Below are positions 1 through 64,000 of a DNA stretch of 64,000 nucleotides, piece after piece. Numbering within the stretch: the first letter of the stretch is position 1; every line of letters begins with the position of its first letter. Location: assembly GCA_037045245.1 (NCBI GenBank), contig JBAOHR010000011.1, positions 64,302 through 128,301 of the forward strand, read 5' to 3'. Below the pieces are notes generated by a model. The model worked only from the letters and a program-made list of their open reading frames with translations, was not told the DNA's origin and ran no database searches. The translations under genes were made by a program, and so were the position numbers. Source of the stretch: Gemmatimonadales bacterium (lineage in GTDB: Bacteria > Gemmatimonadota > Gemmatimonadetes > Gemmatimonadales > GWC2-71-9).

Positions 1-201
1 CACCTTCCGCAGATCGCGGCCCGCGGCGACCGACACCTGCGGATCGCCAAGGCGACGCGCGACGGCATGGCCACGTCGGACGTGACGCGCCTCCACGGTG
101 AGGATCGCGTGCTCGAACTGGCCCGGATGCTGGGAGGGGATGGCGAGGCAGAACGCGGCCTCGCACGCGCCCTGCTGGGCGAAGGCGTCAGCGCCCGATG
201 A
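1..201 (+). CDS. recN: DNA repair protein RecN, C-terminal fragment (start lies upstream of window)
   Basis: Frame 1 reads HLPQIAARGDRHLRIAKATRDGMATSDVTRLHGEDRVLELARMLGGDGEAERGLAHALLGEGVSAR-stop (TGA 199-201). The HLPQIAA ... ELARMLGG ... HA..LL tail is the conserved RecN C-terminus. It is absent from the ORF track because no start codon lies in the window. Confidence 0.6.
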   Translation, partial: HLPQIAARGDRHLRIAKATRDGMATSDVTRLHGEDRVLELARMLGGDGEAERGLARALLGEGVSAR

Positions 202-1747
202 TGGGCTTGTAGACCCGGATCACCATGCGCGACGTCAGCGGCGTCGCCACCACGCCGGCGCTGCTGGCCACGGTCCGCTCGATCGAGAAGCCCGCCTCCA
301 CCGGCATCTTCCGCACGCCCTCCCGATTCACCCCGTCATGCACGAAGCTCACGCCGAGCCCGACGCGCGTCGCGTTGGCGCTGGTGCCCTGCACGAGGGT
401 TGTCAGGTCGAGCCCGGCGATCGCCTGGGTCGGGTCGGCCCAGTTCAGGGCATCGGCACCGCGGCGCTGATACTGGACCAGCGCCGTGAGCGCGAAGTGC
501 GGAACGATCCGGTAGAACGGCTGGGCCGTGATGGTGAAGACGTCGCCCGGGTTGCGGGACAGCAGTGCCGTGATCCGGGCAGGGCGGAAGAGCTGGTCAC
601 GCGTGGCGGGCTGTTCGTCAGCGGTGCCTGCCAGCTGCAGCGTCATCAGCGCACTGCCGCGCAGCCCGAATCGGCCGCGGCCGAGCTCGACGATGCCCCC
701 GACTTCGACATCCGGCTGCCCGTCACCGGAGCCCTGGTCCAACAGGTACCCGGGGCGGGGCGCGGTGCCGGTCGAGAGCCGCGCGCCTGCGCGGGCCCAC
801 ACGCCCAGCCAACTGGCGTCGCCGGGCGCCCCACGGCGCAGCACCTCCGCCGTCAGTCCGAGCTCGACGTCGCCGAGCCCGACGGGCGGAATGTCCTCCG
901 GCTCGGTGATCCCGAAACCGGTGGGGGCCGCGATCAGCGCGTCCAAATCGGTCGCAGTGAGCACCGCCGCGGGAAGCGCCGGGGCCGCGCTGATGGTGCG
1001 GCCCCCGAGCGCCCCGCCAAGGGTGGCGTCGAGCGCCGTGATCGCCGCAAGCACCGCACTGCCGTCGGTGCTCGACGCCACGGGCAACACCGCGGAGCCG
1101 CGCACCGGATCGGCGAGCAGCTGAAAGAGTCCGTCGCGCAGCGTGGTGCCTTGCCCCAGCGTCTGCTGTGCCAGGGCGAGCTGTGTCGGATTGGTGAAGG
1201 CGCCGCCGGCAATCCGGCCGCTCAGCGCAGTCAGCGCCTCGTCGAACGCCGTGAAGAACGCTGTCGTCTGCGCGATGCCGGCGGGCGTGCCCAGTGCGGC
1301 ATCGGCCGGGTTGAGCCCGACGTTCGCGTCGGTTGCCACGGGACGCAGCTGCAGCTGGGTGCGGGTCGAGACGATCGGCACAGAGGCCGAGAACGTGAGC
1401 CGCCGCGTGATGCCGACGGCCAGGCCGAGCGTGGCGACGCCACGCTGTTGTTCCGCGATCGCCGAGACACTCCCGAGTGTCAGGGGGCCTGGCGCCCGGC
1501 CCAGCACCCGCGCAAGGGCGGCCTCGGTGTTGCCGACAAGCGGCGTCGCCGCAGCGTCGAGGGTCGGGTACGAGAGCCGGCTGCCGAGGGGACGGCGCGT
1601 CCCATCGATGCGCAGTTCGTCGGTCGGGAAGAAGCCCCCGCCGAGCTCGATCCGGAGGACACCCGCCGGGGCGGTGAGCAACGGGAGCTGAGCCGGAATG
1701 GCACCCAGGGGGGCCAACAGGAGGGCAGGGAGCAGGCGACGGATCAT
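188..1747 (-). CDS. Exported hypothetical protein (signal peptide, Ala/Gly/Thr/Leu-rich; possible outer-membrane or surface protein)
   Basis: Part of ORF 188..2098(-). I place the start at ATG 1747 (MIRRLLPALLLAPLGAIPAQ, signal-peptide-like) because the longer ORF would run antisense through the tRNA-Leu and the pilin gene. No family recognised. Confidence 0.5.
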   Translation of the reverse strand: MIRRLLPALLLAPLGAIPAQLPLLTAPAGVLRIELGGGFFPTDELRIDGTRRPLGSRLSYPTLDAAATPLVGNTEAALARVLGRAPGPLTLGSVSAIAEQQRGVATLGLAVGITRRLTFSASVPIVSTRTQLQLRPVATDANVGLNPADAALGTPAGIAQTTAFFTAFDEALTALSGRIAGGAFTNPTQLALAQQTLGQGTTLRDGLFQLLADPVRGSAVLPVASSTDGSAVLAAITALDATLGGALGGRTISAAPALPAAVLTATDLDALIAAPTGFGITEPEDIPPVGLGDVELGLTAEVLRRGAPGDASWLGVWARAGARLSTGTAPRPGYLLDQGSGDGQPDVEVGGIVELGRGRFGLRGSALMTLQLAGTADEQPATRDQLFRPARITALLSRNPGDVFTITAQPFYRIVPHFALTALVQYQRRGADALNWADPTQAIAGLDLTTLVQGTSANATRVGLGVSFVHDGVNREGVRKMPVEAGFSIERTVASSAGVVATPLTSRMVIRVYKPIIGR

Positions 1748-1809
1748 CGCGGTCGAAGATAGCGGAATCGACGCACCGTGGCCTGTGGTGGCATATTCCA
1801 GTCGACCTG

Positions 1810-1892
1810 GCTCGGGTGGCGAAATGGCAGACGCAGGGGACTTAAAATCCCCAGGGGGCAACCCCGTCCCGGTTCGAGTCCGGGCCCGAGCA
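1810..1892 (+). tRNA. tRNA-Leu (anticodon UAA), class II with long variable arm
   Basis: Cloverleaf folded by eye: acceptor GCTCGGG/CCCGAGC plus discriminator A; D arm GCG-AAATGGCAGA-CGC; anticodon arm GGGGA-CTTAAAA-TCCCC (TAA); variable arm GGGGGCAACCCC; T arm CCCGG-TTCGAGT-CCGGG. Confidence 0.9.
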
Positions 1893-1916
1893 TCCCCCAG
1901 AGGCGGAGAATCCAGC

Positions 1917-2366
1917 ATGAAGGAGTCGCGGCGCGGCTTCACCCTGATCGAACTGCTCGTGGTCGTGCTGATCGTCGGCATCCTCGCAACGATCGCGCTG
2001 CCGCGGTTGCAGTACGCCAAGGAGAAGGCCTTCCGGGCCTCCATGGTGTCCGACCTGCACAACCTGCTTTCCGCGCAGGAAGGCCATTTCTCGGTCACCG
2101 GAGACTACGCCGGTGGGATCGGGCCGACCCAGGTGCTGGTCGCGGGCAGCGCCGGGCGAGTGGCCCTGCTGCCGAGTCCGGGCAACCAGATCACCGTCAC
2201 CCTCCGCCCCGGCGCCACGCCCCTCGCATCGGGCGGCTGGTCGGCCGAGGTGACGAATCCTCGGATCACCTCGGGGGTGCAGTCGAAGTGCGGCATCTTC
2301 ATGGGGGTGCTGGCGAACTCGCCCAATGCGGCGGTGACGCAGGCTGGCGTGCCGGCCTGCTACTAG
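1917..2366 (+). CDS. Type IV pilin-like protein (prepilin-type N-terminal cleavage/methylation motif), paralog 1
   Basis: MKESRRG|FTLIELLVVVLIVGILATIALPRL is a class III signal peptide with Gly-1, Phe+1 and Glu+5. There is a C-terminal Cys pair (..KCGIF..VPACY). An AGGCGGAGA RBS-like sequence lies upstream of ATG 1917. In frame with ORF 1698..2366. Confidence 0.8.
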   Translation: MKESRRGFTLIELLVVVLIVGILATIALPRLQYAKEKAFRASMVSDLHNLLSAQEGHFSVTGDYAGGIGPTQVLVAGSAGRVALLPSPGNQITVTLRPGATPLASGGWSAEVTNPRITSGVQSKCGIFMGVLANSPNAAVTQAGVPACY

Positions 2367-2854
2367 GGGCGTCTCGCCCCGCCCACGGTCGCCGCCTCTC
2401 CCAGGAACGAATCGCTGTTCATCCGATCGGTCAGTTGGAGCGTGATCCGACCCGGCGTCGCCTCCAGGAGGTAGCCCGTGTCGGTCCGCCGGTAGCTGAC
2501 GCCAGCTTCGACGGCTCCGGCATCGGCGAGGGACCTCGGCAAGCGACCCCGCGTGCGTCGGTAGTCCTCGATCCGCGACCGTTCCAGATAGAGCGCCACC
2601 CGGGCGCGCTCTTCGGCGGCGGCCGGGCTCAGCGGTGCCGGCGTGCCTGGCGCGAAGACGGCCGCCGGTCTGGCAACCCAGATCCATGCCAGCAGCCCGG
2701 CCGCCGCGAGACCCACCGCGATGGTGGCCGGTCGGGTCCCTTCGGGCCGACGCGACTTCTGTCGACGTCGCGCCTCGTCGGCCTCGGCCCGCTGGGCCTC
2801 CGCCACCTCCTGCAGCGCTTCGGCAAGTTCCCGTCGACGATCGCTCTGGCTCAT
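2363..2854 (-). CDS. Single-pass membrane protein, pilin-partner family member 1 (unrecognised family)
   Basis: I chose ATG 2854 (MSQSDRRRELAEALQEV...), which is preceded by a GGAGGA RBS. Charged N-terminus, one TM helix (TIAVGLAAAGLLAWIWVA), then the conserved ectodomain ALYLERSRIEDYRRTRGRLPRSL...TDRMNSDSFLGE. Paralogous to 3504..3992 and 4496..5191. Confidence 0.6.
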   Translation of the reverse strand: MSQSDRRRELAEALQEVAEAQRAEADEARRRQKSRRPEGTRPATIAVGLAAAGLLAWIWVARPAAVFAPGTPAPLSPAAAEERARVALYLERSRIEDYRRTRGRLPRSLADAGAVEAGVSYRRTDTGYLLEATPGRITLQLTDRMNSDSFLGEAATVGGARRP

Positions 2855-2978
2855 TCTTCCTCCGGCGTGAACGGGGAAATCTTGCATGCTCGCGGCTCCG
2901 AGGCCAGAATGCGGGGGCGCTCCGTGCCTCGGCGCCACCGCGCGGGCCGTTTGCCCCGGTGGTGTCGTTGCCTCCAGG

Positions 2979-2994
2979 GTGGCCAGATCACGGC
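2979..2994 (+). promoter_or_regulatory. Possible sigma-54 (-24/-12) promoter upstream of pilin paralog 2
   Basis: TGGCCAGATCACGGCA has GG and GC at the spacing of the TGGCACG-N4-TTGCW consensus, matching 8 of the 12 specified consensus positions. It lies 67 nt upstream of ATG 3061. Eye match only. Confidence 0.25.
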
Positions 2995-3060
2995 ATTCCC
3001 GTTCACCTTGCGCCGGCCGAGGCAGGCCGGATTTCACGCACCGCTCCGGCGGGAGGTAGC

Positions 3061-3510
3061 ATGGCGCGACGAGCTTCGGGATTCACACTGGTCGAACTGC
3101 TCACCGTTCTCACCATCATCGGCGTTCTCGCCACGATCGCGATCCCGCGCCTCCGCTACACCAAGGAGCGCGCCACCCGGGCGTCGATGGTGAGCGATCT
3201 CAAGAATCTGGTGGCGCTTCAGGAAGGGTACTTCTCCGCAGTGAACGACTACGCGGCGGGACTCACCGCCGGCCCGGAAGTGCTCGTGAAGGGGGGGGCG
3301 GGGAGGATCTCGTTCGTGCCGAGCGCGGGGAACACCATCACCCTGACCCGCCGGGGTCCCAACAACGCGAATGGCTCCGGGTGGTTTGCGACGGCGAAGA
3401 ACCCGCAGGTCACGACCAAGAGTGCGGACGTCTGCGGCATCTACATCGGCAACAAGGCCTATGCCCCCAATGCAGCGGTGCCCGGCCCCGGAATCCCCGC
3501 CTGTTACTGA
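3061..3510 (+). CDS. Type IV pilin-like protein, paralog 2
   Basis: MARRASG|FTLVELLTVLTIIGVLATIAIPRL prepilin motif. Same length (149 aa) and same C-terminal Cys...PACY as paralog 1. GGGAGG RBS before ATG 3061. Confidence 0.8.
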   Translation: MARRASGFTLVELLTVLTIIGVLATIAIPRLRYTKERATRASMVSDLKNLVALQEGYFSAVNDYAAGLTAGPEVLVKGGAGRISFVPSAGNTITLTRRGPNNANGSGWFATAKNPQVTTKSADVCGIYIGNKAYAPNAAVPGPGIPACY

Positions 3511-3992
3511 ACGACCGGCCGGGGCAACCGGCCGAGCGCGTCCCCGAGGAACGAATCGGCATCCATCTGATTGGTGAGTTCGAGGCCCTTTCCAGGAAAT
3601 GCCGGGACCATGACGACGAAGTCGGGTGGCGTCGGGACGTAGGTCACTCCCTCCTCGACGTCCCCGGTCTCGCTCAACTCGCGCGGTAGCCGGCCCCTTT
3701 CGGCTCGGAATTGCTCGATGCGCGCGCGTTGCAGGTAGAGGGCATGGCGCGCCAGAGCATCTCGCTCGCTCTCGGTCGGAATCCGAGGGGCACCCGGCCC
3801 GAAGATCGCCGCCGGCTGCGCAACCCAGACCCAGCCGAGCCCTGCCCAGACGACGACCAGGGCCAGCAGTGCCGCCCGCTGTGGGAGGCCTCGCCGCGGT
3901 TTCGCCGCCGGGGGTGAGGACGGTCGCTGGTGCTGGGCGACGACGGCCTCCTTCGCCTCGGCGAGCTTCCGTTGCGTGTCCAGGTCATCCAT
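3504..3992 (-). CDS. Single-pass membrane protein, pilin-partner family member 2
   Basis: ATG 3992 (MDDLDTQRKLAEAKEAV...) is preceded by a GGGGAGG RBS. TM helix ALLALVVVWAGLGWVWVA, then ALYLQRARIEQFRAERGRLPREL...TNQMDADSFLGD. Paralog of 2363..2854. Confidence 0.6.
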   Translation of the reverse strand: MDDLDTQRKLAEAKEAVVAQHQRPSSPPAAKPRRGLPQRAALLALVVVWAGLGWVWVAQPAAIFGPGAPRIPTESERDALARHALYLQRARIEQFRAERGRLPRELSETGDVEEGVTYVPTPPDFVVMVPAFPGKGLELTNQMDADSFLGDALGRLPRPVVQ

Positions 3993-4042
3993 GCCGTACC
4001 TCCCCTCGCTGCAGTGTATTGCCACTGGCGCGCCGTGATGTG

Positions 4043-4483
4043 ATGATCCACGTCATGGAATATGCCTCCGCTCCCTCGTCGCCGCCGTGGCGCTTTCGGC
4101 TGATCGCCCTGACGGCGCTCTCGGTCGTCGCGATGTTGGCTGTGGTGACGCGGGCGGCGAGCGCCCGTCGGCGCGATGCATCGGCCCGCGCCCAGGTGAT
4201 CGGTGAACTCCGACGGCTCGACGATCAGCAGACCGCCTGGGAGGCGCGGCATGGCCTCTTCGCCCGGCGGATCGGCACGGTCGCCGACGACACGACCCTG
4301 GCCTTCACGCCGACACCGGGCGTCGAGTTGCGATTCGATGCGACCATTCCGTCGAGCTGGAGCGCGATCGCCACCACGGACCGGTTGCTGGCCGCGCCGA
4401 GGCAGTGCGGGGTGTACCGTGGTCGCGCCGAGGCCGCGCCGCACCGCGCCGTGTTGACGCCTGGCGAAGTGGCCTGCTGGTAG
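4043..4483 (+). CDS. Degenerate pilin-like protein (pilin-type globular region and C-terminal Cys pair, no prepilin cleavage motif)
   Basis: MIHVMEYASAPSSPPWRFRLIALTALSVVAMLAVV... has an N-terminal hydrophobic helix but no G-F-T-L-x-E. The C-terminal half aligns by eye with pilins 1 and 2 (..FTPTPGVELRF..SWSA..CGVYRG..APHRAV..GEVACW versus ..CGIYIG..APNAAV..GIPACY). The start could be ATG 4043 or 4055. Confidence 0.5.
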   Translation: MIHVMEYASAPSSPPWRFRLIALTALSVVAMLAVVTRAASARRRDASARAQVIGELRRLDDQQTAWEARHGLFARRIGTVADDTTLAFTPTPGVELRFDATIPSSWSAIATTDRLLAAPRQCGVYRGRAEAAPHRAVLTPGEVACW

Positions 4484-4495
4484 CTTCCCCCGCCG

Positions 4496-5191
4496 CTACC
4501 GGCGCAACTGTTCGAGCCCGCTCCCAAGGAAACTGTCCGCGGCCATGGTGCTGGTCAGTGACAAGCGGAGCGGTCCCTGTCTCCCCTCAAGCCGATACGC
4601 GCGCTGCCCGGTCACGACCAGCGTGAGCGACGTATCAACAACGCCGACGTCGGCGAGCCGCGGCGGCACGCGTCCCTCGGCGCGGACGAGGGCGTCCACC
4701 CGCGCGCGGGCCAGCCAGAGTCCATAACGCAGCGAGGCCTCCGCCAGCGCGGGTGCCGGCGCCCACGCATGGTCAGCGGGCCCGCGGGCGATGGCCGGCG
4801 GTGCGAGCAGCAACCACCCGACGACGAGCCACCCCCCAAGTGCGGCCAGCAGCCATCGGGTCGGCACCGGGCGGCGGGAGGCGAGGACGGTACTCCCGGG
4901 CGTCGATTCGGCTGCGGCGCGACGACGACTCTGCGCGACGACTTCGCCGAGCGCATCCGAGAGCGTGGAGGAGGGCGCGATCGCACCCGGCTCGAAGGGG
5001 GGCGGGGGCACCACCGTACGGGGTGCGACCGGAATCGCTCGCGGTGGCATCACGGACGCTGCGTCGGGTGGAGCGATCTCCGCGGGGACATCCGCGGCGA
5101 CGGGGAGCGCCTCGATCGCGGGCTCTGGCGCCGCGCCGTCGACACGCGGCGAACGCGACTTCCCCCGGCCGCGCGACGACCGCCTAGGCAT
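4496..5191 (-). CDS. Single-pass membrane protein, pilin-partner family member 3 (long Pro/Ala-rich N-terminus)
   Basis: TM helix WLLAALGGWLVVGWLLLA, then LWLARARVDALVRAEGRVPPRL...TSTMAADSFLGS, the same architecture and motifs as members 1 and 2. Overlaps the upstream response regulator gene by 8 nt, so they probably form one operon. Confidence 0.55.
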   Translation of the reverse strand: MPRRSSRGRGKSRSPRVDGAAPEPAIEALPVAADVPAEIAPPDAASVMPPRAIPVAPRTVVPPPPFEPGAIAPSSTLSDALGEVVAQSRRRAAAESTPGSTVLASRRPVPTRWLLAALGGWLVVGWLLLAPPAIARGPADHAWAPAPALAEASLRYGLWLARARVDALVRAEGRVPPRLADVGVVDTSLTLVVTGQRAYRLEGRQGPLRLSLTSTMAADSFLGSGLEQLRR

Positions 5192-5558
5192 TCTGGGGCG
5201 ATTCCCCCGCCAGTGCGCGGCCGACCTGCTCGGGGAAGGCGCGGATGTCGATCGGCTTGGTGATGTAGCCGTCGAACCCGGCAGCCATCGCGCGCTCCCG
5301 GTCGCCGGCCATCGCGTGCGCCGTCAGGGCCACCACGCGCAGCGCCGCGTATTCCGAGGCGCGGATCTCCGCGAGCAGGGCGAAGCCATCCTTGCCGGGC
5401 ATCTGGATGTCCATCAGGACGAGGTCCGGGAGCTTCGCCGCCAGGGTCGCGAAGAGTTCCTCGCCACCCATCAGGCCGACGACTTCGTGCCCCTTCAGCG
5501 TGAGCAGGGTGCGGAACAGCTTCATGTTGTCGGGACTGTCTTCGACAATGAGGATCAT
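5184..5558 (-). CDS. Single-domain response regulator (CheY-like receiver)
   Basis: MILIVEDSPDNMKLF...LVLMDIQMPGKDG...ALTAHAM...GYITKPI contains the acidic pocket, phospho-acceptor Asp, Thr and Lys of receiver domains. Confidence 0.85.
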   Translation of the reverse strand: MILIVEDSPDNMKLFRTLLTLKGHEVVGLMGGEELFATLAAKLPDLVLMDIQMPGKDGFALLAEIRASEYAALRVVALTAHAMAGDRERAMAAGFDGYITKPIDIRAFPEQVGRALAGESPQNA

Positions 5559-5565
5559 CGGTGGG

Positions 5566-7737
5566 TCACTCCATCCTGGTGCGCTTCAGCACGGCGCGCA
5601 CGCGCGCGACCAGCGATCGCGGCTGCACCGGCTTGGTCAGGTAGTCCTGGGCGCCCAACTCGAGCGCCTGTGATTCAGTGTCGTCGGTCCGCGCCGTGAG
5701 CATGATCACGGGCAGGGCCGCCGTCGCGACGGAGGCGCGCAGTTCCTCGAGCACGCCGAGGCCCGTCAGGCGCGGCATGTCGTGATCGAGGAGGATCAGG
5801 TCGATGCCCTTGGTCTCGACCGCCGTGAGCGTGTCGAGGCCGTCCGCCGCCTCGATCACCACGAAGCCTTCGCGCTCCAGCACCGTGCGGACCAGGCGTC
5901 GCATCTGGGCGTCGTCGTCGGCGAGGAGGATCGTCGCGCCCTTGCCCTCGGCGTCGGCCGTGCCGGCCCCCGCCCAGCCTGCCGGCGTCGCCACTGGGGC
6001 GGCCGCAATCGGCGCGGCGGCGTGCTCGGCGCGCGCGGCACGCTCCTGGGTCTCGCCGAGCACGCGGTGGATTTCGTCGTAGGTGGTCTGGCCGCTCCAG
6101 TAGCGGATCAGTCCGCTCTCCCACAACGTGCGCATGCCGTGCGGCCGTGAGGCGTCGAGGATCGCCTGCTGTGGAGCTCCCGCCTCGATGAGGCCGCCCA
6201 CGGCGCCCTCCACCGGAAGCAGCTCCATGACTGCGAGCCGCCCCTTGAAGCCGGTGCCACCGCAGCTCTTGCACCCGGCACCGCGCTTCGGCGCATAGAC
6301 GCCGGCGTAGCCCGCGGGGGGACGCGCCTGCTCGGGAACCTCGTCGAGCGGCAGGTCGACGGCGCACTGCGGACAGACACGGCGGACCAGGCGCTGCGCC
6401 ACCACGCCGCGCAGCACGGTGCCGAGCTTGAACGAGTCGATCCCCATGTCGCGGAGGCGGACCAGCGCGGAGACGGCGTCGTTGGTGTGCAGCGTCGAGA
6501 AGACGAAGTGGCCGGTGAGGCCGGCCTGGATCGCGATCGTCGCAGTTTCACCATCGCGGATTTCGCCGACCAGCACGATGTCCGGGTCCTGGCGGAGCAC
6601 CGAACGCAGCGCGGTCGCGAAGGTGAAGCCCTGCGCGTCGTTCACCTGCATCTGCGAGATCCCGTCGACGTCGTATTCGACCGGGTCCTCGACGGTCACG
6701 ATGTTGACCTTGCCCGTCTTCAGGTGATTCAGGATGGCGTACAGCGTGGTGGTCTTGCCTGAACCGGTCGGGCCGGTCACCAGCAGCATCCCCTCGCGGT
6801 GCGAGAGCATCCGCATCAACACCGCCTCTTCCTCCGGGGGGAGGGCCAGCGCGGGGATCGACGCGCGGAGATTCGACTTGTTCAGGATCCGGATGACGAG
6901 CTTCTCGCCGCGGCGGGCGACGGGGGCGGTGGCGACGCGCATGTCGACGAACTGGCCGCCGACCTTGAGCGAACTGCGCCCGTCCTGGGGCGTCATCGAG
7001 TTCGTGACGTCGAGCCCGGCGATGATCTTCACGCGACGGACGAGCGAGGCCCCCGCCGCCTCCGGGAGGCGCATCACCTCGCGGAGGATGCCGTCGACGC
7101 GATAGCGCACCACGACGGCCCCGCCCTCGATCTCGGAATGGATGTCGCTGGCACCGGCCTGCACCGCGTCGGAGATCATCGCATCGACGAGCTTCGTCAT
7201 CGGCGCGTCGAGGGCGGGATCGCGTTCCTCGGGCGAGTCGCTGATCTGCACCTCGACCGACGTCGGCGTCAGCCCCTGCAGCAGCCGGTTGATCGAATTC
7301 TCGGGACGGTAGAACTCGTCGAGCTTGTCGCTGATCGCCGATGGCGACGCCACCTCGAGCTTCACGTCGCGCCCGGTGAGGAAGCCGAGGTCCTGCTCGG
7401 CCGCGAAGTCGCGCGGGTCGCAGGTCGCGATGCGGACGGTCTTTTCGTCCAGCGCGAGGGCGACCACGTGATACTTCCGGGCCGCGGTCTCCGGGAGCAC
7501 CGCGACGGCGCGCGGTTCGGCCGCGCCGACATCGGCCACCGGCAACCGGAAGCGGCGCGCCAGTTCCGCGCAGATGGCAGCGTCGGTCGCCAGCCCCGTC
7601 TCGACCACCGATCGCCACAGGCGCCGGTCCTTGATCGAGGCGAGCACCGGGAGGCGCTCAGCGGGAAGCAGACCGGCCTCGACCAGATAGGGGCCGATCC
7701 AGGCATCCGGGGCTGCGCCGACGTCGGGTGCGGTCAT
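5566..7737 (-). CDS. GspE/PilB-family secretion/pilus assembly ATPase fused to a C-terminal response-regulator receiver domain
   Basis: N-terminal T2SSE_N-like domain, Walker A GPTGSGKTTTLYA, VGEIRD, and the tetracysteine CPQC...CKSCGG typical of GspE/PilB. After an Ala/Pro linker comes ILLADDDAQMRRL...LILLDHDMPRLTG...MLTAR...DYLTKP, a complete REC domain. Confidence 0.9.
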   Translation of the reverse strand: MTAPDVGAAPDAWIGPYLVEAGLLPAERLPVLASIKDRRLWRSVVETGLATDAAICAELARRFRLPVADVGAAEPRAVAVLPETAARKYHVVALALDEKTVRIATCDPRDFAAEQDLGFLTGRDVKLEVASPSAISDKLDEFYRPENSINRLLQGLTPTSVEVQISDSPEERDPALDAPMTKLVDAMISDAVQAGASDIHSEIEGGAVVVRYRVDGILREVMRLPEAAGASLVRRVKIIAGLDVTNSMTPQDGRSSLKVGGQFVDMRVATAPVARRGEKLVIRILNKSNLRASIPALALPPEEEAVLMRMLSHREGMLLVTGPTGSGKTTTLYAILNHLKTGKVNIVTVEDPVEYDVDGISQMQVNDAQGFTFATALRSVLRQDPDIVLVGEIRDGETATIAIQAGLTGHFVFSTLHTNDAVSALVRLRDMGIDSFKLGTVLRGVVAQRLVRRVCPQCAVDLPLDEVPEQARPPAGYAGVYAPKRGAGCKSCGGTGFKGRLAVMELLPVEGAVGGLIEAGAPQQAILDASRPHGMRTLWESGLIRYWSGQTTYDEIHRVLGETQERAARAEHAAAPIAAAPVATPAGWAGAGTADAEGKGATILLADDDAQMRRLVRTVLEREGFVVIEAADGLDTLTAVETKGIDLILLDHDMPRLTGLGVLEELRASVATAALPVIMLTARTDDTESQALELGAQDYLTKPVQPRSLVARVRAVLKRTRME

Positions 7738-7897
7738 GAGGGTCCGTCGTGGTGTGTGAGGCGGGGGGATCGTCGGCTACGTTGTTCCGGGATCCCGAGA
7801 AAGATACGATTCTCGGTGGTCAAGGTGAAACCCTTCTTGCGACGCGGAGTGCCTTCTGCCAGTCGGTCATCGCTTCCACGTCTCGGGAACGCATCGC

Positions 7898-9139
7898 GTG
7901 CCGGGCGACAAAAGCATCACCCACCGCGCCCTGATGTTCGCGGCCCTCGCCCCAGGCCACTCGGTGGTGGGCGGGGCGCTGACGTCGCTGGACGCTCGGT
8001 CGACGGCCCGCGTCCTTCGCGCCCTCGGGGCGACGATTTCCCCGCTTCGCGCCGACTCGGTGGTCGAGATCCGCGGCCGTCGGCGCCTGACCACCCCCGC
8101 CACTGTCCTGCAATGTGGCAATTCCGGGACCACGGCTCGACTGATGCTGGGCATCCTGGCGGGGCACCGCTTCCCGAGCACCCTCTCCGGCGATGCCTCG
8201 TTACGGCGGCGGCCGATGCGTCGGGTGACGGCCGCCCTTGCCGAGATGGGGGCCAAGATCGACGACGGGGGCCACGACGGGCTGCCGCTCACGATCCGTG
8301 GCGGGCGGTTGGGTGCCCTGAAGTGGAACCTCCCGATCGCCTCGGCCCAGGTGAAGAGCGCGCTGCTGCTGGCCGGCGCCGTCGGCGGCGTGTCGGTCGC
8401 ACTGCGCGAAACCGCCGTCACCCGGGATCACACCGAGCGGATGCTTGGTGCGAACGGGTTCGACGTATCACGAAGCGATGGCTGGCTGCGTCTCGAGCCG
8501 ACCGGGGCCTTCCACCCCGTCGCGATGCAGGTGCCCGGGGACCCGTCCTCGGCCGCCTTCCTCCTCGCCGCCATTCTGTTGGCGGAAGGCGGCGAGGCCC
8601 GGGTGGCCGGCGTCGGGCTCAATCCCACGCGAACCGGCTATCTCCACGTGATGGCGCGCATGGGCGCCACGATCGCCGCCTGTGACGAGGAGGCACCCTT
8701 CGGCGAGCCGATCGGCGACCTGGTGAGCTCGCCCGCGCCCCTGCGGGGCGTGGTGGTCGAGCCAGACGAGGTCCCCGGGATCATTGACGAGATCCCGATG
8801 CTCGCCTGCCTCGCGGCACGGGCGGCGGGAGAGTCCCGATTCCGTGGCGTCGGCGAGTTGCGCGTCAAGGAGAGCGACCGCCTCGCCCTCATCGTCCGCA
8901 ACCTGCGCGCGGTGGGTGCCGAAGCGGAGGCCGTGGGGGATGACCTGCTCGTGCGCGGCGGTCCGGGGCCCTTCCGCGGCCGCGTGGTGACGGACGGCGA
9001 TCACCGGATCGCGATGGCGTTCACGGTGCTCGGGCAGACCCGCGGCTCGCGCATCGTGGTTGACGATCCCGACTGTGCCGCGGTCTCCTTTCCGAACTTC
9101 ACCGGGCAGCTCGCCGCGCTCTACGGGCGGGCTGGGTGA
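7898..9139 (+). CDS. aroA: 3-phosphoshikimate 1-carboxyvinyltransferase (EPSP synthase); 5' end uncertain
   Basis: (V)PGDKSITHRALMFAAL... is the EPSPS signature and runs full length through the C-terminus. The first canonical start is GTG 7898, right at the PGDKS motif, but EPSPS-like sequence (FHVSGTHRV) continues in frame upstream without an ATG/GTG/TTG. Confidence 0.85.
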   Translation: MPGDKSITHRALMFAALAPGHSVVGGALTSLDARSTARVLRALGATISPLRADSVVEIRGRRRLTTPATVLQCGNSGTTARLMLGILAGHRFPSTLSGDASLRRRPMRRVTAALAEMGAKIDDGGHDGLPLTIRGGRLGALKWNLPIASAQVKSALLLAGAVGGVSVALRETAVTRDHTERMLGANGFDVSRSDGWLRLEPTGAFHPVAMQVPGDPSSAAFLLAAILLAEGGEARVAGVGLNPTRTGYLHVMARMGATIAACDEEAPFGEPIGDLVSSPAPLRGVVVEPDEVPGIIDEIPMLACLAARAAGESRFRGVGELRVKESDRLALIVRNLRAVGAEAEAVGDDLLVRGGPGPFRGRVVTDGDHRIAMAFTVLGQTRGSRIVVDDPDCAAVSFPNFTGQLAALYGRAG

Positions 9140-9813
9140 CGATGCCGGTCGTGGCGATCGACGGCCCGGCGGCGTCGGGGAAGTCCAGTACCGCGGCCGC
9201 CGTCGCGGGCCGGCTCGGGCTCCTCCACGTCGATTCGGGGGCGCTCTACCGTGCCCTGACCTGGCTGGCCGTGCGGGATGACCTTGAGGAGGCGGAGGCC
9301 ATCTGCCGGGCGGCCGATGCCGCCGATCTGACGCTGGTGCCGGAGGGGAGCACCCTCACCCTCCGTGCCGCGGGGGCGCCGATCGAGCACGAGATCCGGT
9401 CCGCCGAGGTCACTGCCAGCGTCTCCCGGGTGGCGGCGATGCCGGCGGTCCGGGAGTGGGTCAACGCGCGGCTCCGCGCCGCCGTGGCCGGGGCAGGGGG
9501 GGGCGTGATGGACGGGCGGGACATCGGCACGGTCGTCTTCCCGGATGCGGTCCTCAAGGTCTTCCTGACCGCCTCCCCCGAGGCGAGGGCCCGGCGCCGG
9601 TTGCTCCAGGTCGGTCGGGAACCGGCCCCCGAGATGGTCGCGGCCGAGGCGGCCCGGCTGGCGGAGCGGGACCGGCTGGACGCGGGGCGGACGGTCGCCC
9701 CGCTCCGGCAGGCTCCGGACGCCCTGCTGCTGGATACCAGCGCCCTGGACTTCGGCACGCAGGTGGCGCAAATCGTGGCATGGGCGGGGTTGCGAGGGTT
9801 GCCGCCGGCTTGA
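9136..9813 (+). CDS. cmk: Cytidylate kinase
   Basis: VVAIDGPAASGKSSTAAAVAGRLGLLHVDSGALYRA P-loop and Cmk signature. GTGA start/stop overlap with aroA. Confidence 0.85.
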   Translation: MTMPVVAIDGPAASGKSSTAAAVAGRLGLLHVDSGALYRALTWLAVRDDLEEAEAICRAADAADLTLVPEGSTLTLRAAGAPIEHEIRSAEVTASVSRVAAMPAVREWVNARLRAAVAGAGGGVMDGRDIGTVVFPDAVLKVFLTASPEARARRRLLQVGREPAPEMVAAEAARLAERDRLDAGRTVAPLRQAPDALLLDTSALDFGTQVAQIVAWAGLRGLPPA

Positions 9814-9833
9814 CCGGCCCGTATCTTCCTTGG

Positions 9834-9853
9834 CTGTCCCGAAATCGGGGCAG
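9834..9853 (+). terminator. Hairpin downstream of cmk (CTGTCCCG-AAAT-CGGGGCAG)
   Basis: 8-bp stem (one G-U pair) with a tetraloop, 21 nt after the cmk stop. No U-tract. Confidence 0.3.
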
Positions 9854-9994
9854 TCGAGGATTTCCCTCACCCCGTGGCCGATTGCCGCGGTTTCCCGCTG
9901 TCGCAGGACCTCACCCGAATGTCTGAGACCGAGACCCCCACTGAAGTGCTCGACGCGGCGCCCGCCGCGCCCACCTTCCAGTTCGACCGCCGCG

Positions 9995-11728
9995 ATGCCC
10001 TTCGCGATGTCGACCGGCATGCGCGTGCGCGCGGACCTCTACGACGAGGACTACACCAGCGATGAATACGAAGCGCTCCTGACGATGTACGAAGGGACGA
10101 TGTCCCAGATCGTCGAGGGCGAGATCGTCAAGTCGAAGATCCTGCGCATCACCGACAACGCCGTCATCCTCGACGTCGGCTTCAAGTCGGAAGGCTCGGT
10201 GCCGCTCGACGAGTTCAAGGACCCGCAGAATCTCCAGGTCGGCGACGAGGTCGAGGTCTTCCTCGAACACCTCGAGGACCAGGAGGGCGCGGTCGTCCTC
10301 TCGAAGAAGAAGGCCGACTTCATGCGCGTGTGGGAGAAGATCCGCATCGCCCACGAGTCCGACCAGCCGGTGGAAGGCACCCTGATGAAGAAGATCAAGG
10401 GTGGCGTGGTGGTGAACCTGATGGGCGTCGACGCGTTCCTCCCGGGCTCGCAGATCGCGCTGCGCCGGGTCCCGAACATCGACGAGCTCCTCGGCTCGAC
10501 GTACGAGTTCAAGATCATCAAGCTCAACAAGCGCCGGCGGAACATCGTCGTGTCGCGCCGCGTGATCCTCGAGAACGAGCGGGCGCACAAGCGCGAGCAC
10601 CTGATGAAGGAGCTCGAGGTCGGCCAGGTCCGGAAGGGCGTCGTCAAGAACATCACCGACTTCGGTGCCTTCATCGACCTCGGCGGCGTCGACGGCCTGC
10701 TGCACATCACCGACATGTTGTACGGGCGCGTCTCGCATCCGAGCGAGCTGGTCGGGATCGGTCGCGAAGTCGAGGTCAAGATCCTCGACATCGACTGGCA
10801 GCGCGAGCGCATCTCGCTCGGCATGAAGCAGCTCCAGTCCTACCCGTGGCAGAACGTCGCCGAGAAGTACCCGGTCGGCAGCCGCGTGCAGGGCAAGGTC
10901 GTCTCGATCACCAACTACGGCGCCTTCGTGGAGCTGGAACCGGGGATCGAGGGCCTGGTGCACATCTCCGAGATGAGCTGGACCCGCAACGTCCGGCACC
11001 CGAGCAAGATCGTCTCGATCGGCGAGACCATCGAGGCGGTGGTGCTCAAGGTCGACGAGTCGGAGGAGAAGATCTCCCTCGGCATGAAGCAGACCGAGCA
11101 GGATCCCTGGATGATCCTCCCGCTCCGCTACCCGGTCGGGACGCGCATCACGGGCAAGGTCCGCAACCTCACCTCGTTCGGCGCCTTCGTCGAGATCGAG
11201 GCGGGCATCGACGGCCTGATCCACATTTCCGACATGTCGTGGACCAAGCGCGTGCAGCACCCGTCGGAAGTGGTCAAGAAGGGCGACACCGTCGACGTCG
11301 TGATCCTGAACATCGACGCCGACAACAAGCGCATCTCGCTCGGCCTCAAGCAGGCGACCGAGGATCCGTGGCTCACGATCGGCGAGAAGCTGCCGGTCGG
11401 CACCGAGCTCCGGGCCAAGGTCCTCCGCCCGGTCGACAAGGGGATCGTGCTCGACCTCGGCAACGACATCGAGGGCTTCGCCCCCGTGTCGCAGATGGGG
11501 ATCGGCCACGACCAGAACCCCGAGGATGCGGTCGTCCTCAACCAGCAGGTCATTGCCAAGATCCTCGAGGTGGACCCGATCCATCACCGCGTGGTTGTGG
11601 CGATCATCGAGTACCCGGAAGACGGCATCCCGGAGCCGGGCACCGAGCCCAAGCTCTCCGAGCTGCCGAAGCTCCCGGAGCCGTCGGACGTCGAGATCGA
11701 CATGTCCGAGGTCGATGACGACAACTGA
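9995..11728 (+). CDS. rpsA: 30S ribosomal protein S1 (six S1 domains); N-terminus uncertain
   Basis: Repeated S1 motifs (GEIVKSKIL.., GVVVNL.GVDAFLPGSQ, GVVKNITDFGAFIDLGGVDGLLHI.., GKVVSITNYGAFVELEPGIEGLVHISE.., etc.). Possible ATG starts at 9995, 10007 and 10019. Coding-like signal in another frame from ATG 9919 is described in the findings. Confidence 0.85.
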   Translation: MPFAMSTGMRVRADLYDEDYTSDEYEALLTMYEGTMSQIVEGEIVKSKILRITDNAVILDVGFKSEGSVPLDEFKDPQNLQVGDEVEVFLEHLEDQEGAVVLSKKKADFMRVWEKIRIAHESDQPVEGTLMKKIKGGVVVNLMGVDAFLPGSQIALRRVPNIDELLGSTYEFKIIKLNKRRRNIVVSRRVILENERAHKREHLMKELEVGQVRKGVVKNITDFGAFIDLGGVDGLLHITDMLYGRVSHPSELVGIGREVEVKILDIDWQRERISLGMKQLQSYPWQNVAEKYPVGSRVQGKVVSITNYGAFVELEPGIEGLVHISEMSWTRNVRHPSKIVSIGETIEAVVLKVDESEEKISLGMKQTEQDPWMILPLRYPVGTRITGKVRNLTSFGAFVEIEAGIDGLIHISDMSWTKRVQHPSEVVKKGDTVDVVILNIDADNKRISLGLKQATEDPWLTIGEKLPVGTELRAKVLRPVDKGIVLDLGNDIEGFAPVSQMGIGHDQNPEDAVVLNQQVIAKILEVDPIHHRVVVAIIEYPEDGIPEPGTEPKLSELPKLPEPSDVEIDMSEVDDDN

Positions 11729-11754
11729 GCCAACGGCTCGGGTGGGCAGGACGA

Positions 11755-11786
11755 CGCGGGGGCGGCCAAGGATGGCCGCCCCCGCG
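11755..11786. terminator. Bidirectional terminator hairpin between convergent rpsA and the PAS sensor gene
   Basis: Perfect 14-bp stem CGCGGGGGCGGCCA / TGGCCGCCCCCGCG with loop AGGA. Confidence 0.6.
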
Positions 11787-11816
11787 TGCGTCATGGCCCC
11801 CGCGGCTCGCGCCTGC

Positions 11817-13853
11817 CTACTCCGTCAGCATCTTCGCCGCACAGTCGGGGCACAGTCCGTGGGAGAACTTCGCCTCGCTGCGCCGGGCGATGTAGCTCTC
11901 CATCTGTTCCCAGTGCCCGTGTTCGTCGCGGATCTTGTGGCACCAGGAGCAGGTCGGCAGCAGCCCCCGCAGCGTGGTGACCGCAGCCTTGGCTCGCAGG
12001 AGTTCGTCGAGCAGTCGCTCGCGCTCCACTTCGGTGGCGCGTCGCGCGGTGAGGTCGTGGCTCAGCGTGAGGACGCCCGAAATTTTCCCCTGGCCGTCTC
12101 GCAGCGGCGTGAACCGCGTCAGGTAGAATCGGGCGCGCGCCTCCGAGGGCGCCTGGTATTCGAACTCAAGCGTCTCCGGCTCGCCGCGCTGCAGCACCCG
12201 GCCCAGGGCACCGGCGAAACGCTCACGCGCCGCAGGGTCCGCGAGGACGTCGGCCGGCGTCTGTCCGAGGAAGTGCGACGCCGGCCGGCCGACGGCCCGC
12301 GAGTAGGCGGGGTTGACGAAGTTGATGCGGCCATCCCGGTCGAACCGCATCAGGAGGTCTTCGACGCCATCGACGATCACGCGCAGCTCGGCCTCGCGAC
12401 TCGCCAGCGCTTCCGCGGCGCGGTGCAGCTCGGTGATGTCCCGGGCGATCACGAACACGCTGGTCCCGCCGTGGACCGGATCCGGTTCCGGCGTGAAGCG
12501 CCCCTGATAGCGTGACATCGTCCCGTCCGGCGCCGGGTAGTCGTACTCGACGACGACCGGCCGCGACGTGACCACGGCCTCCTGGATCGCCGCCATCCAC
12601 GTCGCCTTGAAGCGCTCGTCGAGCGGGATCTCCGCCGCGATGCGACCGAGCAGCTCGTTGGCCGGTGCGCCGGAGAGCCTCGCCGCCGCAGGGTTCAGGT
12701 ACGTCACCCGGAACTGCGCGTCGATCTGCACGATCACGTCGTCGGCCGCCTCGACGAGCGTGGCGAACTCCGCCTCGCGCCGGCGCAGCATTCGCTCCGA
12801 CTCGCGGACCGCGGTGAGGTCGCGGGCAAACTCGACGACGCCGGTGATGGCACCGGACCCGTCGCGTACCGGCGTGAGATTCACCGAGAAGAAGTGGCGG
12901 ACGCCGTCACCCATCAGGTGCTCGTACTCGAAGAGCTGCGGGGCACCAGTGGTCGCCACGGCACGGAGCATCCCGATCCACCGCTCGACCTCGATCGGGC
13001 CGAAGAGGACGTCGCCCACCGGTCGCCCGACCACCTCGTCCGCGGGGCGGCCGAGGGCCCCGCAGCCGGCCTGATTGACGTAGCGCACGATGCCATTGGG
13101 GTCGTACCAGAAGACGCCGTCCTCGGCACCGTCGAGGATGGATCGCAACTCGGCTCGGATCGACGCGCTCTCGCGCTCGGTCGTCTCGAGTCGCGCGCGC
13201 TCCGCGCGTTCCTGCTGGCGGACGCGGACAAAGAGGCCGCTGCCGAAGGCGCCGAGCAGCACGGTCATGCCGAGGAGAAAGAGGCTGCGGCGGCGCGCCA
13301 CCTCGAGCGAGGCGTCGAGCGCCTCCCCGTTCCGCTGGGACGCCTCGACCACGGCGGCGGAGACCAACTCGGCCGTGGCAATGAGACTGTCACCAAATCG
13401 GGGACGGGAGAGCGCGTTCCAGCGCTGTCGTGCGCTGTCGGGCGGGAATCGATCCAGCATCGAGTCGACGAGGGCCGAGCGCTCGGCCAGTTGGCGCGTC
13501 CAGATGCCGGTTCTCGACTGCTCGGCCCGGCTCGTCCGCGTGGCGGCGAGCGAATCTCCAAGGGCGCGGAGAAGGCGTTCCGCCCTGGCTGCCCTGACGC
13601 GGGTCACCGGATCGGGCTCGAGGAGATAGTCGCGAATTGCGACCTGGCTGGTGTGCATCGCGAAGACGAAGTCGTCGGCCTTGCGTCGGATGCGGTCGAG
13701 GTCGGCGAGGCGATCGACCTCGCCCCCGGCTCGGTGGAGGTCGCGAACCGCGACACCCCCGAGCAGCACCAGCGGGACGACGATCAGGAGCAGGGCCAGC
13801 CCGATCCAGGAACTGGTCAGGGCGGGGGGCGGGCGGAGACGCGTGTTCGCCAC
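11817..13853 (-). CDS. Membrane-anchored triple-PAS sensor protein with a C-terminal Cys/His-rich module and no recognisable kinase or cyclase output
   Basis: N-terminal TM, a roughly 170-aa extracytoplasmic region and a second TM. Three PAS-like segments follow (..[22 protein letters not shown].., ..[23 protein letters not shown].., ..[23 protein letters not shown]..). The C-terminus is [48 protein letters not shown] start at 13853. Confidence 0.8.
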
Positions 13854-13955
13854 CTGGGAACCTCGTCGTCGGGACGGGAGGGTGTAAGCTACCCCGCCAG
13901 GGATTGCCCGGGCAGTGGGTTGGCGCGGTCCGGACGGGGATTAGCTTTCAGGGAT

Positions 13956-15509
13956 ATGCCCGACAACCCGTCCCGTCTTGAGGACCTCCGACACCGCCAG
14001 GCCCTGGCCGAGCAGGGTGGCGGTGCCGCACGGATCGCGCAGCAGCACAAGAAGGGGAAGCTCACCGCCCGCGAGCGGCTCGACCTCCTCCTCGATCCCG
14101 GCTCCTTCGTCGAACTCGATCGTTTCGTCACCCATCGCACCACCGACTTCGGCATGGCCGACGACCGACCGCTCGGCGACGGCGTCGTCACCGGCTGGGG
14201 GCGCATCGACGGGCGGCTCGTCTACGTCTTCTCGCAGGACTTCACCGTGTTCGGCGGCTCGCTCTCCGAGACCCACGCGGCGAAGATCTGCAAGGTGATG
14301 GACCTCGCGGTGCGGAACGGCGCACCGATGATCGGCCTGAACGACTCAGGCGGCGCGCGGATCCAGGAAGGGGTCGCCTCGCTCGGCGGCTACGCGGACA
14401 TCTTCCTCCGCAACACGCTCGCCTCCGGCGTCGTGCCGCAGATCTCCGCGATCCTCGGGCCCTGCGCCGGCGGCGCGGTGTACTCGCCGGCGATCACCGA
14501 CTTCGTGCACATGGTGCGTGGCGTCGGCTACATGTTCGTGACCGGACCGAACGTGGTGAAGACGGTCACCCACGAGGACGTGACCTTCGATGACCTCGGC
14601 GGGGCGGACGTGCACGCCGAGACCTCCGGGGTGGCGCACTTCGTCCACGCCACCGAACCCGAGTGCCTGCTCGCGATCCGCACGCTCCTCGGCTTCCTCC
14701 CGTCGAACAACGTCGACGAGCCGCCGATGGTGCCGACGGCCGACCCGGCGGACCGGCGCGACGAGCGACTGCTCGACGTGATCCCCGACCTCGCCTCGAA
14801 GCCGTACGACATGCACGAGGTCGTCGGCGCCGTGGTCGATGACGCGATCTTCCACGAGGTGATGCCGGCGTTTGCCGGGAACATCCTGACCGGCTTTGCC
14901 CGACTCGGCGGTCGCCCTGTCGGGATCGTGGCGAACCAGCCGGCCGTGCTCGCGGGGGTGCTCGACATCAATGCCTCGGTGAAGGCGGCCCGGTTCATCC
15001 GCTTCTGTGATGCCTTCAACATCCCGCTCGTCACCTTTGTCGATGTCCCCGGCTTCCTCCCCGGCGTCGGCCAGGAGCACGGCGGCATCATCCGGCATGG
15101 CGCCAAGCTGTTGTACGCGTACTGTGAGGCGACCGTCCCGAAGTTGACCGTCATCACGCGGAAGGCGTACGGTGGGGCGTACGACGTGATGAGCTCGAAG
15201 CACATTCGCGGCGACGTCAACCTCGCCTGGCCGACGGCGGAGATCGCGGTGATGGGACCGAAGGGAGCGGTGGAGATCCTCTACAAGCACGAGATTGCTG
15301 CCGCGGCCGACCCGGTCGCCGAAGCGGCCGCGAAGACCGATGCCTACACCCAGGCCTTCGCGACCCCTTATCAGGCGGCCGCGCGCGGCTACATTGATGA
15401 TGTCATCGATCCGCGGGACACCCGCCCGCGACTGATCGACGCGCTCCAGACGCTCGAGACCAAGCGCGACCGCAATCCACCGAAAAAGCACGGATGCATC
15501 CCACTCTGA
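13956..15509 (+). CDS. Acyl-CoA carboxylase carboxyltransferase subunit (PccB/AccD5/MmdA family)
   Basis: [14 protein letters not shown]...[21 protein letters not shown]...[28 protein letters not shown]...[16 protein letters not shown]; full-length match to propionyl-CoA carboxylase beta chains. ATG 13956 lies inside ORF 12894..15509. Confidence 0.9.
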
Positions 15510-16513
15510 CCCCCCGCCGGGCGCGTCGCGCCGCTCTCGCCCTGGGCCTCATCGCCTGGGCGTCGGGGCTCCGCGCGCAGACGACGCCCGTCGGCGGCAA
15601 CGCGGCGGCCGGGAGTTCGGCGGTCCAGCGCGCCGAGTCGTTGTTGCGCGACGGCCGCCGGGTCGAGGCCAAGATGTTCCTGGGCCAGCACCTCGCCCTT
15701 GAGCCGAACGACGGCCGCGCCTGGTTCGCCCTGGGCCGGATCCACCTCGGCGACGCGCAGCGTTGGCATCGCGAAGGCCATCCGGCGACCGGCGTCGGGA
15801 TTCCCGTCGCGGAGTTCGCCTCGTCGGCGTTCGAGCAGGCGCATCGGTTGCTGGCCGACTCGGCCAGCGTCTACCTAGTGCTGGCCATCGTCGAGCGGAC
15901 GACGCTCCGGATCGAGCGCCTCGGGTGGGCTGGCGGCATCGAACCGCCGGTCGCGCCCGAGGAACTGCCACTGCCCCCGGTCCTCAACGAACTCGGTCGC
16001 AACCTGATGGGGTCCTGCCCGCGCGGCGGGGTGCTCGTGACCGGATCGCTGGTGGAGACGGCGGCGGTCTGGGGGGCGCGGCTCCTCGACGACGAGCGCA
16101 GCGACCTGATCCTGCTCCGGCCCGATCTCTACGCCTTCGATTCGCTCTACCGCGGCCGGATGGCGACGGCGATCGGGGCTGATTCGTCGGCGGAGCTGCC
16201 GGCCGCGTTGGTGGCGGCGAGTGCGAAGCGCCCTGTCTGTCTCACGCCGACCGTCGATTCGATCACCACCACGGCGCTCAGCTGGCACCCACTGCGCCTG
16301 GTGCTCGCCGCCGGCACCATCGCCAACGGCGAGGTCCCGGCGCCGATGAGCGTGCATCAATTGGCGCGCACCGGTCTGGCCGGCTCCGTCTGGAGCGAGG
16401 CCGTGCGCGACGTCTACGAGCTCGCCGCGCGCCGCAATCGCACCCTCTGCGAATCGCTCTTCAACCGACCCGACGCCCACGGGCTCCCGGCGATCTCGGC
16501 CTGTCCCCGATGA
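15494..16513 (+). CDS. Exported hypothetical protein
   Basis: Signal-peptide-like [29 protein letters not shown]. High GC3. Overlaps both neighbours (16 nt with the upstream gene, ATGA with the downstream one). No family recognised. Confidence 0.5.
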
Positions 16514-18030
16514 CCACTCGTTCCATCCGACGCGTCCTGGTGGCCAACCGGGGCGAGATCGCGTTGCGCATCATCCGCGCCTGCCGTGACGAAGGACTCG
16601 AGGCCGTCGCCGTCTACTCCGACGCCGACCGCCATGCCCCCTTTGTCCGCGCTGCCGACGTCGCCGTGCGACTCGGGCCGGCCCCTGCGGCCGAGAGCTA
16701 CCTCAACGCATCCTTGATCCTCGCGGCGGCGCGCACCAGTGGGGCCGACGCAATCCATCCCGGCTACGGCTTCTTCTCCGAGCGGGCCCCGTTCGCGCGG
16801 GCCGTCGAAGAGGCGGGCCTCGTGTGGATCGGTCCGCCATCCACGGCGATCGAGGCGATGGGCGACAAGACCGCCGCCCGGCGCCTCATGCAGGCTGCCG
16901 GCGTGCCGATCGTGCCCGGTGCCGTGGCGGCGCTCGGGAATCCCGACGACGCCCTCGTGATGGCGGAGCAGATCGGCTATCCGGTGCTCGTGAAGGCGGC
17001 GGCCGGCGGCGGCGGGAAGGGGATGCGCGTGGTGACCACCGCCGCGGCCCTCCCCGGTGCGCTCACCTCCGCGGCGAGCGAGGCGCTCAAGGCCTTCGGC
17101 GATGGCAGCGTCTATCTCGAGAAGTACGTCGAGCGTCCGCGCCACGTCGAGATCCAGGTGCTCGCCGACCACCTGCGCACGGTGCACGTCGGCGAGCGCG
17201 AGTGCTCCGTGCAGCGGCGCCACCAGAAGCTCCTCGAGGAAGCGCCCTCGGTGGCGGTCTCGCCGGCGCTGCGCGAGGCGATGGGTGCCGCAGCGGTCGC
17301 GGCCGCGGCGGCGGTGGGCTACCGCGGGGCGGGGACATGCGAATTCCTCCTCGCTGCCGACGGCTCGTTCTACTTCCTCGAGATGAACACGCGCATCCAG
17401 GTCGAGCACCCGGTCACGGAAGAGGTGTACGGCGTCGACCTGGTCCGAGAACAGCTCCGCATCGCGCGCGGCCTCCCGATGTCGCTGCCCGAGGGGCCCC
17501 TGGTGCCGCGCGGCTGGTCGATCGAATGCCGCATCACCTCGGAAGATCCGGCCAACCAGCTGCTGCCGAGCGCCGGACGCATTCGCTGGATGCGCGCTCC
17601 CGCCGGCCCCGGCGTCCGTTGGGAGAGTGGCGTCGAGGCTGGCAGCGAGGTGACGCTCCACTACGACTCGATGCTCGCGAAACTGATCGTCCATGCACCG
17701 TCTCGGCCGATGGCGATCGACGCGATGCGCCGCGCCCTCGACGAGCTGGTGATCGTCGGCGTCGCCACCAACGCCTCTTTCCATCGCCGACTGCTCGCCG
17801 ATCCCGACTTCGTCGCGGGGGCGATCGACATCCAGTTCCTCGAACGCCGTCCCGACCTGCTCACGACGCCGGAATCCGAGGGCGACCTGCGGCGGCTTGC
17901 GGTCGCCGTCGCGCTCCTCGAGGAGCAGCGGCGGCAGGCGCGAAAGCCCGCCACTCGGAACGGCGATCATGCCCCGGCGAGCGCCGTGTCGGCGTGGCGG
18001 ACCGCGGCGCGCCGCGACGGCCTCCGGTGA
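16510..18030 (+). CDS. accC: Biotin carboxylase (ATP-grasp) subunit of an acetyl/propionyl-CoA carboxylase, without a fused BCCP domain
   Basis: RRVLVANRGEIALRIIRACRDEGLEAVAVYSDADR...HPGYGFFSE...GYPVLVKAAAGGGGKGMRVV...EMNTRIQVEHPVTE are canonical biotin carboxylase motifs. Confidence 0.9.
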   Translation: MTTRSIRRVLVANRGEIALRIIRACRDEGLEAVAVYSDADRHAPFVRAADVAVRLGPAPAAESYLNASLILAAARTSGADAIHPGYGFFSERAPFARAVEEAGLVWIGPPSTAIEAMGDKTAARRLMQAAGVPIVPGAVAALGNPDDALVMAEQIGYPVLVKAAAGGGGKGMRVVTTAAALPGALTSAASEALKAFGDGSVYLEKYVERPRHVEIQVLADHLRTVHVGERECSVQRRHQKLLEEAPSVAVSPALREAMGAAAVAAAAAVGYRGAGTCEFLLAADGSFYFLEMNTRIQVEHPVTEEVYGVDLVREQLRIARGLPMSLPEGPLVPRGWSIECRITSEDPANQLLPSAGRIRWMRAPAGPGVRWESGVEAGSEVTLHYDSMLAKLIVHAPSRPMAIDAMRRALDELVIVGVATNASFHRRLLADPDFVAGAIDIQFLERRPDLLTTPESEGDLRRLAVAVALLEEQRRQARKPATRNGDHAPASAVSAWRTAARRDGLR

Positions 18031-19259
18031 GCGCGGACGCCACCGAGGTCGAGGTGCGGGCGATCGCGGCGGGCGGTGATGGCGTGGCCACGTTGGAGGA
18101 CGGACGCACCGTCTTCATCCCGCGGACCGCACCCGGCGACCGCGTGCGGCTGCGAACGCTCCGCTTGCACAAGCGCTTCGCGCGGGCCGAGATCGGCGAG
18201 ATCCTCACCCACGGCGCGGGCCGCGTCACGCCGCCCTGCCCGCACTACGTGCGCGATCGCTGCGGCAGCTGCCAGCTGATGCACCTGAGCCCCGACGCGC
18301 AGCGCGCCGCCAAGGGGCGCATCGCCGGCGACGCGCTGCGCCGGATCGGCAAGCTCGACATCGCCGATCCCGTCGTCATCGCGTCACCGACGCAGCTCGG
18401 CTATCGCGCCAAGGTGACCTTCGCGGTGGCCGGCGGTCGGATGGGGTACCATCCGCTCGGCCAGCCCGATCGCGTGCTCGACATCCGCGATTGCCTCCTC
18501 GCGGAACCGGCCGTTCGTCGGCTGCACCAGGCGGTGCGCGCCTCGTTGTCGCTCCTGCCGGCCGACGTGACGCGCGTGGTCTTCCGGCGCGATCGGCACG
18601 AGGGGCTGCATGTCGTGGTGCGCACCGACGGCAAGGATGCCTGGGTCAAGGGAAAGGCGCTCCATGGGCAGCTCGAGCGCGCCGGCGTGACGGCGACGAT
18701 CTGGTGGCATCCCGAGGGCGGGGCGCCGCGCTCCGTGGCGGGCGGCGCGCAGCCGTGGCCCGCGACGGTGTTCGAACAGGTGCACCCGGCGATGGGGCAG
18801 ATGGTACGGGAGGCCGCGCTGCATGCGCTCGGCAATCTCGAGGGCGCACATGCGTGGGATCTCTACGCCGGGGTCGGCGAGACCACCGTGGCCCTGGCTG
18901 CGCGTGGTGCGACGGTCGAGAGCGTCGAGCTCGATCGTCGGGCGGTGGAGCAGGCGGAGCGGGACGGGCCCGCGGGCCCCGTGCGGCGCGCGGGCCTGGT
19001 CGAGGAGCGCATCGGCCAGATGCGGCCGCCGACCGTCGTCGTCACCAACCCGCCGCGCAGCGGGATGGAGCCGGTCGTGACCGAGGCGCTCGCGGCCTCG
19101 ACCGCGCGTCGGATCGTGTACGTCTCCTGTGATCCCGCGACGCTCGCGCGCGACATCGCCCGGCTGACGCCGGTGTTCACCACGACTGCCGTGCAGGCCT
19201 TTGACCAGTTTCCCCAGACCGCACATCTCGAGTGCGTGGCGCTGCTGGAGCGGCGATGA
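18027..19259 (+). CDS. RumA/TrmA-family RNA (uracil-5-)-methyltransferase (TRAM domain, Fe-S Cys cluster, SAM-dependent MTase)
   Basis: GTG 18027 (GTGA overlap with accC). CPHYVRDRCGSCQLMH Cys cluster, DLYAGVGETTVALA SAM motif, VVTNPPRSG and YVSCDPATLARD catalytic motifs. Confidence 0.8.
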   Translation: MSADATEVEVRAIAAGGDGVATLEDGRTVFIPRTAPGDRVRLRTLRLHKRFARAEIGEILTHGAGRVTPPCPHYVRDRCGSCQLMHLSPDAQRAAKGRIAGDALRRIGKLDIADPVVIASPTQLGYRAKVTFAVAGGRMGYHPLGQPDRVLDIRDCLLAEPAVRRLHQAVRASLSLLPADVTRVVFRRDRHEGLHVVVRTDGKDAWVKGKALHGQLERAGVTATIWWHPEGGAPRSVAGGAQPWPATVFEQVHPAMGQMVREAALHALGNLEGAHAWDLYAGVGETTVALAARGATVESVELDRRAVEQAERDGPAGPVRRAGLVEERIGQMRPPTVVVTNPPRSGMEPVVTEALAASTARRIVYVSCDPATLARDIARLTPVFTTTAVQAFDQFPQTAHLECVALLERR

Positions 19260-19762
19260 AATACTTCGTGACGATCGGTGAACGCACGCTGGAAGTCGCC
19301 GTGGATGGCGACCAGGTGGCGGTCGACGGGGTGGCGCACACCGCGCACCTCGACGCCGTGCCCGGAACGCCGGAGCAGCGGGTCGTGATCGACGGCGTCG
19401 CACACACCCTGGCCATCGATGGCTTCGCCGATGCATCCTGGCGCGTGGTCGACCGGGGCGCCGTGCGCGACGTCGGGATCGAAGATGAGCGGGCGCGACA
19501 CATCCGGTCGCTGGTGGGGTCCAACGGGGCCGCGGCGACCGGCGGCGTGCTGAAGGCGCCGATGCCGGGGCTGGTGGTACGCATCGACGTGGCGGTCGGT
19601 GACACGGTGGCCGTCGGCGACGCGCTCGTGGTCCTCGAGGCGATGAAGATGGAGAACGAACTGAAGGCGACGATCGCCGGCGTGGTTGCCGCGATTCGCG
19701 TCGCGGTCGGTGCCGCCGTCGAGAAGGGCGCCCCGCTGCTGGAGATCGCCCCGCCCGCCTGA
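19256..19762 (+). CDS. Biotin carboxyl carrier / biotin-lipoyl attachment domain protein
   Basis: C-terminal GVLKAPMPGLVVRI...VVLEAMKMENEL biotinylation motif (EAMKM). ATGA overlap with the upstream methyltransferase gene. Confidence 0.8.
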   Translation: MKYFVTIGERTLEVAVDGDQVAVDGVAHTAHLDAVPGTPEQRVVIDGVAHTLAIDGFADASWRVVDRGAVRDVGIEDERARHIRSLVGSNGAAATGGVLKAPMPGLVVRIDVAVGDTVAVGDALVVLEAMKMENELKATIAGVVAAIRVAVGAAVEKGAPLLEIAPPA

Positions 19763-19834
19763 TCTGATCAGCGACCCGGCCACCCTCCGGGTAGCTTGTA
19801 GCATCCCCTCTCTCCCTCCTCCCCGGAGCGACCG

Positions 19835-20302
19835 ATGCCCGTGACCTTTACCCTCAACGGCAAGCGCACCACCGTCGACGCGGTCGGCCAGATGCCGCTG
19901 CTCTGGGTGCTGCGCGATCTCCTCGACCTCAAGGGCACCAAGTACGGTTGCGGCGAGGGGCTCTGCGGGGCGTGCACCGTCCACCTCGACGGGAAGGCGG
20001 TGCGCTCCTGCCAGATTCCGCTCGACGGGGCGGCGGGGAAGCGGGTCACCACCATCGAGGGGCTCGCGGTCGACGGGACGCACCCGGTCCAGCGCGCCTG
20101 GGAAGCGGCGGATGTGCCGCAGTGCGGCTACTGCCAGGCCGGCCAGCTGATGACGGCCGCCGCCCTCCTCGCCGCGACCCCGCAGCCGACCGACGAGGAG
20201 ATCGACGAGGCGATGGAGGGCAACCTCTGCCGCTGCGCCACCTACACGCGCATCCGCGCCGCGATCCATCAGGCCGCGGCGATGCCGAAGGGGGCGCGAT
20301 GA
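19835..20302 (+). CDS. (2Fe-2S)-binding small subunit of a molybdenum hydroxylase (IorA/aldehyde oxidoreductase small-subunit type)
   Basis: [16 protein letters not shown]...RSCQ and CGYCQAGQ...NLCRCATY are the two [2Fe-2S] Cys motifs. Confidence 0.9.
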
Positions 20303-22488
20303 CCGCCGCCCTCGACCGCCGCGAGTTCCTGAAGGTCACCGCGCTCGCCGGGGGCGGGATCGCCATCGGTTCGTGGTGGCAGCCGCTCGATGCCGCCGGC
20401 GCCCCGATGGCGGAGGTGTTCGAGCCGAACGCCTTCATCCGGATCACCGCCGATTCCGTCATCACGATCGTCTCGAAGAATCCGGAGATTGGGCAGGGGA
20501 TCAAGACCTCGCTGCCGATGCTCGTCGCCGAGGAACTGGACGTCGCGTGGACCTCGGTGGTCGTCGAGCAGGCGATGAGTGATCCGGCGCGCTACGGCTC
20601 GCAGGTGGCGGGCGGGAGCACCGCTACCCCGGGCCACTACGATTCGATGCGCCAGGCGGGCGCAGTGGCCCGGCAGATGCTGGTGGCCGCCGCCGCCGCG
20701 ACGTGGGGTGTCCCCGAGGCCGAGTGCACCACGAGTGGCGGGATGGTGCGGCATGCGGGCAGCAAGCGCGCGATGCGCTACGGCGCGCTCGCGGCGAAGG
20801 CGGCGACGCTGCCGGTCCCCGATGCCAAGACGGTGCGGCTCAAGGACCCCAAGGACTTCACCGTCATCGGCACCGCCGTGCCGGGCGTCGACAATCCCGC
20901 CATCGTGCGCGGCAAGCCGCTGTTCGGGATCGACGTCACGGTGCCGGGGATGCTGTACGCCGTCTTCCAGAAGTGCCCCGTCTTCGGCGGCACGGTGGTC
21001 TCTGCCAACCTCGACGCGGTGCGCGCGCTCCCCGGCGTGCGGCAGGCGTTCGTCGTGACCGGCGGCACCAACCTCGCCGGCCTGCTCGGTGGCGTCGCGA
21101 TCCTGGCCGACAGCTGGTGGGCCGCCAACGAGGCGCGCAAGCAGCTCAAGGTCACGTGGGCCGAAGGAGCCACCGCCGCGCAGAGCAGTGCCGGCTTCGC
21201 GGCGCAGGCGGCCACGTTGTCCGCGGGAACGCCGCAGCGGACGCTGCGCCAGGACGGCGACGTCGGTGCGGCGCTGGGCGGCGCGGCGCAGACGGTGGAG
21301 GCGGCGTACAGCTATCCGTTCCTCGCGCACGCGACCCTCGAGCCGATGAACTGCACGGCGCGCGTGGTCGACGGCAAGGTCGAGATCTGGGCACCGTCGC
21401 AGAACCCGCAGTCGGGGCGGCAGCTCGTGGCACAGACCCTCGGCGTCCCCGCCGCGGACATCACCATTCACATGACGCGCGTCGGCGGTGGCTTCGGTCG
21501 CCGGCTCAACAACGACTACATGGTGGAAGCCGCGGCGATCGCGAAGCAGGCCGGCGTCCCGGTCAAGCTCCTCTGGTCACGGGCGGACGACATCCAGCAC
21601 GACTTCTATCGCCCCGCCGGCTTCCACTTCCTGAAGGGCGGCGTCGATGCCTCCGGCAAGCTGGTGGCGTGGCAGAACCACTTCGTCTCGTTCGGCGAGG
21701 GACAGGGGTTCGTCGCGAGTGCCAACATCGGCGCGACCGAGTTTCCGGCGCTCTTCATCCCCAACTACCTGCTGCAATCCTCGGTCATGCCGCTCGGCGT
21801 GCCGACCGGTTTCCTCCGCGCCCCGGGGAGCAACGCACTCGCCTTCGTCGCGCAGTCCTTCCTCGATGAACTCGCGCATGCGGCGAAGAAGGACCCGCTG
21901 CAGTTCCGCCTCGACCTGCTCGGTCCGGCGCGCGTGGTCGAGGAGAACGGTCGCACCATCTACGACGCGGGCCGGATGCGCGGCGTGCTCGAGGCGGTAC
22001 GGCAGCGGTCGGGGTGGGGCACCCGCGCGTTGCCGACCGGACACGGCCTCGGCGTCGCCTTTCACTTCTCGCATCGCGGCTACTTCGCCGAGGTGGTCGA
22101 GGCGAGCGTCTCGAGTGACGGCGGCGTGCGCGTGCACGGCGTCTGGGTGGCGGGGGACATCGGTCGCCAGGTCGTCAACCCGAGCAACGCCGTGAATCAG
22201 GTCCAGGGCTCCGTCATCGATGGTCTTTCCGAGGCGTTCAGCCAGGAGATCACGATCAAGGCGGGCCGGGTGGAGCAGAGCAATTTCGACGACTTCCTCC
22301 TGCTGCGGATGCCACAGTCGCCGAAGGTGATCGACGTCCACTTCGTGACCTCCGATGTCGGGCCGACCGGCCTGGGCGAGCCAGCCCTGCCGCCCGTGGT
22401 CCCCGCGCTCTGCAACGCGATCTTCGCGGTCACCGGGAAGCGCATTCGCTCGCTGCCGCTGTCGCGCCATGGCCTGCACCCGGCCTGA
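20299..22488 (+). CDS. Molybdopterin-binding large subunit of a xanthine dehydrogenase/aldehyde oxidase-family oxidoreductase (IorB-like), Tat-exported
   Basis: [20 protein letters not shown] twin-arginine signal. IorB-type sequence throughout ([19 protein letters not shown]...). ATGA overlap with the small subunit gene. Confidence 0.9.
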
Positions 22489-22503
22489 GGCGCAGCGCGC
22501 ACG

Positions 22504-23508
22504 ATGAAGCACTGGGCCGAGTCCCGTCAGGTCTACGCGGCGATCGCCGAGCTGCAGCGACGCGGCGTCGCGGCGGCGCTCGCCATCGTGGTGCGCGTGC
22601 ACGGCTCGGCATACCGGCATGAGGGGGCCAAGGTGCTGGTGGGGGCGGACGGGACGATCGTCGGCAACGTGAGCGGAGGCTGCCTCGAGCAGGACGTGCG
22701 CGAGGTGGCCCGTCGCGTCCTCGCGACCGGGACGGCGGAGCGACGGCAGTACTGCTCGGGCAGCGATGAAATCGCGGCGTGGGATCTCGGCGTCGGCTGC
22801 GAAGGAACGGTCGAACTGTTCATCGTGCCGGTGGTGGACGACCATGCCGCCGAGCGGACGGCGATCGCGCGCGAGATGCCGTTCGTCGTCGAGGTGCCGC
22901 TGGATGGCGCGGGCGGCCGGCGACTCCGGGTCGGCGCTGGTACGGCGGGGCTGGTCACCGACGCCGAGGGCAGGGCGTGGTTCGTGGATGCCTTCGCCCC
23001 GCCGCCGCGACTCCTCGTCTGCGGGGCGGGGGATGACGCGATCCCGCTGGCGCGTCTCGCCGTCGCGACCGGCTTCCGCGTGACGGTCGCGGACCGTCGG
23101 CCCGGCCTGCTCACCGCGGATCGGTTCGGCGACGACGTGGCCCTGTGCCTCGCCCAGCCGCGCGACGTTGCGAGGGCGTGCGCGGCCGACGCCGACGTCT
23201 TCGCCGTGGTGATGACCCACCACTATGCCGACGACCGCGGCTACCTCGAGTCGCTGCGGGACAGCGCCGTCGCCTACATCGGCATGCTCGGGCCGCGACA
23301 GCGGACGGAGCGGATGCTCGCGGCCACCGGCGATCCGACCGCCGGAGACGATCGGCGGGTGCACGCGCCGGCCGGCCTCGACATCGGGACGGATGGCGCG
23401 GAACAGGTGGCGCTCTCGATCATTGCGGAGGTCATGGCGGTGCACGCGGGCCGACCGGCGCGACCGCTGCGCGAACGCCGCGTGCCGATTCACGCGATCG
23501 ATGCCTGA
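22504..23508 (+). CDS. XdhC/CoxI-family molybdenum hydroxylase accessory protein
   Basis: VVRVHGSAYRHEGAKVLVGADGTIVGNVSGGCLE is the N-terminal XdhC signature, followed by a Rossmann-like C-terminal domain (LLVCGAGDDAIPLARLA). Confidence 0.8.
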   Translation: MKHWAESRQVYAAIAELQRRGVAAALAIVVRVHGSAYRHEGAKVLVGADGTIVGNVSGGCLEQDVREVARRVLATGTAERRQYCSGSDEIAAWDLGVGCEGTVELFIVPVVDDHAAERTAIAREMPFVVEVPLDGAGGRRLRVGAGTAGLVTDAEGRAWFVDAFAPPPRLLVCGAGDDAIPLARLAVATGFRVTVADRRPGLLTADRFGDDVALCLAQPRDVARACAADADVFAVVMTHHYADDRGYLESLRDSAVAYIGMLGPRQRTERMLAATGDPTAGDDRRVHAPAGLDIGTDGAEQVALSIIAEVMAVHAGRPARPLRERRVPIHAIDA

Positions 23509-24094
23509 CGCGCACGTCGCGGTGGTCGTCCTGGCCGCTGGCGCTTCCTCACGGATGGGACAACCGAAGCTCCTGCTGCCGCTCGCCGGAGAGCCGTTGC
23601 TCCGACGTGCGGCAGCGCGCGCACTCGCGAGCGGGGCATCGTCGGTGACGGTCGTCGTGCCGCCAGCCGCCCCGGATTGGCGCGAGGCGGTCGACGGCCT
23701 CGCCGTCTCGGTGGTGGAGGCACCGACCCTCGGGGGGCCGGTGAGCGGCTCGCTGCATGCGGCGATTGATGCCATCGACAAGGAGGCCGATGCCGTCCTC
23801 GTGGTGCTCGCCGACATGGTCGGGGTGACAGCGGCGATGATGTCGGCGGTGATCGCCGCCGGTGGATCGGCGCCGTGCCGCCTCGTTGGTTCCAGCTACG
23901 GCGATGTCGTGGCCCCGCCGCTGCTGATTCCTGCGCGACACTTTGCGGAGTTGCGCAGCAAGTCGGGAGATGGCATCGGGCGGGCCCTCTTCACGGCACA
24001 CGCGGCCGAGGCGCTGTGTGTCGACTGGCCCGCCGCCGCGCTGCACGACATCGATACGCCGGAGGACTACCAGGCCGTCGCGCGGGCCCAATAG
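23501..24094 (+). CDS. MobA/MocA-like nucleotidyltransferase (molybdenum cofactor cytidylyl/guanylyl-transferase family)
   Basis: VVVLAAGASSRMGQPKLLLPLAGEPLL is the N-terminal NTP-transferase motif. Sits in the context of the XdhC and Mo-hydroxylase genes. 8-nt overlap with the xdhC-like gene. Confidence 0.75.
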   Translation: MPDAHVAVVVLAAGASSRMGQPKLLLPLAGEPLLRRAAARALASGASSVTVVVPPAAPDWREAVDGLAVSVVEAPTLGGPVSGSLHAAIDAIDKEADAVLVVLADMVGVTAAMMSAVIAAGGSAPCRLVGSSYGDVVAPPLLIPARHFAELRSKSGDGIGRALFTAHAAEALCVDWPAAALHDIDTPEDYQAVARAQ

Positions 24095-24102
24095 TCGCAA
24101 CG

Positions 24103-24140
24103 ACAACGCGCCCGGACGAGGCATCGTCCGGGCGCGTTGT
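24103..24140. terminator. Bidirectional terminator hairpin between convergent genes
   Basis: Perfect 17-bp stem ACAACGCGCCCGGACGA / TCGTCCGGGCGCGTTGT with loop GGCA. Confidence 0.65.
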
Positions 24141-24163
24141 GTGTGATGGAGGGTGGTGCGGTG

Positions 24164-24802
24164 TTACTCGCCGCCGCCGCCGCCGGGCCCGCGTCCACCT
24201 CGGCCCTGGCCGCCCTGATCGCCGCCGCGTCCGCCACCCGCGCCACGCGCCGGCTGGCCGATCGGCCGCTGCTCGCCATACCACTTCTTCATCGCCTCGT
24301 ACTGCTCCTTGCTCAGCACGGGCTTGACCTGCTTCTCGAAGAAGGCGACGTCGAGCTTGCGGACCGCCTTGAGCTGCTTGTCGTACGCCTTCGACAGCTC
24401 CGGCTTGCTCATCGCGGTGAACGAGAAGCCGCCCGGCGAGGTCAGGTTCAGTTCGGTGGCGGCCTTCTTCACCGAGTCGCGCAGGACGGCCGTGGCGACG
24501 AGGTGCGCCGCGCGCAGCTGCTCCAGCTTGTCGTGCGTGGCCTGGTCAAGCGTGAGCAGCACGGTGAACGAGTCGAACGAGAACGGGCCGTCGAGGTCGT
24601 AGTGCAGCGGGCGCGGGGCCTGGTTGCCGCCGCCGCCGCCCATCCCGGTCATGTCCACCATCCCGGTGCCGCCACCGCCACCGCCGCCGCCCATCCCACG
24701 CCCACCACCGCCGCCGCCACCCTGCGCATTCAGGGCCGCCATCGGGGCGGCCGCGAGGGCAAGGGTGAGGGCGATGCGGGTCCAGCTGCGAAGATCCTTC
24801 AC
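24164..24802 (-). CDS. Exported Gly/Met-rich protein with LTXXQ-like motifs (possible Spy/CpxP/ZraP-like periplasmic protein)
   Basis: GTG 24802 with a GGGGGA RBS. Signal peptide VKDLRSWTRIALTLALAAAPMAALNAQ, then GGGGGGGRGMGGGGGGGGTGMVDMTGMGGGGG. A helical core carries LTLDQ and LSKEQ. Gly/Arg-rich C-terminal tail. Confidence 0.5.
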   Translation of the reverse strand: MKDLRSWTRIALTLALAAAPMAALNAQGGGGGGGRGMGGGGGGGGTGMVDMTGMGGGGGNQAPRPLHYDLDGPFSFDSFTVLLTLDQATHDKLEQLRAAHLVATAVLRDSVKKAATELNLTSPGGFSFTAMSKPELSKAYDKQLKAVRKLDVAFFEKQVKPVLSKEQYEAMKKWYGEQRPIGQPARGAGGGRGGDQGGQGRGGRGPGGGGGE

Positions 24803-24987
24803 GGGATTCCCCCTGTTGCGTCGTCGGTATGCATCGGTGGACGGCCGCGAGCCGACCCACCACGGTTCAGGGGGTGATACGACGGAGCCCGGCGAATGGT
24901 TGCGCTTCCGATCCCGCCGGGGCCCCGGTGTACCTTTCTGGCTGCCTGACCCCTCGCTGCGCCGATCCATCCTTCTGGAGTTCGCCG

Positions 24988-27024
24988 ATGCGCCGTCTCG
25001 TCCTTGCCGTGGCCCTTGCCGCGCCGCTGTCGCTGGCCGCCCAGGCCAACGTTCCACTTCCGGAACGTGCCGTCCGCCGTGACATCCCGTTGACCAACTC
25101 GATCCGCCGCGCCTTCGCGGCCGGGACCCGCGATTCGACGGGACGGCCGGGCCGGAACTACTGGCAGCTCCGCACGGATTACACCATCCAGGTGCGACTC
25201 GAGCCCGCGACCGGCCGGCTCTATGGCCGCGAATCGGTGGTGATCCACAACCGCTCCGATTCCGCGCTGACGCAGATCGCGCTGCGACTCGATCCGAACA
25301 TCTTCCGCCCGACCGTGCAGCGCGGCGCGTCGGTGCCGGCCGAAACGACGGACGGAATGATCCTCACGAAGGTCGCCGTGAACGGCGTGCCCGCCGATCT
25401 GTCGGCGCAGGCCCCCGGCGGTGGTCGCGGGGCGGGGGGCGCGCCCCCGGCGGCCGGTGGCGCGGTGCGCGTCTCCGGACTCACGCTGACGAATGCGCGC
25501 GTCTCGCTCCCGACGCCGGTGCCGGCGAAGGGCAGCGTCACGCTCGAGATCGAGTGGAACCACAAGCTCCCCGGCGGCCCCGGCGGACAGGGCCACCGGA
25601 TGACGCAGCGCTGGGCCGACACCCTCTTCCAGCCGACCCAGTGGTACCCGCGGGTCGGGAAGTACGACGACCTGCGCGGCTGGGACACCGAGCCCTATCT
25701 CGGCCCCTCCGAGTTCTACAACAACTTCGGCCGCTTCGATGTCTCGATCGACGTGCCCGGCGGCTGGATCGTGAGCGGCACCGGCGTGCTCCAGAATCCC
25801 GACCAGGTGCTCACCTCGACGGCGCGGGCGCGACTCACGAAGGTGCTCGACAGTGACTCGATCATCACGATCGTCGGGCCGGACGAGGCGGGGCCGGGGC
25901 GGGCGACGGCCGCGGGCGACCGACTGACGTGGCGCTTCGTCGCCGACACGGTGAACGACTTCGCGTGGGCCACGGCGAAGCAGTTCGTCTGGAAGGCGAC
26001 GCGCGCGACGATCCCCAATCGGGGCAAGGTCCCGATCCACATGGTCTACCTGCCGGGCAACGCCGGGCTCTTCGCGCGCGCGGGCGAGATCTCGCGCCAC
26101 GCGCTCGAGTTCTACTCGAAGCTCTGGGTGCCGTACGAGTTCCCGCAGTTCACCATGCAGGACGGACCGAGCGCCGGCATGGAATACCCGATGGTGATCA
26201 ACTCGAACCAGGGCGCCGCCGACCACGAGACCGGCCACCAGTGGTGGCCGATGCTGGTGGGGAACAACGAGACGCAGTACGGCTGGATGGACGAGGGCTT
26301 CAACCAGTACATGAACATCCTCTCCGCGGCCGACGCCGCCGGCCGTCCGCCGGTGCTCGACGGGCCGGGCCAGAATTACGGCCGGACCAGCGGCGACGAG
26401 CGCGAGGCGCCGATGATGTGGAGCGCCAACAACGCCGGCCCGATGTACTCGTTCCAGACCTACAGCAAGACGCCGCTCATGCTTTCCATGCTCGGCGGTG
26501 TTGTCGGCAACTCGGCGGTGCAGCGCGCGATGCGCGAATACGCCGCGGCATGGCGCTTCAAGCATCCGTCGCCGTGGGACTACATGTTCTTCATGAACAA
26601 CGCCCTCAAGCGTGACCTCGGCTGGTTCTGGTACTACTGGCTCTTCACCACCGAATCGGTCGATGGCTCGATCGCCTCGGCCACGACGGCCGGGATCCGG
26701 ACCTCGGTGGTCGTGCGCCAGGATGGCGCGATGCCGTCGCCGGTGGTGCTGAAGGTCCAGTTCGCGCCGACCGGGCCGGCCATCCGGCCGATGAAGAACG
26801 CGGTGATGACCGACAGCGCGACCGCGATCGTCACCTACCCGGTCGATGTCTGGTTTGCCGGGAGCCGGACCTTCAAGGCCGACCTGGTCTTCGGGGGGCG
26901 GAAGATCGAGAGGATCACTCTTGATCCGTTCCGTCGATTCCCCGACCGGAACGCCGCGGACAACGTCTGGCCGCGGGCCGACGGCGCCGCGGGCACGGGG
27001 GCCGAGGGGGGTCGTCGTCCCTGA
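24988..27024 (+). CDS. Secreted M1-family zinc metallopeptidase (aminopeptidase N-like)
   Basis: Signal peptide MRRLVLAVALAAPLSLAAQA. GMEYPM exopeptidase-like motif, HETGHQWW (HExxH) and WMDEGFNQY (distal Glu ligand) at M1 spacing. Confidence 0.8.
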   Translation: MRRLVLAVALAAPLSLAAQANVPLPERAVRRDIPLTNSIRRAFAAGTRDSTGRPGRNYWQLRTDYTIQVRLEPATGRLYGRESVVIHNRSDSALTQIALRLDPNIFRPTVQRGASVPAETTDGMILTKVAVNGVPADLSAQAPGGGRGAGGAPPAAGGAVRVSGLTLTNARVSLPTPVPAKGSVTLEIEWNHKLPGGPGGQGHRMTQRWADTLFQPTQWYPRVGKYDDLRGWDTEPYLGPSEFYNNFGRFDVSIDVPGGWIVSGTGVLQNPDQVLTSTARARLTKVLDSDSIITIVGPDEAGPGRATAAGDRLTWRFVADTVNDFAWATAKQFVWKATRATIPNRGKVPIHMVYLPGNAGLFARAGEISRHALEFYSKLWVPYEFPQFTMQDGPSAGMEYPMVINSNQGAADHETGHQWWPMLVGNNETQYGWMDEGFNQYMNILSAADAAGRPPVLDGPGQNYGRTSGDEREAPMMWSANNAGPMYSFQTYSKTPLMLSMLGGVVGNSAVQRAMREYAAAWRFKHPSPWDYMFFMNNALKRDLGWFWYYWLFTTESVDGSIASATTAGIRTSVVVRQDGAMPSPVVLKVQFAPTGPAIRPMKNAVMTDSATAIVTYPVDVWFAGSRTFKADLVFGGRKIERITLDPFRRFPDRNAADNVWPRADGAAGTGAEGGRRP

Positions 27025-27034
27025 ATGAAACGTC

Positions 27035-27055
27035 GAGCCCGCCTTGGGCGGGTTC
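27035..27055 (+). terminator. Hairpin after the M1 peptidase gene
   Basis: GAGCCCGCC-TTG-GGCGGGTTC, a 9-bp stem (one G-U pair) 11 nt after the stop. Confidence 0.45.
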
Positions 27056-27070
27056 GCGGCGGGGAAGGTC

Positions 27071-27099
27071 GGGGTCTGGGGCCAGTCGCCCCAGACCCC
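27071..27099 (+). terminator. Second hairpin (perfect 12-bp stem) upstream of rplM
   Basis: GGGGTCTGGGGC-CAGTC-GCCCCAGACCCC. Confidence 0.45.
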
Positions 27100-27116
27100 G
27101 ATCGCCGTTCAATGGC

Positions 27117-27146
27117 TTGACCCAACCCCTTACCAGCCGCTAGCTT
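27117..27146 (+). promoter_or_regulatory. Possible sigma-70-type promoter of rplM-rpsI
   Basis: TTGACC, 18-nt spacer, TAGCTT, about 55 nt upstream of the rplM ATG. Eye match only. Confidence 0.3.
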
Positions 27147-27199
27147 TGGGGTCTGTCTCCGAAGTGGCCTTTTTGTCCGGTGCCAAGGAAAAGTCAGGA

Positions 27200-27649
27200 A
27201 TGAAGACGTATACGCAGAAGCAGAGCGAGCTCCAGCACGACTGGATCCTGGTCGACGCGACCGACATCCCGCTCGGGCGCCTCGCCAGCCATGTCGCGCA
27301 GCTCATTCGCGGCAAGCACAAGCCGACCTTCACCCCGCACATGGACGGCGGCGATTTCGTCATCGTCACCAATGCGTCGAAGGTGAAGCTGACCGGCCGC
27401 AAGGCGTCGCAGAAGGAATACTTCCGCCACACCGGCTACATGGGCCACGACCGCTACACGGTCGCGGCGGACCTGCTCGCGAAGCACCCGGATCGGGTGA
27501 TCGAGAAGGCCGTCTTCGGCATGCTGCCGAAGAACTCCCTCGCCAAGCAGAAGCTCCGCACCAAGCTGAAGGTGTACGGCGGCGCCGAGCACCCGCACGA
27601 GGCGCAGCAGCCGAAGCCGTTCACCATCGACACCGCGAAGGCCAACTGA
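27200..27649 (+). CDS. rplM: 50S ribosomal protein L13
   Basis: MKTYTQKQSELQHDWILVDATDIPLGRLASHVAQLIRGKHKPTFTPHMDGGDFVIV... is canonical L13. Confidence 0.95.
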   Translation: MKTYTQKQSELQHDWILVDATDIPLGRLASHVAQLIRGKHKPTFTPHMDGGDFVIVTNASKVKLTGRKASQKEYFRHTGYMGHDRYTVAADLLAKHPDRVIEKAVFGMLPKNSLAKQKLRTKLKVYGGAEHPHEAQQPKPFTIDTAKAN

Positions 27650-28050
27650 TGAGCGAGACCCCGGAACTCCGCTGGCAGGCCGTCGGCCGCCGCAAGACGT
27701 CCGTCGCCCGCGTCTACCTGACGCCGGGCACCGGCAAGTGGGACGTGAACGGCCGCACGCTGGGCGACTACTTCCCGCGTCCGTCGCTGGTGCAGCACAT
27801 CCAGCAGTCGTTCACGGCGACCGACTCGCTCGGGTCGTACGACGTGAAGGCGCACGTGGACGGCGGCGGCGTCAGCGGCCAGGCCGGCGCGATGCGGCAC
27901 GCGATCGCCCGCGCGCTCTGCAAGGTCGACGAACTGAACCGCCCGAAGCTCCGCACCGCCGGCCTGCTGACGCGTGACCCGCGCGCGGTCGAGCGGAAGA
28001 AGCCGGGCCGGCCGGGCGCCCGCAAGCGCTTCCAGTTCTCGAAGCGGTAG
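27649..28050 (+). CDS. rpsI: 30S ribosomal protein S9
   Basis: ...GGGVSGQAGAMRHAIARAL...LLTRDPRAVERKKPGRPGARKRFQFSKR is the canonical S9 C-terminus. Confidence 0.95.
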   Translation: MSETPELRWQAVGRRKTSVARVYLTPGTGKWDVNGRTLGDYFPRPSLVQHIQQSFTATDSLGSYDVKAHVDGGGVSGQAGAMRHAIARALCKVDELNRPKLRTAGLLTRDPRAVERKKPGRPGARKRFQFSKR

Positions 28051-28060
28051 GATCGGCAGC

Positions 28061-28088
28061 GCAGGGGCGAGGCCTGCCTCGCCCTTGC
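28061..28088 (+). terminator. Terminator hairpin after rpsI
   Basis: GCAGGGGCGAGG-CCTG-CCTCGCCCTTGC, a 12-bp stem with one G-U pair. Confidence 0.55.
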
Positions 28089-28249
28089 GGCGCCACCCGT
28101 CATGGCCGAACGCACCGGCCGCACCATACGCCCGCGCCACGATGGCCGGGTGACACACGCCTCCCGATCGGCGCGAGCGGTGCCCCCGTGGCACTCGCGT
28201 TGAAGCGACGGAGCGCGGCGGATCAACCAGACCCAAGGAGTTACCGTTC

Positions 28250-29128
28250 GTGGCGACACCCACCCTGCAGGAACTGCTCGAGGCCGGCACCCATTTCGGC
28301 CACCAGACCCGTCGCTGGAACCCGAAGATGCGCAAGTTCATCTTCGCCGAGCGCTCGGGCATCTACCTGATCGACCTCCAGAAGACCCTGAAGCAGCTCA
28401 CCACCGCCGCGGAGCTCCTCAAGAGCGTCGCGCTGCGGGGCGAGAACGTGCTCTTCGTCTGCACCAAGCGCCAGCTCAAGGCGGTGGTCGAGGCCGAGGC
28501 CCGCAACGCCGGGGCGCACTGGGTGAACGAGCGCTGGCTCGGTGGCACGCTCACGAACTTCCAGACCATCAAGAAGCAGATCCGTCGCCTCCGCGACCTC
28601 GAGCAGGGTGCCGCCGAGGGCGACTTCGAGAACTACACGAAGAAGGAGCAGCTGCTGTTCTCGCGTGAGCGCGAGAAGCTCTCCCGCAACCTCGAAGGCA
28701 TCAAGATGATGAACCGCCTGCCGGGCGCGCTCTTCATCGTCGATGCGAAGAAGGAGAAGATCGCGATCCAGGAGGCCAACCGCCTCGGGATTCCGGTCGT
28801 GGCGATCGTCGACACCAACGCCGATCCCGATCCCATCACCGTGCCGATTCCGGGCAACGACGACGCGATCCGCTCGGTCTCGCTGATCACGGGCGCGCTG
28901 TGCGATGCGCTCCGCGAGGCGCGGGCCCAGATGCCGGTGCGCGGCGACGGCTCGGCCGCCGACGACGAGGGCGAGACCTTCTCGGCCGGTGAAGGCGACG
29001 GCGCGTCGGATGACGATCGCAAGCGCCGGCGCCCGCGCCGCAAGCGCAAGGCGCGTCCGGAGGCGATTGCCGCCCGGCTCAAGCAGGATCCCGCGGCTCC
29101 TTCCGAGGGCGGCGACGCAGGCGCCTGA
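28250..29128 (+). CDS. rpsB: 30S ribosomal protein S2 (with a charged C-terminal extension)
   Basis: GTG start with an AAGGAG RBS. LLEAGTHFGHQTRRWNPKMRKFIF..RSGIYLIDLQKT is canonical S2. Confidence 0.95.
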   Translation: MATPTLQELLEAGTHFGHQTRRWNPKMRKFIFAERSGIYLIDLQKTLKQLTTAAELLKSVALRGENVLFVCTKRQLKAVVEAEARNAGAHWVNERWLGGTLTNFQTIKKQIRRLRDLEQGAAEGDFENYTKKEQLLFSREREKLSRNLEGIKMMNRLPGALFIVDAKKEKIAIQEANRLGIPVVAIVDTNADPDPITVPIPGNDDAIRSVSLITGALCDALREARAQMPVRGDGSAADDEGETFSAGEGDGASDDDRKRRRPRRKRKARPEAIAARLKQDPAAPSEGGDAGA

Positions 29129-29152
29129 CCCGGACCGACCGGATCATGCGCG

Positions 29153-29192
29153 AACCGCCGCCCCGCGGGCCCACGGGCCCGGGGCGGCGGTT
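29153..29192 (+). terminator. Strong hairpin between rpsB and tsf (attenuator or terminator-like)
   Basis: Perfect 13-bp outer stem AACCGCCGCCCCG / CGGGGCGGCGGTT, followed by T. Confidence 0.45.
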
Positions 29193-29226
29193 TCACACAG
29201 GGACTTGAACACTTCAGCAGGCGGCG

Positions 29227-30075
29227 ATGAGCTCGATGACGATCAGCACCAAGGACATTTCGGAACTGCGCGCCCGTACCGGCGCCGGGATGATGGATTG
29301 CAAGAAGGCGCTCGAGGAGGCCAACGGCGACATGGCGCTCGCCTCGGAACTCCTGCGCAAGAAGGGGATCGCGAAGGCCGAGAAGCGCGCCGGCCGTGAC
29401 GCCTCGCAGGGCCTCGTCGTGATCGAGGCGGCCGCGGATGGTTCGCTCGGCGCGATGGTCGAGCTCAACTGCGAGACCGACTTCGTGGCCCGCAACGAGG
29501 ACTTCCTCGCGCTCGCCAAGAAGCTCGCCGCGCACGCGCTGGCGACCTCTCCGGTCGGCGTCTCGCTCGAGGGCTTCCTTGCCGAAACGATGGACGGCAC
29601 CACGATCGAGGAAGTCGTCAAGCTCGCGTCCGGCAAGACCGGCGAGGCCGTCTCGGTGAAGCGCGTCGCGAAGTTCGGCGGCGCCGTCGGCGAGTACCGC
29701 CACTTCAACGGCCAGGTCGGCGTGCTGGTCGAGGTCGCCGGCGTGACCGGTGAGGCCGCGCTCGCGCTCGCCCGCGAGGTCGCGCTGCACATCGCCTCGG
29801 CCGACCCGATCGCCGTCAGCACCAGCGACATCCCGGCCGAGCTGCTCGACCGCGAGCGCCGGATCGCCGAGGAGCAGGTCGCGGCCGAAGGGAAGCCCGA
29901 GGCCATCCGCGCGAAGATCGTCGACGGCAAGGTGAAGAAGTTCGCCGCCGATCGCGCGCTGCTCGAGCAGCCGTTCATCAAGGACGAGTCGGTCACGGTC
30001 GGGGCGATGGTGGCCCGCCTGCCCGGCGCGTCGGTGGTCCGCTTCGCCCGCTTCAAGGTCGGCGAGGCCGTCTGA
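29227..30075 (+). CDS. tsf: Translation elongation factor Ts
   Basis: ISELRARTGAGMMDCKKALEEANGDM..A.ELLRKKG is the UBA-like N-terminus; LNCETDFVARNEDF is the core motif. Confidence 0.95.
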   Translation: MSSMTISTKDISELRARTGAGMMDCKKALEEANGDMALASELLRKKGIAKAEKRAGRDASQGLVVIEAAADGSLGAMVELNCETDFVARNEDFLALAKKLAAHALATSPVGVSLEGFLAETMDGTTIEEVVKLASGKTGEAVSVKRVAKFGGAVGEYRHFNGQVGVLVEVAGVTGEAALALAREVALHIASADPIAVSTSDIPAELLDRERRIAEEQVAAEGKPEAIRAKIVDGKVKKFAADRALLEQPFIKDESVTVGAMVARLPGASVVRFARFKVGEAV

Positions 30076-30785
30076 TGGCCCTCGCCTACCGCCGGGCCCT
30101 GCTGAAGCTCTCCGGTGAGGCGCTGGCCGGAGGGAAGGGGGGTGGCCTCGACTACCAGGTGGTCGAGGCGCTCGCCGAGGAAATCAAGAAGGTGCATTCC
30201 CTCGGCGTGCACCTCGGGGTCGTGGTGGGTGGCGGCAACATCATCCGCGGGGCGATGGCGAGCCGGGAAGGGCTCGACCGCGTCTCGGCGGACTACATGG
30301 GGATGCTCGCGACGGTGATCAACGCCCTCGCGCTGCAGAACGTCCTCGAGGGCCTCGGCGTCGAGACCCGCGTGATGACGGCGATCCGCATGGAGTCGCT
30401 CGCCGAGCCCTACATCCGTCGCCGGATGATGCGACACTTCGAGAAGGGCCGCCTGGTGATCTTCGCCGGCGGCACCGGCAACCCGTACTTCTCGACCGAC
30501 ACCGCGGCCGTGCTGCGCGCGCTCGAGATGGAAGCCGAGGTCGTGCTGAAGGCGACCAACGTCGACGGCGTCTACACCGCCGATCCGCGCACCGACCCGG
30601 CGGCGACGCTGCTCCCCGAGCTGACCTTCCAGGACGCGCTGGTCAACGGGTATGCGGTGATGGACGCCAACGCCTTCGGCCTCTGCCAGGCGAACGCGCT
30701 GCCGATCGTCGTCCTCAACATCAATCAGCCCGACACCATCCTGCGCGTCCTGCATGGTGACCGGGTCGGGACTCTCGTCCGATGA
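30075..30785 (+). CDS. pyrH: UMP kinase
   Basis: YRRALLKLSGEALAG...VVGGGNIIRG...IFAGGTGNPYFSTDTAA.LRA.E. Confidence 0.95.
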   Translation: MALAYRRALLKLSGEALAGGKGGGLDYQVVEALAEEIKKVHSLGVHLGVVVGGGNIIRGAMASREGLDRVSADYMGMLATVINALALQNVLEGLGVETRVMTAIRMESLAEPYIRRRMMRHFEKGRLVIFAGGTGNPYFSTDTAAVLRALEMEAEVVLKATNVDGVYTADPRTDPAATLLPELTFQDALVNGYAVMDANAFGLCQANALPIVVLNINQPDTILRVLHGDRVGTLVR

Positions 30786-31333
30786 CCAGCCAGGAAATCG
30801 TCAAGGCCGCCCGCGAGGGGATGCAGAAGGCGGTCGAGAACACCCGCCGCGAGCTCAGCGGCATCCGCTCCGGCAAGGCGACCACCAACCTGCTCGACAC
30901 CGTGCGCGTCGAGGCCTACGGCTCCGCGGTGCCGCTCAACCAGGTCGCGATGGTCACCGCCCCCGAGCCGCGGATGCTCGTGGTCCAGCCGTTCGACAAG
31001 AGCCTCGCGATCGCGATCGACAAGGCGATCCGCGACGCGAACCTCGGCCTCAATCCGCAGAGCCAGGGGCAGATGATCCGCGTGCCGCTCCCGATGCTCT
31101 CCGAGGAGCGCCGCAAGGAGCTCGTGAAGATCTGCGCCCGCCTCAGCGAGGAGGGCCGGGTCGCTGTGCGCCAGGCGCGCACCGACGCGATGGCCAAGAT
31201 CAAGAAGCTCGAGAAGGTCCCCGAGGACGAGAAGACCCGCGCCGAGAAGGACGTGCAGAAGCACACCGACGAGGCGAGCAAGCAGGTGGACGAATTGCTG
31301 AAGGCGAAGGAAGCCGAGATCCTCGCCGTGTGA
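30782..31333 (+). CDS. frr: Ribosome recycling factor
   Basis: ..ELSGIRSGKATTNLLD.V.VEAYGS..PLNQVA....PEPRMLVVQPFDKS...IRVPLP.LSEERRKELVK. Confidence 0.95.
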   Translation: MTSQEIVKAAREGMQKAVENTRRELSGIRSGKATTNLLDTVRVEAYGSAVPLNQVAMVTAPEPRMLVVQPFDKSLAIAIDKAIRDANLGLNPQSQGQMIRVPLPMLSEERRKELVKICARLSEEGRVAVRQARTDAMAKIKKLEKVPEDEKTRAEKDVQKHTDEASKQVDELLKAKEAEILAV

Positions 31334-31341
31334 CCGCCGCC

Positions 31342-32079
31342 ATGCCGACGCTCCTCGACCAGTTGCGCCTCCACGGCGCGGTCCCGCGGCATGTCGCCAT
31401 CATCATGGATGGCAACGGTCGCTGGGCGCAGGAGCGCGGCCTTGGCCGGCCCGCCGGGCACCAGGCCGGGATGCGCTCGGTGCGCGAGGCGGTCGAAGGC
31501 TGCCTCGCTGCCGGGGTCGAGGTCCTGACGCTGTTCGCCTTCTCGCAGGAAAACTGGCAGCGCCCCCCCGCCGAAATCGATGCGCTGATGTCGCTCCTCG
31601 AGGAGTACATCGCCAAGGAAGCCGCCGAGCTGCGCGAGCAGGGGGTCTCGGTGCGGATGCTCGGCGACCTCGAGCGGCTCTCCCCCTCGGCCCGCGCGGC
31701 GGTCGACCACATCGAGTCGAGCACGGCCGGCGGCACCAGGCTCGCCCTCAACATCTGCATCTCCTACTCGGCCCGTGCCGAGATCGTGCGCGCCGTGCGC
31801 CAGCTGGCGGAGCGGGTGCGCGAGGGGACGCTGACGCCCGACGCGATCGAGGAACGCGATGTCACCGCCGAGCTGTACACGGCAGAGTGGCCCGATCCCG
31901 ACCTGATCATCCGGACCTCGGGCGAGATGCGCGTGTCGAACTTTCTCCTTTGGCAGATGGCGTACGCCGAGCTGCACGTGACGCCGGTGCTCTGGCCCGA
32001 CTTCACGCGCAACACCCTCTACGCTGCCCTCCTCGACTTCCAGGGACGCGATCGGCGCTTCGGCCGCGTGAGCAGCTGA
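31342..32079 (+). CDS. uppS: Isoprenyl transferase (undecaprenyl diphosphate synthase)
   Basis: PRHVAIIMDGNGRWAQERG..R..GH.AG...V.....C...GVEVLTLFAFSQENWQRP..E; C-terminal RTSGEMRVSNFLLWQ.AYAEL and RRFG. Confidence 0.9.
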   Translation: MPTLLDQLRLHGAVPRHVAIIMDGNGRWAQERGLGRPAGHQAGMRSVREAVEGCLAAGVEVLTLFAFSQENWQRPPAEIDALMSLLEEYIAKEAAELREQGVSVRMLGDLERLSPSARAAVDHIESSTAGGTRLALNICISYSARAEIVRAVRQLAERVREGTLTPDAIEERDVTAELYTAEWPDPDLIIRTSGEMRVSNFLLWQMAYAELHVTPVLWPDFTRNTLYAALLDFQGRDRRFGRVSS

Positions 32080-32087
32080 GCGTGGCG

Positions 32088-32954
32088 ATGGACGCCAATC
32101 TGGTCAAACGGATTGCCTTTGCCGCCGTCGCGATCCCGCTCGCGATCGGCCTCGTCTGGCTGGGTGGCTGGCCGCTTGCCGCGCTGGTCGCGTTGATCGG
32201 CGCGCTCGGCACCCGCGAACTCTTCGACATCGCCGCGAAGCAGGGTGTGCACCCATTCCGCGCCACCGGCATGGCCGCCGCGGCGATCGGCCCCCTGCTC
32301 GTGTATCACGCCGTCGCCGACGCCCCGGGCCGCGCGCTGCTCGACGCCAACTGGGTCTTCCTCGCGGCCGGCTTCCTCATCCTGCTCCTCGTCCACGCGC
32401 TGCAGCATCGTGCGCCGACGGAGCGGCCGCTGGCTGCGGTGGCGGTCACCGCCTTTGCCGTCTGCTACGCCGGCTTGCTCCCCGCCTTCCTGCTCGGCAT
32501 TCGCCACGGCACCTGGCCGATGCGGTCGTGGGCCGGCACCGCGCTGGTCTTCTTCCCGCTCGTCGTGACCTGGGTGTGCGACACCGCGGCGATGTTCGGC
32601 GGGCGCGCGTTCGGCGGTCCCAAGCTCGCCCCGACGATCTCGCCCGGGAAGACGCGCTCCGGTGGCATCGCCGGCGTCGTCGGTGGCGCCGCGGTGGCGC
32701 CGGTGTTCGCACTCTGGCTCTTGCCGAAGGCCGGCATCGAGGTCGGTGTCCTGCCCGCGGTCGGCATGGCGATCGCACTCTCGGTCATCGGCCAGCTCGG
32801 CGACCTCGCCGAGTCGCTCTTCAAGCGCGAGGCCGGCGTCAAGGATTCGTCGGCGTTGATTCCGGGACACGGCGGGGTCCTCGATCGCTTTGACTCGCTC
32901 TACGTCATCCTCCCCACCGCGGCACTCTGCTATCGCCTGATGGGCGTGCTGTGA
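32088..32954 (+). CDS. cdsA: Phosphatidate cytidylyltransferase
   Basis: Polytopic membrane protein with the C-terminal signature SPGKTRSGGIAGVVGG...GQLGDLAESLFKREAGVKDSSALIPGHGGVLDRFDS. Confidence 0.85.
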   Translation: MDANLVKRIAFAAVAIPLAIGLVWLGGWPLAALVALIGALGTRELFDIAAKQGVHPFRATGMAAAAIGPLLVYHAVADAPGRALLDANWVFLAAGFLILLLVHALQHRAPTERPLAAVAVTAFAVCYAGLLPAFLLGIRHGTWPMRSWAGTALVFFPLVVTWVCDTAAMFGGRAFGGPKLAPTISPGKTRSGGIAGVVGGAAVAPVFALWLLPKAGIEVGVLPAVGMAIALSVIGQLGDLAESLFKREAGVKDSSALIPGHGGVLDRFDSLYVILPTAALCYRLMGVL

Positions 32955-34087
32955 GCACCCCGCTGGCCGCCCCGCGTGGCGTCGCGTTGCTCGGCTCGAC
33001 CGGCTCGATCGGGGAGAGCACGCTCCGCGTCCTGAAACGCCACCCGGATGAGTTCCGTCTGGTGGCGCTGGTCACCGGCTCGAACGTCTCCGGGTTGTCG
33101 GCGCAGGCGACCGAGTGGGCGCCTGGCTTCGTCGGCGTCGTGAACGGCCGCGAGGCGCACCAGTGGGCGAGCGGCCCGCAGTGCCTGGTCGATGCGGCGA
33201 CCCATCCGGATGTCGAGATCGTGGTGAACGCCGTGGTGGGCGCCGCCGGACTCGAGGCCACGCTCGCCGCGCTGCGCGCCGGCAAGCGGGTCGCGCTGGC
33301 CAACAAGGAGACGCTGGTGATGGCCGGGCCACTGGTGGCCGCGGCCGCCGCCGCCGGGGGCGGGGAACTGGTCCCCGTCGATTCCGAGCACAGCGCCGTG
33401 CTGCAGTGCATCGTGGCGCAGGGGGCCGCGCCGTCCCGGATCATCCTCACCGCCTCCGGCGGGCCGTTCCGGACCTGGGAGCACGAGGCGATCGCCGGGG
33501 CCACGGTCGACCAGGCGCTGAATCATCCGACGTGGCGCATGGGCGCCAAGATCACGGTCGATTCGGCGACGCTGGCGAACAAGGCCCTCGAATTGATCGA
33601 GGCGCACTTCCTCTTCGGGCTGGGGTATGATGCCCTCGAGGCGGTCGTGCACCCGCAGAGCATTGTCCATGCATTTGTCGAGTTCCCGGACGGGAGCGTG
33701 CTGGCGCAAGTCGGTTTCCCGTCGATGGAGGTTCCGATCCTGTACGCCCTGACCCACCCGACCCGACTCGCCGACAGCGGCGTGCGGCGCTTCGACCCCG
33801 TGGCCGCCGGTCCGCTCACCTTCGAGCCGGTGCGCCGCGATGCCTTCCGTGCCTTCGAGCTCGGCGTGGCCGCCGGGCGCGCCGGGGGCACGGCGCCGGC
33901 GGTGTTCAACGCCGCCAATGAGGTCGCCGTCGCGGCCTTTCTCGACCGGCGCGTCACCTTCGGCGGCATCGCCGACGTGATCGCGCGGACCCTTGACCTG
34001 CACCAGGTGCAGGCGGCGTCGTCGGTCGAGGTGGTGCAGGGCGCCGATGCCGAAGCGCGTCGCGTGGCGGCCGAGGGGATCGCGTGA
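32951..34087 (+). CDS. dxr: 1-deoxy-D-xylulose 5-phosphate reductoisomerase
   Basis: GVALLGSTGSIGESTL.V...P..F......TG.N; LANKE..V..G; DSEHSA..QC; NHPTW.MG.KITVDSATL.NK.LE.IEA..LF. Confidence 0.95.
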   Translation: MSTPLAAPRGVALLGSTGSIGESTLRVLKRHPDEFRLVALVTGSNVSGLSAQATEWAPGFVGVVNGREAHQWASGPQCLVDAATHPDVEIVVNAVVGAAGLEATLAALRAGKRVALANKETLVMAGPLVAAAAAAGGGELVPVDSEHSAVLQCIVAQGAAPSRIILTASGGPFRTWEHEAIAGATVDQALNHPTWRMGAKITVDSATLANKALELIEAHFLFGLGYDALEAVVHPQSIVHAFVEFPDGSVLAQVGFPSMEVPILYALTHPTRLADSGVRRFDPVAAGPLTFEPVRRDAFRAFELGVAAGRAGGTAPAVFNAANEVAVAAFLDRRVTFGGIADVIARTLDLHQVQAASSVEVVQGADAEARRVAAEGIA

Positions 34088-35454
34088 GCGGCTTCCTCTT
34101 CACCGTCGCGGTGCTCTTCGTCGTCCTCGGCGTGCTGATCTTCGTGCACGAGTTCGGACACTATTGGGCGGCCAAGCGCTTCGGCGTCTGGGTCCATCGC
34201 TTCTCGATCGGCATGGGCAAGCCGGTCAAGGCGCTCTCCTTCCAGCGCGGCGAGACCGAGTGGGCCATCTCGTGGCTGCCGCTCGGCGGCTACGTGAAGA
34301 TGGCGTCGTCGGAGGAGGAGCCGGCGTCGTCGGTGCTCGAGGGCGGGCACTCGGCCGACGTGCCGGCCGATCGCGTCTTCGAGGCGAAGCCGATCTGGCA
34401 GCGGATGGTCATCATCCTCGCAGGCGTCACGCTGAACGCCCTCTTCGCCTGGGTCGTCTTCACCGGGCTGGCGTGGAAGAACGGCCGGCAGTTCGACCCC
34501 ACCACGCGCATTGGCCGCATCAACACCGAGCTCCTCCCGCCCGAGGCCGCCGAACTCGCGACGGTCCCGGTCGGCACGAAGATCACGGCGATCGACGGCG
34601 AGCCGGTGCATTCGTGGGACGACATCCGCGAACGGGTCGCGACCGGCAACAGCAACGAGATCGGCATCTCGTTCGAGGGGCACGCGCCGATCGTGATCAA
34701 GCTCCATCGCGATGCGCTTGCCGAGCGCGGCAAGACCGCGGTGGCACTCGAACCGCAGCACCCGGCCGTGCTGGGCGACCTCACGCCGAACTATCCTGCC
34801 GCGAAGGCGGGGCTCCAGGCCGGTGACTCGGTGGTCGCGATCAACGGACAGACGGTCACGCAGTGGGTCGATGCCGTCGGGTTGATCAAGCAGTCGGGCG
34901 GGGTCGAGGCGCGCTTCGACGTGATCCGCAACGGGGCGCCGGTGTCGGTCACCGTGACGCCGAAGCTCGAGCGCGAGATCGCGGCGGACACGACGTCGAA
35001 GATGATCGGCCGGATCGGCGCGATGCCGCGCCAGCCGATCGAGACGGAATCGCTTGGGCTCGTGGGGGCGGTCCGCGTGGGAACGGAGCTCACGGTCTCG
35101 TCGGCGGGCGCGATCTTCCGCACCTTCCGCGGCCTCGCGACGCGCAAGGTGGCGACCACCGAGATCGGCGGCCCGATCATGATCGGGCAGATGGCGGCGC
35201 AGCAGGCGCGGGCCGGGATCGAGCCGCTCCTGGCCTTCATGGCGCTGATCTCGATGAACCTCGCGGTGGTCAACCTGTTGCCGATCCCGGTGCTCGATGG
35301 CGGTGCCTTCCTGATCCTGCTCGCCGAGGGCGCCATGCGGCGGCCGCTGCCGCCCAAGGTCCGGGAGATGATTTCGCTCGCCGGTCTCGGTATGATCCTG
35401 CTGATCATGTTCGTGGCGTTCAAGAACGACATCATGCGGTTGCTCGGGCAGTAG
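34084..35454 (+). CDS. rseP: RIP (site-2) zinc metalloprotease RseP
   Basis: HEFGHYWAAKRFGV (HExxH in TM1), PDZ region, and C-terminal NLLPIPVLDGG motif. Confidence 0.9.
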   Translation: MSGFLFTVAVLFVVLGVLIFVHEFGHYWAAKRFGVWVHRFSIGMGKPVKALSFQRGETEWAISWLPLGGYVKMASSEEEPASSVLEGGHSADVPADRVFEAKPIWQRMVIILAGVTLNALFAWVVFTGLAWKNGRQFDPTTRIGRINTELLPPEAAELATVPVGTKITAIDGEPVHSWDDIRERVATGNSNEIGISFEGHAPIVIKLHRDALAERGKTAVALEPQHPAVLGDLTPNYPAAKAGLQAGDSVVAINGQTVTQWVDAVGLIKQSGGVEARFDVIRNGAPVSVTVTPKLEREIAADTTSKMIGRIGAMPRQPIETESLGLVGAVRVGTELTVSSAGAIFRTFRGLATRKVATTEIGGPIMIGQMAAQQARAGIEPLLAFMALISMNLAVVNLLPIPVLDGGAFLILLAEGAMRRPLPPKVREMISLAGLGMILLIMFVAFKNDIMRLLGQ

Positions 35455-35472
35455 CCGCCGAGAGAGGCCGAA

Positions 35473-36753
35473 ATGCTCGAGCCACTCGTCATTCCAGCAT
35501 CCGACGGTCTCCAGGCAGCACTGCGCCTGGGGATCGCCGGATTGATCGGCTTGGGGGCGGGGATCGAGCGTGAATGGTCCGGACATGCGACCGGTCCGGC
35601 GGCCCGCTTCGCGGGGCTGCGCACCTTCCTGATCCTCGGGCTCTGCGGCGGCGTGGCGGGGCTCCTCTCCGCCGGCGACCTGCCGCTGGTCGGGGCGGTG
35701 CTGCTCGCAGGGGGCGTCGGCCTCGTCATCGCGGCGTATGTCCTCACCATGCGGCGGCCTGCGGCCGAGGCCGACGGCACCACCGAGGCGGCGGCCTTGG
35801 TGATCCTCGCGCTCGGCCTGCTCGCCGGCATCGGGCAGCTCGCGCTCGCGTCGGGCGCCGGGGCGCTGGTCGTCCTCGCGCTCGGCGAGAAGCGGCGGTT
35901 GCACGGCATGGTCGCCAAGGTCGGCGAGCCGGAGCTGCAGGCCGCCGCGCGCTTTGCCGTGATGGCGCTGGTGATCCTGCCGATCCTTCCTACCACGCCG
36001 CTGCCGTTCGGCGGCGAGATCTCCGCCCGTGGCCTCTGGACGCTGGTGCTGCTCTTCTCGGGGATCAACTTCATCGGCTACCTCGCCCGGCGCGCGGTCG
36101 GTCCCGAGCGCGGCTACGGCCTTGCCGGCCTGCTCGGCGGGCTGATCTCCTCGACGCTGGTCACGATGCAGTTTGCGCGGCGCAGTCGCGCGGAGGCGCA
36201 TCATGCCGGAGCCCTCTCGCTCGGGGTGATCGCCGCCTGCACGGTGCTGCCGCTGCGGCTGCTGGTGATTCTCGGGGTCCTGGCGCCGACGGTGGGACAG
36301 GCCGCGCTGCCGTTTCTTCTGCCACCGGCCCTGGCCGGCATCGTGATCCTCGCGGCGGCGTATCGGCGCACGGGGAGCGGTGCCGGGGGCAAGGCGGAGG
36401 ACGACAAGTCACCGCTGCACGTGCTGGCGTCGGCGCGGATGGCGGTGCTCTTCTGGCTCGCCCTGATCGGGATCGAGTACCTCGAACAGCGGTGGGGGAG
36501 CACCGGCGTCTACACCTCGGCCGTGCTGCTCGGCCTGACGGACATGGACGCCCTGACGGTGGCCATGGCCAGGCTGGCGGCGGGGCCCGCGACCGCCCTG
36601 GTGGCCGCCAAGGGTGTCGCGATCGGGGTGATCTCGAACACCGTCTTCAAGGCGGGGCTCGGGGTGACGCTGGGGAGTCCGGCGTTCCGGACTCGGCTGG
36701 TGCTGGGGCTGCTGGCGTTGGGGGCGGCGGTGGGGGTGGGGTGGCTGGTGTAG
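35473..36753 (+). CDS. MgtC/SapB-family N-terminal domain fused to a DUF4010-like polytopic membrane domain
   Basis: LRLGIAGLIGLGAGIEREWSGH resembles the MgtC N-terminus, followed by about 10 further TM helices. Family assignment is from memory of this architecture. Confidence 0.65.
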   Translation: MLEPLVIPASDGLQAALRLGIAGLIGLGAGIEREWSGHATGPAARFAGLRTFLILGLCGGVAGLLSAGDLPLVGAVLLAGGVGLVIAAYVLTMRRPAAEADGTTEAAALVILALGLLAGIGQLALASGAGALVVLALGEKRRLHGMVAKVGEPELQAAARFAVMALVILPILPTTPLPFGGEISARGLWTLVLLFSGINFIGYLARRAVGPERGYGLAGLLGGLISSTLVTMQFARRSRAEAHHAGALSLGVIAACTVLPLRLLVILGVLAPTVGQAALPFLLPPALAGIVILAAAYRRTGSGAGGKAEDDKSPLHVLASARMAVLFWLALIGIEYLEQRWGSTGVYTSAVLLGLTDMDALTVAMARLAAGPATALVAAKGVAIGVISNTVFKAGLGVTLGSPAFRTRLVLGLLALGAAVGVGWLV

Positions 36754-36860
36754 CGAGAAGCGAGAAGCGAGAAGCGTGTCCGTGTTGCGACATGGAACGT
36801 ACTACAAGCCGGAATCCACCCTACACCACGCTTCTCGCTTCTCGCTTCGCGCTTCTCGCT
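36752..36860. repeat. Heptad-array palindrome 1: (AGCGAGA)x3.5, 48-nt spacer, (TCTCGCT)x4
   Basis: Left arm 36752..36778 and right arm 36827..36853 are complementary over 27 bp with one mismatch, and the right arm carries one extra heptad. The left arm starts inside the TAG stop of the upstream gene. Confidence 0.9.
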
Positions 36861-36867
36861 CCTCCCC

Positions 36868-36897
36868 TTGCCACCGCCCCCCCTCCGGCCCTATAAT
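36868..36897 (+). promoter_or_regulatory. Possible sigma-70-type promoter of rpsO
   Basis: TTGCCA, 18 nt, TATAAT, 60 nt upstream of the rpsO ATG. Confidence 0.45.
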
Positions 36898-36956
36898 TGT
36901 TGGCTATCCAGAATATCCTAAGTGTAAGCGCAGCATGACTCAGCGTAGGGAACGGC

Positions 36957-37214
36957 ATGATTGAAAAGCAGCCCGTCATCGAGCAGCACCGTCAGCATGA
37001 GAGCGACACCGGATCCGCGAAGGTCCAGGTGGCCCTGCTCACGGCGCGCATCAACGGCCTCACCGAGCATTTCCGCACCCACAAGAAGGACCATCATGGT
37101 CGTCGTGGGCTGCTGAAGATGGTCGGGACACGGCGCCGCCTCCTCAACTACATGAAGAGCCGGGACCTGTCGTCGTACCGTTCCCTGATCGCTGAACTCG
37201 GACTCCGGAACTGA
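36957..37214 (+). CDS. rpsO: 30S ribosomal protein S15
   Basis: ..[52 protein letters not shown]...YRSLI..LGLR is canonical S15. Confidence 0.95.
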
Positions 37215-37235
37215 CCGGGGAATGATGCTGCATGG

Positions 37236-37267
37236 GCGTCCCACGTGAGCACCGTGGGACGCTTTTT
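37236..37267 (+). terminator. Intrinsic terminator/attenuator hairpin between rpsO and pnp, with U-tract
   Basis: GCGTCCCACG-TGAGCAC-CGTGGGACGC followed by TTTTT. Confidence 0.7.
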
Positions 37268-37296
37268 CGTATTGGCGTGCTCACCGACGTGAAGGA

Positions 37297-39389
37297 ATGA
37301 AAGTGCATCGCATTGAAACGCAGTTCGCGGGTCGCCCGCTGGTCATCGAGACCGGCCGCCTCGCCAAGCAGGCCGCCGGGTCGGTCCTCGTGCAGTACGG
37401 CGAGACCACCGTGCTGGCCGCCGTGACGGTCTCGCCGAACGTCACCCACCTCCCGTTCTTCCCGCTGACCGTCGAGTACAAGGAGAAGACCTACGCCGCG
37501 GGCAAGATCCCGGGTGGGTTCCTCAAGCGCGAAGGTCGCCCGTCGGACGACGAGATCCTGAATTGCCGGATCATCGACCGCTCGATCCGCCCGCTCTTCC
37601 CGGAAGGCTTCCGTCACGAGGTGCAGGTCTTTGTGACCGTGCTGTCGACGGACCAGGAGAACGAGTCGGACGTGATCGGCGTGCTGGCCGCCTCGGCCGC
37701 GCTGGCGATCTCGGAGATCCCCTGGAACGGCCCGATCGCCGCGGCGCGCGTCGGCAAGGTCGAGAACAACTGGATCCTGAACCCGACCTTCCAGCAGCTC
37801 GAGTTCTCCTCGATGGACCTGGTCGTCGCGGGCCTCAAGGACTCGATCATGATGGTCGAGGGCGGCGCGCTCGAGGTCTCCGAGGCGGAAGTCCTCGACG
37901 GTCTCAAGGTCGCGCAGCTCGGCATCGTCGAGCAGGTCAAGCTGATCACCGACCTCGTCAAGAAGGTCGGCAAGCCGAAGATGGCGTGGGTCGCCCCCGA
38001 GAAGGACGCGGAGCTGGTCAAGGCCGTGAAGGGCGCCGCCGAGAAGGCGATGGCGAAGGCGATGAACGCGAAGGACAAGGCCGGGCGCGCCGCCGGCGTC
38101 TCGACCGTCCGCAAGGAGGCGCAGGCCGCCCTCGCGGAGCTGTTCCCCGAGCGCGTCAAGGACATCGCCAACGAACTCGAGGAGATCGAGTACCACGCGA
38201 TGCGGGCGCAGATCCTCGACAAGGGCGAGCGCATCGACGGTCGCGACCTCGAGACGATCCGCCCGATCACGCCGGAAGTCGGCGTCGTCCCGCGCGTGCA
38301 CGGCACCGCCGTCTTCACCCGCGGCGAGACGCAGGCGTTCGTCGCCGTCACCCTCGGCACCGCCGATGACGAGCAGCGCATCGACTCGATCGAGGTCCCG
38401 GGCGAGTCGAAGAAGTCGTTCATGCTCCACTACAACTTCCCGCCGTACTCGACCGGTGAAGTCCGTCCGCTCCGCGGCACGTCGCGCCGTGAGATCGGCC
38501 ACGGCGCCCTGGCCGAGCGGGCGATCCATCCGCTCCTCCCGGCGACCGCCGACTTCCCGTACACGATCCGCATCGTCTCCGAGATCCTCGAGTCGAACGG
38601 CTCGTCGTCGATGGCGACGGTCTGCGGCAGCTCGCTCGCGCTCATGGATGCCGGCGTGCCGATCAAGGCCGCCGGTGCGCCGGCGTCGCGATGGGGCTGA
38701 TCAAGGAAGGCGAAGAAGGTCGCGGTCCTGACCGGACATCCTGGGCGACCGAGGATCACCTCGGCGACATGGACTTCAAGGTCGCGGGCACCGAGGCCGG
38801 CATCACGTCGATCCAGATGGACATCAAGATCGAGGGCCTCTCGCTCGAGATCATGACGACCGCGCTGGAGCAGGCCCGCAAGGGTCGCCTGCACATCCTC
38901 GGCGAGATGAACAAGGTCATCACGACGCACCGGGACGAGATGTCGCCGTGGGCGCCGCGGATCTTCACGATCCAGATCCGCCCCGACAAGATCGGCGACG
39001 TGATCGGCCCCAAGGGCAAGACGATCCGCGGCATCCAGGACGCCTCGGGCGCCAAGGTCAACATCGACGACACCGGCCTCATCACCATCGCCGCCGTCGG
39101 CGCCGAGGCGGGCGACAAGGCGCGCGAGATGGTCATGGCCATCACCGCGGAGCCGGAAGTCGGCAAGATCTACGAGGGCCCGGTCAAGAGCACGACCGCC
39201 TTCGGGGCGTTCATCGAGATCATGCCGGGCGTCGAGGGGCTGCTGCACATTTCCGAGCTCGACCACAAGCGGGTCGAGAAGACCGAGGACGTCGTCAAGA
39301 AGGGCGACATCGTCCAGGTCAAGCTGCTGGAAGTGGATGAGCGCGGCCGCATGAAGCTGTCGCGGAAGGCCCTCCTCCCGAAGGAGTGA
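37297..39389 (+). pseudogene. pnp: Polyribonucleotide nucleotidyltransferase (PNPase), reading frame broken by a cluster of single-base insertions near 38.67-38.75 kb (true pseudogene or sequence error)
   Basis: ORF 37297..38700 encodes both RNase PH domains and ends ..[24 protein letters not shown]-stop. ORF 38691..39389 continues with ..[29 protein letters not shown].., KH and S1 domains. Together they make a normal PNPase of about 700 aa. Confidence 0.9.
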
Positions 39390-40654
39390 GGACACCGTCG
39401 GTGCGTACCGTCCAGCTCGACGAAGCGCTCTTTCGCACCGACCTGCCCAACGGCCTCGTGGTCGTCACCGAACGCCTCCCCGGCGTTCGGTCGGCGGCCG
39501 CGGGGATCTGGGTTCGCACCGCCAGCGGGCACGAGCAGCCGGCCGTCATGGGCGTCTCGCACCTGCTGGAACACATGGTCTTCAAGGGAACCGAGCGGCG
39601 CAGCGCGCGCGAGATTGCTCTCGCGCTCGAGACGCGGGGCGGTTCCCTCGATGCGTACACCTCCCGCGACCACACCTCGTACCAGGCGCACGTCCTCGAC
39701 GCCGACCTCCCGCTGGCCCTCGACGTCCTGACCGACCTGGTGCGCCGTCCGCTCCTGCGCGACAGCGACCTCGTGCTCGAGCGGAACGTCGTCCTCGAGG
39801 AGCTCAACGGGGTCAAGGACACGCCGGACGACCTCGTCTTCGAGCTGTTCGGCGAGACCATCTGGCCGACCCATCCCTACGGCTACTCGATCCTCGGCAC
39901 CGCCGAGACGGTCGGGGCGCTGCAGGTGGCCGACCTCCGCGCCGTGCACGAGGCGGGCTACTACCCCGGCAACGCGGTGATCGCGGTGGCCGGCAACATC
40001 ACCCACGAGCAGGTGCTGTCGCTGCTCGAGGCGCAGGGGTGGTTCGCGGGGGAGCCGCGCGCGGCCCGTCCCGCGGTGGTCCCCGTGCCGGCGCGCCGCG
40101 GGATCGCGCGGGTCGAGACCGACGACCTGCAGCAGGTGCACGTCGTGCTGGGCACCGACACCGTCGGCTCGGCCGACCCGCGCCGCTGGGGCCTCGCGCT
40201 CCTGACGACGGCGCTGGGGGGTGGAATGTCGAGCCGGCTCTTCCAGCGCGTGCGGGAAGAGCTCGGCCTCTGCTACGCCGTCTATGCCTGGCACACGCAT
40301 TACCGCGCCACCGGGGTCTTCGGTGTCTACGTCGGGACCCAGCCGAGCACCGCCGACGAGGCGGTCGCGGCGATCGAAACGGAACTGACGCACCTTGCGT
40401 CGGAGGGGCTGCCGCCCGGAGAATTGGCGGACGCCAAGAGCCAGCTGCAGGGGCAGGTCATGCTGGCCCTCGAGGGAACGTCGAGCCGGATGCATCGCTT
40501 GGCGTCGCACGTCCTGCAGGAAGAACCCTACCGCCCGCTCGACGAGGTCCTTGGCCTCATTGCGGGCGTCACGCTCGAGGAGACGGCGGCGCTGGCCGCC
40601 GAGTTCCTCACCCCGGCGCGGATGACCACCGTCCGCCTCGGCCCACGTCACTGA
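39386..40654 (+). CDS. M16-family zinc peptidase (insulinase/pitrilysin-like)
   Basis: [23 protein letters not shown] has the inverted HxxEH zinc motif and downstream Glu. The start could be GTG 39386 or GTG 39401. Confidence 0.85.
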
Positions 40655-40676
40655 CCTTCACGGAAGCGAGCGGATC

Positions 40677-41789
40677 ATGCTGATCGGCGTACCGAAGGAA
40701 ATCAAGACGAACGAAAATCGCGTCGGGCTCGTCCCGTCGGGTGTCGAGGCCCTGGTGCGCGAGGGGCACAAGGTCCAGGTCGAAACCGGGGCCGGCATCG
40801 GCAGCGGCTTCTCCGACCAGAACTACGTCGCCGCCGGCGCCACGATCGCGCCGGACGCCGATGCGACGTGGGCCAACGCCGACATGATCATCAAGGTGAA
40901 GGAGCCGATCGCGGTCGAGTGGCCGCGGATGCGCCCGGGCCTGGTGATGTACACCTACTTCCACTTCGCCGCCGACGAGCCGCTCACGCGCGCGGTGATG
41001 AAGTCGGGCGCGATCGCCGTCGCCTACGAGACGGTGCAGCTCCCCGGCGGCCAGCTGCCGCTGCTCACGCCGATGTCGGAAGTCGCCGGCCGCCTCGCGG
41101 TGCAGGAAGGCGCCAAGTACAACGAGAAGCTCTTCGGCGGCCGTGGCGTCCTGCTCGGCGGCGTCCCGGGCGTGAAGCCCGCCAAGGTCGTGATCATCGG
41201 CGGCGGCGTGGTCGGCATCAACTCGGCGAAGATGGCGGCCGGCCTCGGCGCCGACGTCACCATCCTCGACACGTCGCTCGACCGGCTCCGCTACCTCGAC
41301 GATGTGCTGCCGGCGAACGTCGACACCGTCTTCTCGAACCGGCACAACATTCTCGACGCGGTCAAGGACGCCGACCTGATCATCGGCGCCGTGCTGATCC
41401 CGGGCAAGAAGGCGCCGCACCTGATCACCAAGGAAGACCTCAAGGGGATTCCCGACGGCTGCGTGATCGTCGACGTCGCGGTCGACCAGGGCGGCTGCGT
41501 CGAGACCATCAAGCCGACGACGCACGAGAACCCGACCTACTTCGTCGAGGGCGTGCTGCACTACGCCGTTGCGAACATGCCGGGCGCGGTGCCGCGCACC
41601 TCGACGCTTGCACTCACCAACGCGACGCTGCCGTACGCGATCAAGCTGGCGAACCTCGGCTGGAAGGACGCCTGCCGTCAGGACGGGGCGCTGAAGCTCG
41701 GTCTCAACGTCGTCGACGGCAAGATCGTCTATCCGGGCGTGGCGGAAGCCTTCGACCTCGAATGCACCAACGTTGACGCCGTCCTCTAG
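40677..41789 (+). CDS. ald: Alanine dehydrogenase
   Basis: [24 protein letters not shown]...GH.V.VE.GAG.GSGF.D..Y..AGA; [27 protein letters not shown]. Confidence 0.95.
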
Positions 41790-42237
41790 TCCCGAAGGCA
41801 CCATCGAACTCCTCGTCGTGCGCCTGCCGCACGGCGAGGGGTTGCCGCTTCCGGGCCGGGCGACCGCCGGGGCGGCCGGGATGGACATCGTCTCGGCCAT
41901 CGACGTCACGATCGCGCCCGGCGCCCGCGGCCTCGTGCCGACCGGATTGTCGGTCGCGGTGCCGGATGGTTACGAGCTGCAGCTGCGGCCGCGATCGGGG
42001 CTGGCGCTCAAGCACGGCATCACCCTCCCCAATACGCCGGCCACCATCGATTCCGACTACCGTGGCGAGCTGCAGGTGATCCTGATCAATCTCGGCGACA
42101 CGCCGTTCGTGATTGCGCGCGGCGACCGCATTGCCCAGGCACTGGTGCAGCGCGTGGAGCCTGTCGTCTTCCGCGAAGTCGACGAGCTGCCGCCGAGCGG
42201 GCGTGGAGTTGGTGGGTTCGGGAGCACGGGACGGTAA
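41773..42237 (+). CDS. dut: dUTP diphosphatase
   Basis: ..[17 protein letters not shown].....I.PG.R.LVPTG......[29 protein letters not shown]......N.G......RGDRIAQ; C-terminal RG.GGFGSTG. TTG 41773 is the only in-frame start that keeps the first beta-strand, so the start is uncertain. Confidence 0.85.
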
Positions 42238-42244
42238 CCCTGCC

Positions 42245-42293
42245 GTGACCAGTGACCAGTGACCCGTGACCCGTGACGGGTGAACGGTGAACG
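42245..42293. repeat. Heptad array 2: GTGACCA x2, GTGACCC x2, GTGACGG, GTGAACG x2
   Basis: Seven perfectly phased 7-nt units start 8 nt after the dut stop. The centre contains the 13-nt palindrome ACCCGT-G-ACGGGT (42269..42281). Confidence 0.9.
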
Positions 42294-42311
42294 GTCGAGG
42301 AGCGCCCGCTG

Positions 42312-43007
42312 ATGAAGAAGCTCGGACTGGTTGGTGGCATCAGCTGGGTGTCGACGATCGACTACTACCGCATCATCAACGAAGGCGTGAATGCGCGCCT
42401 CGGCGGACTCAACTTCGCCGAGTGCGCCATCGTGTCCGTGAACTTCGCCGACTTCGTGCGGAACAACACCGCTGGTGACTGGGACGCCACCGCCGTGCTG
42501 TTGGCGACCGCGGCCGAGGAGCTGAAGCGGGCCGGTGCGGAGGGGATCGTCCTCTGCGCCAACACGGCGCACGCGGTGGCCGATCGGGTGGAGCAGCAGG
42601 TCGGGCTGCCGGTGATCCACGTCGTCGATGCCACCGCGGCGGCCATCCGGGCCCGGGGCCTGACTCGGGTCGGGCTGCTCGGCACGCAGTTCACCATGGA
42701 GCTGCCCTTCTACCGCGAGCGACTGCAGTCCCACGGCATCGAGATGCGCGTGCCTGACACACAGTCCGAGCGCGACTTCATCCAGGCGACCATCCGCGAT
42801 GAACTCGGCCGGGGGGTGATCCTCGCCGAGACGAAGCGGCGCTACCTGCAGGCGATCGACGACCTGACGGCTCGCGGTGCCCAGGGGATCATCCTCGGCT
42901 GCACCGAACTGCCATTGATCCTCGGCCAGTCGGACGTGACGGTGCCCGTCTTCGACACGACCCGGATCCACGCCGAGGCGGCGATCGAATTCGCGCTTTC
43001 GTCCTAG
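42312..43007 (+). CDS. Aspartate/glutamate racemase-family protein (aspartate racemase-like)
   Basis: KKLGLVGGISWVSTIDYYR.IN; VLCANTAH (first catalytic Cys region); GIILGCTELPL (second catalytic Cys). Confidence 0.85.
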   Translation: MKKLGLVGGISWVSTIDYYRIINEGVNARLGGLNFAECAIVSVNFADFVRNNTAGDWDATAVLLATAAEELKRAGAEGIVLCANTAHAVADRVEQQVGLPVIHVVDATAAAIRARGLTRVGLLGTQFTMELPFYRERLQSHGIEMRVPDTQSERDFIQATIRDELGRGVILAETKRRYLQAIDDLTARGAQGIILGCTELPLILGQSDVTVPVFDTTRIHAEAAIEFALSS

Positions 43008-43119
43008 ACGTTGCCCGCTCTCATGCCGTTGATGCGTTGGTGATTTGACGATTGGTTGATGGTCCCCCGGTAGCCTCGACCCTCGCGTGATGGCCTTCAC
43101 CCGAGTCCCCGAGGTACCC

Positions 43120-44289
43120 ATGTCTTCCCGCCTGGCCGTATCCCCCCGCGCTGGTGCCGTACTCCTGTCCGCATGGCTGGTCGCGTGCGGCACCGACACC
43201 CTCCCGGTCGCGCCGGCCCCGGCCGACCCGGGCTATCGCTCCCTCCACGTGCAGGACGAGGCCTCCCTTGGCGTCACCGCCACAGGGATGCTGGCGGGGA
43301 TCGGCTGCGCCCCCGTCCAGGGCCGACCGGATTCCACGGCGGTGGCCATTCCGCTGCTCCCCGGCACGATCAAGTTCTACCGCTGTCCCGGCGTTCGGAC
43401 GGCCACCCTGCTGGCGACGGCGAAGGCGATCAGGGCGGTGACGGCCAGAAACCCGGTCTGGGCCTCGGCATTGACGGGCGGGGCGGGGGGATCACCCTAC
43501 TATGACTACGACCACACCGAATGCGTCTGGCAGGAGTCGAGGCCGCCGGAGTATGGCCAACGGATCAACGCCGACGGCGACTTCGAAGTCTTCGTGGTGG
43601 TGGACGCGCAGCCCGGCACGTGTGCCTGGATGGCGATCTTCAAGTACACGGTGCCCGGAGACGACGGCACCGGCGCGACACCGGGGTCGTGGGGACCTGG
43701 CACTTCCCCCGCCACGACTCCCATGACCCCCACGACCGCAACGGGCGAGCCGATCATCGGACCGCTGCTGGTTGGCGATGAGGTCCTTGGATTGCACGAT
43801 GCCGTGCCGGATTGCGCCCGTCCCCAGCGAGACCTGGGCAATCAGTGGTTCTGCTCCGGGCGTGCCCCCGGCAAGACGGAGCTCGGGCGGATCAACGCCG
43901 CCGTGAGCCGGATGCGCGCGATCGGCGGGATCTGTGCGGTGTTGGCGGATACACTCTCGAGTCTGATCGCGAGGCGGGATGGTTCGTTCCGGCTGCACGC
44001 CGGGTCCGCGGCGGGGACGGGATTCACGGATTGGAGCGTGACGCCACCCTCTTCCTGGATGACGATCCGGCAGGACATGGTGAACAACTTCTACGACGCC
44101 GAGCATGCAACCGTCCTGCAGGACAAGAACAACCCGTCGGGCCCCACCCTGCGAGTGACATTGCAGTTGATCTTGGCCCACGAGGCGGAGCATCTGCTCC
44201 CAGGCACCACTCACCTCGGCAGCACCGCGCCCCAGAAGTGGCTGCTGCCGAACACCATGCGCTGCAGTGATCTCCCCACGGAGGGTTGA
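43120..44289 (+). CDS. Lipoprotein of unknown function with a C-terminal HExxH-containing segment
   Basis: ATG 43120 with a GAGG RBS. MSSRLAVSPRAGAVLLSAWLVAC|G has a lipobox. The C-terminal LILAHEAEHLLPGTTHLGS contains HExxH. No family recognised. Confidence 0.55.
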   Translation: MSSRLAVSPRAGAVLLSAWLVACGTDTLPVAPAPADPGYRSLHVQDEASLGVTATGMLAGIGCAPVQGRPDSTAVAIPLLPGTIKFYRCPGVRTATLLATAKAIRAVTARNPVWASALTGGAGGSPYYDYDHTECVWQESRPPEYGQRINADGDFEVFVVVDAQPGTCAWMAIFKYTVPGDDGTGATPGSWGPGTSPATTPMTPTTATGEPIIGPLLVGDEVLGLHDAVPDCARPQRDLGNQWFCSGRAPGKTELGRINAAVSRMRAIGGICAVLADTLSSLIARRDGSFRLHAGSAAGTGFTDWSVTPPSSWMTIRQDMVNNFYDAEHATVLQDKNNPSGPTLRVTLQLILAHEAEHLLPGTTHLGSTAPQKWLLPNTMRCSDLPTEG

Positions 44290-44290
44290 G

Positions 44291-44905
44291 ATGCGTTCAC
44301 TTGCCGTGTTGCTCTGCACAGCCTTGACGGCGTGTGCTGGCACCTCGGTTCGTCCGTCGGGCGAGGCCGCGGGAGGGCCGGTCCCGACGCGCGGGCCGAT
44401 CGATTCGGCCCTGTACCGCGCCGCACTCCAGGTCGCCGTCACGCCTTCCGCGAAAGGCGGTGCCGTTACCGTGGCCACGCGCCAGCTCGCGGGCGACTCG
44501 TTGAGCCCCTCCGTGACCTTCGACCTCGGGAAGGCATCGGCGCCGGACGTTTCGGCCCGCGAGGCCGTCCTCCGGTCCCTCGGATTGGCCGCCTCGGACG
44601 ATGTCGGCTGGGGGCGATGCCCCGCGAGTACATCGCGTTCGGCCGATCGCGGTGGTTGCCCCCAGGGCCCCACCCGTCGCCTGGCCGTCGGCGCGCCGGC
44701 GCGGTATCCGCGTGACGTGCCGCTCGGGAGGCTGCAGTCGGCGCCGTGCCAGGCCGACGGGGCCCCGCCATGCTGGATCGTTCGCCTGCTCGAAACGTCA
44801 CTCGCTCCGGGTGGCGCCCAATCGCGGACGGAATTCCTGTACTTCCAGCAACGCGACGGCAAGTGGGTCCTGGCAGATCGGAAGCAGGGCACCACCCTGG
44901 AGTGA
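44291..44905 (+). CDS. Lipoprotein of unknown function
   Basis: ATG 44291 lies 1 nt after the upstream stop and has a GAGGG RBS. MRSLAVLLCTALTAC|AG has a lipobox. No family recognised. Confidence 0.5.
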   Translation: MRSLAVLLCTALTACAGTSVRPSGEAAGGPVPTRGPIDSALYRAALQVAVTPSAKGGAVTVATRQLAGDSLSPSVTFDLGKASAPDVSAREAVLRSLGLAASDDVGWGRCPASTSRSADRGGCPQGPTRRLAVGAPARYPRDVPLGRLQSAPCQADGAPPCWIVRLLETSLAPGGAQSRTEFLYFQQRDGKWVLADRKQGTTLE

Positions 44906-44925
44906 CGCTGGCCCCCATCGACCGA

Positions 44926-44961
44926 ACGGCGCACCGCGGAATTCTCTCCACGGTGCGCCGT
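44926..44961. terminator. Hairpin between convergent genes
   Basis: 11-bp perfect stem ACGGCGCACCG / CGGTGCGCCGT with a 14-nt loop. Confidence 0.45.
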
Positions 44962-44970
44962 CCGCCTTCT

Positions 44971-45005
44971 CCGACCTCCGACCTACGACCTACGACCTAT
45001 GACCC
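44971..45005. repeat. Heptad array 3: CCGACCT x2, ACGACCT x2, ATGACCC
   Basis: Five phased 7-nt units. The unit ACGACCT/TACGACC is the same as in the right arm of the element at 63366..63395. I found no inverted partner arm nearby. Confidence 0.85.
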
Positions 45006-45033
45006 CGCCGCCTGACGGCCGCGGCTGGGCGCC

Positions 45034-48000
45034 TCACGGCACATCATTCCAATTGATGATCGCATTGAACACCATCCCGAATTCGCCGTGGTTCTGCCAC
45101 CGGTAGATCGGGTTGTTGGCGAACAGGATCACGCGTCCCTTGCCGTTGTTGGCGCCGGGGATATCCACCGCGAACGGCCGTCCCTTGAGCGCATCGGCGC
45201 CGGTCATCAACCCTGACAGCACGGCCGCATCGCCGCCGACATAGCGGCCCAGGACGTTGCCCTGGTCGGCGACGCCGACGCGGAGGGCCGGACCGCCGAC
45301 GTACTTGAGCGGCAGCTTCGTCCCCTCGTAGCCATAGAAGACCGGGTGGAGCGGCTTGACGATCTCGCCCTCGACCAGCGGACGCTGGGCGGTGAGGCCG
45401 GTGAGCGGCTCGGTGTCGACCGTGTGCGCCCAGCCGAAGTCGATCGGCAGCCGCATCGCATCGCCCGTGGCGATCAGCGTGCCGCCCTTCGCGAGGAAAT
45501 CCGCAAAGGCATCGACGCCGGCCTGTCCCATCCCGCCCGTCATGTCATCGGTTTCGCCATACATCCCGAGGAACTGGAACTTCTCGCTCTTCTTGTACGG
45601 GATCGGCGTGGCGCCCTTGGCCTGCATCACCGTGGTCTTGCTCAGGTTCTGCTGGGCGACGAGGATCACGTCGTACTGTTCCTTCAGCTTCCCCTTCATG
45701 ACCCGTTCCTTGTAGATCAGGTCGTACGGGATGCCGAAGTTGTCGAACGTCAGCCGATACCAGCCGAGCTCCTGGGTGCCGTTCCACTGGGAGTAGATCG
45801 CCACGCGCGGCAGGTCGGCCGCGTGGGTCGCAATCGGTGGCAGCTGATTCAGCGCCTTGGCGGTGAGGCCGAACTTCTCGACGGCCGCACGCACCCGAGC
45901 CGCCGCCTTCGCGTCGGTCACCAGGAAGGTGCCGGCCGGGAACTCGACGCTGTCGACGATGAACGTCCGCTCGGTCACCTGCATGGCCACGTCGCGGAGC
46001 GCGTAGCGGAAGGCGATCATGTTGTTGGAACCGTAGTGCGCAACGGCGATGCCGGCCTTCCCCTCGCCGACGGTGCGACCACCGATGCCGTCGGTGGTCA
46101 CGGGCGTCGTCGCGGCCTTCAGGATGGTCGAGTCGGCGATCTCGCGGACCGCCACATTGAACGCCCACCCCATCGACCAGCCGCTGTCGTCGTAGGTGGT
46201 CAGCCGCGCGTCGGGGAACTGCTGCTTCTCGAGCAGGTTCTTTGCGAGCCGGCCGTACGGCTGGTCGAGCTTGATCACGTACGAGCCCGCGGCGTAGGTC
46301 GAGTCGCCCACCTTGATGGGGGCGGTCGCCACGCCGACCTCGATCCGCTGCACGCGAAGGATGCGGACCATCTCCGCCGCGCGCGTCATGTCGCGCTGCT
46401 TCGGGAGGACGTAGGCGTAGGGTGCGCGGCTCTTGCCGGCGTCCATGCCGTTGCGCGTCTTGATGTAGAAGTTCTCGACCACCGTGCCCGGAAACATCGC
46501 CGTCAGCTGCAACGCGGACAGCACGCCGGTCTGCATGTAGTTGGTGTTGGCGCGCCGGGAGAACGAGGCGACGTCGTCGAAGCCCACCGGAATGCCGCGA
46601 TACCACTCACGGTCCTGCGCACCGCCCCGGCCGGTCGGCACGCCGCCGCCAATCGGTGCACCGCCACCGCCTGCCGCGCCACGACCCCCACCAGGCGCCT
46701 GCGCCGCCCCCGGCGCTGGGGCCGGAGTCTGCGTCGCGGCACCCGGCGCCCCGGTGGGCGCTGCGCCGCGCCCTCCCGCGGGCGGCGTGGTCGCACCAGC
46801 TGCCGGCGGCGTGACCGCACCTCCTGCCGGCGGGGTGACTGCACCTCCTGCAGGTGGCGTGACCGCACCGCCAGCCGGTGGCGTCACCGGCGCTGCCGCA
46901 CCCGCTCCGCCACGGCCACCGCCCGGGGCAGGGGCGGCACCACCCGCCGCCGCTGGCGCGTTGCCCGCTCCGCGCCCACCGCGCCCGGTGCCGGCCGCTG
47001 CGGCGGTGGTGTCGAGGTCACGCCCCGACTGCGTCTCGTACATCTTCATCAGGCCGTTGTGGTTGTAGGCGATCGAGCCGAGGTACCCTGGCGACCAGCC
47101 GTCCATGAAGGCGTAGGTGTAGACGCCCGGCATCCCCCACTTGGTCATCTGCGCCATTTCGTAGTTGGCGAACCAGGGAAGCTCGGCGAAGAGCAGCGGG
47201 TCGAGATTGGGATTCTGGGGCGCCGCGCCGCTGTAGGTGTACATCAGCGTGAGCGATTCGTGCAGGTCGTGCATGATCGGCGGATGCGCCGTGAAGTACC
47301 AGTCGGCGATCGCGCGCATCTGCACCAGCGAGAGATTGATGTCGCGGTTGTTGTCGTGGAAGGCGTACTTCCCCCAGTAGGGGACCGACCCGCCGCCGCG
47401 GCCACCCCCGGCCGGTGCCGCGGGCGCACCCGGTGCGGCGTTCGCCGCGGCCGCCGCGGCGGCGCGCTGGACATCGAGCCCGCGATAGAACCAGTCGACG
47501 TTCCGGTCTCGGCCGTCGGCATCAGCGGCAGGCGTCACCGACACGTACACGTTGTTGCGGATCTGCTCGATCACCGGCGACGTCTCGGTCGCGAGGCGAT
47601 AGACGAGCTCCATCAGCATTTCGGACGGCCCGGTTTCGCCGCTGTGCAGCCCGCCCATCAGGTGATAGTGCGGCTTGGTCGAGGCGATCAACTCACGGAT
47701 CTCGGCGTCGCTCCGGCCGCGCGGGTCGGCGATCTTCGCCAGCTGGTCGCGGTTCTGCTGCAGCTTCGCCATGTTCGCGTCCGACGACACCCACACCACC
47801 ACCAGCTCGCGTCCCTCGTCGGAGCGCCCGATCGTCTCGACGCGCACCCGCGGCGTTGCCGCGGCGAGGGCGCGGTAGTACTTCAGCTGATCGGCGTAGT
47901 AGGTGAGCGTGCGCGGCGCGCCGACGTGATGCCCGATGATGTCCGCAGGGGAGGGGATCCCCTTCACGATCGGCAGGTGATCTACCAGCGGGGAGCCGAA

Positions 48001-48162
48001 CTTCGCCTTCCCGGTCCACAACGTGTAGAGCCGGGCAAAGGCGGTGTCCTGCGTCTGTGCGGGATCGCGGGTGCCGAGGGCGGCCTGCCCCGCGAGCGGG
48101 GCGGCGCCGACCAGCGCCAGGGCGAGAACACAACGAGACAGCGGGACGCGGGACAGGGACAT
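45034..48162 (-). CDS. Secreted M14-family zinc carboxypeptidase-like protein with large low-complexity Gly/Ala/Pro insertions
   Basis: I chose ATG 48162 (MSLSRVPLSRCVLALALVGAAPLAGQA signal peptide, GGAG RBS). ..KPHYHLMGGLHSGETGPSEMLMELVYRL contains the HxxE zinc motif of M14. A roughly 140-aa G/A/P-rich insert includes VTPPAGGA x4. Confidence 0.8.
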   Translation of the reverse strand: MSLSRVPLSRCVLALALVGAAPLAGQAALGTRDPAQTQDTAFARLYTLWTGKAKFGSPLVDHLPIVKGIPSPADIIGHHVGAPRTLTYYADQLKYYRALAAATPRVRVETIGRSDEGRELVVVWVSSDANMAKLQQNRDQLAKIADPRGRSDAEIRELIASTKPHYHLMGGLHSGETGPSEMLMELVYRLATETSPVIEQIRNNVYVSVTPAADADGRDRNVDWFYRGLDVQRAAAAAAANAAPGAPAAPAGGGRGGGSVPYWGKYAFHDNNRDINLSLVQMRAIADWYFTAHPPIMHDLHESLTLMYTYSGAAPQNPNLDPLLFAELPWFANYEMAQMTKWGMPGVYTYAFMDGWSPGYLGSIAYNHNGLMKMYETQSGRDLDTTAAAAGTGRGGRGAGNAPAAAGGAAPAPGGGRGGAGAAAPVTPPAGGAVTPPAGGAVTPPAGGAVTPPAAGATTPPAGGRGAAPTGAPGAATQTPAPAPGAAQAPGGGRGAAGGGGAPIGGGVPTGRGGAQDREWYRGIPVGFDDVASFSRRANTNYMQTGVLSALQLTAMFPGTVVENFYIKTRNGMDAGKSRAPYAYVLPKQRDMTRAAEMVRILRVQRIEVGVATAPIKVGDSTYAAGSYVIKLDQPYGRLAKNLLEKQQFPDARLTTYDDSGWSMGWAFNVAVREIADSTILKAATTPVTTDGIGGRTVGEGKAGIAVAHYGSNNMIAFRYALRDVAMQVTERTFIVDSVEFPAGTFLVTDAKAAARVRAAVEKFGLTAKALNQLPPIATHAADLPRVAIYSQWNGTQELGWYRLTFDNFGIPYDLIYKERVMKGKLKEQYDVILVAQQNLSKTTVMQAKGATPIPYKKSEKFQFLGMYGETDDMTGGMGQAGVDAFADFLAKGGTLIATGDAMRLPIDFGWAHTVDTEPLTGLTAQRPLVEGEIVKPLHPVFYGYEGTKLPLKYVGGPALRVGVADQGNVLGRYVGGDAAVLSGLMTGADALKGRPFAVDIPGANNGKGRVILFANNPIYRWQNHGEFGMVFNAIINWNDVP
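46781..46900. repeat. In-frame 24-nt tandem repeat (about 5 copies) inside the M14 peptidase gene
   Basis: Plus-strand unit GGCGGCGTGACCGCACCTCCTGCC and variants, encoding (A)GGAVTPP repeats on the minus strand. Confidence 0.8.
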
Positions 48163-48261
48163 CGCGGGACTCCGGGGCCGGCGGGTGATCGCGGGGCATG
48201 ATGGGGGGGAACCCCGCAAATCTACTCGCCGACCGCCGGTTCTTCACGCCCCCCGGCGGGG

Positions 48262-49470
48262 TCACCCTCCCGCGGTGCGTCCCTTCATGGCGGCCACGCG
48301 CTGCGGCAGGCCGAAGAGCCGGATGAAGCCGGCCGCGTCGGACTGCTGATAGACGTTGTCCTCGCCGAACGTCACGGTGGCCTCGTCGTAGAGCGAGTGC
48401 GGCGACGTGCGACCGATGACCCGGCAAGACCCCTTGTAGAGCCGGACCGTGACATCCCCCGTCACGCGCGCCTGGGTCACACCGATGAAGGCGTCGTAGG
48501 CGTCGCGCTCGGTGGTCCACCAACGGCCCTCGTAGACGAGTGCCGCGTATCGTGGCGCGATGACATCCTTGGCGTCGAGGGTGCGCCGATCGAGCACCAG
48601 CTGCTCCAGCTCCGAGTGCGCGGCATAGAGGATGGTGCCACCGGGCGTCTCGTACACGCCGCGCGACTTCATCCCGACCAGCCGATCCTCGACGATGTCG
48701 GCGCGTCCGACCCCATGGCAGCCACCGATCGTGTTGAGCCGCTCGAGCAGGGCAACCGCGCCGAGGCGCTCCCCGTTCACGGCGACGGGCGTCCCCGCCT
48801 CGAAACCGATCACGATCTCCTCGGGGGTGTCCGGAGCCAGGCGCGGGTCGGTGGTCATCAGGAACATCTCCTCGACCGGGGCCGAGGCGGGGTCCTCGAG
48901 GTTGCCCCCCTCGTGGGAGACGTGCCAGAGGTTCCGGTCGCGGGAGAAGATCTTCTCCTTCGTTGCCACCACGGGGACGTGGTGCTCGGCGGCATAGCGG
49001 AGCGCGTCCTCGCGCGAGCGGATGGTCCAGACCCGCCAGGGGGCGATCACCTCCAGTTCGGGGGCAAACGCCATGTAGGTGAGCTCGAAGCGGACCTGGT
49101 CGTTGCCCTTGCCAGTGCAGCCGTGGGCGAGGGCGTCGGCCCCGACCTGCCGGGCCACCTCGACCTGGGCCTTGGCGATCAGCGGCCTGGCCATCGAGGT
49201 CCCCAGCAGGTAGGTCCGGTTGTAGATCGCCCCGGCACGGAGGGTGGGGAAGGCGAAGTCGCGGACGAACTCCTCACGGAGGTCGAGGATGTGGCATTCG
49301 TCCGCCCCGGAGGCGATCGCCTTCTCGCGGACGCCGCTGAGTTCATCGCCCTGCCCGATGTCGGCCGCCACGCAGACCACCTTGGCGCCGGGGTACTGTT
49401 CCCGGAGCCAGGGGACGATGATCGAGGTATCGAGTCCGCCGGAGTAGGCGAGGGCGATGGTGCGCGGCAT
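48262..49470 (-). CDS. argG: Argininosuccinate synthase
   Basis: IALAYSGGLDTS....WL.....A.V...ADIGQG.E; ..AHGCTGKGNDQVRFE; full-length type I ArgG. Confidence 0.95.
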   Translation of the reverse strand: MPRTIALAYSGGLDTSIIVPWLREQYPGAKVVCVAADIGQGDELSGVREKAIASGADECHILDLREEFVRDFAFPTLRAGAIYNRTYLLGTSMARPLIAKAQVEVARQVGADALAHGCTGKGNDQVRFELTYMAFAPELEVIAPWRVWTIRSREDALRYAAEHHVPVVATKEKIFSRDRNLWHVSHEGGNLEDPASAPVEEMFLMTTDPRLAPDTPEEIVIGFEAGTPVAVNGERLGAVALLERLNTIGGCHGVGRADIVEDRLVGMKSRGVYETPGGTILYAAHSELEQLVLDRRTLDAKDVIAPRYAALVYEGRWWTTERDAYDAFIGVTQARVTGDVTVRLYKGSCRVIGRTSPHSLYDEATVTFGEDNVYQQSDAAGFIRLFGLPQRVAAMKGRTAGG

Positions 49471-49608
49471 GAATGGCTCCCGGACGGCGGGCGGTGAGTG
49501 GGGGCGTGAACGGGCGGAGTATGGGCCGAATGGGGCGGTGCGGCAAGCCGCCTCTGCCGGATGAGTGCCTGCTCACTTGGACGTGGCGTGTCCCTCCCGA
49601 CATCTCGT

Positions 49609-49626
49609 GGTGAGCAAATGCTCACC
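49609..49626. promoter_or_regulatory. Perfect 8-2-8 palindrome GGTGAGCA-AA-TGCTCACC in the argG/mreB divergent intergenic region (candidate operator)
   Basis: Read directly from the sequence. A related half-site, TGCTCAC, occurs at 49570..49576. Confidence 0.3.
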
Positions 49627-49732
49627 GCACTCTCCAAGCTGGCTCCGGACAAGCGGTTGCGCGTGGTCTGCACCGCGGTCACTTTAGGTCAGGCACTTGG
49701 CCCGTTTTCGACCCGACCTGGCGGTTTGCCCC

Positions 49733-50764
49733 GTGAAATTTCCCTCCTTCGGCTCCCTGCTCCCCGCCAACGAGATCGCCGTCGATCTCGGCACCGCGAA
49801 CACCCTCATCTATGTGAAGGGCGAGGGGATCGTGTTGAACGAGCCCTCCGTCGTCGCGATCGAGAAGGCGACCGGGCGCGTGAAGGGGATCGGACTCGAG
49901 GCGAAGCGGATGCTCGGGCGGACACCCGATGGCATCATCGCGGTGCGCCCGATGCGCGACGGCGTCATCGCCGACTTCGACGTCACCGAGAAGATGCTGC
50001 GCTACTTCCTCAAGACGATCATCGACAAGCATTTCTTCCGCGTGAAGCCGAAGGTGATCGTCGCGGTGCCGTCGGGGATCACCGAGGTCGAACGACGCGC
50101 GGTGCGCGATTCCGCGGAGACGGCCGGTGCGAAGCAGGTGCTCATGGTGGCGGAACCGATGGCGGCGGCGATCGGCGTCGGACTGCCGGTCGAGACGCCG
50201 ACCGGCAACATGGTCATCGACATCGGCGGCGGCACGACCGAGATCGCCGTCATCGCGCTCTCCGGCATCGTCTCCGACACCTCGATCCGCATCGGCGGCG
50301 ACGAGCTCGATCAGGCGATCGTGATGTTCATGCGCAAGAACTACAACCTGCTCGTCGGCGAGCCGACGGCGGAGCTGATCAAGATCAAGGTCGGCTCGGC
50401 CTTCACGCTGAGCGAGGAACGCGAGATGGAAGTGAAGGGCCGCGACCTCGTCTCGGGCATCCCGAAGACGGTGCGCGTCCATTCGAGCGAGATCCGCGAG
50501 GCAGTGCAGGAGCCGGTCCAGCAGATTGTCGATGCGGTGCGCCGGGCGTTGGAGATCACCCCGCCGGAACTCTCCTCCGACATCGTCGATCGCGGCATCG
50601 TCATGACTGGCGGTGGCGCGCTGATCCGCGGCCTCGACATGCTGCTCCAGCAGGAGACCGGCCTCCCGATCCACGTCGACGAGGATCCGCTGACCTGCGT
50701 CGTCCGCGGCACCGGCCGGATCCTGGACGACTTCGAGAAGTACCGCAGCGTTCTCGTGACCTGA
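49733..50764 (+). CDS. mreB: Rod shape-determining protein MreB
   Basis: (V)KFPSFGSLLPANEIAVDLGTANTLIYVKGEGIVLNEPSVVA is the canonical MreB N-terminus. GTG 49733 is preferred over TTG 49697. Confidence 0.9.
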   Translation: MKFPSFGSLLPANEIAVDLGTANTLIYVKGEGIVLNEPSVVAIEKATGRVKGIGLEAKRMLGRTPDGIIAVRPMRDGVIADFDVTEKMLRYFLKTIIDKHFFRVKPKVIVAVPSGITEVERRAVRDSAETAGAKQVLMVAEPMAAAIGVGLPVETPTGNMVIDIGGGTTEIAVIALSGIVSDTSIRIGGDELDQAIVMFMRKNYNLLVGEPTAELIKIKVGSAFTLSEEREMEVKGRDLVSGIPKTVRVHSSEIREAVQEPVQQIVDAVRRALEITPPELSSDIVDRGIVMTGGGALIRGLDMLLQQETGLPIHVDEDPLTCVVRGTGRILDDFEKYRSVLVT

Positions 50765-50766
50765 CG

Positions 50767-51609
50767 ATGCGGCGCCGCGCCGGTCGTGAGACTCCCCGCG
50801 GCGACCTCTTCCTGTTCGCAGGATGCGTCGCCCTGTCCCTGATCGCGCTCGCCCTGCCGCGCCCCTGGGCCCAGGGGCTCACGGCGGCCCTCCGCAACAC
50901 CGCGTTCCGCCCGATGGTCGCCCTCCAGAACCGCGCCGCCGAAGACCTCACCGCCCGCTTCCGCCTCAAGGGGATCCAGCAGCAGCGCGACTCGCTCGCG
51001 CTGGTGATCCAGCAGCAGGGGGCCCTCCGCCAGGAGAATGACAATCTCCGCTCGCTCGTGGCGCTGCGGCAGCGACTGGTGCATCCCTACGTCGCGGCCG
51101 AAGTGCTGCATCGGCCCGCGTCGACCGAGGGCCGGATGCTGCTGGTTGGTGCCGGGCTCAGTGTCGGGGTCGACTCGTTCGCGGCGGTGGTCACCGCGGA
51201 CGGCCTGCTTGGCGCCATCTGGAATGCAGGCCCGACGACCAGCAGCGTCATGACCTGGTCCCACCCGGAGTTCCGCGCCTCGGCCGTCACCGGGGACGGA
51301 CGGATCCTGGGACTGGTGCAGCCCTCGCCCGCCATGGAAGGCCGGCAACCGCTGCTCGAGCTCCGGGGCGTGGCGCTCCGCGACTCCCTCGCCCTCGGCA
51401 CCAAGGTCTTCACCTCGGGTCTCGGTGGCGTCTTTCCGCGCGGGATCCCGATCGGGGTGGTCGCGCGGATCGGCCGGGACGAGCTTGGCTACGAGCGCGT
51501 CTACCTCATCCGCCCGTTCGTGAACCCTGGGGTCGTGTCGCACGTGCTGATCCTCACGGCCCCGCGGGATTCGACCTTCCTCCCCCTGCCTGGCGCCGAG
51601 GGGCCCTGA
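50767..51609 (+). CDS. mreC: Rod shape-determining protein MreC
   Basis: N-terminal TM, coiled-coil (LKGIQQQRDSLALVIQQQGALRQENDNLRSL), and C-terminal ..VFTSGLGGVFPRGIPIGVV. Position between mreB and mreD. Confidence 0.85.
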   Translation: MRRRAGRETPRGDLFLFAGCVALSLIALALPRPWAQGLTAALRNTAFRPMVALQNRAAEDLTARFRLKGIQQQRDSLALVIQQQGALRQENDNLRSLVALRQRLVHPYVAAEVLHRPASTEGRMLLVGAGLSVGVDSFAAVVTADGLLGAIWNAGPTTSSVMTWSHPEFRASAVTGDGRILGLVQPSPAMEGRQPLLELRGVALRDSLALGTKVFTSGLGGVFPRGIPIGVVARIGRDELGYERVYLIRPFVNPGVVSHVLILTAPRDSTFLPLPGAEGP

Positions 51610-52133
51610 TGGTATCCCGGCCGTCCGACCGCCGCCGTCGCACCCGCACGACCGATCGGGTGCGGGTCGCACTGGTGGTGCTCCTGCTGCTCTTCGCGGA
51701 CGCCTACCTGTTGCCCTCGGTCGTGACAGGGCCCTGGGTGCCCGATCTGCTGCTCCTCGCGCTCCTGCTGTTGGCCATCCGTCAGCCGCCGGGCACCGCG
51801 GCCGTGATCGGTTTTGCCGTCGGCCTCGTGGCAGACGTGCTCACGCCGGCGCATTTCGGGGCGGGGATCCTTGCGCACGTCCTGGTCGGTTGGGGCGCCT
51901 CGTGGGGCCGCTCGGTCTTCTTCGCCGACAACCTCTTCGTGAACGCGGCCCTCTTCGCCGTCGGTACCTGGGTGCGCAACCTGATCGTGCTGCTGCTCAG
52001 CGGGACCGCCGCGTCCTCGCTGCTGGTGCAACTCACGGTCTGGTCGCCGTTGCAGGGCCTCAGCACGGCCGCGGTTGGGGTGCTCGTCGTCGTCCTCTTC
52101 CGCGACTGGCTCGCGATCCGCATCGAACCGTGA
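51609..52133 (+). CDS. mreD: Rod shape-determining protein MreD
   Basis: Small polytopic membrane protein between mreC and mrdA. TGATG overlap with mreC. Confidence 0.7.
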   Translation: MVSRPSDRRRRTRTTDRVRVALVVLLLLFADAYLLPSVVTGPWVPDLLLLALLLLAIRQPPGTAAVIGFAVGLVADVLTPAHFGAGILAHVLVGWGASWGRSVFFADNLFVNAALFAVGTWVRNLIVLLLSGTAASSLLVQLTVWSPLQGLSTAAVGVLVVVLFRDWLAIRIEP

Positions 52134-53995
52134 GCGCCTGGGAATCGTGGCAGCTGGCGGAACGCGCGGGCCGGGCACAAGCGGTCCTGGCCCTCATCTT
52201 CCTCGTGCTCGGCGGGGCCTTCTTCAAGGCGCAGGTGGTCGATGGCGCCGAGTTCCGGGTGGCGTCCGAGGGGAGCCGGCTCCGGCCGATTCCGTTGCCG
52301 GCCCCGCGCGGTGAGATCTTCGATCGCCACGGGCTGCTGATCGCCGAGAACGTCCCCGGCTATTCGATCCGGTTGCTGGCCTCGAGCGAGGACTCGCTGC
52401 GCTCGGTGCTCGGCCGGTTGCGCGCCTTCGTCCCGGCCGACTCGGTGAACGTCGAGAAGGTGGTCCGGCGATGGCTGCAGACGAAGTACGAGCCGGTGCT
52501 CGTCTTCGCCTCGGGCGAGTTCGGCATCGTCTCGACGCTGGAGGAGCATCGCGCGGCGATCCCCGGGCTGGTCATCCAGGCGGAGCCGTCGCGTCGCTAC
52601 CCGGACAGCACCGCGGTGGCCCACCTCGTCGGCTACGTGAGCGAGGTGAGTGAACGCGAGCTCGAGTCGGGGAACTTTCCGAACGCGCGCCAGGGCGAGG
52701 TCGTCGGGAAGAACGGGCTCGAGATGGAGTACGACTCGGTGCTCCGGGGGCGGCAGGGGATCCGGTACGTCGAAGTCACCGCGAAGGGTCGGACGATTCG
52801 CGACCGCGGCGTGAGCGGCTCGATCCGGCCGCAGGCCGGCGCCTCGATCAAGACGACGATCGACCTTCCGCTGCAGCGCTTCGTCGACTCGATGTGGCGC
52901 GCCGCGCTGCCCGGGAAGAACGGGGCGCTGCTGGCGATGACGCCGCAAGGGGAGATCCTTGCCTACATCTCCTTCCCGTCGTATGACCCGAACGACTTCG
53001 TCGGCGGGATCGACGCGCCGACCTTCAACCAGCTCAATACCGACCCCAACCGACCGCTCTTCGATCGCGTGATTCAGGCGACCTATCCGCCCGCCTCGCC
53101 GTGGAAGCTCGCCACCGCGGCGATGGGACTGCGGCGCGGCCTCGTCACGATGGACACGCGGATGCGGACGCCGTGCACCGGCGGCTTCCAGTTCGGCAAT
53201 CGCAACTTCCGCTGCTGGAAGCGCGATGGTGGCGGCCACGGGTCGCTGACCCTCGCGCAGGCGATCGCGACCTCGTGTGACGTCTACTTCTACCAGCTCG
53301 GCCTGATGCTCGATCAGGAGCCGTTGCTCGAGGACGGCGCCTCGATGGGCTTCGGGGAACGGAGCGGCGTCGACCTCGAGCGAGAGAAGTCCGCAGGGTT
53401 TCCGACCGTCAAGAGCTACATCCGGAAGAGCGGGGGAACCAGCTGGTCTCGGGGTGAACTCCTCAACCTCGCCATCGGGCAAGGGCGCAACGTCCAGACG
53501 CTGGTCGGGATGACGTCCTTCTATGCCGCGCTGGCGACCGATGGCGTGCGGCGCGCGCCCTTCATGGTGCGTCGCCGGACCGCCGCCAAGACGTGGGACC
53601 TGGGCCTCAAGCCCGACCAGCTGCAGGGCCTCCGCAATGCCCTCGCCGCGGTCGTGGACATGGGCACCGCCGCCGCCTCGGGTGGCCGTGAGCTGAAGGT
53701 GGCCGGGAAGACCGGCACCGGGCAGTTCCCGCCGCAGAAGGACCTCGGCTGGTTCATCGGCTACGCCCCCTCCGATGCGCCGAAGATTGTCGTCGGCATC
53801 GTCGTCGAGGAGGGGATCCACGGCTCCTCGGTGGCCGGCTACGTCGTCGAGGCGATCGGCAAGTTCCTCGGCCAACCGGTCGCGGGCACCCGCATCCAGG
53901 TGACCGAGGACACCTCCACGGTCGCGGTCGACTCGGTGGGGGGCGCGCCGCTCCGGACCCCGCGGGACACGGGCCGCCAGGGAGCACGGCCGTGA
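52130..53995 (+). CDS. mrdA: Penicillin-binding protein 2 (elongasome transpeptidase)
   Basis: GTG 52130. ..PAPRGEIFDRHG..IAEN; transpeptidase motifs: a SxxK-like ASPWK, TSCD, and KTGT (AGKTGTG). Confidence 0.9.
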   Translation: MSAWESWQLAERAGRAQAVLALIFLVLGGAFFKAQVVDGAEFRVASEGSRLRPIPLPAPRGEIFDRHGLLIAENVPGYSIRLLASSEDSLRSVLGRLRAFVPADSVNVEKVVRRWLQTKYEPVLVFASGEFGIVSTLEEHRAAIPGLVIQAEPSRRYPDSTAVAHLVGYVSEVSERELESGNFPNARQGEVVGKNGLEMEYDSVLRGRQGIRYVEVTAKGRTIRDRGVSGSIRPQAGASIKTTIDLPLQRFVDSMWRAALPGKNGALLAMTPQGEILAYISFPSYDPNDFVGGIDAPTFNQLNTDPNRPLFDRVIQATYPPASPWKLATAAMGLRRGLVTMDTRMRTPCTGGFQFGNRNFRCWKRDGGGHGSLTLAQAIATSCDVYFYQLGLMLDQEPLLEDGASMGFGERSGVDLEREKSAGFPTVKSYIRKSGGTSWSRGELLNLAIGQGRNVQTLVGMTSFYAALATDGVRRAPFMVRRRTAAKTWDLGLKPDQLQGLRNALAAVVDMGTAAASGGRELKVAGKTGTGQFPPQKDLGWFIGYAPSDAPKIVVGIVVEEGIHGSSVAGYVVEAIGKFLGQPVAGTRIQVTEDTSTVAVDSVGGAPLRTPRDTGRQGARP

Positions 53996-55233
53996 TCCGC
54001 GACCTCGACCGGCCGCTCTTCGTCGTCGTGACGGCGCTCGCGCTTTTCGGCGCGCTGATGCTCTACTCCGCCGAGCAGACCGACGTCGTGATGCGCGCGT
54101 CGGGCATCTGGACGCGCCAGCTGATGTGGCTGGGCGTTGGCTCGCTGGCGGCCGCGTTCACCTATCGGATGTCGTTCCGGATTCTGGACTGGGCCGCACC
54201 ATGGGTCTATGGCCTCGGTCTCTTCCTGCTGCTGCTGACGATTGTCGGCTTCGGGTCGGGCGGCGGCACCGGGGCGGGGACCAGCAGCTGGCTGACGATT
54301 GCCGGGAAGCGAGTCGGTCAGCCGGTGGAACTTGCCAAGCTCGCCACCATCCTGATGCTCGCGCGCTGGCTCTCGGGCCGACGCGACGTGCCCACCACGC
54401 TCCGCGGCCTGGTCGCTCCAATCAGCATTGCCCTCGTGCCGGCGCTCCTGGTCCTCAAGCAGCCCGACCTTGGCAGCGCCATGGTCTTCGCGGGCATCCT
54501 CTTCGTCATGCTCTTCTGGGCCGGTGTCGCGCCGTCGTTGCTCTTTCTGCTCGTGTCGCCGGTCGTGTCGCTCTTCCTCGCGTGGAACACCGTCGTCTGG
54601 AGCATCTGGATGGTGGTGGTCTTCCTGGCCCTCCTCTGGATCCGGCCGTTCATCGTCGAGTCGATCATGATCTTCCTCGCGAACTCGGCGATGGGGGCGC
54701 TGGCGATCGTCGTGTGGGGCAAGTTGAGCGACATGCAGCAGATGCGGATCCTCTCCTTCCTGAACCCCGAGGCCTACCGCACCAAGGGCGGCTACCACGC
54801 GATGCAGAGCAAGATCGCGATCGGCTCAGGCGGCTGGTTCGGGACCGGCTTCACCGAAGGCCCCCTGAAGCGAACCGGCGGGATCCCCGAGCATTGGACC
54901 GACTTCATCTTCGCGGTGGTGGGCGAGGAGTTCGGCTTCTTCGGCGTCGTGGTCGCCCTCGGGCTCTTCCTCGCTTTTTTCTTCATTCTCGTCCGGATCG
55001 CGCGACGAACGGCCGACCCCTACGCATCCTTGGTGGTATTCGGACTGATCGGCCTGATCCTGACCCACCTCTTCGAGAACGTCGGCATGACCATCTCGCT
55101 GATGCCTATCACGGGGATCCCGCTCCCGTTCTTCTCGTACGGTGGCTCCTTCCTCCTGGCGCTCTTCCTGGGGATCGGGATGGCCTTTCGGGCGGCCGCC
55201 GAGGCCCGGGCCTCGGGCTATGTTGATTCATGA
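53992..55233 (+). CDS. rodA: Rod shape-determining protein RodA (SEDS family)
   Basis: Ten-TM SEDS protein: QPVELAKLA..L.LA; ..GGYHAMQSKIAIGSGGWFGTGF..G......IPE.WTDFIFAVVGEEFGF.G. Confidence 0.9.
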   Translation: MIRDLDRPLFVVVTALALFGALMLYSAEQTDVVMRASGIWTRQLMWLGVGSLAAAFTYRMSFRILDWAAPWVYGLGLFLLLLTIVGFGSGGGTGAGTSSWLTIAGKRVGQPVELAKLATILMLARWLSGRRDVPTTLRGLVAPISIALVPALLVLKQPDLGSAMVFAGILFVMLFWAGVAPSLLFLLVSPVVSLFLAWNTVVWSIWMVVVFLALLWIRPFIVESIMIFLANSAMGALAIVVWGKLSDMQQMRILSFLNPEAYRTKGGYHAMQSKIAIGSGGWFGTGFTEGPLKRTGGIPEHWTDFIFAVVGEEFGFFGVVVALGLFLAFFFILVRIARRTADPYASLVVFGLIGLILTHLFENVGMTISLMPITGIPLPFFSYGGSFLLALFLGIGMAFRAAAEARASGYVDS

Positions 55234-55330
55234 CAACGACTTGCGTGTCAAGGTCTTGCGCGAACCGAGTTTTGAGCGCACGTTGGAGCTTCCTGTCGGC
55301 CGCTAGGAAGGCCGCCCTACGCGAGGTCGT

Positions 55331-56197
55331 ATGACCGTCATGGCGTGGTTCAAGAAGGAGCGCAAGACCAGAACCGCCACCAGGGAACGCCTGGAAATTC
55401 CGGCGGATGCCTGGGAGAAGTGCGAGTCCTGTGGCCACATTGATATTCGGGAAAAGTTCGAGAAGGCGCTCAACGTCTGTCCGGAATGCGGGACGCACAA
55501 GCGCTTCTCGGCCGAGGAATACATCGAGCTGCTGACGGATGAAGGCAGCTGGAAGGAGCTGTACCCGGAGTTGCAGTCGGTCGATCCGCTGACGTTCGAG
55601 CACTACGCCGAACGGCTGGTCGCCGCCCGGAAGAAGGGTGGGGCGTCCGACGCGATCTATACCGGCTTCGCCAAGCTCGAGGGCCATCCGCTGAACCTCG
55701 GCGTGATGAACTTCCGCTTCATGGGTGGCTCGATGGGCTCCGTGGTCGGCGAGAAGATCGCCCGCCTGGCCCGCCGATCGGCCGAGAAGAAGGTGCCGAT
55801 GGTGCTGGTCTGCACGTCGGGCGGTGCGCGCATGCAGGAAGGCGCGCTCTCGCTGATGCAGATGGCGAAGACCTCCGCCGCGATCGCCCAGATGAAGCTG
55901 GCGGGCGTGCCGTACATCTCGATCCTGACCGACCCCACCACCGGTGGCGTGTCGGCTTCGTTCGCGATGCAGGGCGACGTGATCCTCGCCGAACCGGCCG
56001 CCGTCATCGGCTTCGCCGGCCAGCGCGTGATCAAGCAGACGATCGGTCAGGACCTGCCGGAAGGATTCCAGACGGCGGAGTTTTTGCTCGAGAAGGGACA
56101 GATCGACGACGTGGTGCCGCGCGCCTCACTGCGCGAGACCACGGCGCGCCTCCTCCGCCACATGCAGGGGCACCGGCTTCGCGGCTCCGCCGCCTGA
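55331..56197 (+). CDS. accD: Acetyl-CoA carboxylase carboxyltransferase subunit beta
   Basis: WFKKE...IPADAWEKCESCGHI....F....NVCPECGTH.R is the Zn-ribbon; GSMGSVVGEKI.R. Alternative start at ATG 55340. Confidence 0.9.
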   Translation: MTVMAWFKKERKTRTATRERLEIPADAWEKCESCGHIDIREKFEKALNVCPECGTHKRFSAEEYIELLTDEGSWKELYPELQSVDPLTFEHYAERLVAARKKGGASDAIYTGFAKLEGHPLNLGVMNFRFMGGSMGSVVGEKIARLARRSAEKKVPMVLVCTSGGARMQEGALSLMQMAKTSAAIAQMKLAGVPYISILTDPTTGGVSASFAMQGDVILAEPAAVIGFAGQRVIKQTIGQDLPEGFQTAEFLLEKGQIDDVVPRASLRETTARLLRHMQGHRLRGSAA

Positions 56198-56222
56198 GTT
56201 GCCGGATCAACGTTCGGCTGTC

Positions 56223-56252
56223 GCGCCCCGCTCCCGATCCGGAGCGGGGCGC
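56223..56252 (+). terminator. Hairpin after accD
   Basis: Perfect 12-bp stem GCGCCCCGCTCC / GGAGCGGGGCGC with a 6-nt loop. Confidence 0.5.
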
Positions 56253-56279
56253 GCTGCTATGGGGTCTGACTTCGTGACG

Positions 56280-57518
56280 ATGTCGTATCAGGCGGCGCTC
56301 GACTTCCTCTATCCGCGCACCACCCAGATCAAGTTCGGGCTCGACACGACGCGCGCGCTGCTCGACGCGCTCGGCAATCCGCAGGGACAGTTCGCGACCG
56401 TCCACGTGGCCGGGACCAACGGCAAGGGCAGCACCGCCTCCCTGATCGCGGAAGCGCTCGGCGCGGCGGGCTTCCGGGTCGGGCTCTACACCTCGCCGCA
56501 CCTGGTCTCGTTCCGCGAACGGATTCGCGTCGACGGGACGCCGATCAGCGAGGAGGCCGTCGCGGCGTGGACCGACCTGCTGCACCCGACGATCCTCTCC
56601 TCGGGGGCGACCTTCTTCGAGGCCACGACCGCGATCGCGTTCGCGGATTTCGCGGCGCGCGGCGTCGAGATCGCGGTGGTCGAGGTGGGGCTGGGCGGCC
56701 GGCTCGACAGCACCAATGTGCTGACCCCCGTGGTGAGCGTGGTCACCCACATTGCGCTCGACCACCAGCGCTATCTCGGCGACACGCTCGAGGCGATTGC
56801 CGCGGAGAAGGCCGGGATCGCCAAGCCGGGGGTGCCATTCATCGTGGGCGATCCCGATCCGGCGATTGTCGCAATGCTGCTCGAGGCGGGCACCGCCGCC
56901 GTGCAGCGCGCCGATCCCACCGCGGACCTGCAGGCAGTCGTGGTGCCATCAGCGGCGCGCTACGACGGTCCCCTCGGCCTCCTCGGTCCGCATCAGCGGC
57001 GCAACGCGGCGGTGGCCGAGGCGGCGCTCGCCGCGCTTCCCCCGGCCTTTGCCGTCCCGCCGGCGGCACGCGCCGAGGCGTTCGCGCGGAGCCGGGTCCC
57101 GGGCCGGCTCGATCGCCGGGGGCGTTGGCTCTTCGACGTGGCGCACAACCCCGACGGGATGCGCTCGCTGACGGCGGCCATGGCCGAGCTCCGGCTCCCG
57201 GGGCCGGTCCATGGCCTGGTCTCGATCCTCGGCGACAAGGCCTGGCCCGCCATGCTGGTCGAGCTCGATCGCGCGCTGGATGTCGGTATCCTGACCGTCG
57301 CGCCGAGCGCGGACACCCGCCGGTGGGACCTTGGCTGGCTGGAGCGCTGGCTGGCCGACCCGGAGCGCCCGGCGGCGCGGGCGCGCTGGCGCCTGATCCC
57401 GGACTTTCGCGAGGCGCTCCGCACGGCGGAGCAGGGCGCGGGGACGATCGTCGTCACGGGGTCTTTCCACACGGTCGGAGACGTGATGGAGGCGCGGGGG
57501 GTGGAAGTCCTGGGGTGA
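56280..57518 (+). CDS. folC: Bifunctional folylpolyglutamate synthase / dihydrofolate synthase
   Basis: MSYQAALDFLY......KFGLD....LL..LGNPQ.....VHVAGTNGKGST......AL...G..VGLYTSPHLV.F.ERI. ATG 56280 is preferred because the accD hairpin lies upstream; ATG 56259 is the alternative. Confidence 0.85.
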   Translation: MSYQAALDFLYPRTTQIKFGLDTTRALLDALGNPQGQFATVHVAGTNGKGSTASLIAEALGAAGFRVGLYTSPHLVSFRERIRVDGTPISEEAVAAWTDLLHPTILSSGATFFEATTAIAFADFAARGVEIAVVEVGLGGRLDSTNVLTPVVSVVTHIALDHQRYLGDTLEAIAAEKAGIAKPGVPFIVGDPDPAIVAMLLEAGTAAVQRADPTADLQAVVVPSAARYDGPLGLLGPHQRRNAAVAEAALAALPPAFAVPPAARAEAFARSRVPGRLDRRGRWLFDVAHNPDGMRSLTAAMAELRLPGPVHGLVSILGDKAWPAMLVELDRALDVGILTVAPSADTRRWDLGWLERWLADPERPAARARWRLIPDFREALRTAEQGAGTIVVTGSFHTVGDVMEARGVEVLG

Positions 57519-57613
57519 ACGGCGAACAGCGGGTGAGACGTCAAACGTGAAACGGAAGGGGGTCAGGGCTCCCGTTTCACCTTTCACGTCTCACGGCCCC
57601 GGTTCCGTTCACC
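57514..57613. repeat. Heptad-derived palindrome 4: 100-nt imperfect hairpin built from GTGAACG/GTGAGAC/GTGAAAC units and their complements
   Basis: Three perfect 9-bp helices: GGTGAACGG/CCGTTCACC (57514-22 with 57605-13), GTGAGACGT/ACGTCTCAC (57533-41 with 57586-94), GTGAAACGG/CCGTTTCAC (57547-55 with 57572-80). The folC stop TGA lies inside the first unit. Confidence 0.85.
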
Positions 57614-57641
57614 GACGCCCCCCTCCCGACTATTTTGCGCC

Positions 57642-58949
57642 ATGACTGTGAAGCCCCTCCCCGGATTCCGCGACTTTCCGCCCGTCGATTTCGCCTTGCG
57701 GGCGCACATCTTCGCGGCCTGGCGTCGAGTGGCCACCCGGTACGGCTTCGAGGAGTATGATGGTCCGCCGCTGGAAAGTCTCGAGCTCTACACGGCGAAG
57801 AGCGGCGACGAGATCGTCGGCCAGCTCTACAATTTCGTCGACAAGGGCGACCGGGCGGTCGCGTTGCGGCCCGAGATGACGCCGACGCTGGCGCGGATGG
57901 TCGCGGAGCGCGCGAACGGGCTCAAGAAGCCAATCCGCTGGTTCTCGATCCCGCAGCTCTTCCGCTACGAGCGGCAGCAGCGCGGCCGACTGCGCGAACA
58001 CTTCCAGCTCAACTGCGACCTGATCGGCGAGGCCGGCCCGCTCGCCGACGCCGAGATCATCGCGCTGGCGATCGACGTAATGCGCGAGTTCGGACTCGGG
58101 GCAGGGGACGTGAAGGTCCGCCTCTCCGACCGCCGGGCGCTCACGGCGCTGCTGCGTGCGCGTGGCGTGACCGACGCGGGGATGTACGACGCGTACCAGT
58201 TCATCGACAAGCTCGAGCGGATGTCGCCCGAGGAAGTCGACAAGCGGCGCGCGACGCCACAGCCGTACGCGCCGGCGACGCCGGATGACCTGATCGCGAT
58301 CGCCTCGCTGCGCGGCCTGGAGAAGGTCGAGGCGGCGGTGACCGGACTTGCCGGCGGCTCGGAGGCGGTGGCGCCGCTCCGCGCGACGGTCGACGCGCTG
58401 ACCGCGATGGGCCTCGCGGACTGGCTCGAGATCGACTTCACGATCGTGCGCGGGATCGCCTATTACACCGGCACCGTCTTCGAACTCTTCGACGCGGGAC
58501 GGTCGCTCCGCGCGATCTGTGGCGGCGGGCGCTATGACACGCTGCTCAAGAACCTCGGCGGCGTGGACCTCCCGGCGCTTGGCTTCGGCATGGGTGATGT
58601 CGTCCTCGGTGAGCTGCTGAAGGATCGCGGCCTCCGCCCGATTCCGCCGGCCGCGATCGATGCCTTCCTCGTGGGCGTGACACCCGAGGACCAGCCACAC
58701 CTGCTGGGGCTCGCCCACGAACTGCGCGACGCCGGGATCCGGCTCGAGTACGCCTTTGGCGAGGCCGCGGTCGGCCGCCAACTCAAGCTGGCCGATGCGC
58801 GCGGCGCGCGGCTGGCGATCGTGATGGGTCCCGATGACCGGGCCCGCGGCGAGGTGCAGCTCAAGGACCTCGTCGGCAAGACGCAGGAAGCGGTGGCGCG
58901 CGAGGCGCTGCCGGCCCGTTGTCGTGACCTCCTTTTCCGGATGCCCTGA
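57642..58949 (+). CDS. hisS: Histidine--tRNA ligase
   Basis: GFRDF.P.........F......A..YGF.E...P..E...L...KSG.EIV.Q.Y.F.DKGDR.VALRPE.T....R; ..GGGRYD.L. Confidence 0.95.
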   Translation: MTVKPLPGFRDFPPVDFALRAHIFAAWRRVATRYGFEEYDGPPLESLELYTAKSGDEIVGQLYNFVDKGDRAVALRPEMTPTLARMVAERANGLKKPIRWFSIPQLFRYERQQRGRLREHFQLNCDLIGEAGPLADAEIIALAIDVMREFGLGAGDVKVRLSDRRALTALLRARGVTDAGMYDAYQFIDKLERMSPEEVDKRRATPQPYAPATPDDLIAIASLRGLEKVEAAVTGLAGGSEAVAPLRATVDALTAMGLADWLEIDFTIVRGIAYYTGTVFELFDAGRSLRAICGGGRYDTLLKNLGGVDLPALGFGMGDVVLGELLKDRGLRPIPPAAIDAFLVGVTPEDQPHLLGLAHELRDAGIRLEYAFGEAAVGRQLKLADARGARLAIVMGPDDRARGEVQLKDLVGKTQEAVAREALPARCRDLLFRMP

Positions 58950-58953
58950 TCGC

Positions 58954-60399
58954 ATGGCTGACAACAAAGCGCTGACTCCCCGGGCCCAGGATTTCTCCGC
59001 CTGGTACAACGACCTCATCATGAAGGCCGAGCTCGCCGACTACAGTCCGGTGCGCGGCTGCATGGTCATCCGGCCGAACGGCTACGCCATCTGGGAGCAG
59101 ATGCAGCGCGCCCTCGACGACGCGTTCAAGGCGACCGGGCACCAGAACGCCTACTTCCCGCTGTTCATTCCGCAGAGCTTCCTCTCGAAGGAGGCGGAGC
59201 ACGTCGAGGGCTTCGCCCCCGAGCTCGCGGTGGTCACCCACGGCGGGGGGAAGGAGCTCGAGGAGCCGCTGGTGGTCCGTCCGACCTCCGAGACGATCAT
59301 CTACGCGATGTTCTCGAAGTGGATCCAGAGCTGGCGCGACCTCCCGCTGCTGATGAACCAGTGGGCCAACGTGGTCCGCTGGGAGATGCGCACGCGGCTC
59401 TTCCTCCGCACCACCGAGTTCCTCTGGCAGGAAGGGCACACCGCCCACGCCACCGAGGCGGAGGCGGAGGAAGAGACGCTGATGATCCTCGGCCTCTATC
59501 GCCGCTTCATGGAAGAGTGGATGGCGATGCCGGTGATCACCGGCCGGAAGACCGATGCCGAGAAGTTCGCCGGCGCCCTGCGCACCTATTCGTGCGAAGC
59601 GCTGATGCAGGACAACAAGGCGCTGCAGGCCGGCACCTCGCACAACCTCGGCCAGAACTTCGCCAAGGCGTTCGACGTGACGTACCAGACGCCGGAGGGC
59701 GGCCTCGACCACGTCTGGAACACGTCGTGGGGCGTCTCGACGCGGTTGGTCGGCGGCCTGATCATGACGCACGGCGACGACACCGGGATGGTCTGCCCGC
59801 CGCGGCTGGCGCAGTGGCAGGTGGTGATCGTCCCGATCTGGCGGAAGGACGAGGAGCGCGAGGCGACCTTCGCGGCCACGAACGCGCTCCAGTCGGAACT
59901 CCGTGCCGCCGGAATCCGCGTCACGACCGACCTCCGCGACATGAAGCCCGGTGCCAAGTACTACGAGTGGGAGGCGCGCGGCACGCCGTTCCGCCTGGAG
60001 ATCGGTCCGCGCGACCTCGCCGCCGGCACGGTGATGCTTGCGCGCCGCCTTGGGGGCAAGGAGCCGATTCCGATGGCCGGCCTCGCCGAGCGGCTGCACC
60101 AGGAGATGGCGGCGATGCAGCAGCAGCTGCTGGACACCGCCGTTGCCCGCCGCGAGGCAGCGTCGCTCCGCGGGCCGAAGAGCAAGGAGGAGTTCATCGC
60201 CTTCCTCGAGGGGAACGGCGGCTTCGTGTATGCGGGCTTCTGCGGCGACCCGGCCGTCGAGGCGGAGATCAAGGAGCAGACGAAGGCGACGATCCGTTGT
60301 CTCCCGGATGCGGAGTTCCGCTCGCCCGTCGCGCCGACGACCTGCATCTGGACCGGCCGGCCCGCCGTGGTCGAGGCCCTCTTCGCGAGGGCGTATTGA
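58954..60399 (+). CDS. proS: Proline--tRNA ligase (short archaeal/eukaryote-like type)
   Basis: DFS.WY.D...KAELADYSPV.GC...RP.GYAIWE..Q..LD...K.TGH.N.YFP.FIP.S.L.KE..HVEGF.PE.A.VTH.G...LEE.L.VRPTSET; C-terminal ...FARAY. Confidence 0.95.
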   Translation: MADNKALTPRAQDFSAWYNDLIMKAELADYSPVRGCMVIRPNGYAIWEQMQRALDDAFKATGHQNAYFPLFIPQSFLSKEAEHVEGFAPELAVVTHGGGKELEEPLVVRPTSETIIYAMFSKWIQSWRDLPLLMNQWANVVRWEMRTRLFLRTTEFLWQEGHTAHATEAEAEEETLMILGLYRRFMEEWMAMPVITGRKTDAEKFAGALRTYSCEALMQDNKALQAGTSHNLGQNFAKAFDVTYQTPEGGLDHVWNTSWGVSTRLVGGLIMTHGDDTGMVCPPRLAQWQVVIVPIWRKDEEREATFAATNALQSELRAAGIRVTTDLRDMKPGAKYYEWEARGTPFRLEIGPRDLAAGTVMLARRLGGKEPIPMAGLAERLHQEMAAMQQQLLDTAVARREAASLRGPKSKEEFIAFLEGNGGFVYAGFCGDPAVEAEIKEQTKATIRCLPDAEFRSPVAPTTCIWTGRPAVVEALFARAY

Positions 60400-61682
60400 G
60401 CACCCATCTCGTCGCCGCGGGGATCGTCCGCACCGAGGAAGGGACGCTGGCCATGGCCGGCGTCCCGCTCCCGGTGATCGCGGAGCAGCACGGGACGCCC
60501 ACCTACTGCTATGACGCGGCGACGATCCGGTCGCAGTATCGGCGGCTCGACGCCGCCTTCGGCAGCCTGCCGCACCGCATCTGCTACGCCGTGAAGGCCA
60601 ACTCCAACCTCGCCATCCTGACGCTGCTCGCGCGCCTCGGCGCCGGCGCCGACATCGTCTCCGGCGGCGAGATGCTGCGCGCGCTCGCGGCCGGTTTCGC
60701 GCCCGAGGACATCGTCTTCAGCGGCGTGGGGAAAACCGACGACGAGTTGCTGGCCGCGATCGCAGCCGGCATCGGGCACGTGAACGTCGAATCGCTCGCG
60801 GAGTTGCGCCGGCTCGCGATGTTCGCCGACCTGCGCGGCGCCACGGTGACCGTCGGGATCCGCGTGAACCCCGACGTCACCGTGGACACGCACCCCTACA
60901 TCTCGACGGGGAAGGGCGGTCTCAAGTTCGGCATTCCGGTGGACCAGCTGCCCGAGGCGCTCGAGGTCATCGATGCCTCGACCGGCCTCCGGCTCAACGC
61001 GCTGGCGATGCACCTCGGCTCGCAGTTGCTCGCGACCGCACCGTACGAGGCGGGCGTCACCCGCCTGCTCGAGCTGCTCGCGCAGGTGCGCGCCGCCGGG
61101 CATTCCCCGGAGGTGCTCGACATCGGCGGGGGCCTCGGCATTCTCTATCGCGACGAGGAGCCGCTCGATCCGGCCGAGTGGATGACGGTGCTCGGACCGG
61201 CGCTGGCGAGCAGCGGCTGCTCGATCCACGTCGAGCCGGGCCGCTACCTGGTCGGCAGTTCGGGTGTCCTGCTCACGCGGGCAATCTACCGGAAGCACTC
61301 GGGCGGCCGCGAGATCCTCGTCGTCGACGCCGCCATGAACGACCTCATGCGGCCCGCGCTGTACAAGGCGTGGCACGAGATCGTCCCGGTGGACACCATT
61401 CCGGGCGAGTTGCTGCCCACGGACATCGTGGGGCCGATCTGCGAGAGCGGCGACTTCCTCGCGCTTGAGCGCCCGCTCGCGCCGGTGGCCGGCGGGCAGC
61501 TCCTCGCCGTGCTCGGCGCCGGCGCCTACGGCTTCAGCATGAGCTCCAACTACAACACCCGCGCACGCGCCGCGGAGGTGCTGGTGGACGACGGCCGATG
61601 GGCCGTGATCCGCCCGCGCGAGCGCCTGACCGACCTCTTCCGTGACGAGATCGCCGACCCCTTCGCTGACGAGTCCCCGTGA
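60396..61682 (+). CDS. lysA: Diaminopimelate decarboxylase
   Basis: ..GTPTYCYD...IR..Y..L..AF......[26 protein letters not shown]; ..GGGLGI.Y; ..GP.CESGD. TTG 60396 overlaps the proS stop, so the start is uncertain. Confidence 0.9.
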
Positions 61683-63234
61683 GTCATCCTGACGGCATCC
61701 TGATCATCGATTTCGGCTCCCAGTACACGCAGCTGATCGCCCGGCGCATTCGCGAGCAGCGCGTCTACTGCGAGATCCATCCCCCCTCACGCAGCGTGGA
61801 GTGGATCCGCGAGTGGAAGCCGAAGGGGATCATCTTCTCCGGCGGGCCGAACTCGGTGTACGGCGAGGGCGTGCCGACGGCCGACCCGGAACTGCTCGAT
61901 CTGGGCATTCCGGTGCTTGGCGTCTGCTACGGACTCCACCTCCTGGTGCACCTCACCGGCGGCAGCGTGGTGCGGGCGTCGCGTCGCGAATACGGCCGGG
62001 CCGATGTCTCGGTCCTCGGCGGTGACATCTTCGCCGGCTTCCTGCCGGGGGCGACGACGCCGGTCTGGATGAGCCACGGCGACCACGTCGATGCCGCGCC
62101 CCCGGGATGGCGCATCACGGCGTCGAGCGAGAATTCGCCGGTCGCCGCGATCCAGCACGTGTCGAAGCCGCTTCACGCGGTGCAGTTCCACCTCGAGGTC
62201 GCGCACACCCCGCGCGGCGGCGAGATGCTCAGCAACTTCCTCTTCGGCGTCTGCGGGTGCACGCCGGACTGGACCTCCGAGCACTTCGTCGAGACCGAGG
62301 TCGCGCGGATCCGCGAGCTGGTGGGACCCGAGACGCGGGTGATCTGCGGACTCTCGGGTGGCGTCGACTCCTCGGTCGCGGCCGCGCTTGTGCATCGGGC
62401 GATCGGCGATCGGCTCACCTGCATCTTCGTCGATCACGGGATGCTGCGACTCAACGAGCGGGAGCAGGTCGAGCGCACCTTCCGCAGCCACCTCGGCATC
62501 GACCTCCGGACCATCGACGCGACCGAGCTCTTTCTCGGTGACCTCGCCGGCATCACCGATCCGGAGACGAAGCGGAAGCGGATCGGCCATCGCTTCATCG
62601 ACGTCTTCGAGCAGGCGGCAAAAGAAGTCGACGGCAATGTCGGCTTCCTGGTGCAGGGGACGCTCTATCCTGACGTGATCGAGTCGTTCTCGCCGACCGG
62701 CGGGCCGTCGGTCACGATCAAGACGCACCACAATGTCGGCGGCCTCCCCGAACGGCTGCCGTTCAAGTTGATCGAGCCGCTGCGCGAATTGTTCAAGGAT
62801 GAAGTCCGCCAGGTCGGGCCGCGAGCTCGGCCTGCCCGAGGAGATGGTCGGTCGGCATCCGTTCCCCGGGCCCGGCCTCGCGATCCGCATCCTCGGCGAG
62901 ATCACTCGCCCGCAGCTCGACCTGCTGCGGCTCGCGGACGCGATCTACATCGAGGAGATTCGCGCCGCCGGCTTGTACGACCAGATCTGGCAGGCGTTCG
63001 CGGTGCTGCTGCCCGATCCGCTCCGTCGGCGTGACCGGCGACGAGCGCAGTTACGATCAGGTGATCGGGCTCCGGGCGGTGACCTCACGCGACGGGATGA
63101 CGGCGGATTGGTTCCCGTTCCCCCCCGACGTCCTCGGGCAGATCAGCAGCCGGATCTCGAACGAGGTGGCAGGCGTCGGCCGCGTCGTGTACGACATCAG
63201 CAGCAAGCCGCCGGCGACGATTGAGTGGGAGTAG
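61679..63234 (+). pseudogene. guaA: GMP synthase (glutamine-hydrolysing), frame broken twice by single-base insertions (true pseudogene or sequence error)
   Basis: Three successive ORFs (61679.., 62799.., 63031..63234) together give a colinear GuaA: [20 protein letters not shown].., [10 protein letters not shown].., ..KDEVRQVG / [27 protein letters not shown].. / ..[29 protein letters not shown]....[15 protein letters not shown]. Confidence 0.9.
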
Positions 63235-63238
63235 GGGA

Positions 63239-63395
63239 GAGGTCGTAGGTCGTAGGTCGTAGGTCGTATGTACCTGTCATCCCGAGCAACGCGAGGGATC
63301 TGCGTGGAGGCCATCACGCAGATCCCTCGTTTCATTCAGGATGACACCGCCGATGCCGCGGGACCTACGACCTACGACGTACGACCTACGACCTC
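63239..63395. repeat. Heptad-array palindrome 5 (composite): GA(GGTCGTA)x4, 97-nt core with a nested hairpin, (TACGACC)x4 TC
   Basis: The arms 63239..63268 and 63366..63395 are complementary over 30 bp with one mismatch. The core holds a perfect 15-bp hairpin CGAGGGATCTGCGTG / CACGCAGATCCCTCG (63292-306 with 63315-329), enclosed by TGTCATCC / GGATGACA (63275-82 with 63339-46). Confidence 0.9.
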
Positions 63396-63838
63396 TTCGG
63401 CCCGAACAACTCCAGGAACTCCCCGGCCGTCTGCACCACATCCAGCTTCTCCAGGTTGCCCGGCTCCTTCGCGAAGCCGGCCAGTTGGCCGAGGGTGGGG
63501 AGATACTGGTTGGAGACCTCGAGGGGCGGCGCCACGATCAGGAAGACGTGGCGGACCGGCTTGCCATCGATCGCGTCCCAGGGGAGCGGCTCGGCGAGCC
63601 GGGCGTACGCCATCCGCAGGCGGGGGACGACGAGGGAGCGGCAGTGGGGAATCGCGATCCCGCGACCCATCCCGGTCGACCCCAGCTGCTCGCGTCGGGT
63701 GAGGACCCGGAGCAGGGTTTCCTCGGCCCGCGACTCCAGCCGGAGGAGGCGGACCGTGGCGGCCAGGGCGGCCTGGCGGTCTGGCGCGTGGAGGGCCAGA
63801 TCGATCGATTCGGGCGCGAAGAAGTCGTGCAGAGACAT
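63386..63838 (-). CDS. ptsN: PTS EIIA-type protein (EIIA-Ntr / PtsN-like nitrogen regulatory protein)
   Basis: ..RE.LGSTGMGRGIAIPHCR has the phosphorylatable His in the EIIA(Fru/Mtl/Ntr) signature; ..VRHVFLIVAP. 150 aa. Confidence 0.8.
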   Translation of the reverse strand: MSLHDFFAPESIDLALHAPDRQAALAATVRLLRLESRAEETLLRVLTRREQLGSTGMGRGIAIPHCRSLVVPRLRMAYARLAEPLPWDAIDGKPVRHVFLIVAPPLEVSNQYLPTLGQLAGFAKEPGNLEKLDVVQTAGEFLELFGPKRS

Positions 63839-63928
63839 GCCGGAAGGCTAACCGTACCGGGGCCCCCCTTCAACGCGCAGGGGGCCCCAGGGTTTCCCTC
63901 GGTCCGACCCCCTCCCTAGATTACGGGG

Positions 63929-64000
63929 ATGCAGTTCCCGTATCCGGTTGGCACCGACCACGTTCCGCTCTTCCTGGCCCCCATGGCCGGGGTCTCGGAG
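63929..64000 (+). CDS. tRNA-dihydrouridine synthase, N-terminal fragment (continues beyond window)
   Basis: MQFPYPVGTDHVPLFLAPMAGVSE; LAPMAGV(T/S)(D/E) is the Dus-family N-terminal motif. Only 24 codons are visible. Confidence 0.5.
   Translation, partial: MQFPYPVGTDHVPLFLAPMAGVSE

Follow-up and report, generated by a model that had tools for sequence, protein, structure and literature searches.

A Pilin-Paired Membrane Protein Linked to a Receiver-Fused PilB in Gemmatimonadota: A Candidate Assembly Adaptor

Gene Content of the Locus

Positions 1917–7737 of the window (the whole stretch of DNA analyzed, 64,000 nt) harbor three pilin-family genes on the + strand (pil1–3), each converging on a paralogous gene on the – strand for a single-pass membrane protein (par1–3, hereafter the partners). 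All eight cluster genes lie where the preliminary description had placed them, and the features are:

1810–1892, + strand: tRNA-Leu(taa) gene (ARAGORN)
1917–2366, + strand: pil1, pilin, 149 aa (PF07963, E 1.4e-8)
2363–2854, – strand: par1, partner, 163 aa, no Pfam or NCBIfam match
3061–3510, + strand: pil2, pilin, 149 aa (PF07963, E 3.1e-7)
3504–3992, – strand: par2, partner, 162 aa, 45% identical to par1
4043–4483, + strand: pil3, degenerate pilin-family gene (BLASTP to pil1 and pil2)
4496–5191, – strand: par3, partner paralog, 231 aa
5184–5558, – strand: cheY, single-domain CheY-like response regulator, 124 aa (PF00072, E 1.4e-26)
5566–7737, – strand: pilB-REC, ATPase with receiver domain, 723 aa (PF00437, PF05157, PF00072)

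The GC3 of the called frames is 0.79–0.91 (surrounding DNA, 67–73% GC), and all eight therefore look coding. The 3′ ends of pil1 and par1 overlap by 4 nt (CTAG) and those of pil2 and par2 by 7 nt, while pil3 and par3 are spaced by 12 nt. An 8-nt overlap between the par3 start and the cheY stop (ATGCCTAG), and the position of cheY after a PilB/GspE ATPase with a C-terminal receiver, had both been proposed and are confirmed. Position 1810, previously given as the start of the region, is the start of the tRNA-Leu(taa) gene, which ends 24 nt ahead of the pil1 start codon; this neighbor, present at locus L001 too, could only tentatively be counted in the system. TTA codons are absent from all eight cluster genes.

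The pilB-REC gene encodes an ATPase of the PilB/GspE family, with MshEN at its N-terminus and a receiver at its C-terminus (PF00437, E 9e-121; PF05157; PF00072, E 5e-29), including the Walker A motif GPTGSGKT, the motifs CPQC and CKSC, and D-D-D-T-K in the receiver. In cheY, the E/D, D, T, and K residues align with CheY residues 12, 13, 57, 87, and 109. Both receiver domains keep D-D-D-T-K and are catalytically canonical; control of a pilus assembly system by phosphorylation is plausible. At one other locus (L016), a hybrid kinase with an Hpt domain is encoded directly upstream. Among the best 120 PilB-REC homologs, down to ∼59% identity, nearly all have PF00072, and all that are taxon-labeled are from Gemmatimonadota.

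Pfam scans of ∼40 high-GC3 open reading frames (0.2–64 kb of the window, bar a few short stretches) revealed no T2SSF/PilC, Peptidase_A24 (PilD), PilM/N/O/P, or secretin, in agreement with the preliminary description, and only housekeeping genes were found outside the cluster. Genes for PilC, PilD, and secretin were likewise absent from every flank examined.

Pilin Genes and Paralogy

The pil1 and pil2 products are type IVa-like prepilins with the motifs RRG/FTLIELL and ASG/FTLVELL, respectively, and are 54% identical (154 bits, BLASTP). The former has a C-terminal Cys pair, a match to TIGR02532 and an N-terminal one to PilA_Myxo (NCBIfam search), a GC3 of 0.91, and 81% identity to its ortholog at L001. 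BLASTP also links pil3 to pil1 (27% identity, 42 bits, E 3e-9) and to pil2 (25% identity, 39 bits, E 4e-8). The paralogy claimed for the three type IV pilin-like genes therefore holds, but the prepilin motif (PF07963) occurs in pil1 and pil2 only. The pil3 product has no N_methyl match in Pfam or NCBIfam, and its N-terminus (..SPPWRFRLIAL..) is without Gly-1, Phe+1, and Glu+5, with the TM helix and C-terminal Cys pair retained; it is predicted to escape cleavage by prepilin peptidase. The true start of pil3 is probably the ATG at 4055, giving 142 aa and matching the 142-aa ortholog at L001. The ..PPWRFRL.. N-terminus is shared by the counterparts at L001 and L010, a similar one occurs at L015, and the cleavage motif is lost in at least four genomes.

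The partners are also paralogs, as had been suggested (35–45% identity, BLASTP): par1 and par2 align with 112 bits, and par3 is 36% identical to par1 (70 bits) and 35% to par2 (66 bits). DNA similarity among the copies does not exceed 77%, and the triplication is thus old rather than recent.

Partner Family, Topology, and Fold

Searches with par1–3 returned no known family from the Pfam or NCBIfam libraries, and no Pfam match was found for 132 members of the partner family. An exhaustive profile search recovered 919 clusters (50% identity) at E ≤ 1e-3 and 336 at E ≤ 1e-10; all taxon-labeled members are Gemmatimonadota or Gemmatimonadales.

The partners are bitopic inner-membrane proteins in which a cytoplasmic helix leads into a single TM helix, joined through a proline-rich linker to a small pilin-like periplasmic domain (in par1, residues 3–32, 42–66, and 77–156 for the helices and domain, with both helices predicted by AlphaFold2), and conserved motifs occur in all three regions. 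There is a single hydrophobic segment; the 15 residues preceding it contain 3–7 Lys/Arg, against 1 following it. The cytoplasmic helix keeps R7, L10, A13, L14, V17, and R22 across paralogs. About 40–110 cytoplasmic residues (∼40 in most partners) precede the TM helix, and par3, as well as P0033, P0038, P0050, and P0055, carries a basic, proline-rich N-terminal extension. A class III signal peptide, the conserved Gly-1 before the TM helix, and Glu+5 are all lacking, leaving no prepilin cleavage site.

Modeled alone (pLDDT 86.6, pTM 0.75), the periplasmic domain runs from a long helix through a loop bearing a G-R-L-P motif and an antiparallel sheet of three strands to a C-terminal helix, with a proline-rich break between the TM helix and the long head helix. 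Its top PDB match in Foldseek is 4d40, a type IV pilin from Shewanella (probability 1.00, TM 0.55/0.62, rmsd 3.0 Å over 77 columns, with a weak E-value of 0.12), followed by Neisseria PilE and PilV; the full-length model gives identical top matches, and PilN, PilO, and GspM structures are absent from the 50 matches listed. In these models the domain most resembles a type IV pilin head, a resemblance that could be generic because the fold is small. Profile-profile comparison of partners with pilins was not significant (probability 0.9%).

A role as minor-pilin surrogate, raised in the preliminary description, gains from this fold, but the long cytoplasmic N-terminus and missing cleavage site disfavor incorporation of the partner into the filament. 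A related and unlikely reading is that the partner is a non-extractable pilin mimic inside the machine (a base anchor, terminator, or inhibitor), which would pair with the last or first pilin subunit while its cytoplasmic N-terminus keeps it fixed in the membrane; pil3/par3 would be the fully membrane-locked version of this arrangement. The predicted pilin-like fold, the absent Gly and Glu+5, the TM/head break (unlike the continuous alpha-1 helix of pilins), and the repeated loss of the pil3 cleavage motif are consistent with such a mimic. The lack of sequence homology between partner and pilin argues against it, however, the conserved cytoplasmic helix would be left unexplained, and it is difficult to see why an inhibitor would be coupled in translation to the pilin it targets.

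Recurrence and Orientation Across Loci

Partner genes and type IVa-like pilin genes occur together in a one-to-one arrangement. In a sample of 17 independent loci with 25 partner genes, a pilin gene lies immediately 3′ of the partner in 23 cases, the two other partners being at or near a contig end. This adjacency is kept in both orientations and in several chromosomal neighborhoods (aroA-cmk-rpsA; an ABC-F ATPase gene with thiC; a STAS/kinase operon; purE), and among partners of only 25–35% identity. The identity matrices of partners and pilins correlate (r = 0.84, reached by 0 of 5000 permutations).

It is highly improbable that the pairing is functionally meaningless, with the partner a chance neighbor or the product of a recent, strain-specific triplication. 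All the evidence does come from a single phylum, but adjacency outlasts changes of orientation, neighborhood, and sequence, the paralogs are 25–54% identical, and orthologous triplets occur in another assembly; the 23 of 25 adjacencies and the co-varying matrices already contradict it. The earlier claim of an uncharacterized, pilin-dedicated membrane partner survives, since the proteins match no known family and their homologs co-localize with pilin genes, and the recurrence of the pairing in Gemmatimonadota suggests that the partner is a novel kind of pilin-specific helper.

The proposed link to PilB-REC and CheY also recurs. PilB-REC is adjacent in 10 of the 17 loci, partner genes overlap with, or lie end to end with, cheY or pilB-REC, and a reverse start from a 61%-identical PilB-REC reached CheY, partner, and pilin as well; the unit of PilB-REC, (CheY), partner, and pilin is thus found in other Gemmatimonadota-labeled assemblies and metagenome contigs. 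Four loci (L004–L006 and L008) have partner-pilin pairs and no PilB within 10 kb, so the motor link is not obligatory in gene order. Strict convergence, which the preliminary description had stressed, does not characterize the family. Nine loci hold ten co-directional pairs in which the partner comes first and the stop codon mostly overlaps the next start, and the convergent layout and the 2–3 copies were encountered only in the window and five assemblies labeled Gemmatimonadales or Gemmatimonadota. The ancestral operon was likely PilB-REC, CheY, partner, pilin. In the window lineage the pilin gene was inverted, giving rise to the convergent layout, the pair was multiplied to 2–3 diverged copies, and the motor-proximal pil3 is without the prepilin motif.

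Proposed Role of the Partner

Gene neighborhood and predicted fold lead us to suggest, with moderate confidence, that the partner is a new pilin-dedicated assembly adaptor acting alongside a phosphorelay-controlled motor. It would act as a pilin-specific adaptor or primer that remains in the membrane, where its pilin-like head and TM helix would dock the cognate pilin and its cytoplasmic helix would reach PilB-REC and/or CheY on the motor side. The timing of pilin entry into the type IV filament machine would be set by a phosphorelay targeting both receivers, which, where several pairs exist, may also select the pilin to be fed; genes for the platform protein, the peptidase, and the secretin would lie at other sites of the genome. 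Against this reading stand the weak Foldseek E-value, the non-significant profile-profile comparison, the four loci with no PilB nearby, and the absence of PilC, PilD, and secretin genes from the window and the flanks examined.

It is possible, although we consider it doubtful, that the partner instead senses or regulates the pilin pool while tethered to the membrane. Through its head and TM helix it would detect cognate pilin that sits unassembled in the membrane, and through its cytoplasmic N-terminus it would signal to CheY/PilB-REC or, in HTH-like variants, to DNA; PilS sensing PilA and ToxR/TcpP-type regulators are the nearest analogies. Five cluster representatives (two of which stand for 17 and 27 member sequences) carry an in-frame N-terminal extension with HTH-like and CxxC..CxxC (zinc-ribbon) features, which fits a regulator better than an adaptor and counts against the latter. 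The conserved cytoplasmic helix, the close coupling to cheY, and the position upstream of the pilin, common for regulators, also suit a sensor, as does the window-lineage pilin in its own, opposite transcription unit; there, the convergent overlapping 3′ ends uncouple the expression of partner and pilin, which is odd for a stoichiometric helper. However, the HTH and zinc ribbon are only marginally supported by Pfam (E 0.03–0.3), the extension is restricted to one sub-clade, the ∼40 cytoplasmic residues of most partners hold no recognizable signaling domain, and a regulator duplicated one-to-one with each pilin is unusual.

Comparison With Known Systems

The preliminary description held that no pilin-specific paired partner had been described, overlooking the pilin-accessory cassettes of TfpX/TfpY/TfpZ in Pseudomonas aeruginosa and the FimB-like proteins of Dichelobacter, Neisseria, and Acinetobacter (PMC11841053), although their architecture differs. 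These cassettes also have a small inner-membrane protein, of unknown biochemistry, encoded beside the major pilin gene (PMC11841053). TfpY-like accessory proteins (235–245 aa, three TM helices, two beta-sheet domains) bind major and minor pilins, are absent from the fiber, and promote assembly; their genes lie downstream of pilA behind a terminator, in Pseudomonadota (PMC11841053). By analogy, this pilin-tied function may serve as a precedent for the adaptor. The partner is set apart by its described architecture of one TM helix, 160–230 aa, and a single pilin-like domain, and its gene is upstream of or convergent with the pilin, in Gemmatimonadota, often in an operon with the ATPase.

In topology (short cytoplasmic N-terminus, one TM helix, periplasmic helix, alpha/beta domain), the partner matches the bitopic assembly-platform proteins PilN/PilO of type IVa pili and GspM/PulM and GspL of type II secretion. 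PulM is reported to bind the major pseudopilin, and PilN interacts with cytoplasmic PilM, matching the adaptor logic proposed here. In contrast, the partner has no Pfam match to the PilN, PilO, or T2SSM families, its 50 listed Foldseek matches include pilins and no PilO or GspM structures, and PilN/PilO/GspM/GspL occur once per machine, whereas partners are duplicated one-to-one with pilins. The modeled fold is closest to type IV pilins and pseudopilins (PilA, GspG), from which the partner differs in its cytoplasmic N-terminus, discontinuous TM and head helices, and absent processing signals, with no sequence-level homology found.

CheY-like control of the pilus motor is known for PilG/PilH (Pseudomonas), PATAN response regulators (Synechocystis), and DrdR (Xanthomonas), where receiver-domain proteins modulate PilB localization or activity. 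Here, the receiver is instead fused to the PilB C-terminus and followed by a second, single-domain receiver gene; a PilB review and the literature searched yielded no description of such a fusion.

The two-gene arrangement is also reminiscent of the split pilin PilA-N/PilA-C of Geobacter, in which one gene specifies a pilin helix protein and its neighbor a further membrane-associated protein, the latter providing or complementing the globular part. Each pilin here, in contrast, is full length and has a globular domain of its own, and the cytoplasmic N-terminus of the partner should bar it from entering the filament.

Gene Content of the Pilin/Partner Cluster

The cluster is comprised of eight genes, and ORF listing with translation places all of them where the preliminary description had them. 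These are three pilin-family genes (pil1-3), three paralogous genes for single-pass membrane "partner" proteins (par1-3), a single-domain CheY-like gene (cheY), and the gene for an ATPase with a C-terminal receiver domain (PilB-REC):

1917-2366, + strand: pil1, pilin-family gene
2363-2854, - strand: par1, partner gene
3061-3510, + strand: pil2, pilin-family gene
3504-3992, - strand: par2, partner gene
4043-4483, + strand: pil3, pilin-family gene
4496-5191, - strand: par3, partner gene
5184-5558, - strand: cheY, CheY-like gene
5566-7737, - strand: ATPase gene (PilB-REC), 723 aa

The cluster region has a GC content of 67-73%, and a GC3 of 0.79-0.91 in all eight frames matches the expectation for coding sequence in a genome of this composition. 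As first described, the pilins are paralogous to one another, and so are the partners (BLASTP identities of 25-54% and 35-45%, respectively): pil1 and pil2 are 54% identical and pil3 shares 27% and 25% with them (E 3e-9 and 4e-8), while par1 and par2 share 45%, and par3 shares 36% and 35% with these. Repeats among the copies at the DNA level reach 75-77% at most, so the triplication is old. The 3' ends of pil1 and par1 overlap by CTAG, those of pil2 and par2 overlap by 7 nt, and pil3 and par3 are separated by 12 nt; the previously noted 8-nt overlap of the par3 ATG with the cheY stop (ATGCCTAG) is also present.

Position 1810, originally taken as the start of the feature, is instead the first nucleotide of a tRNA-Leu(taa) gene (1810-1892, + strand), a neighbour of the cluster. 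It ends 24 nt ahead of the pil1 start codon, leaving no obvious space for a separate pil1 promoter, and the same tRNA-Leu neighbour occurs in L001, a locus from another Gemmatimonadota-labelled assembly. tRNA-Leu(UAA) reads UUA, a rare codon in a genome of ~70% GC; bldA-like control through this adjacent tRNA was considered and rejected, as TTA codons occur in none of the eight cluster genes.

Also beside pil1 is a gene for a 510-aa signal-peptide protein (188-1720, - strand) with no Pfam match, which could be an outer-membrane protein. Its counterparts adjoin pil1 in L001 (519 aa) and in a further locus, L015 (521 aa); because this synteny is confined to close relatives and is absent in L016 and L017, we do not consider the protein part of the module. 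A large multi-PAS protein (11817-13853, - strand), with no kinase domain by Pfam and a Cys/His-rich end (...HGLCPDC), is encoded syntenically near the cluster in L001 and L015, and an ORF in an unrelated metagenome locus, L074, ends in a similar C-terminal motif (..FSHGICPSCADKV..).

Among the ~40 high-GC3 window ORFs scanned with Pfam, only housekeeping genes were found, including aroA, cmk, rpsA, acyl-CoA carboxylase subunits, rpsB, tsf, frr, dxr, rseP, pnp, mreB, a PBP2-type penicillin-binding protein, rodA, hisS, and proS. None of these ORFs encodes PilC/GspF, a prepilin peptidase, PilMNOPQ, or a secretin, in agreement with the initial reading that the window lacks this machinery.

The Pilins and a Degenerate Motor-Proximal Copy

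Type IV prepilins were recognized by a short basic leader that ends in Gly and is followed by Phe/Met at +1, Glu at +5, and ~20 hydrophobic residues (PF07963/TIGR02532). This motif is present in pil1 and pil2 (PF07963 E 1.4e-8 and 3.1e-7; TIGR02532), with cleavage sites read as RRG|FTLIELL and ASG|FTLVELL, respectively. The pil3 product has no match to either model, and its N-terminus (..SPPWRFRLIAL..) is without Gly-1, Phe+1, and Glu+5; homology to pil1 and pil2 and a common C-terminal Cys pair make it a family member. Of the three pilin-like genes initially reported, then, all are members of one family and two encode the prepilin motif. A motor-proximal pilin without this motif is found in the window, L001, and L010, and a similar form is found in L015.

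Judging from the sequence, the true pil3 start is probably the ATG at 4055, as in the 142-aa L001 ortholog. A sigma-70-like site (TTGCCA, 17 nt, GATGAT; within 4019-4055) ends at 4047, just upstream of this ATG; with no Shine-Dalgarno sequence apparent, the pil3 transcript may have little or no leader.

A Receiver-Fused PilB/GspE-Family ATPase

The window ATPase has MshEN, T2SSE, and Response_reg domains (PF00437 E 9e-121; PF05157 E 2e-16), a Walker A motif (GPTGSGKT), and two CxxC motifs (CPQC and CKSC), giving it the T2SSE domain, Walker A, tetracysteine zinc site, and N-terminal MshEN/T2SSE_N by which PilB/GspE secretion ATPases are recognized. Because it scores under the cut-offs of both NCBIfam equivalogs (TIGR02538 PilB, 471 vs 676 bits; TIGR02533 GspE, 497 vs 630), we refer to it as a PilB/GspE-family ATPase with receiver domain. 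PF00072 matches both its C-terminus (E 5e-29) and the CheY-like protein (E 1.4e-26), and at the positions aligned to E. coli CheY D12/D13/D57/T87/K109, PilB-REC has D, D, D, T, K, whereas the window CheY has E, D, D, T, K. By sequence, the phospho-acceptor Asp is thus preserved in both receiver domains, along with the acidic pocket and the conserved Thr/Lys pair, and both the Pfam matches and these residues bear out the earlier view of an ATPase that carries its own receiver domain.

The receiver domain is present in nearly all of the best 120 ATPase homologs (to ~59% identity), and those among the 120 with a taxon label are all Gemmatimonadota. CheY-like control of PilB through separate proteins (PilG/PilH, PATAN regulators, DrdR) is known from the parts of the literature consulted; neither a PilB review nor the limited literature searched yielded an account of a PilB-receiver fusion. 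Scanning metagenomes with an alignment of the PilB receiver domain brought up mainly generic receiver domains, and L019 was the only locus of the PilB-REC/partner system among them. In two other metagenome contigs (L028, 356-2476; L074, 8315-10390), a PilB-family ATPase is followed directly by a receiver match, and no member of the partner or pilin families was detected on either contig (in L074, with flanks of 10 kb on each side).

Pairing, Orientation, and Motor Linkage in Other Loci

Purpose-built HMMs served to locate partners, pilins, PilB, and CheY in 17 independent loci (the window, L001, L004-L017, and L019), after leaving out L002 and L003 as duplicates of L001, and L018 as a duplicate of L017; retrieval with a narrow partner alignment had yielded three Gemmatimonadales loci only. 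A pilin-family gene is immediately 3' of the partner in 23 of 25 cases across these loci. The partner without a neighbour call in L014 sits at the contig end, and between that of L019 and the contig end lie 357 nt of DNA with repeats. In the latter, a tandem heptamer array (TAGGACA, ~9 copies, 991-1101) lies directly 3' of the partner, in the place taken by the pilin elsewhere, and the contig stops 218 nt past the array.

The pairs were originally described as strictly paired and convergent, and the examined loci contradict strict convergence. Thirteen pairs are convergent (three each in the window and L001, one in L009, and two each in L010, L011, and L015), and ten are co-directional, with the partner first and the stop and start codons mostly overlapping (L004-L008, L012, L013, L016, and L017). 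The five non-window assemblies with convergent pairs are all labelled Gemmatimonadetes, Gemmatimonadales, or Gemmatimonadota, and in four of them either aroA-cmk-rpsA or the 5xx-aa protein beside pil1 is again part of the surroundings. What holds from the initial description is the co-localization, both with a pilin and, in 10 of the 17 loci, with an adjoining PilB-REC; CheY lies between PilB-REC and partner in 8 of these 10 and is missing in L016 and L019. Even L017, which was retrieved from a PilB-REC only 61% identical to that of the window, again has CheY, a partner, and a prepilin, with all genes co-directional and adjoining aroA-cmk-rpsA. Additionally, in four loci of one clade (L004-L006 and L008), the pair always follows a gene for an ABC-F type ATPase (two ABC_tran and ABC_tran_Xtn), and no PilB occurs within 10 kb of it; one of these loci has two tandem pairs, and thiC is found within ~3.5 kb downstream in three (L004-L006).

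In L016 (1092-9071), an apparent operon encodes a protoglobin-STAS sensor, a STAS protein, an RsbW-like kinase, and a SpoIIE phosphatase, followed by a hybrid histidine kinase with an Hpt domain, PilB-REC, the partner, and a prepilin. From this gene order, the pilus motor seems to receive input from both a partner-switching module and a phosphorelay.

Pairwise identities of partners and pilins correlate (r = 0.84, a value reached by 0 of 5000 Mantel permutations), and this co-variation fits pairs that duplicate and diverge as units, with a contribution from shared phylogeny. That the partner-pilin neighbourhood is meaningless is hardly credible, being contradicted by the pairing, the motor link, and the co-variation across the 17 loci.

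We infer an ancestral unit of PilB-REC, CheY, partner, and pilin, transcribed in one direction beside aroA-cmk-rpsA. In the lineage of the window, the pilin would have been inverted first and the convergent pair then copied, with the prepilin motif lost from the motor-proximal pilin. Because the ancestral unit would be co-directional and the inversion confined to the window's lineage, convergence would be a lineage trait and not a defining feature of the module. An invertible switch for the convergent pilins was also considered and is unsupported: only short, imperfect inverted repeats are present (20 pairs in 3.6 kb of 70% GC DNA), there is no recombinase gene near the pilins, no locus within the convergent clade has the opposite orientation, and no evidence for site-specific inversion was found. 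One 15-nt inverted repeat (2945-2959/3519-3533, 93% complementary) brackets pil2, probably by chance given the 20 comparable pairs and the lack of a nearby recombinase.

The Partner Family

No Pfam or NCBIfam model matches par1-3 at E <= 1, no Pfam model matches more than one of 132 partner-family members, and a profile search of PDB sequences with the partners returned nothing meaningful; the partners are thus without a known family in these searches. A word-indexed search found only 13 relatives, whereas an exhaustive profile search recovered 919 clusters (50% identity) at E <= 1e-3 and 336 at E <= 1e-10, so the family is real and sizeable. Its named members are Gemmatimonadota or Gemmatimonadales.

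Partners begin with a conserved cytoplasmic helix (R7, L10, A13, L14, V17, and R22 in par1 numbering), which is followed by one TM helix ending in W..(A)RPA, a proline-rich linker, and a periplasmic domain with near-invariant R85, L90, R92, G103-R-L-P106, and D148-S-F-L-G152. Hydropathy gives a single TM segment, flanked by 3-7 Lys/Arg on its N-terminal side and by one on the other, which places the N-terminus inside the cell. The N_methyl motif is found neither in par1-3 (E <= 1) nor in the 132 members (E <= 0.01), and in the alignments no conserved Gly precedes the TM helix and Glu+5 is absent; the partner is therefore not a prepilin. A cleavable signal or prepilin site was likewise rejected, since neither the Gly nor an AxA site is conserved.

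In a subset of homologs (cluster representatives P0205, P0206, P0215, P0228, and P0229; L006 10001-10867), an in-frame N-terminal extension precedes the usual partner start; one segment of it is HTH-like (..QIAEAMDLSKSGLYALIRP..), and another, CxxC...CxxC, resembles a zinc ribbon. It is mainly these variants that favor the partner as a sensor or regulator of the pilin pool that is tethered to the membrane, a possible but somewhat unlikely reading, against which stands the marginal Pfam support for the extension.

AlphaFold2 models of the full-length partner (pLDDT 74) and of the domain alone (132-sequence alignment; pLDDT 86.6, pTM 0.75) both consist of a long and a short helix followed by three antiparallel strands and a helix at the C-terminus. 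For both models, type IV pilins rank first in a Foldseek search against the PDB; the top match is 4d40_A (probability 1.00, TM 0.55/0.62, rmsd 3.0 A over 77 columns, with a weak E of 0.12), followed by Neisseria PilE and PilV, and no PilN, PilO, or GspM structure is among the 50 PDB matches listed. Sequence homology between partners and pilins was rejected, as hhalign against the local pilins is not significant (probability 0.9%). Given this result and the weak E-value, we use the term "pilin-like fold" rather than "pilin homolog," and because the domain is small, the resemblance may be convergence or a generic alpha/beta motif. That the partner is a membrane-locked pilin mimic serving as a base anchor, terminator, or inhibitor we consider quite improbable.

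A Candidate Role for the Partner

On the evidence of its sequence and gene neighbourhood, the partner appears to be a pilin-dedicated protein without family assignment, linked to a putatively phospho-regulated motor. The observations behind this are the one-to-one genomic pairing, the frequent operon with a receiver-fused motor and CheY, the bitopic topology, and the modelled pilin-like head with a non-cleavable N-terminus. The model that best accommodates these as a whole, to which we give about an even chance, is that of a pilin-specific adaptor or primer that would stay in the membrane. The TM helix and head of the partner would dock the cognate pilin, its conserved cytoplasmic helix would touch the motor side, and phosphotransfer to PilB-REC and CheY would gate polymerization; with several pairs present, this gating could also choose among pilins. 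The platform protein, peptidase, and secretin would be encoded elsewhere.

A bolder proposal, which we regard as unlikely, is that the partners are type IV filament components of a new class: pilin mimics, locked in the membrane, that form a physical link between receiver-fused PilB and one particular pilin, with a phosphorelay choosing the pilin and thereby allowing signal-dependent fibre switching. In a stronger form, PilB-REC, partner, and pilin could be a reduced filament system without canonical alignment proteins.

Significance and Comparison With Known Systems

Type IV pili have been characterized chiefly in Pseudomonadota, Myxococcus, cyanobacteria, and Firmicutes, and no studies of them in Gemmatimonadota were found in the literature searched. 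The locus described here defines a sizeable unannotated family of 919 clusters (50% identity) with a rule of one partner per pilin, often tied to an extension ATPase bearing its own receiver domain. It makes testable what small, TfpY-like pilin-accessory proteins do, and whether a pilus motor is switched by direct phosphotransfer, as opposed to separate CheY-like proteins. Furthermore, some lineages have the pair in translational coupling and others in convergent overlap, which provides a natural experiment.

Similar to PilN, PilO, and GspM in topology, the partners differ from these in lacking their Pfam signature (PilN/PilO/T2SSM), their ferredoxin-like (alpha-beta-beta)x2 periplasmic fold, and their once-per-machine rule, which is replaced by one per pilin. 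The preliminary description saw no precedent for such a protein, and in doing so overlooked the pilin-accessory cassettes of TfpX/TfpY/TfpZ and FimB-like proteins (PMC11841053). TfpY, from the Pseudomonas aeruginosa groups III-V cassettes, is encoded beside pilA, interacts with pilins both major and minor, and promotes assembly while being absent from the fibre (PMC11841053). The partner genes similarly adjoin a pilin gene, while the order and orientation of the partner-pilin pairs differ from the TfpY cassette. TfpX, TfpY, TfpZ, and FimB are proteins of about 235-245 aa with three N-terminal TM helices and two beta-sheet domains in the periplasm (PMC11841053), whereas the partners have one hydrophobic segment and, in the models, a single helix-plus-three-strand domain. 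This described architecture sets the partner apart, and we keep it out of the TfpY family; the P. aeruginosa pilin-accessory cassette, together with FimB-like proteins, is the closest described concept.

Follow-up and report, generated by a model that had tools for sequence, protein, structure and literature searches.

What is the inverted array of seven-nucleotide repeats that occupies the spacer between an MgtC-like gene and rpsO, and why should such an array be there? The question is raised by a locus in the genome of a soil bacterium of the order Gemmatimonadales, and we addressed it within the 64-kb stretch of DNA analysed here (the window) and in orthologous and related regions, which are given as L numbers. 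A first, sequence-only reading of the window had noted five intergenic sites made of heptads, three of them as inverted pairs and with a unit that differs by locus, located at gene 3' ends and in some cases overlapping the stop codon. All five sites were found, and their position at gene 3' ends and over stop codons was confirmed. The coordinates of the arrays and of the neighbouring features are shown in Table 1.

Table 1 Features of the five heptad loci and of the mgtC-like/rpsO junction (window coordinates).
Feature	Position	Strand	Basis
MgtC/DUF4010-family gene	35473-36753	+	ORF listing; Pfam PF02308 and PF13194 match the identical gene in L001-L006
Locus 1, 5' arm, (AGCGAGA)x3.6, purine-rich	36752-36776	+	Tandem Repeats Finder, 100% matches
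Locus 1, spacer (loop), 52 nt, unique sequence with a small inner stem	36777-36828	+	
Locus 1, 3' arm, (CGCTTCT)x5.1, pyrimidine-rich, reverse complement of the 5' arm	36829-36864	+	Tandem Repeats Finder, 89% matches
Promoter-like site upstream of rpsO, TTGCCA-18-TATAAT	36868-36897	+	11/12 matches
rpsO (ribosomal protein S15)	36957-37214	+	ORF listing; PF00312
Ordinary hairpin with T-tract, terminator-like, 3' of rpsO	37234-37264	+	Terminator scan
Locus 2, direct array, (GTGACCN)x5 then (GGTGAAC)x2	42243-42295	+	Tandem Repeats Finder, sequence
Locus 3, direct array, (CCGACCT/ACGACCT)x5, unpaired, between convergent genes	44969-45004	+	Tandem Repeats Finder, sequence, fold
Locus 4, segmented degenerate inverted pair	57514-57613	+	Sequence, fold
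Locus 5, 5' arm, (AGGTCGT)x4.1	63240-63268	+	Tandem Repeats Finder, sequence
Locus 5, nested inner palindrome in the loop, GTCATCCCGAGC..GAGGGATCTGCGTG..CACGCAGATCCCTC..GGATGAC	63276-63345	+	Sequence, fold
Locus 5, 3' arm, (GACCTAC)x4.7	63362-63394	+	Tandem Repeats Finder, sequence

The first heptad of locus 1 overlaps the TAG stop codon of the MgtC/DUF4010 gene (36751-36753). The sequence, Tandem Repeats Finder and the ORF ends agree on an inverted heptad array starting within this TAG, so the architecture described earlier stands. Its dimensions needed correction: the spacer measures 52 nt rather than 48 nt, and the right arm, given as (TCTCGCT)x4 ending at 36860, is indeed the reverse complement of the left arm but consists of 5 units, 2 of them variant, and reaches 36864. 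Blastn matches to the spacer were restricted to the orthologous site. The predicted RNA fold of the locus has an energy of -60.2 kcal/mol (z = -7.05), and its minimum-free-energy structure has the two arms paired. The sequence that follows the 3' arm is CCTCCCCTTGCC, with no U-tract. A promoter-like site for rpsO is present after the array as proposed, not at the claimed 8 nt but at 3 nt from the arm end set by Tandem Repeats Finder, or at 7 nt if the arm is ended at 36860. Both hexamers are identical across all near-identical assemblies, and the second one is TATATT in the divergent L006 and L009. Canonical terminators do occur in this Gemmatimonadales genome, as the hairpin and T-tract downstream of rpsO demonstrate.

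Loci 4 and 5 are the other inverted pairs. Locus 4 begins within the TGA stop codon of a Mur-ligase-family gene, stops 28 nt short of hisS and reads, in order, GGTGAAC..GTGAGAC GTCAAAC GTGAAAC / GTTTCAC CTTTCAC GTCTCAC..GTTCACC, with the unit variants mirrored between the arms. Its predicted folding energy is -55.4 kcal/mol (z = -2.8) for the plus strand and -66.1 kcal/mol (z = -5.7) for the minus strand; a leaderless promoter within the right arm was looked for and not detected. Locus 5 lies between convergent genes. Its 5' arm begins 5 nt past the stop codon of guaA, whose TAG is in phase with the units; a minus-strand PTS EIIA gene ends within the 3' arm, which includes its final codons and stop codon (63386-63388). 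The whole element has a predicted fold of -116.1 kcal/mol (z = -12.85). Locus 2 fills the 74-nt spacer between the dUTPase and Asp/Glu racemase genes; it has no true inverted partner, its fold is weak (z = -2.3), and its adjacent units resemble each other more than distant units do. Locus 3 adjoins an ordinary hairpin (44925-44962), and its unit is TAGGTCG on the minus strand, which is the sense strand of the M14-peptidase gene.

Such arrays are far more frequent than expected by chance. A scan of the window found 7 arrays of at least three units with a period of 7 and none with periods of 8-12; 100 dinucleotide-preserving shuffles contained 0.29 period-7 arrays on average and at most 2. In 1.15 Mb from 80 relatives, each sampled over at most 21 kb (64 kb for the host), there were 52, 15, 7 and 2 arrays with periods of 7, 8, 9 and 10, respectively, an order that matches the published heptamer-dominated long SSRs. 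Within the relatives, these arrays cluster in the closest clade, and Gemmatimonadaceae have almost none. A single array without a partner is the usual form, and a unit length of 8 is found in like architecture, even inside one element. With crude, GC3-based gene calls in the relatives, array density was 0.44-0.51 per kb in every type of intergenic DNA versus 0.011 per kb in coding DNA; a depletion from divergent intergenic regions was considered and rejected because the density is equal there (n = 3). Some heptads recur at non-orthologous loci of one genome, namely ACGACCT (44.97 and 63.3 kb) and GGTGAAC (42.28 and 57.5 kb) in the window, and GAGATCG, which occurs three times in L017. Loci 1, 2 and 5 are each present in 10 independent assemblies and are thus not assembly artefacts.

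Comparison of strains revealed variation by whole units. The 5' arm of locus 1 has a copy number of 3.6, 4.6 or 5.6 across assemblies, locus 2 shows either one additional unit or a switch of unit type, and the guaA-side arm of locus 5 has one unit fewer in 3 of 10 assemblies. Because the length differences between strains at these three loci involve whole heptads only, they correspond to the behaviour of replication slippage. The earlier suggestion of slippage-prone sites thereby gains direct support.

Between species, the turnover is more extensive. In the closest species (L011), locus 3 has 2.5 units rather than 5, and an additional new array, (CTAACGA)x3, is present. The site upstream of rpsO carries differing heptads or none across species, and 20 nt separate the mgtC stop codon from the rpsO -35 hexamer in L016. 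A hairpin obligatory upstream of the rpsO promoter was rejected, as z < -3 was obtained there in only 24% of the closest clade. In L006 and L009, a hairpin of -46 kcal/mol is kept at locus 1 with the units GCGAACA/GTTCGCN instead of GCGAGAA/TTCTCGC; both arms were changed together, which suggests that they co-evolve. The rseP-mgtC junction measures 18 nt in the window versus a 147-nt heptad hairpin in L046, and ald and dut overlap in the window while a 112-nt heptad hairpin lies between them in L036. In some other relatives, the corresponding junctions measure just 18-20 nt. As judged from these junctions, the heptad element makes up the whole inter-gene spacer, or nearly so.

Both the position and the orientation of the elements show a clear regularity. 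The element start was located at -13 to +8 nt from the stop codon in 15 of the 20 elements folded, and within 25 nt in 16. Inverted pairs are purine-first in 17 of 19 cases here, and the ratio of purine-first to reverse pairs in metagenome contigs is 15 to 0. Stop-adjacent arrays have more G than C in the sense strand in 23 versus 5 cases, and for AGGTCGT arrays beside a stop codon the corresponding counts are 24 versus 4. The strict purine-first polarity together with the stop-codon abutment indicates that more than neutral slippage is acting.

Several further properties were tried and rejected. G-first polarity as a general trait of ordinary hairpins gave 20:14 in the closest clade, in a set contaminated by repeat stems, and 26:3 in Gemmatimonadaceae, a value made unusable by the many orthologous rpsO terminators included. 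Stop codons in all three frames as a selected property showed a weak trend only (22 of 53 units with a purine-strand stop triplet versus 16.4 expected). Shine-Dalgarno mimicry by the purine arms was not significant: in a hand count of catalogued units, approximately 12 of 23 contained GGAG, GAGG or AGGA, against a compositional expectation that we estimated at roughly 0.37. Selection at the RNA level via G.U asymmetry was also rejected, since folding energies differ little between the two strands and are often better for the antisense one; such similarity would be expected of pairing that is kept up at the DNA level. ORFs across (GTGAAAC)n contain FHVSRFT-type repeats, in agreement with the spurious repeat peptides mentioned in the sequence-only reading.

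The exclusion of CRISPR and REP/BIME in that reading was upheld. CRISPR repeats of 23-50 nt alternate with unique spacers of similar length, whereas the present units of 7 nt adjoin one another and run in the inverse direction in the second array. Nothing beyond heptads is shared across the loci in the 64 kb of genome compared, which argues against REP, BIME or REPIN with their single conserved imperfect palindrome of 20-40 nt in many copies. No MITE with a conserved core was seen among the sequences compared by blastn, in which the spacers are unique, but the composite of locus 5 recurs at other genes in metagenome contigs. Rfam provided no family for the heptad arrays: at the gathering threshold, only a tRNA-Leu passed in the window, and with a permissive E-value locus 1 gave only sub-threshold miRNA-precursor-like matches, i.e. 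generic long hairpins.

On the other hand, the statement that no class with a heptad-array architecture has been described does not hold. Arrays of the same kind exist in Xanthomonas, in Geobacter metallireducens and as cyanobacterial STRR, and the heptad hairpins belong to this already described, poorly understood kind. In Xanthomonas, 186 GGGAATC heptamer arrays were reported, usually with approximately 4 copies, including 70-75 convergent inverted pairs per genome that are able to form stem-loops (Rehm et al., 2015, PLoS One, PMC4692102). These arrays are 89-93% intergenic, at a mean of 28 nt from the upstream ORF, and have their G-rich strand on the coding side. Corresponding intergenic sites of two species differ in length and sequence, and the function was given as unknown (PMC4692102). 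The window shares the tandem heptads, the 3'-end intergenic position, the convergent pairs and the G-rich coding side, and loci 1, 4 and 5 likewise have the same heptamer on opposite strands, close together and near an ORF 3' end. The Xanthomonas arrays, however, have one dominant G-tract unit that forms a quadruplex in vitro, whereas the window genome has many unrelated units, most of them not quadruplex-capable; AGCGAGA, GTGACCN, ACGACCT and GTGAAAC do not conform to GGGANTN with at least 4 G-tracts. The host also belongs to a different phylum and shows a tighter abutment or overlap with stop codons.

The paired sites of Geobacter metallireducens (class 2, TCTCCGTS x3, 21 pairs; class 3, MTYCTGA x5, 8 pairs) are on opposite strands at variable distance, intergenic (e.g. 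between proB and proA) and absent from the sister species, and GGACCGG x4 elements were found in addition (Aklujkar et al., 2009, PMC2700814). They resemble the window loci in having two short-unit arrays on opposite strands in intergenic spacers and in being lineage-specific. TCTCCGT-like units (CTCCGTT, CCTCCGT) are present in the relatives L018, L024 and L025; the window units match neither Geobacter consensus. The Geobacter sites are annotated only as putative global-regulator (IHF/HU) sites, and their polarity, stop position and polymorphism were not analysed there. TAACTGA arrays of Beggiatoaceae are direct repeats just upstream of start codons, with one inverted case reported, and a heptad with a stop triplet closes three reading frames, so that ORFs end inside it (MacGregor et al., 2015, PMC4679880).

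Cyanobacterial STRR are similar to the window arrays as tandem intergenic heptamers with several unit families per genome, but they have different units and low-GC hosts; the present host is a member of Gemmatimonadales and its units are unrelated. The STRR units of Calothrix are CCCCAGT, TTGGTCA and CAACAGT, and such repeats belong to heterocystous cyanobacteria. The heptad arrays of Xanthomonas, Geobacter and cyanobacteria have no known function. Jackman and Mulligan in 1995 and Elhai et al. in 2008 reportedly described nif intergenic regions that vary yet are structured, and small hairpin elements lying within heptamer arrays.

The closest general description is that of long SSRs. In some lineages, non-coding DNA holds an excess of such repeats with units of 5-11 nt, most commonly 7 nt, and polymerase slippage was proposed as their origin (Mrazek and co-workers, 2007, as cited in PMC4692102 and PMC4679880). 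Heptamers are cited as the most over-represented long SSR in bacteria, along with the Calothrix heptanucleotides, by both Rehm et al. (PMC4692102) and MacGregor et al. (PMC4679880). At locus 1 and the four further loci, at least three near-perfect units are arranged head to tail according to Tandem Repeats Finder, and over-representation, non-coding location and unit-number polymorphism are likewise present. The survey, as cited in these two papers, is statistical and without inverted pairing, stop abutment or polarity.

We suggest, with about even confidence, that the heptad arrays are hypermutable long-SSR arrays, driven by slippage and tolerated as hairpins in post-stop spacers. Replication slippage would create the arrays and alter their length in the short untranslated stretch that directly follows a stop codon, until they take up nearly all of it. 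A G/purine-rich array and a downstream complement could then form a long repeat-sided stem in the transcript and in single-stranded DNA, and either strand switching templated by the hairpin or selection for pairing may keep the arms complementary. Filtering would exclude arrays from coding DNA and allow only some forms to survive; along the sense strand of the upstream gene, a G-rich array would precede its C-rich counterpart, and a C-rich array would be found only where immediately paired. We infer that this polarity may avoid long C-rich unstructured RNA (Rho loading) or mimic the A-before-U order of terminators. The predicted stem-loop of -60 kcal/mol between the mgtC-like stop codon and the rpsO promoter-like site at locus 1 may limit read-through and protect the 3' end of the upstream mRNA. 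Under this reading, the hairpin would be dispensable rather than a dedicated conserved regulatory element. The recurrence of heptads at non-orthologous loci of one genome is not predicted by plain slippage, and the compensatory change of two arms and the mirrored unit order of locus 4 could equally fit selection for a functional RNA stem.

The elements might instead be U-tract-independent terminators or insulators, maybe also 3'-exonuclease blocks or RNase III sites, selected for multi-register folding; the pyrimidines of the 3' arm would weaken the RNA:DNA hybrid enough for the hairpin to zip through it without a U-tract. This explanation, which we consider rather unlikely, would account for very stable hairpins starting at the stop codon, for the location of locus 1 immediately upstream of a promoter-like site and of locus 5 between convergent genes, and for the joint change of both arms in L006 and L009. 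Ordinary GC-rich hairpins without T-tracts occur at the equivalent position after other genes, and the purine-then-pyrimidine order parallels the A-tract and U-tract of bidirectional terminators. Intrinsic terminators and heptad hairpins have a stable post-gene stem-loop and a similar polarity in common, but the former are defined by a GC stem, a 3-8 nt loop and a U-tract, whereas the heptad hairpins have tandem-repeat stems of 25-35 bp and loops of 20-90 nt (52 nt at locus 1). No T-tract follows any 3' arm while rpsO has its canonical hairpin and T-tract, and the intrinsic-terminator scan that detected the latter detected none of the heptad hairpins. Furthermore, hairpins of the same kind fill operon-internal stop-to-start junctions in L036 and L046 with the following start codon only 0-7 nt away, too close for a promoter to fit in between, and this weakens the general terminator or insulator role that had been put forward in the sequence-only reading. 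The absence of the hairpin from the same junctions in related species, the low share (24%) of the closest clade with z < -3 upstream of rpsO, and the predominance of single, unpaired arrays also speak against termination as the common purpose.

Binding of a protein, either a DNA nucleoid or "global regulator" protein or an RNA-binding cold-shock-type protein with one heptamer per domain, would suit the strict periodicity and the limited heptad repertoire per genome that recurs at unrelated loci. IHF/HU-type binding was suggested for paired tandem-heptad sites by Aklujkar et al. (PMC2700814), and CspB binds heptamer repeats according to MacGregor et al. (PMC4679880). The units are nevertheless wholly different across loci and between close species at one site, so no single sequence-specific binder fits; the unit length can be 8 in the same architecture, the copy number varies freely among strains and no candidate protein was found, and we regard such binding arrays as improbable. 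Slightly more doubtful still are miniature mobile elements with heptad-array terminal inverted repeats, or small palindromes inserting into heptad hairpins. The inner palindrome of locus 5 had 1 copy in the window and 0 in the first 90 loci under a strict pattern, and a looser search located copies between heptad arms in unrelated metagenome contigs: the composite (AGGTCGT)n - GTCATCCCGAGC..GAGGGATCTGCGTG palindrome - (ACGACCT)n lies beside different genes in L113, L126 (both from the same single metagenome) and L174; in L112, a related core is flanked by different heptads. Some pairs of genes that overlap or nearly touch in one species are separated by a full element in another. Against mobility, the spacers of loci 1, 4 and 5 had no second copy in the 1.9 Mb compared, where blastn of spacers and of whole elements matched orthologues only; the spacers of 15 metagenome AGGTCGT hairpins (5-156 nt) are mostly unrelated, neither target-site duplications nor a transposase were evident, and the variants in length have gained or lost internal units and not the element as a whole. 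G-quadruplex or i-motif repeats, as suggested for the Xanthomonas and Nostoc heptamers, are extremely improbable: some relatives do have G-run units (e.g. GCGAGGG, GGGCGGA), and the coding side carries the G-rich strand as it does in Xanthomonas, but AGCGAGA of locus 1 and GACGATA have no GG, and in GAGATCG the only GG, 2 nt long, arises where units join, so quadruplex formation cannot be a common property.

The present case adds a new phylum to the heptameric repeats that have been reported in bacteria for decades, with three clean regularities: change by whole units, arrays that extend from the stop codon onward, and a G-rich arm that nearly always comes first. The arrays give rise to spurious ORFs for repeat peptides and can provide or displace the stop codon of a genuine gene, and errors of assembly and annotation in soil metagenome-assembled genomes are likely to be frequent at these sites. 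A more far-reaching and unlikely reading is that heptad and octad hairpins are a widespread, mechanistically distinct class of 3'-end RNA in high-GC soil bacteria, whose polarity and stop abutment would be functional. One version of this tentative class would act by register-tolerant, U-tract-independent termination; the other, within the same unlikely reading, would act by Rho exclusion or by preserved translational coupling, the folded insert keeping the stop codon and the next start codon adjacent. If such a class exists, slippage in unit number would give these bacteria a heritable tuning of read-through.

At locus 1, gtgTAGCGAGAAGCGAGAAGCGAGAAGCG is followed by a 52-nt spacer and then by CGCTTCTCGCTTCTCGCTTCGCGCTTCTCGCTCCTCC, and the right array is the reverse complement of the left one. 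Since the TAG of the MgtC/DUF4010 ORF occupies the positions listed in the table, the array starts within this stop codon. The pairing of the two arrays would yield a large stem-loop separating the mgtC-like gene from the rpsO promoter. C-rich stretches follow the 3' arms at both locus 1 (before TATAAT) and locus 4 (before TATTTT), and the scan scores the former alone as promoter-like. At locus 4, variant units are mirrored between the two arms.

Coordinates of the repeat loci and neighboring features in the window, with predicted folds.
Feature	Position	Description	Fold (kcal/mol)
MgtC/DUF4010 ORF	35473-36753	PF02308 + PF13194 match identical gene in other assemblies
Its stop TAG	36751-36753
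Locus 1, left array	36752-36776	AGCGAGA x3.6, 100% matches (Tandem Repeats Finder)	Locus 1: + strand -60.2, z = -7.05; - strand -65.6, z = -6.7
Locus 1, right array	36829-36864	CGCTTCT x5.1, 89% matches (Tandem Repeats Finder)
Promoter-like sequence	36868-36897	TTGCCA-18-TATAAT
C-rich stretches	36874-36892 and 57614-57632	cgccccccctcc, alike at both sites
rpsO	36957-37214
Hairpin 3' of rpsO	37234-37264	Canonical, with T-tract
pnp	37297-39389	Broken into two ORFs near 38690
Locus 2	42243-42295	Direct array, no inverted partner	+ strand -28.9, z = -2.3
Locus 3	44969-45004	Direct array, no inverted partner
24-nt tandem repeat	46772-46889	x4.9, 80% matches
Locus 4	57514-57613	Inverted pair, degenerate and segmented	+ strand -55.4, z = -2.8; - strand -66.1, z = -5.7
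guaA	61679-63234	Broken near 63031 into GATase/NAD-synthase and GMP_synt_C parts
Locus 5	63240-63268 and 63362-63394	Inverted pair	+ strand -116.1, z = -12.85
Palindromic element	63276-63345	GTCATCCCGAGC..GAGGGATCTGCGTG..CACGCAGATCCCTC..GGATGAC

Array counts were obtained with one fixed detector requiring at least 3 units. The window contains 7 period-7 arrays, compared with a mean of 0.29 and a maximum of 2 in 100 dinucleotide-preserving shuffles, and the same detector found zero arrays of periods 8-12. The sequence-only reading, which had proposed shuffled controls for a whole-genome scan, described a real and highly non-random feature correctly, and its account of loci 2-5 agrees with the sequence. 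Loci 1, 2, and 5 each recur in ten independent assemblies, so the arrays are not artefacts of assembly. In the predicted fold of locus 3, the array is unpaired beside an ordinary hairpin. Sense and antisense energies are similar among the 20 inverted elements folded from the window and its relatives, and therefore nothing points to a G.U tolerance confined to the transcribed strand.

The palindromic element (GTCATCC...GAGGGATC) nested in the hairpin loop of locus 5 recurs between heptad arms. Its core, which resembles a repeat widespread in soil bacteria, is also located between AGGTCGT/ACGACCT arms in three unrelated metagenome contigs (L113, L126, and L174) whose adjoining genes differ, with a related core flanked by GGACGGN/GTCCGTC arms in a fourth (L112). 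The 24-nt repeat lies inside a large minus-strand gene with a Peptidase_M14 domain and probably encodes an 8-residue repeat. Other assemblies of the species carry intact pnp (695 aa) and guaA (517 aa), and the window therefore has indel errors or recent frameshifts.

Within the species, whole units are the sole length differences at loci 1, 2, and 5, in line with the slippage-prone behavior and strain comparison suggested from the sequence. The left arm of locus 1 has 3.6, 4.6, or 5.6 units (alignment A1), locus 2 has one additional GTGACCA unit in one assembly and a unit-type switch in another (alignment A2), and locus 5 is one ACGACCT unit shorter in 3 of 10 assemblies (alignment A3). Between species, the arrays turn over rapidly. 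Locus 3 of the closest species (L011) comprises 2.5 units versus 5 and is accompanied by a new (CTAACGA)x3 array, and locus 2 there is (GGTGAAC)x4 in a different spacer. The heptads upstream of rpsO are AGCGAGA, CATCCAC, GAGAGGA, GAGATCG, CTCCGTT, GCGAGGG, or CCTCCGN depending on the species, and some species have other palindromes or nothing there. In two relatives (L006 and L009), both arms of locus 1 are altered from GCGAGAA/TTCTCGC to GCGAACA/GTTCGCN with the fold kept (-46.3 kcal/mol).

The claimed position at gene 3' ends, in several cases overlapping the stop codon, held in the wider sample. The element starts -13 to +8 nt from the upstream stop in 15 of the 20 inverted elements and within 25 nt in 16. 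By automated scoring, the 5' arm is purine- and G-rich in 17 of 19 distinct pairs (p ~ 7e-4), and arrays lying -15 to +40 nt from a stop have G>C in the sense strand of the gene in 23 cases versus 5. An independent sample was drawn by scanning metagenomes for (AGGTCGT)x3, with at least 120 stretches retrieved. Inverted partners there were purine-first (the purine-rich array preceding its reverse complement in the sense of the upstream gene) in 15 cases and pyrimidine-first in 0, with mostly unrelated spacers of 5-156 nt. Among 49 metagenome contigs with a GC content of at least 0.6, credible gene ends at the array were in the TAGGTCG sense in 24 cases versus 4 in the reverse sense; the array's own TAG is the gene stop in 12 of the 24, at offsets of 2, 9, 16, or 23. 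Across the metagenome contigs (L101-L220), (AGGTCGT)n reaches 20 units and contig GC spans 0.33 to 0.74; some low-GC cases may be eukaryotic microsatellites.

The host was placed in Gemmatimonadales by relatives of the window PNPase, whose top match was a metagenome-assembled genome with 97% identity. In 1.15 Mb surrounding pnp from 80 species, arrays of at least 3 units numbered 40, 81, 52, 15, 7, 2, 1, and 5 for periods 5, 6, 7, 8, 9, 10, 11, and 12, respectively. Relative to the window shuffle rates scaled to 1.15 Mb, period 5 is near the chance level, and the excess is clear for period 7 and lesser for 8 and 9; period-6 arrays are taken to be mostly coding repeats. Loci with PNPase identity of at least 65% (L011-L050) hold 47 of the 52 period-7 arrays and three more distant loci (L058, L071, and L088) hold the remaining 5, and the other Gemmatimonadaceae and Gemmatimonas loci of this survey had zero. 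Intergenic DNA of all three kinds (tandem, convergent, and divergent, the last with three arrays) has 0.44-0.51 arrays per kb versus 0.011 per kb in coding DNA. Identical heptads were found both at unrelated loci within a single genome and in widely differing metagenomes.

Arrays of octamers, including GGGAGCTA and GGGGCAGN, form the same G-first hairpins in four relatives (L033 8753, L043 7670, L028 9450, and L041 6352), and an element of L043 (650-760) has 8-nt units in its 5' arm and 7-nt units in its 3' arm; units are therefore not always 7 nt long. REP-like palindromic units (GAGCCGCGGCC...GGCCGCGGTTTGGTCCGCC) are present ~100-250 nt upstream of rpsO in L023, L026, and L027, the position of heptad hairpins in other species. 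Spurious long ORFs on the minus strand of L046 (6968-8243) cross (GTGAAAC)n and encode FHVSRFT-type peptide repeats, matching the repeat peptides of annotated genomes mentioned in the sequence-only reading.

CRISPR and REP-like identities were rejected for the heptad elements, the suggested Rfam search gave no matching family, and no conserved core is common to the loci of this 64-kb sample. G-quadruplex formation was rejected as a common property, AGCGAGA having no GG. Neither Shine-Dalgarno-like content (hand count) nor stop-triplet content was significantly above the composition prediction.

Judging from the spacers compared, the heptad element is essentially the entire spacer and appears dispensable. 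In the related locus L016, the rpsO -35 follows the mgtC-like stop after only 20 nt, and the same junction in L046 is ~100 unstructured nt. The rseP-like and mgtC-like genes lie 18 nt apart in the window, and in L046 their junction holds a 147-nt heptad hairpin (8120-8270) that begins at the stop codon and ends 7 nt short of the start codon. In the window, ald and dut overlap, and a 112-nt spacer separates them in L036 (14474-14592), which with the flanking stop and start codons folds to -61 kcal/mol. At the base of this hairpin, the UAG of ald pairs with the CUA preceding the dut ATG, so that stop and start remain adjacent in the folded RNA, which may preserve translational coupling.

The main rival explanation, that these are dedicated U-tract-independent terminators or insulators, seems rather unlikely to us. 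The operon-internal copies in L036 and L046 leave no room for a promoter, so the hairpins cannot all be strong terminators, and a significantly stable structure (z < -3) occurs upstream of rpsO in just 24% of the closest clade. We consider it about an even chance that the elements are simple sequence repeat arrays that grow by slippage where a compact genome has short spacers after its stop codons. A second, complementary array would arise downstream of the first; it could not arise upstream, where the sequence is coding. The arms would be kept matched through hairpin-templated strand switching or selection for pairing, and selection would purge arrays from coding DNA. Given the established preference of Rho for C-rich, G-poor, unpaired RNA, selection also seems to purge arrangements in which the transcript would carry a C-rich array left unstructured. 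An alternative reading of the polarity is terminator-like, with the 3' arm giving a weaker RNA:DNA hybrid. At locus 1, the outcome under the slippage reading is a stem-loop that plausibly reduces read-through and shields the 3' end, but related species do without it.

The view that no described class has this architecture did not survive the literature search, as arrays of Xanthomonas and Geobacter metallireducens share it. Two Xanthomonas species have 186 and 183 GGGAATC heptamer arrays, 70 and 75 cases being convergent inverted pairs and 89-93% intergenic, located at a mean distance of 28 nt from the upstream ORF versus 160 nt to the next; the arrays sit in shared intergenic sites of the two species but vary in length and sequence, and no function was found (Rehm et al., 2015, PMC4692102). 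G. metallireducens has opposite-strand pairs at variable distance (TCTCCGTS x3, 21 pairs; MTYCTGA x5, 8 pairs) and 49 GGACCGG x4 elements, which the authors guessed to be IHF/HU sites (Aklujkar et al., 2009, PMC2700814). Work cited by both Rehm et al. (PMC4692102) and MacGregor et al. (2015, PMC4679880) describes heptamers as showing the strongest over-representation among long simple sequence repeats of bacteria and proposes polymerase slippage as the cause, and the former also cites Calothrix heptanucleotides. The closure of all three frames by a heptad with a stop triplet was noted earlier by MacGregor et al. (PMC4679880). The Gemmatimonadales heptad hairpins belong to this already reported, functionally unexplained kind of repeat. 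As far as our literature search shows, they add to it a new phylum, many units per genome that are not quadruplex-prone, strain-level evidence for whole-unit slippage, co-ordinated change of both arms, octamer units in the same role, and a near-absolute purine-first polarity with stop-codon abutment.
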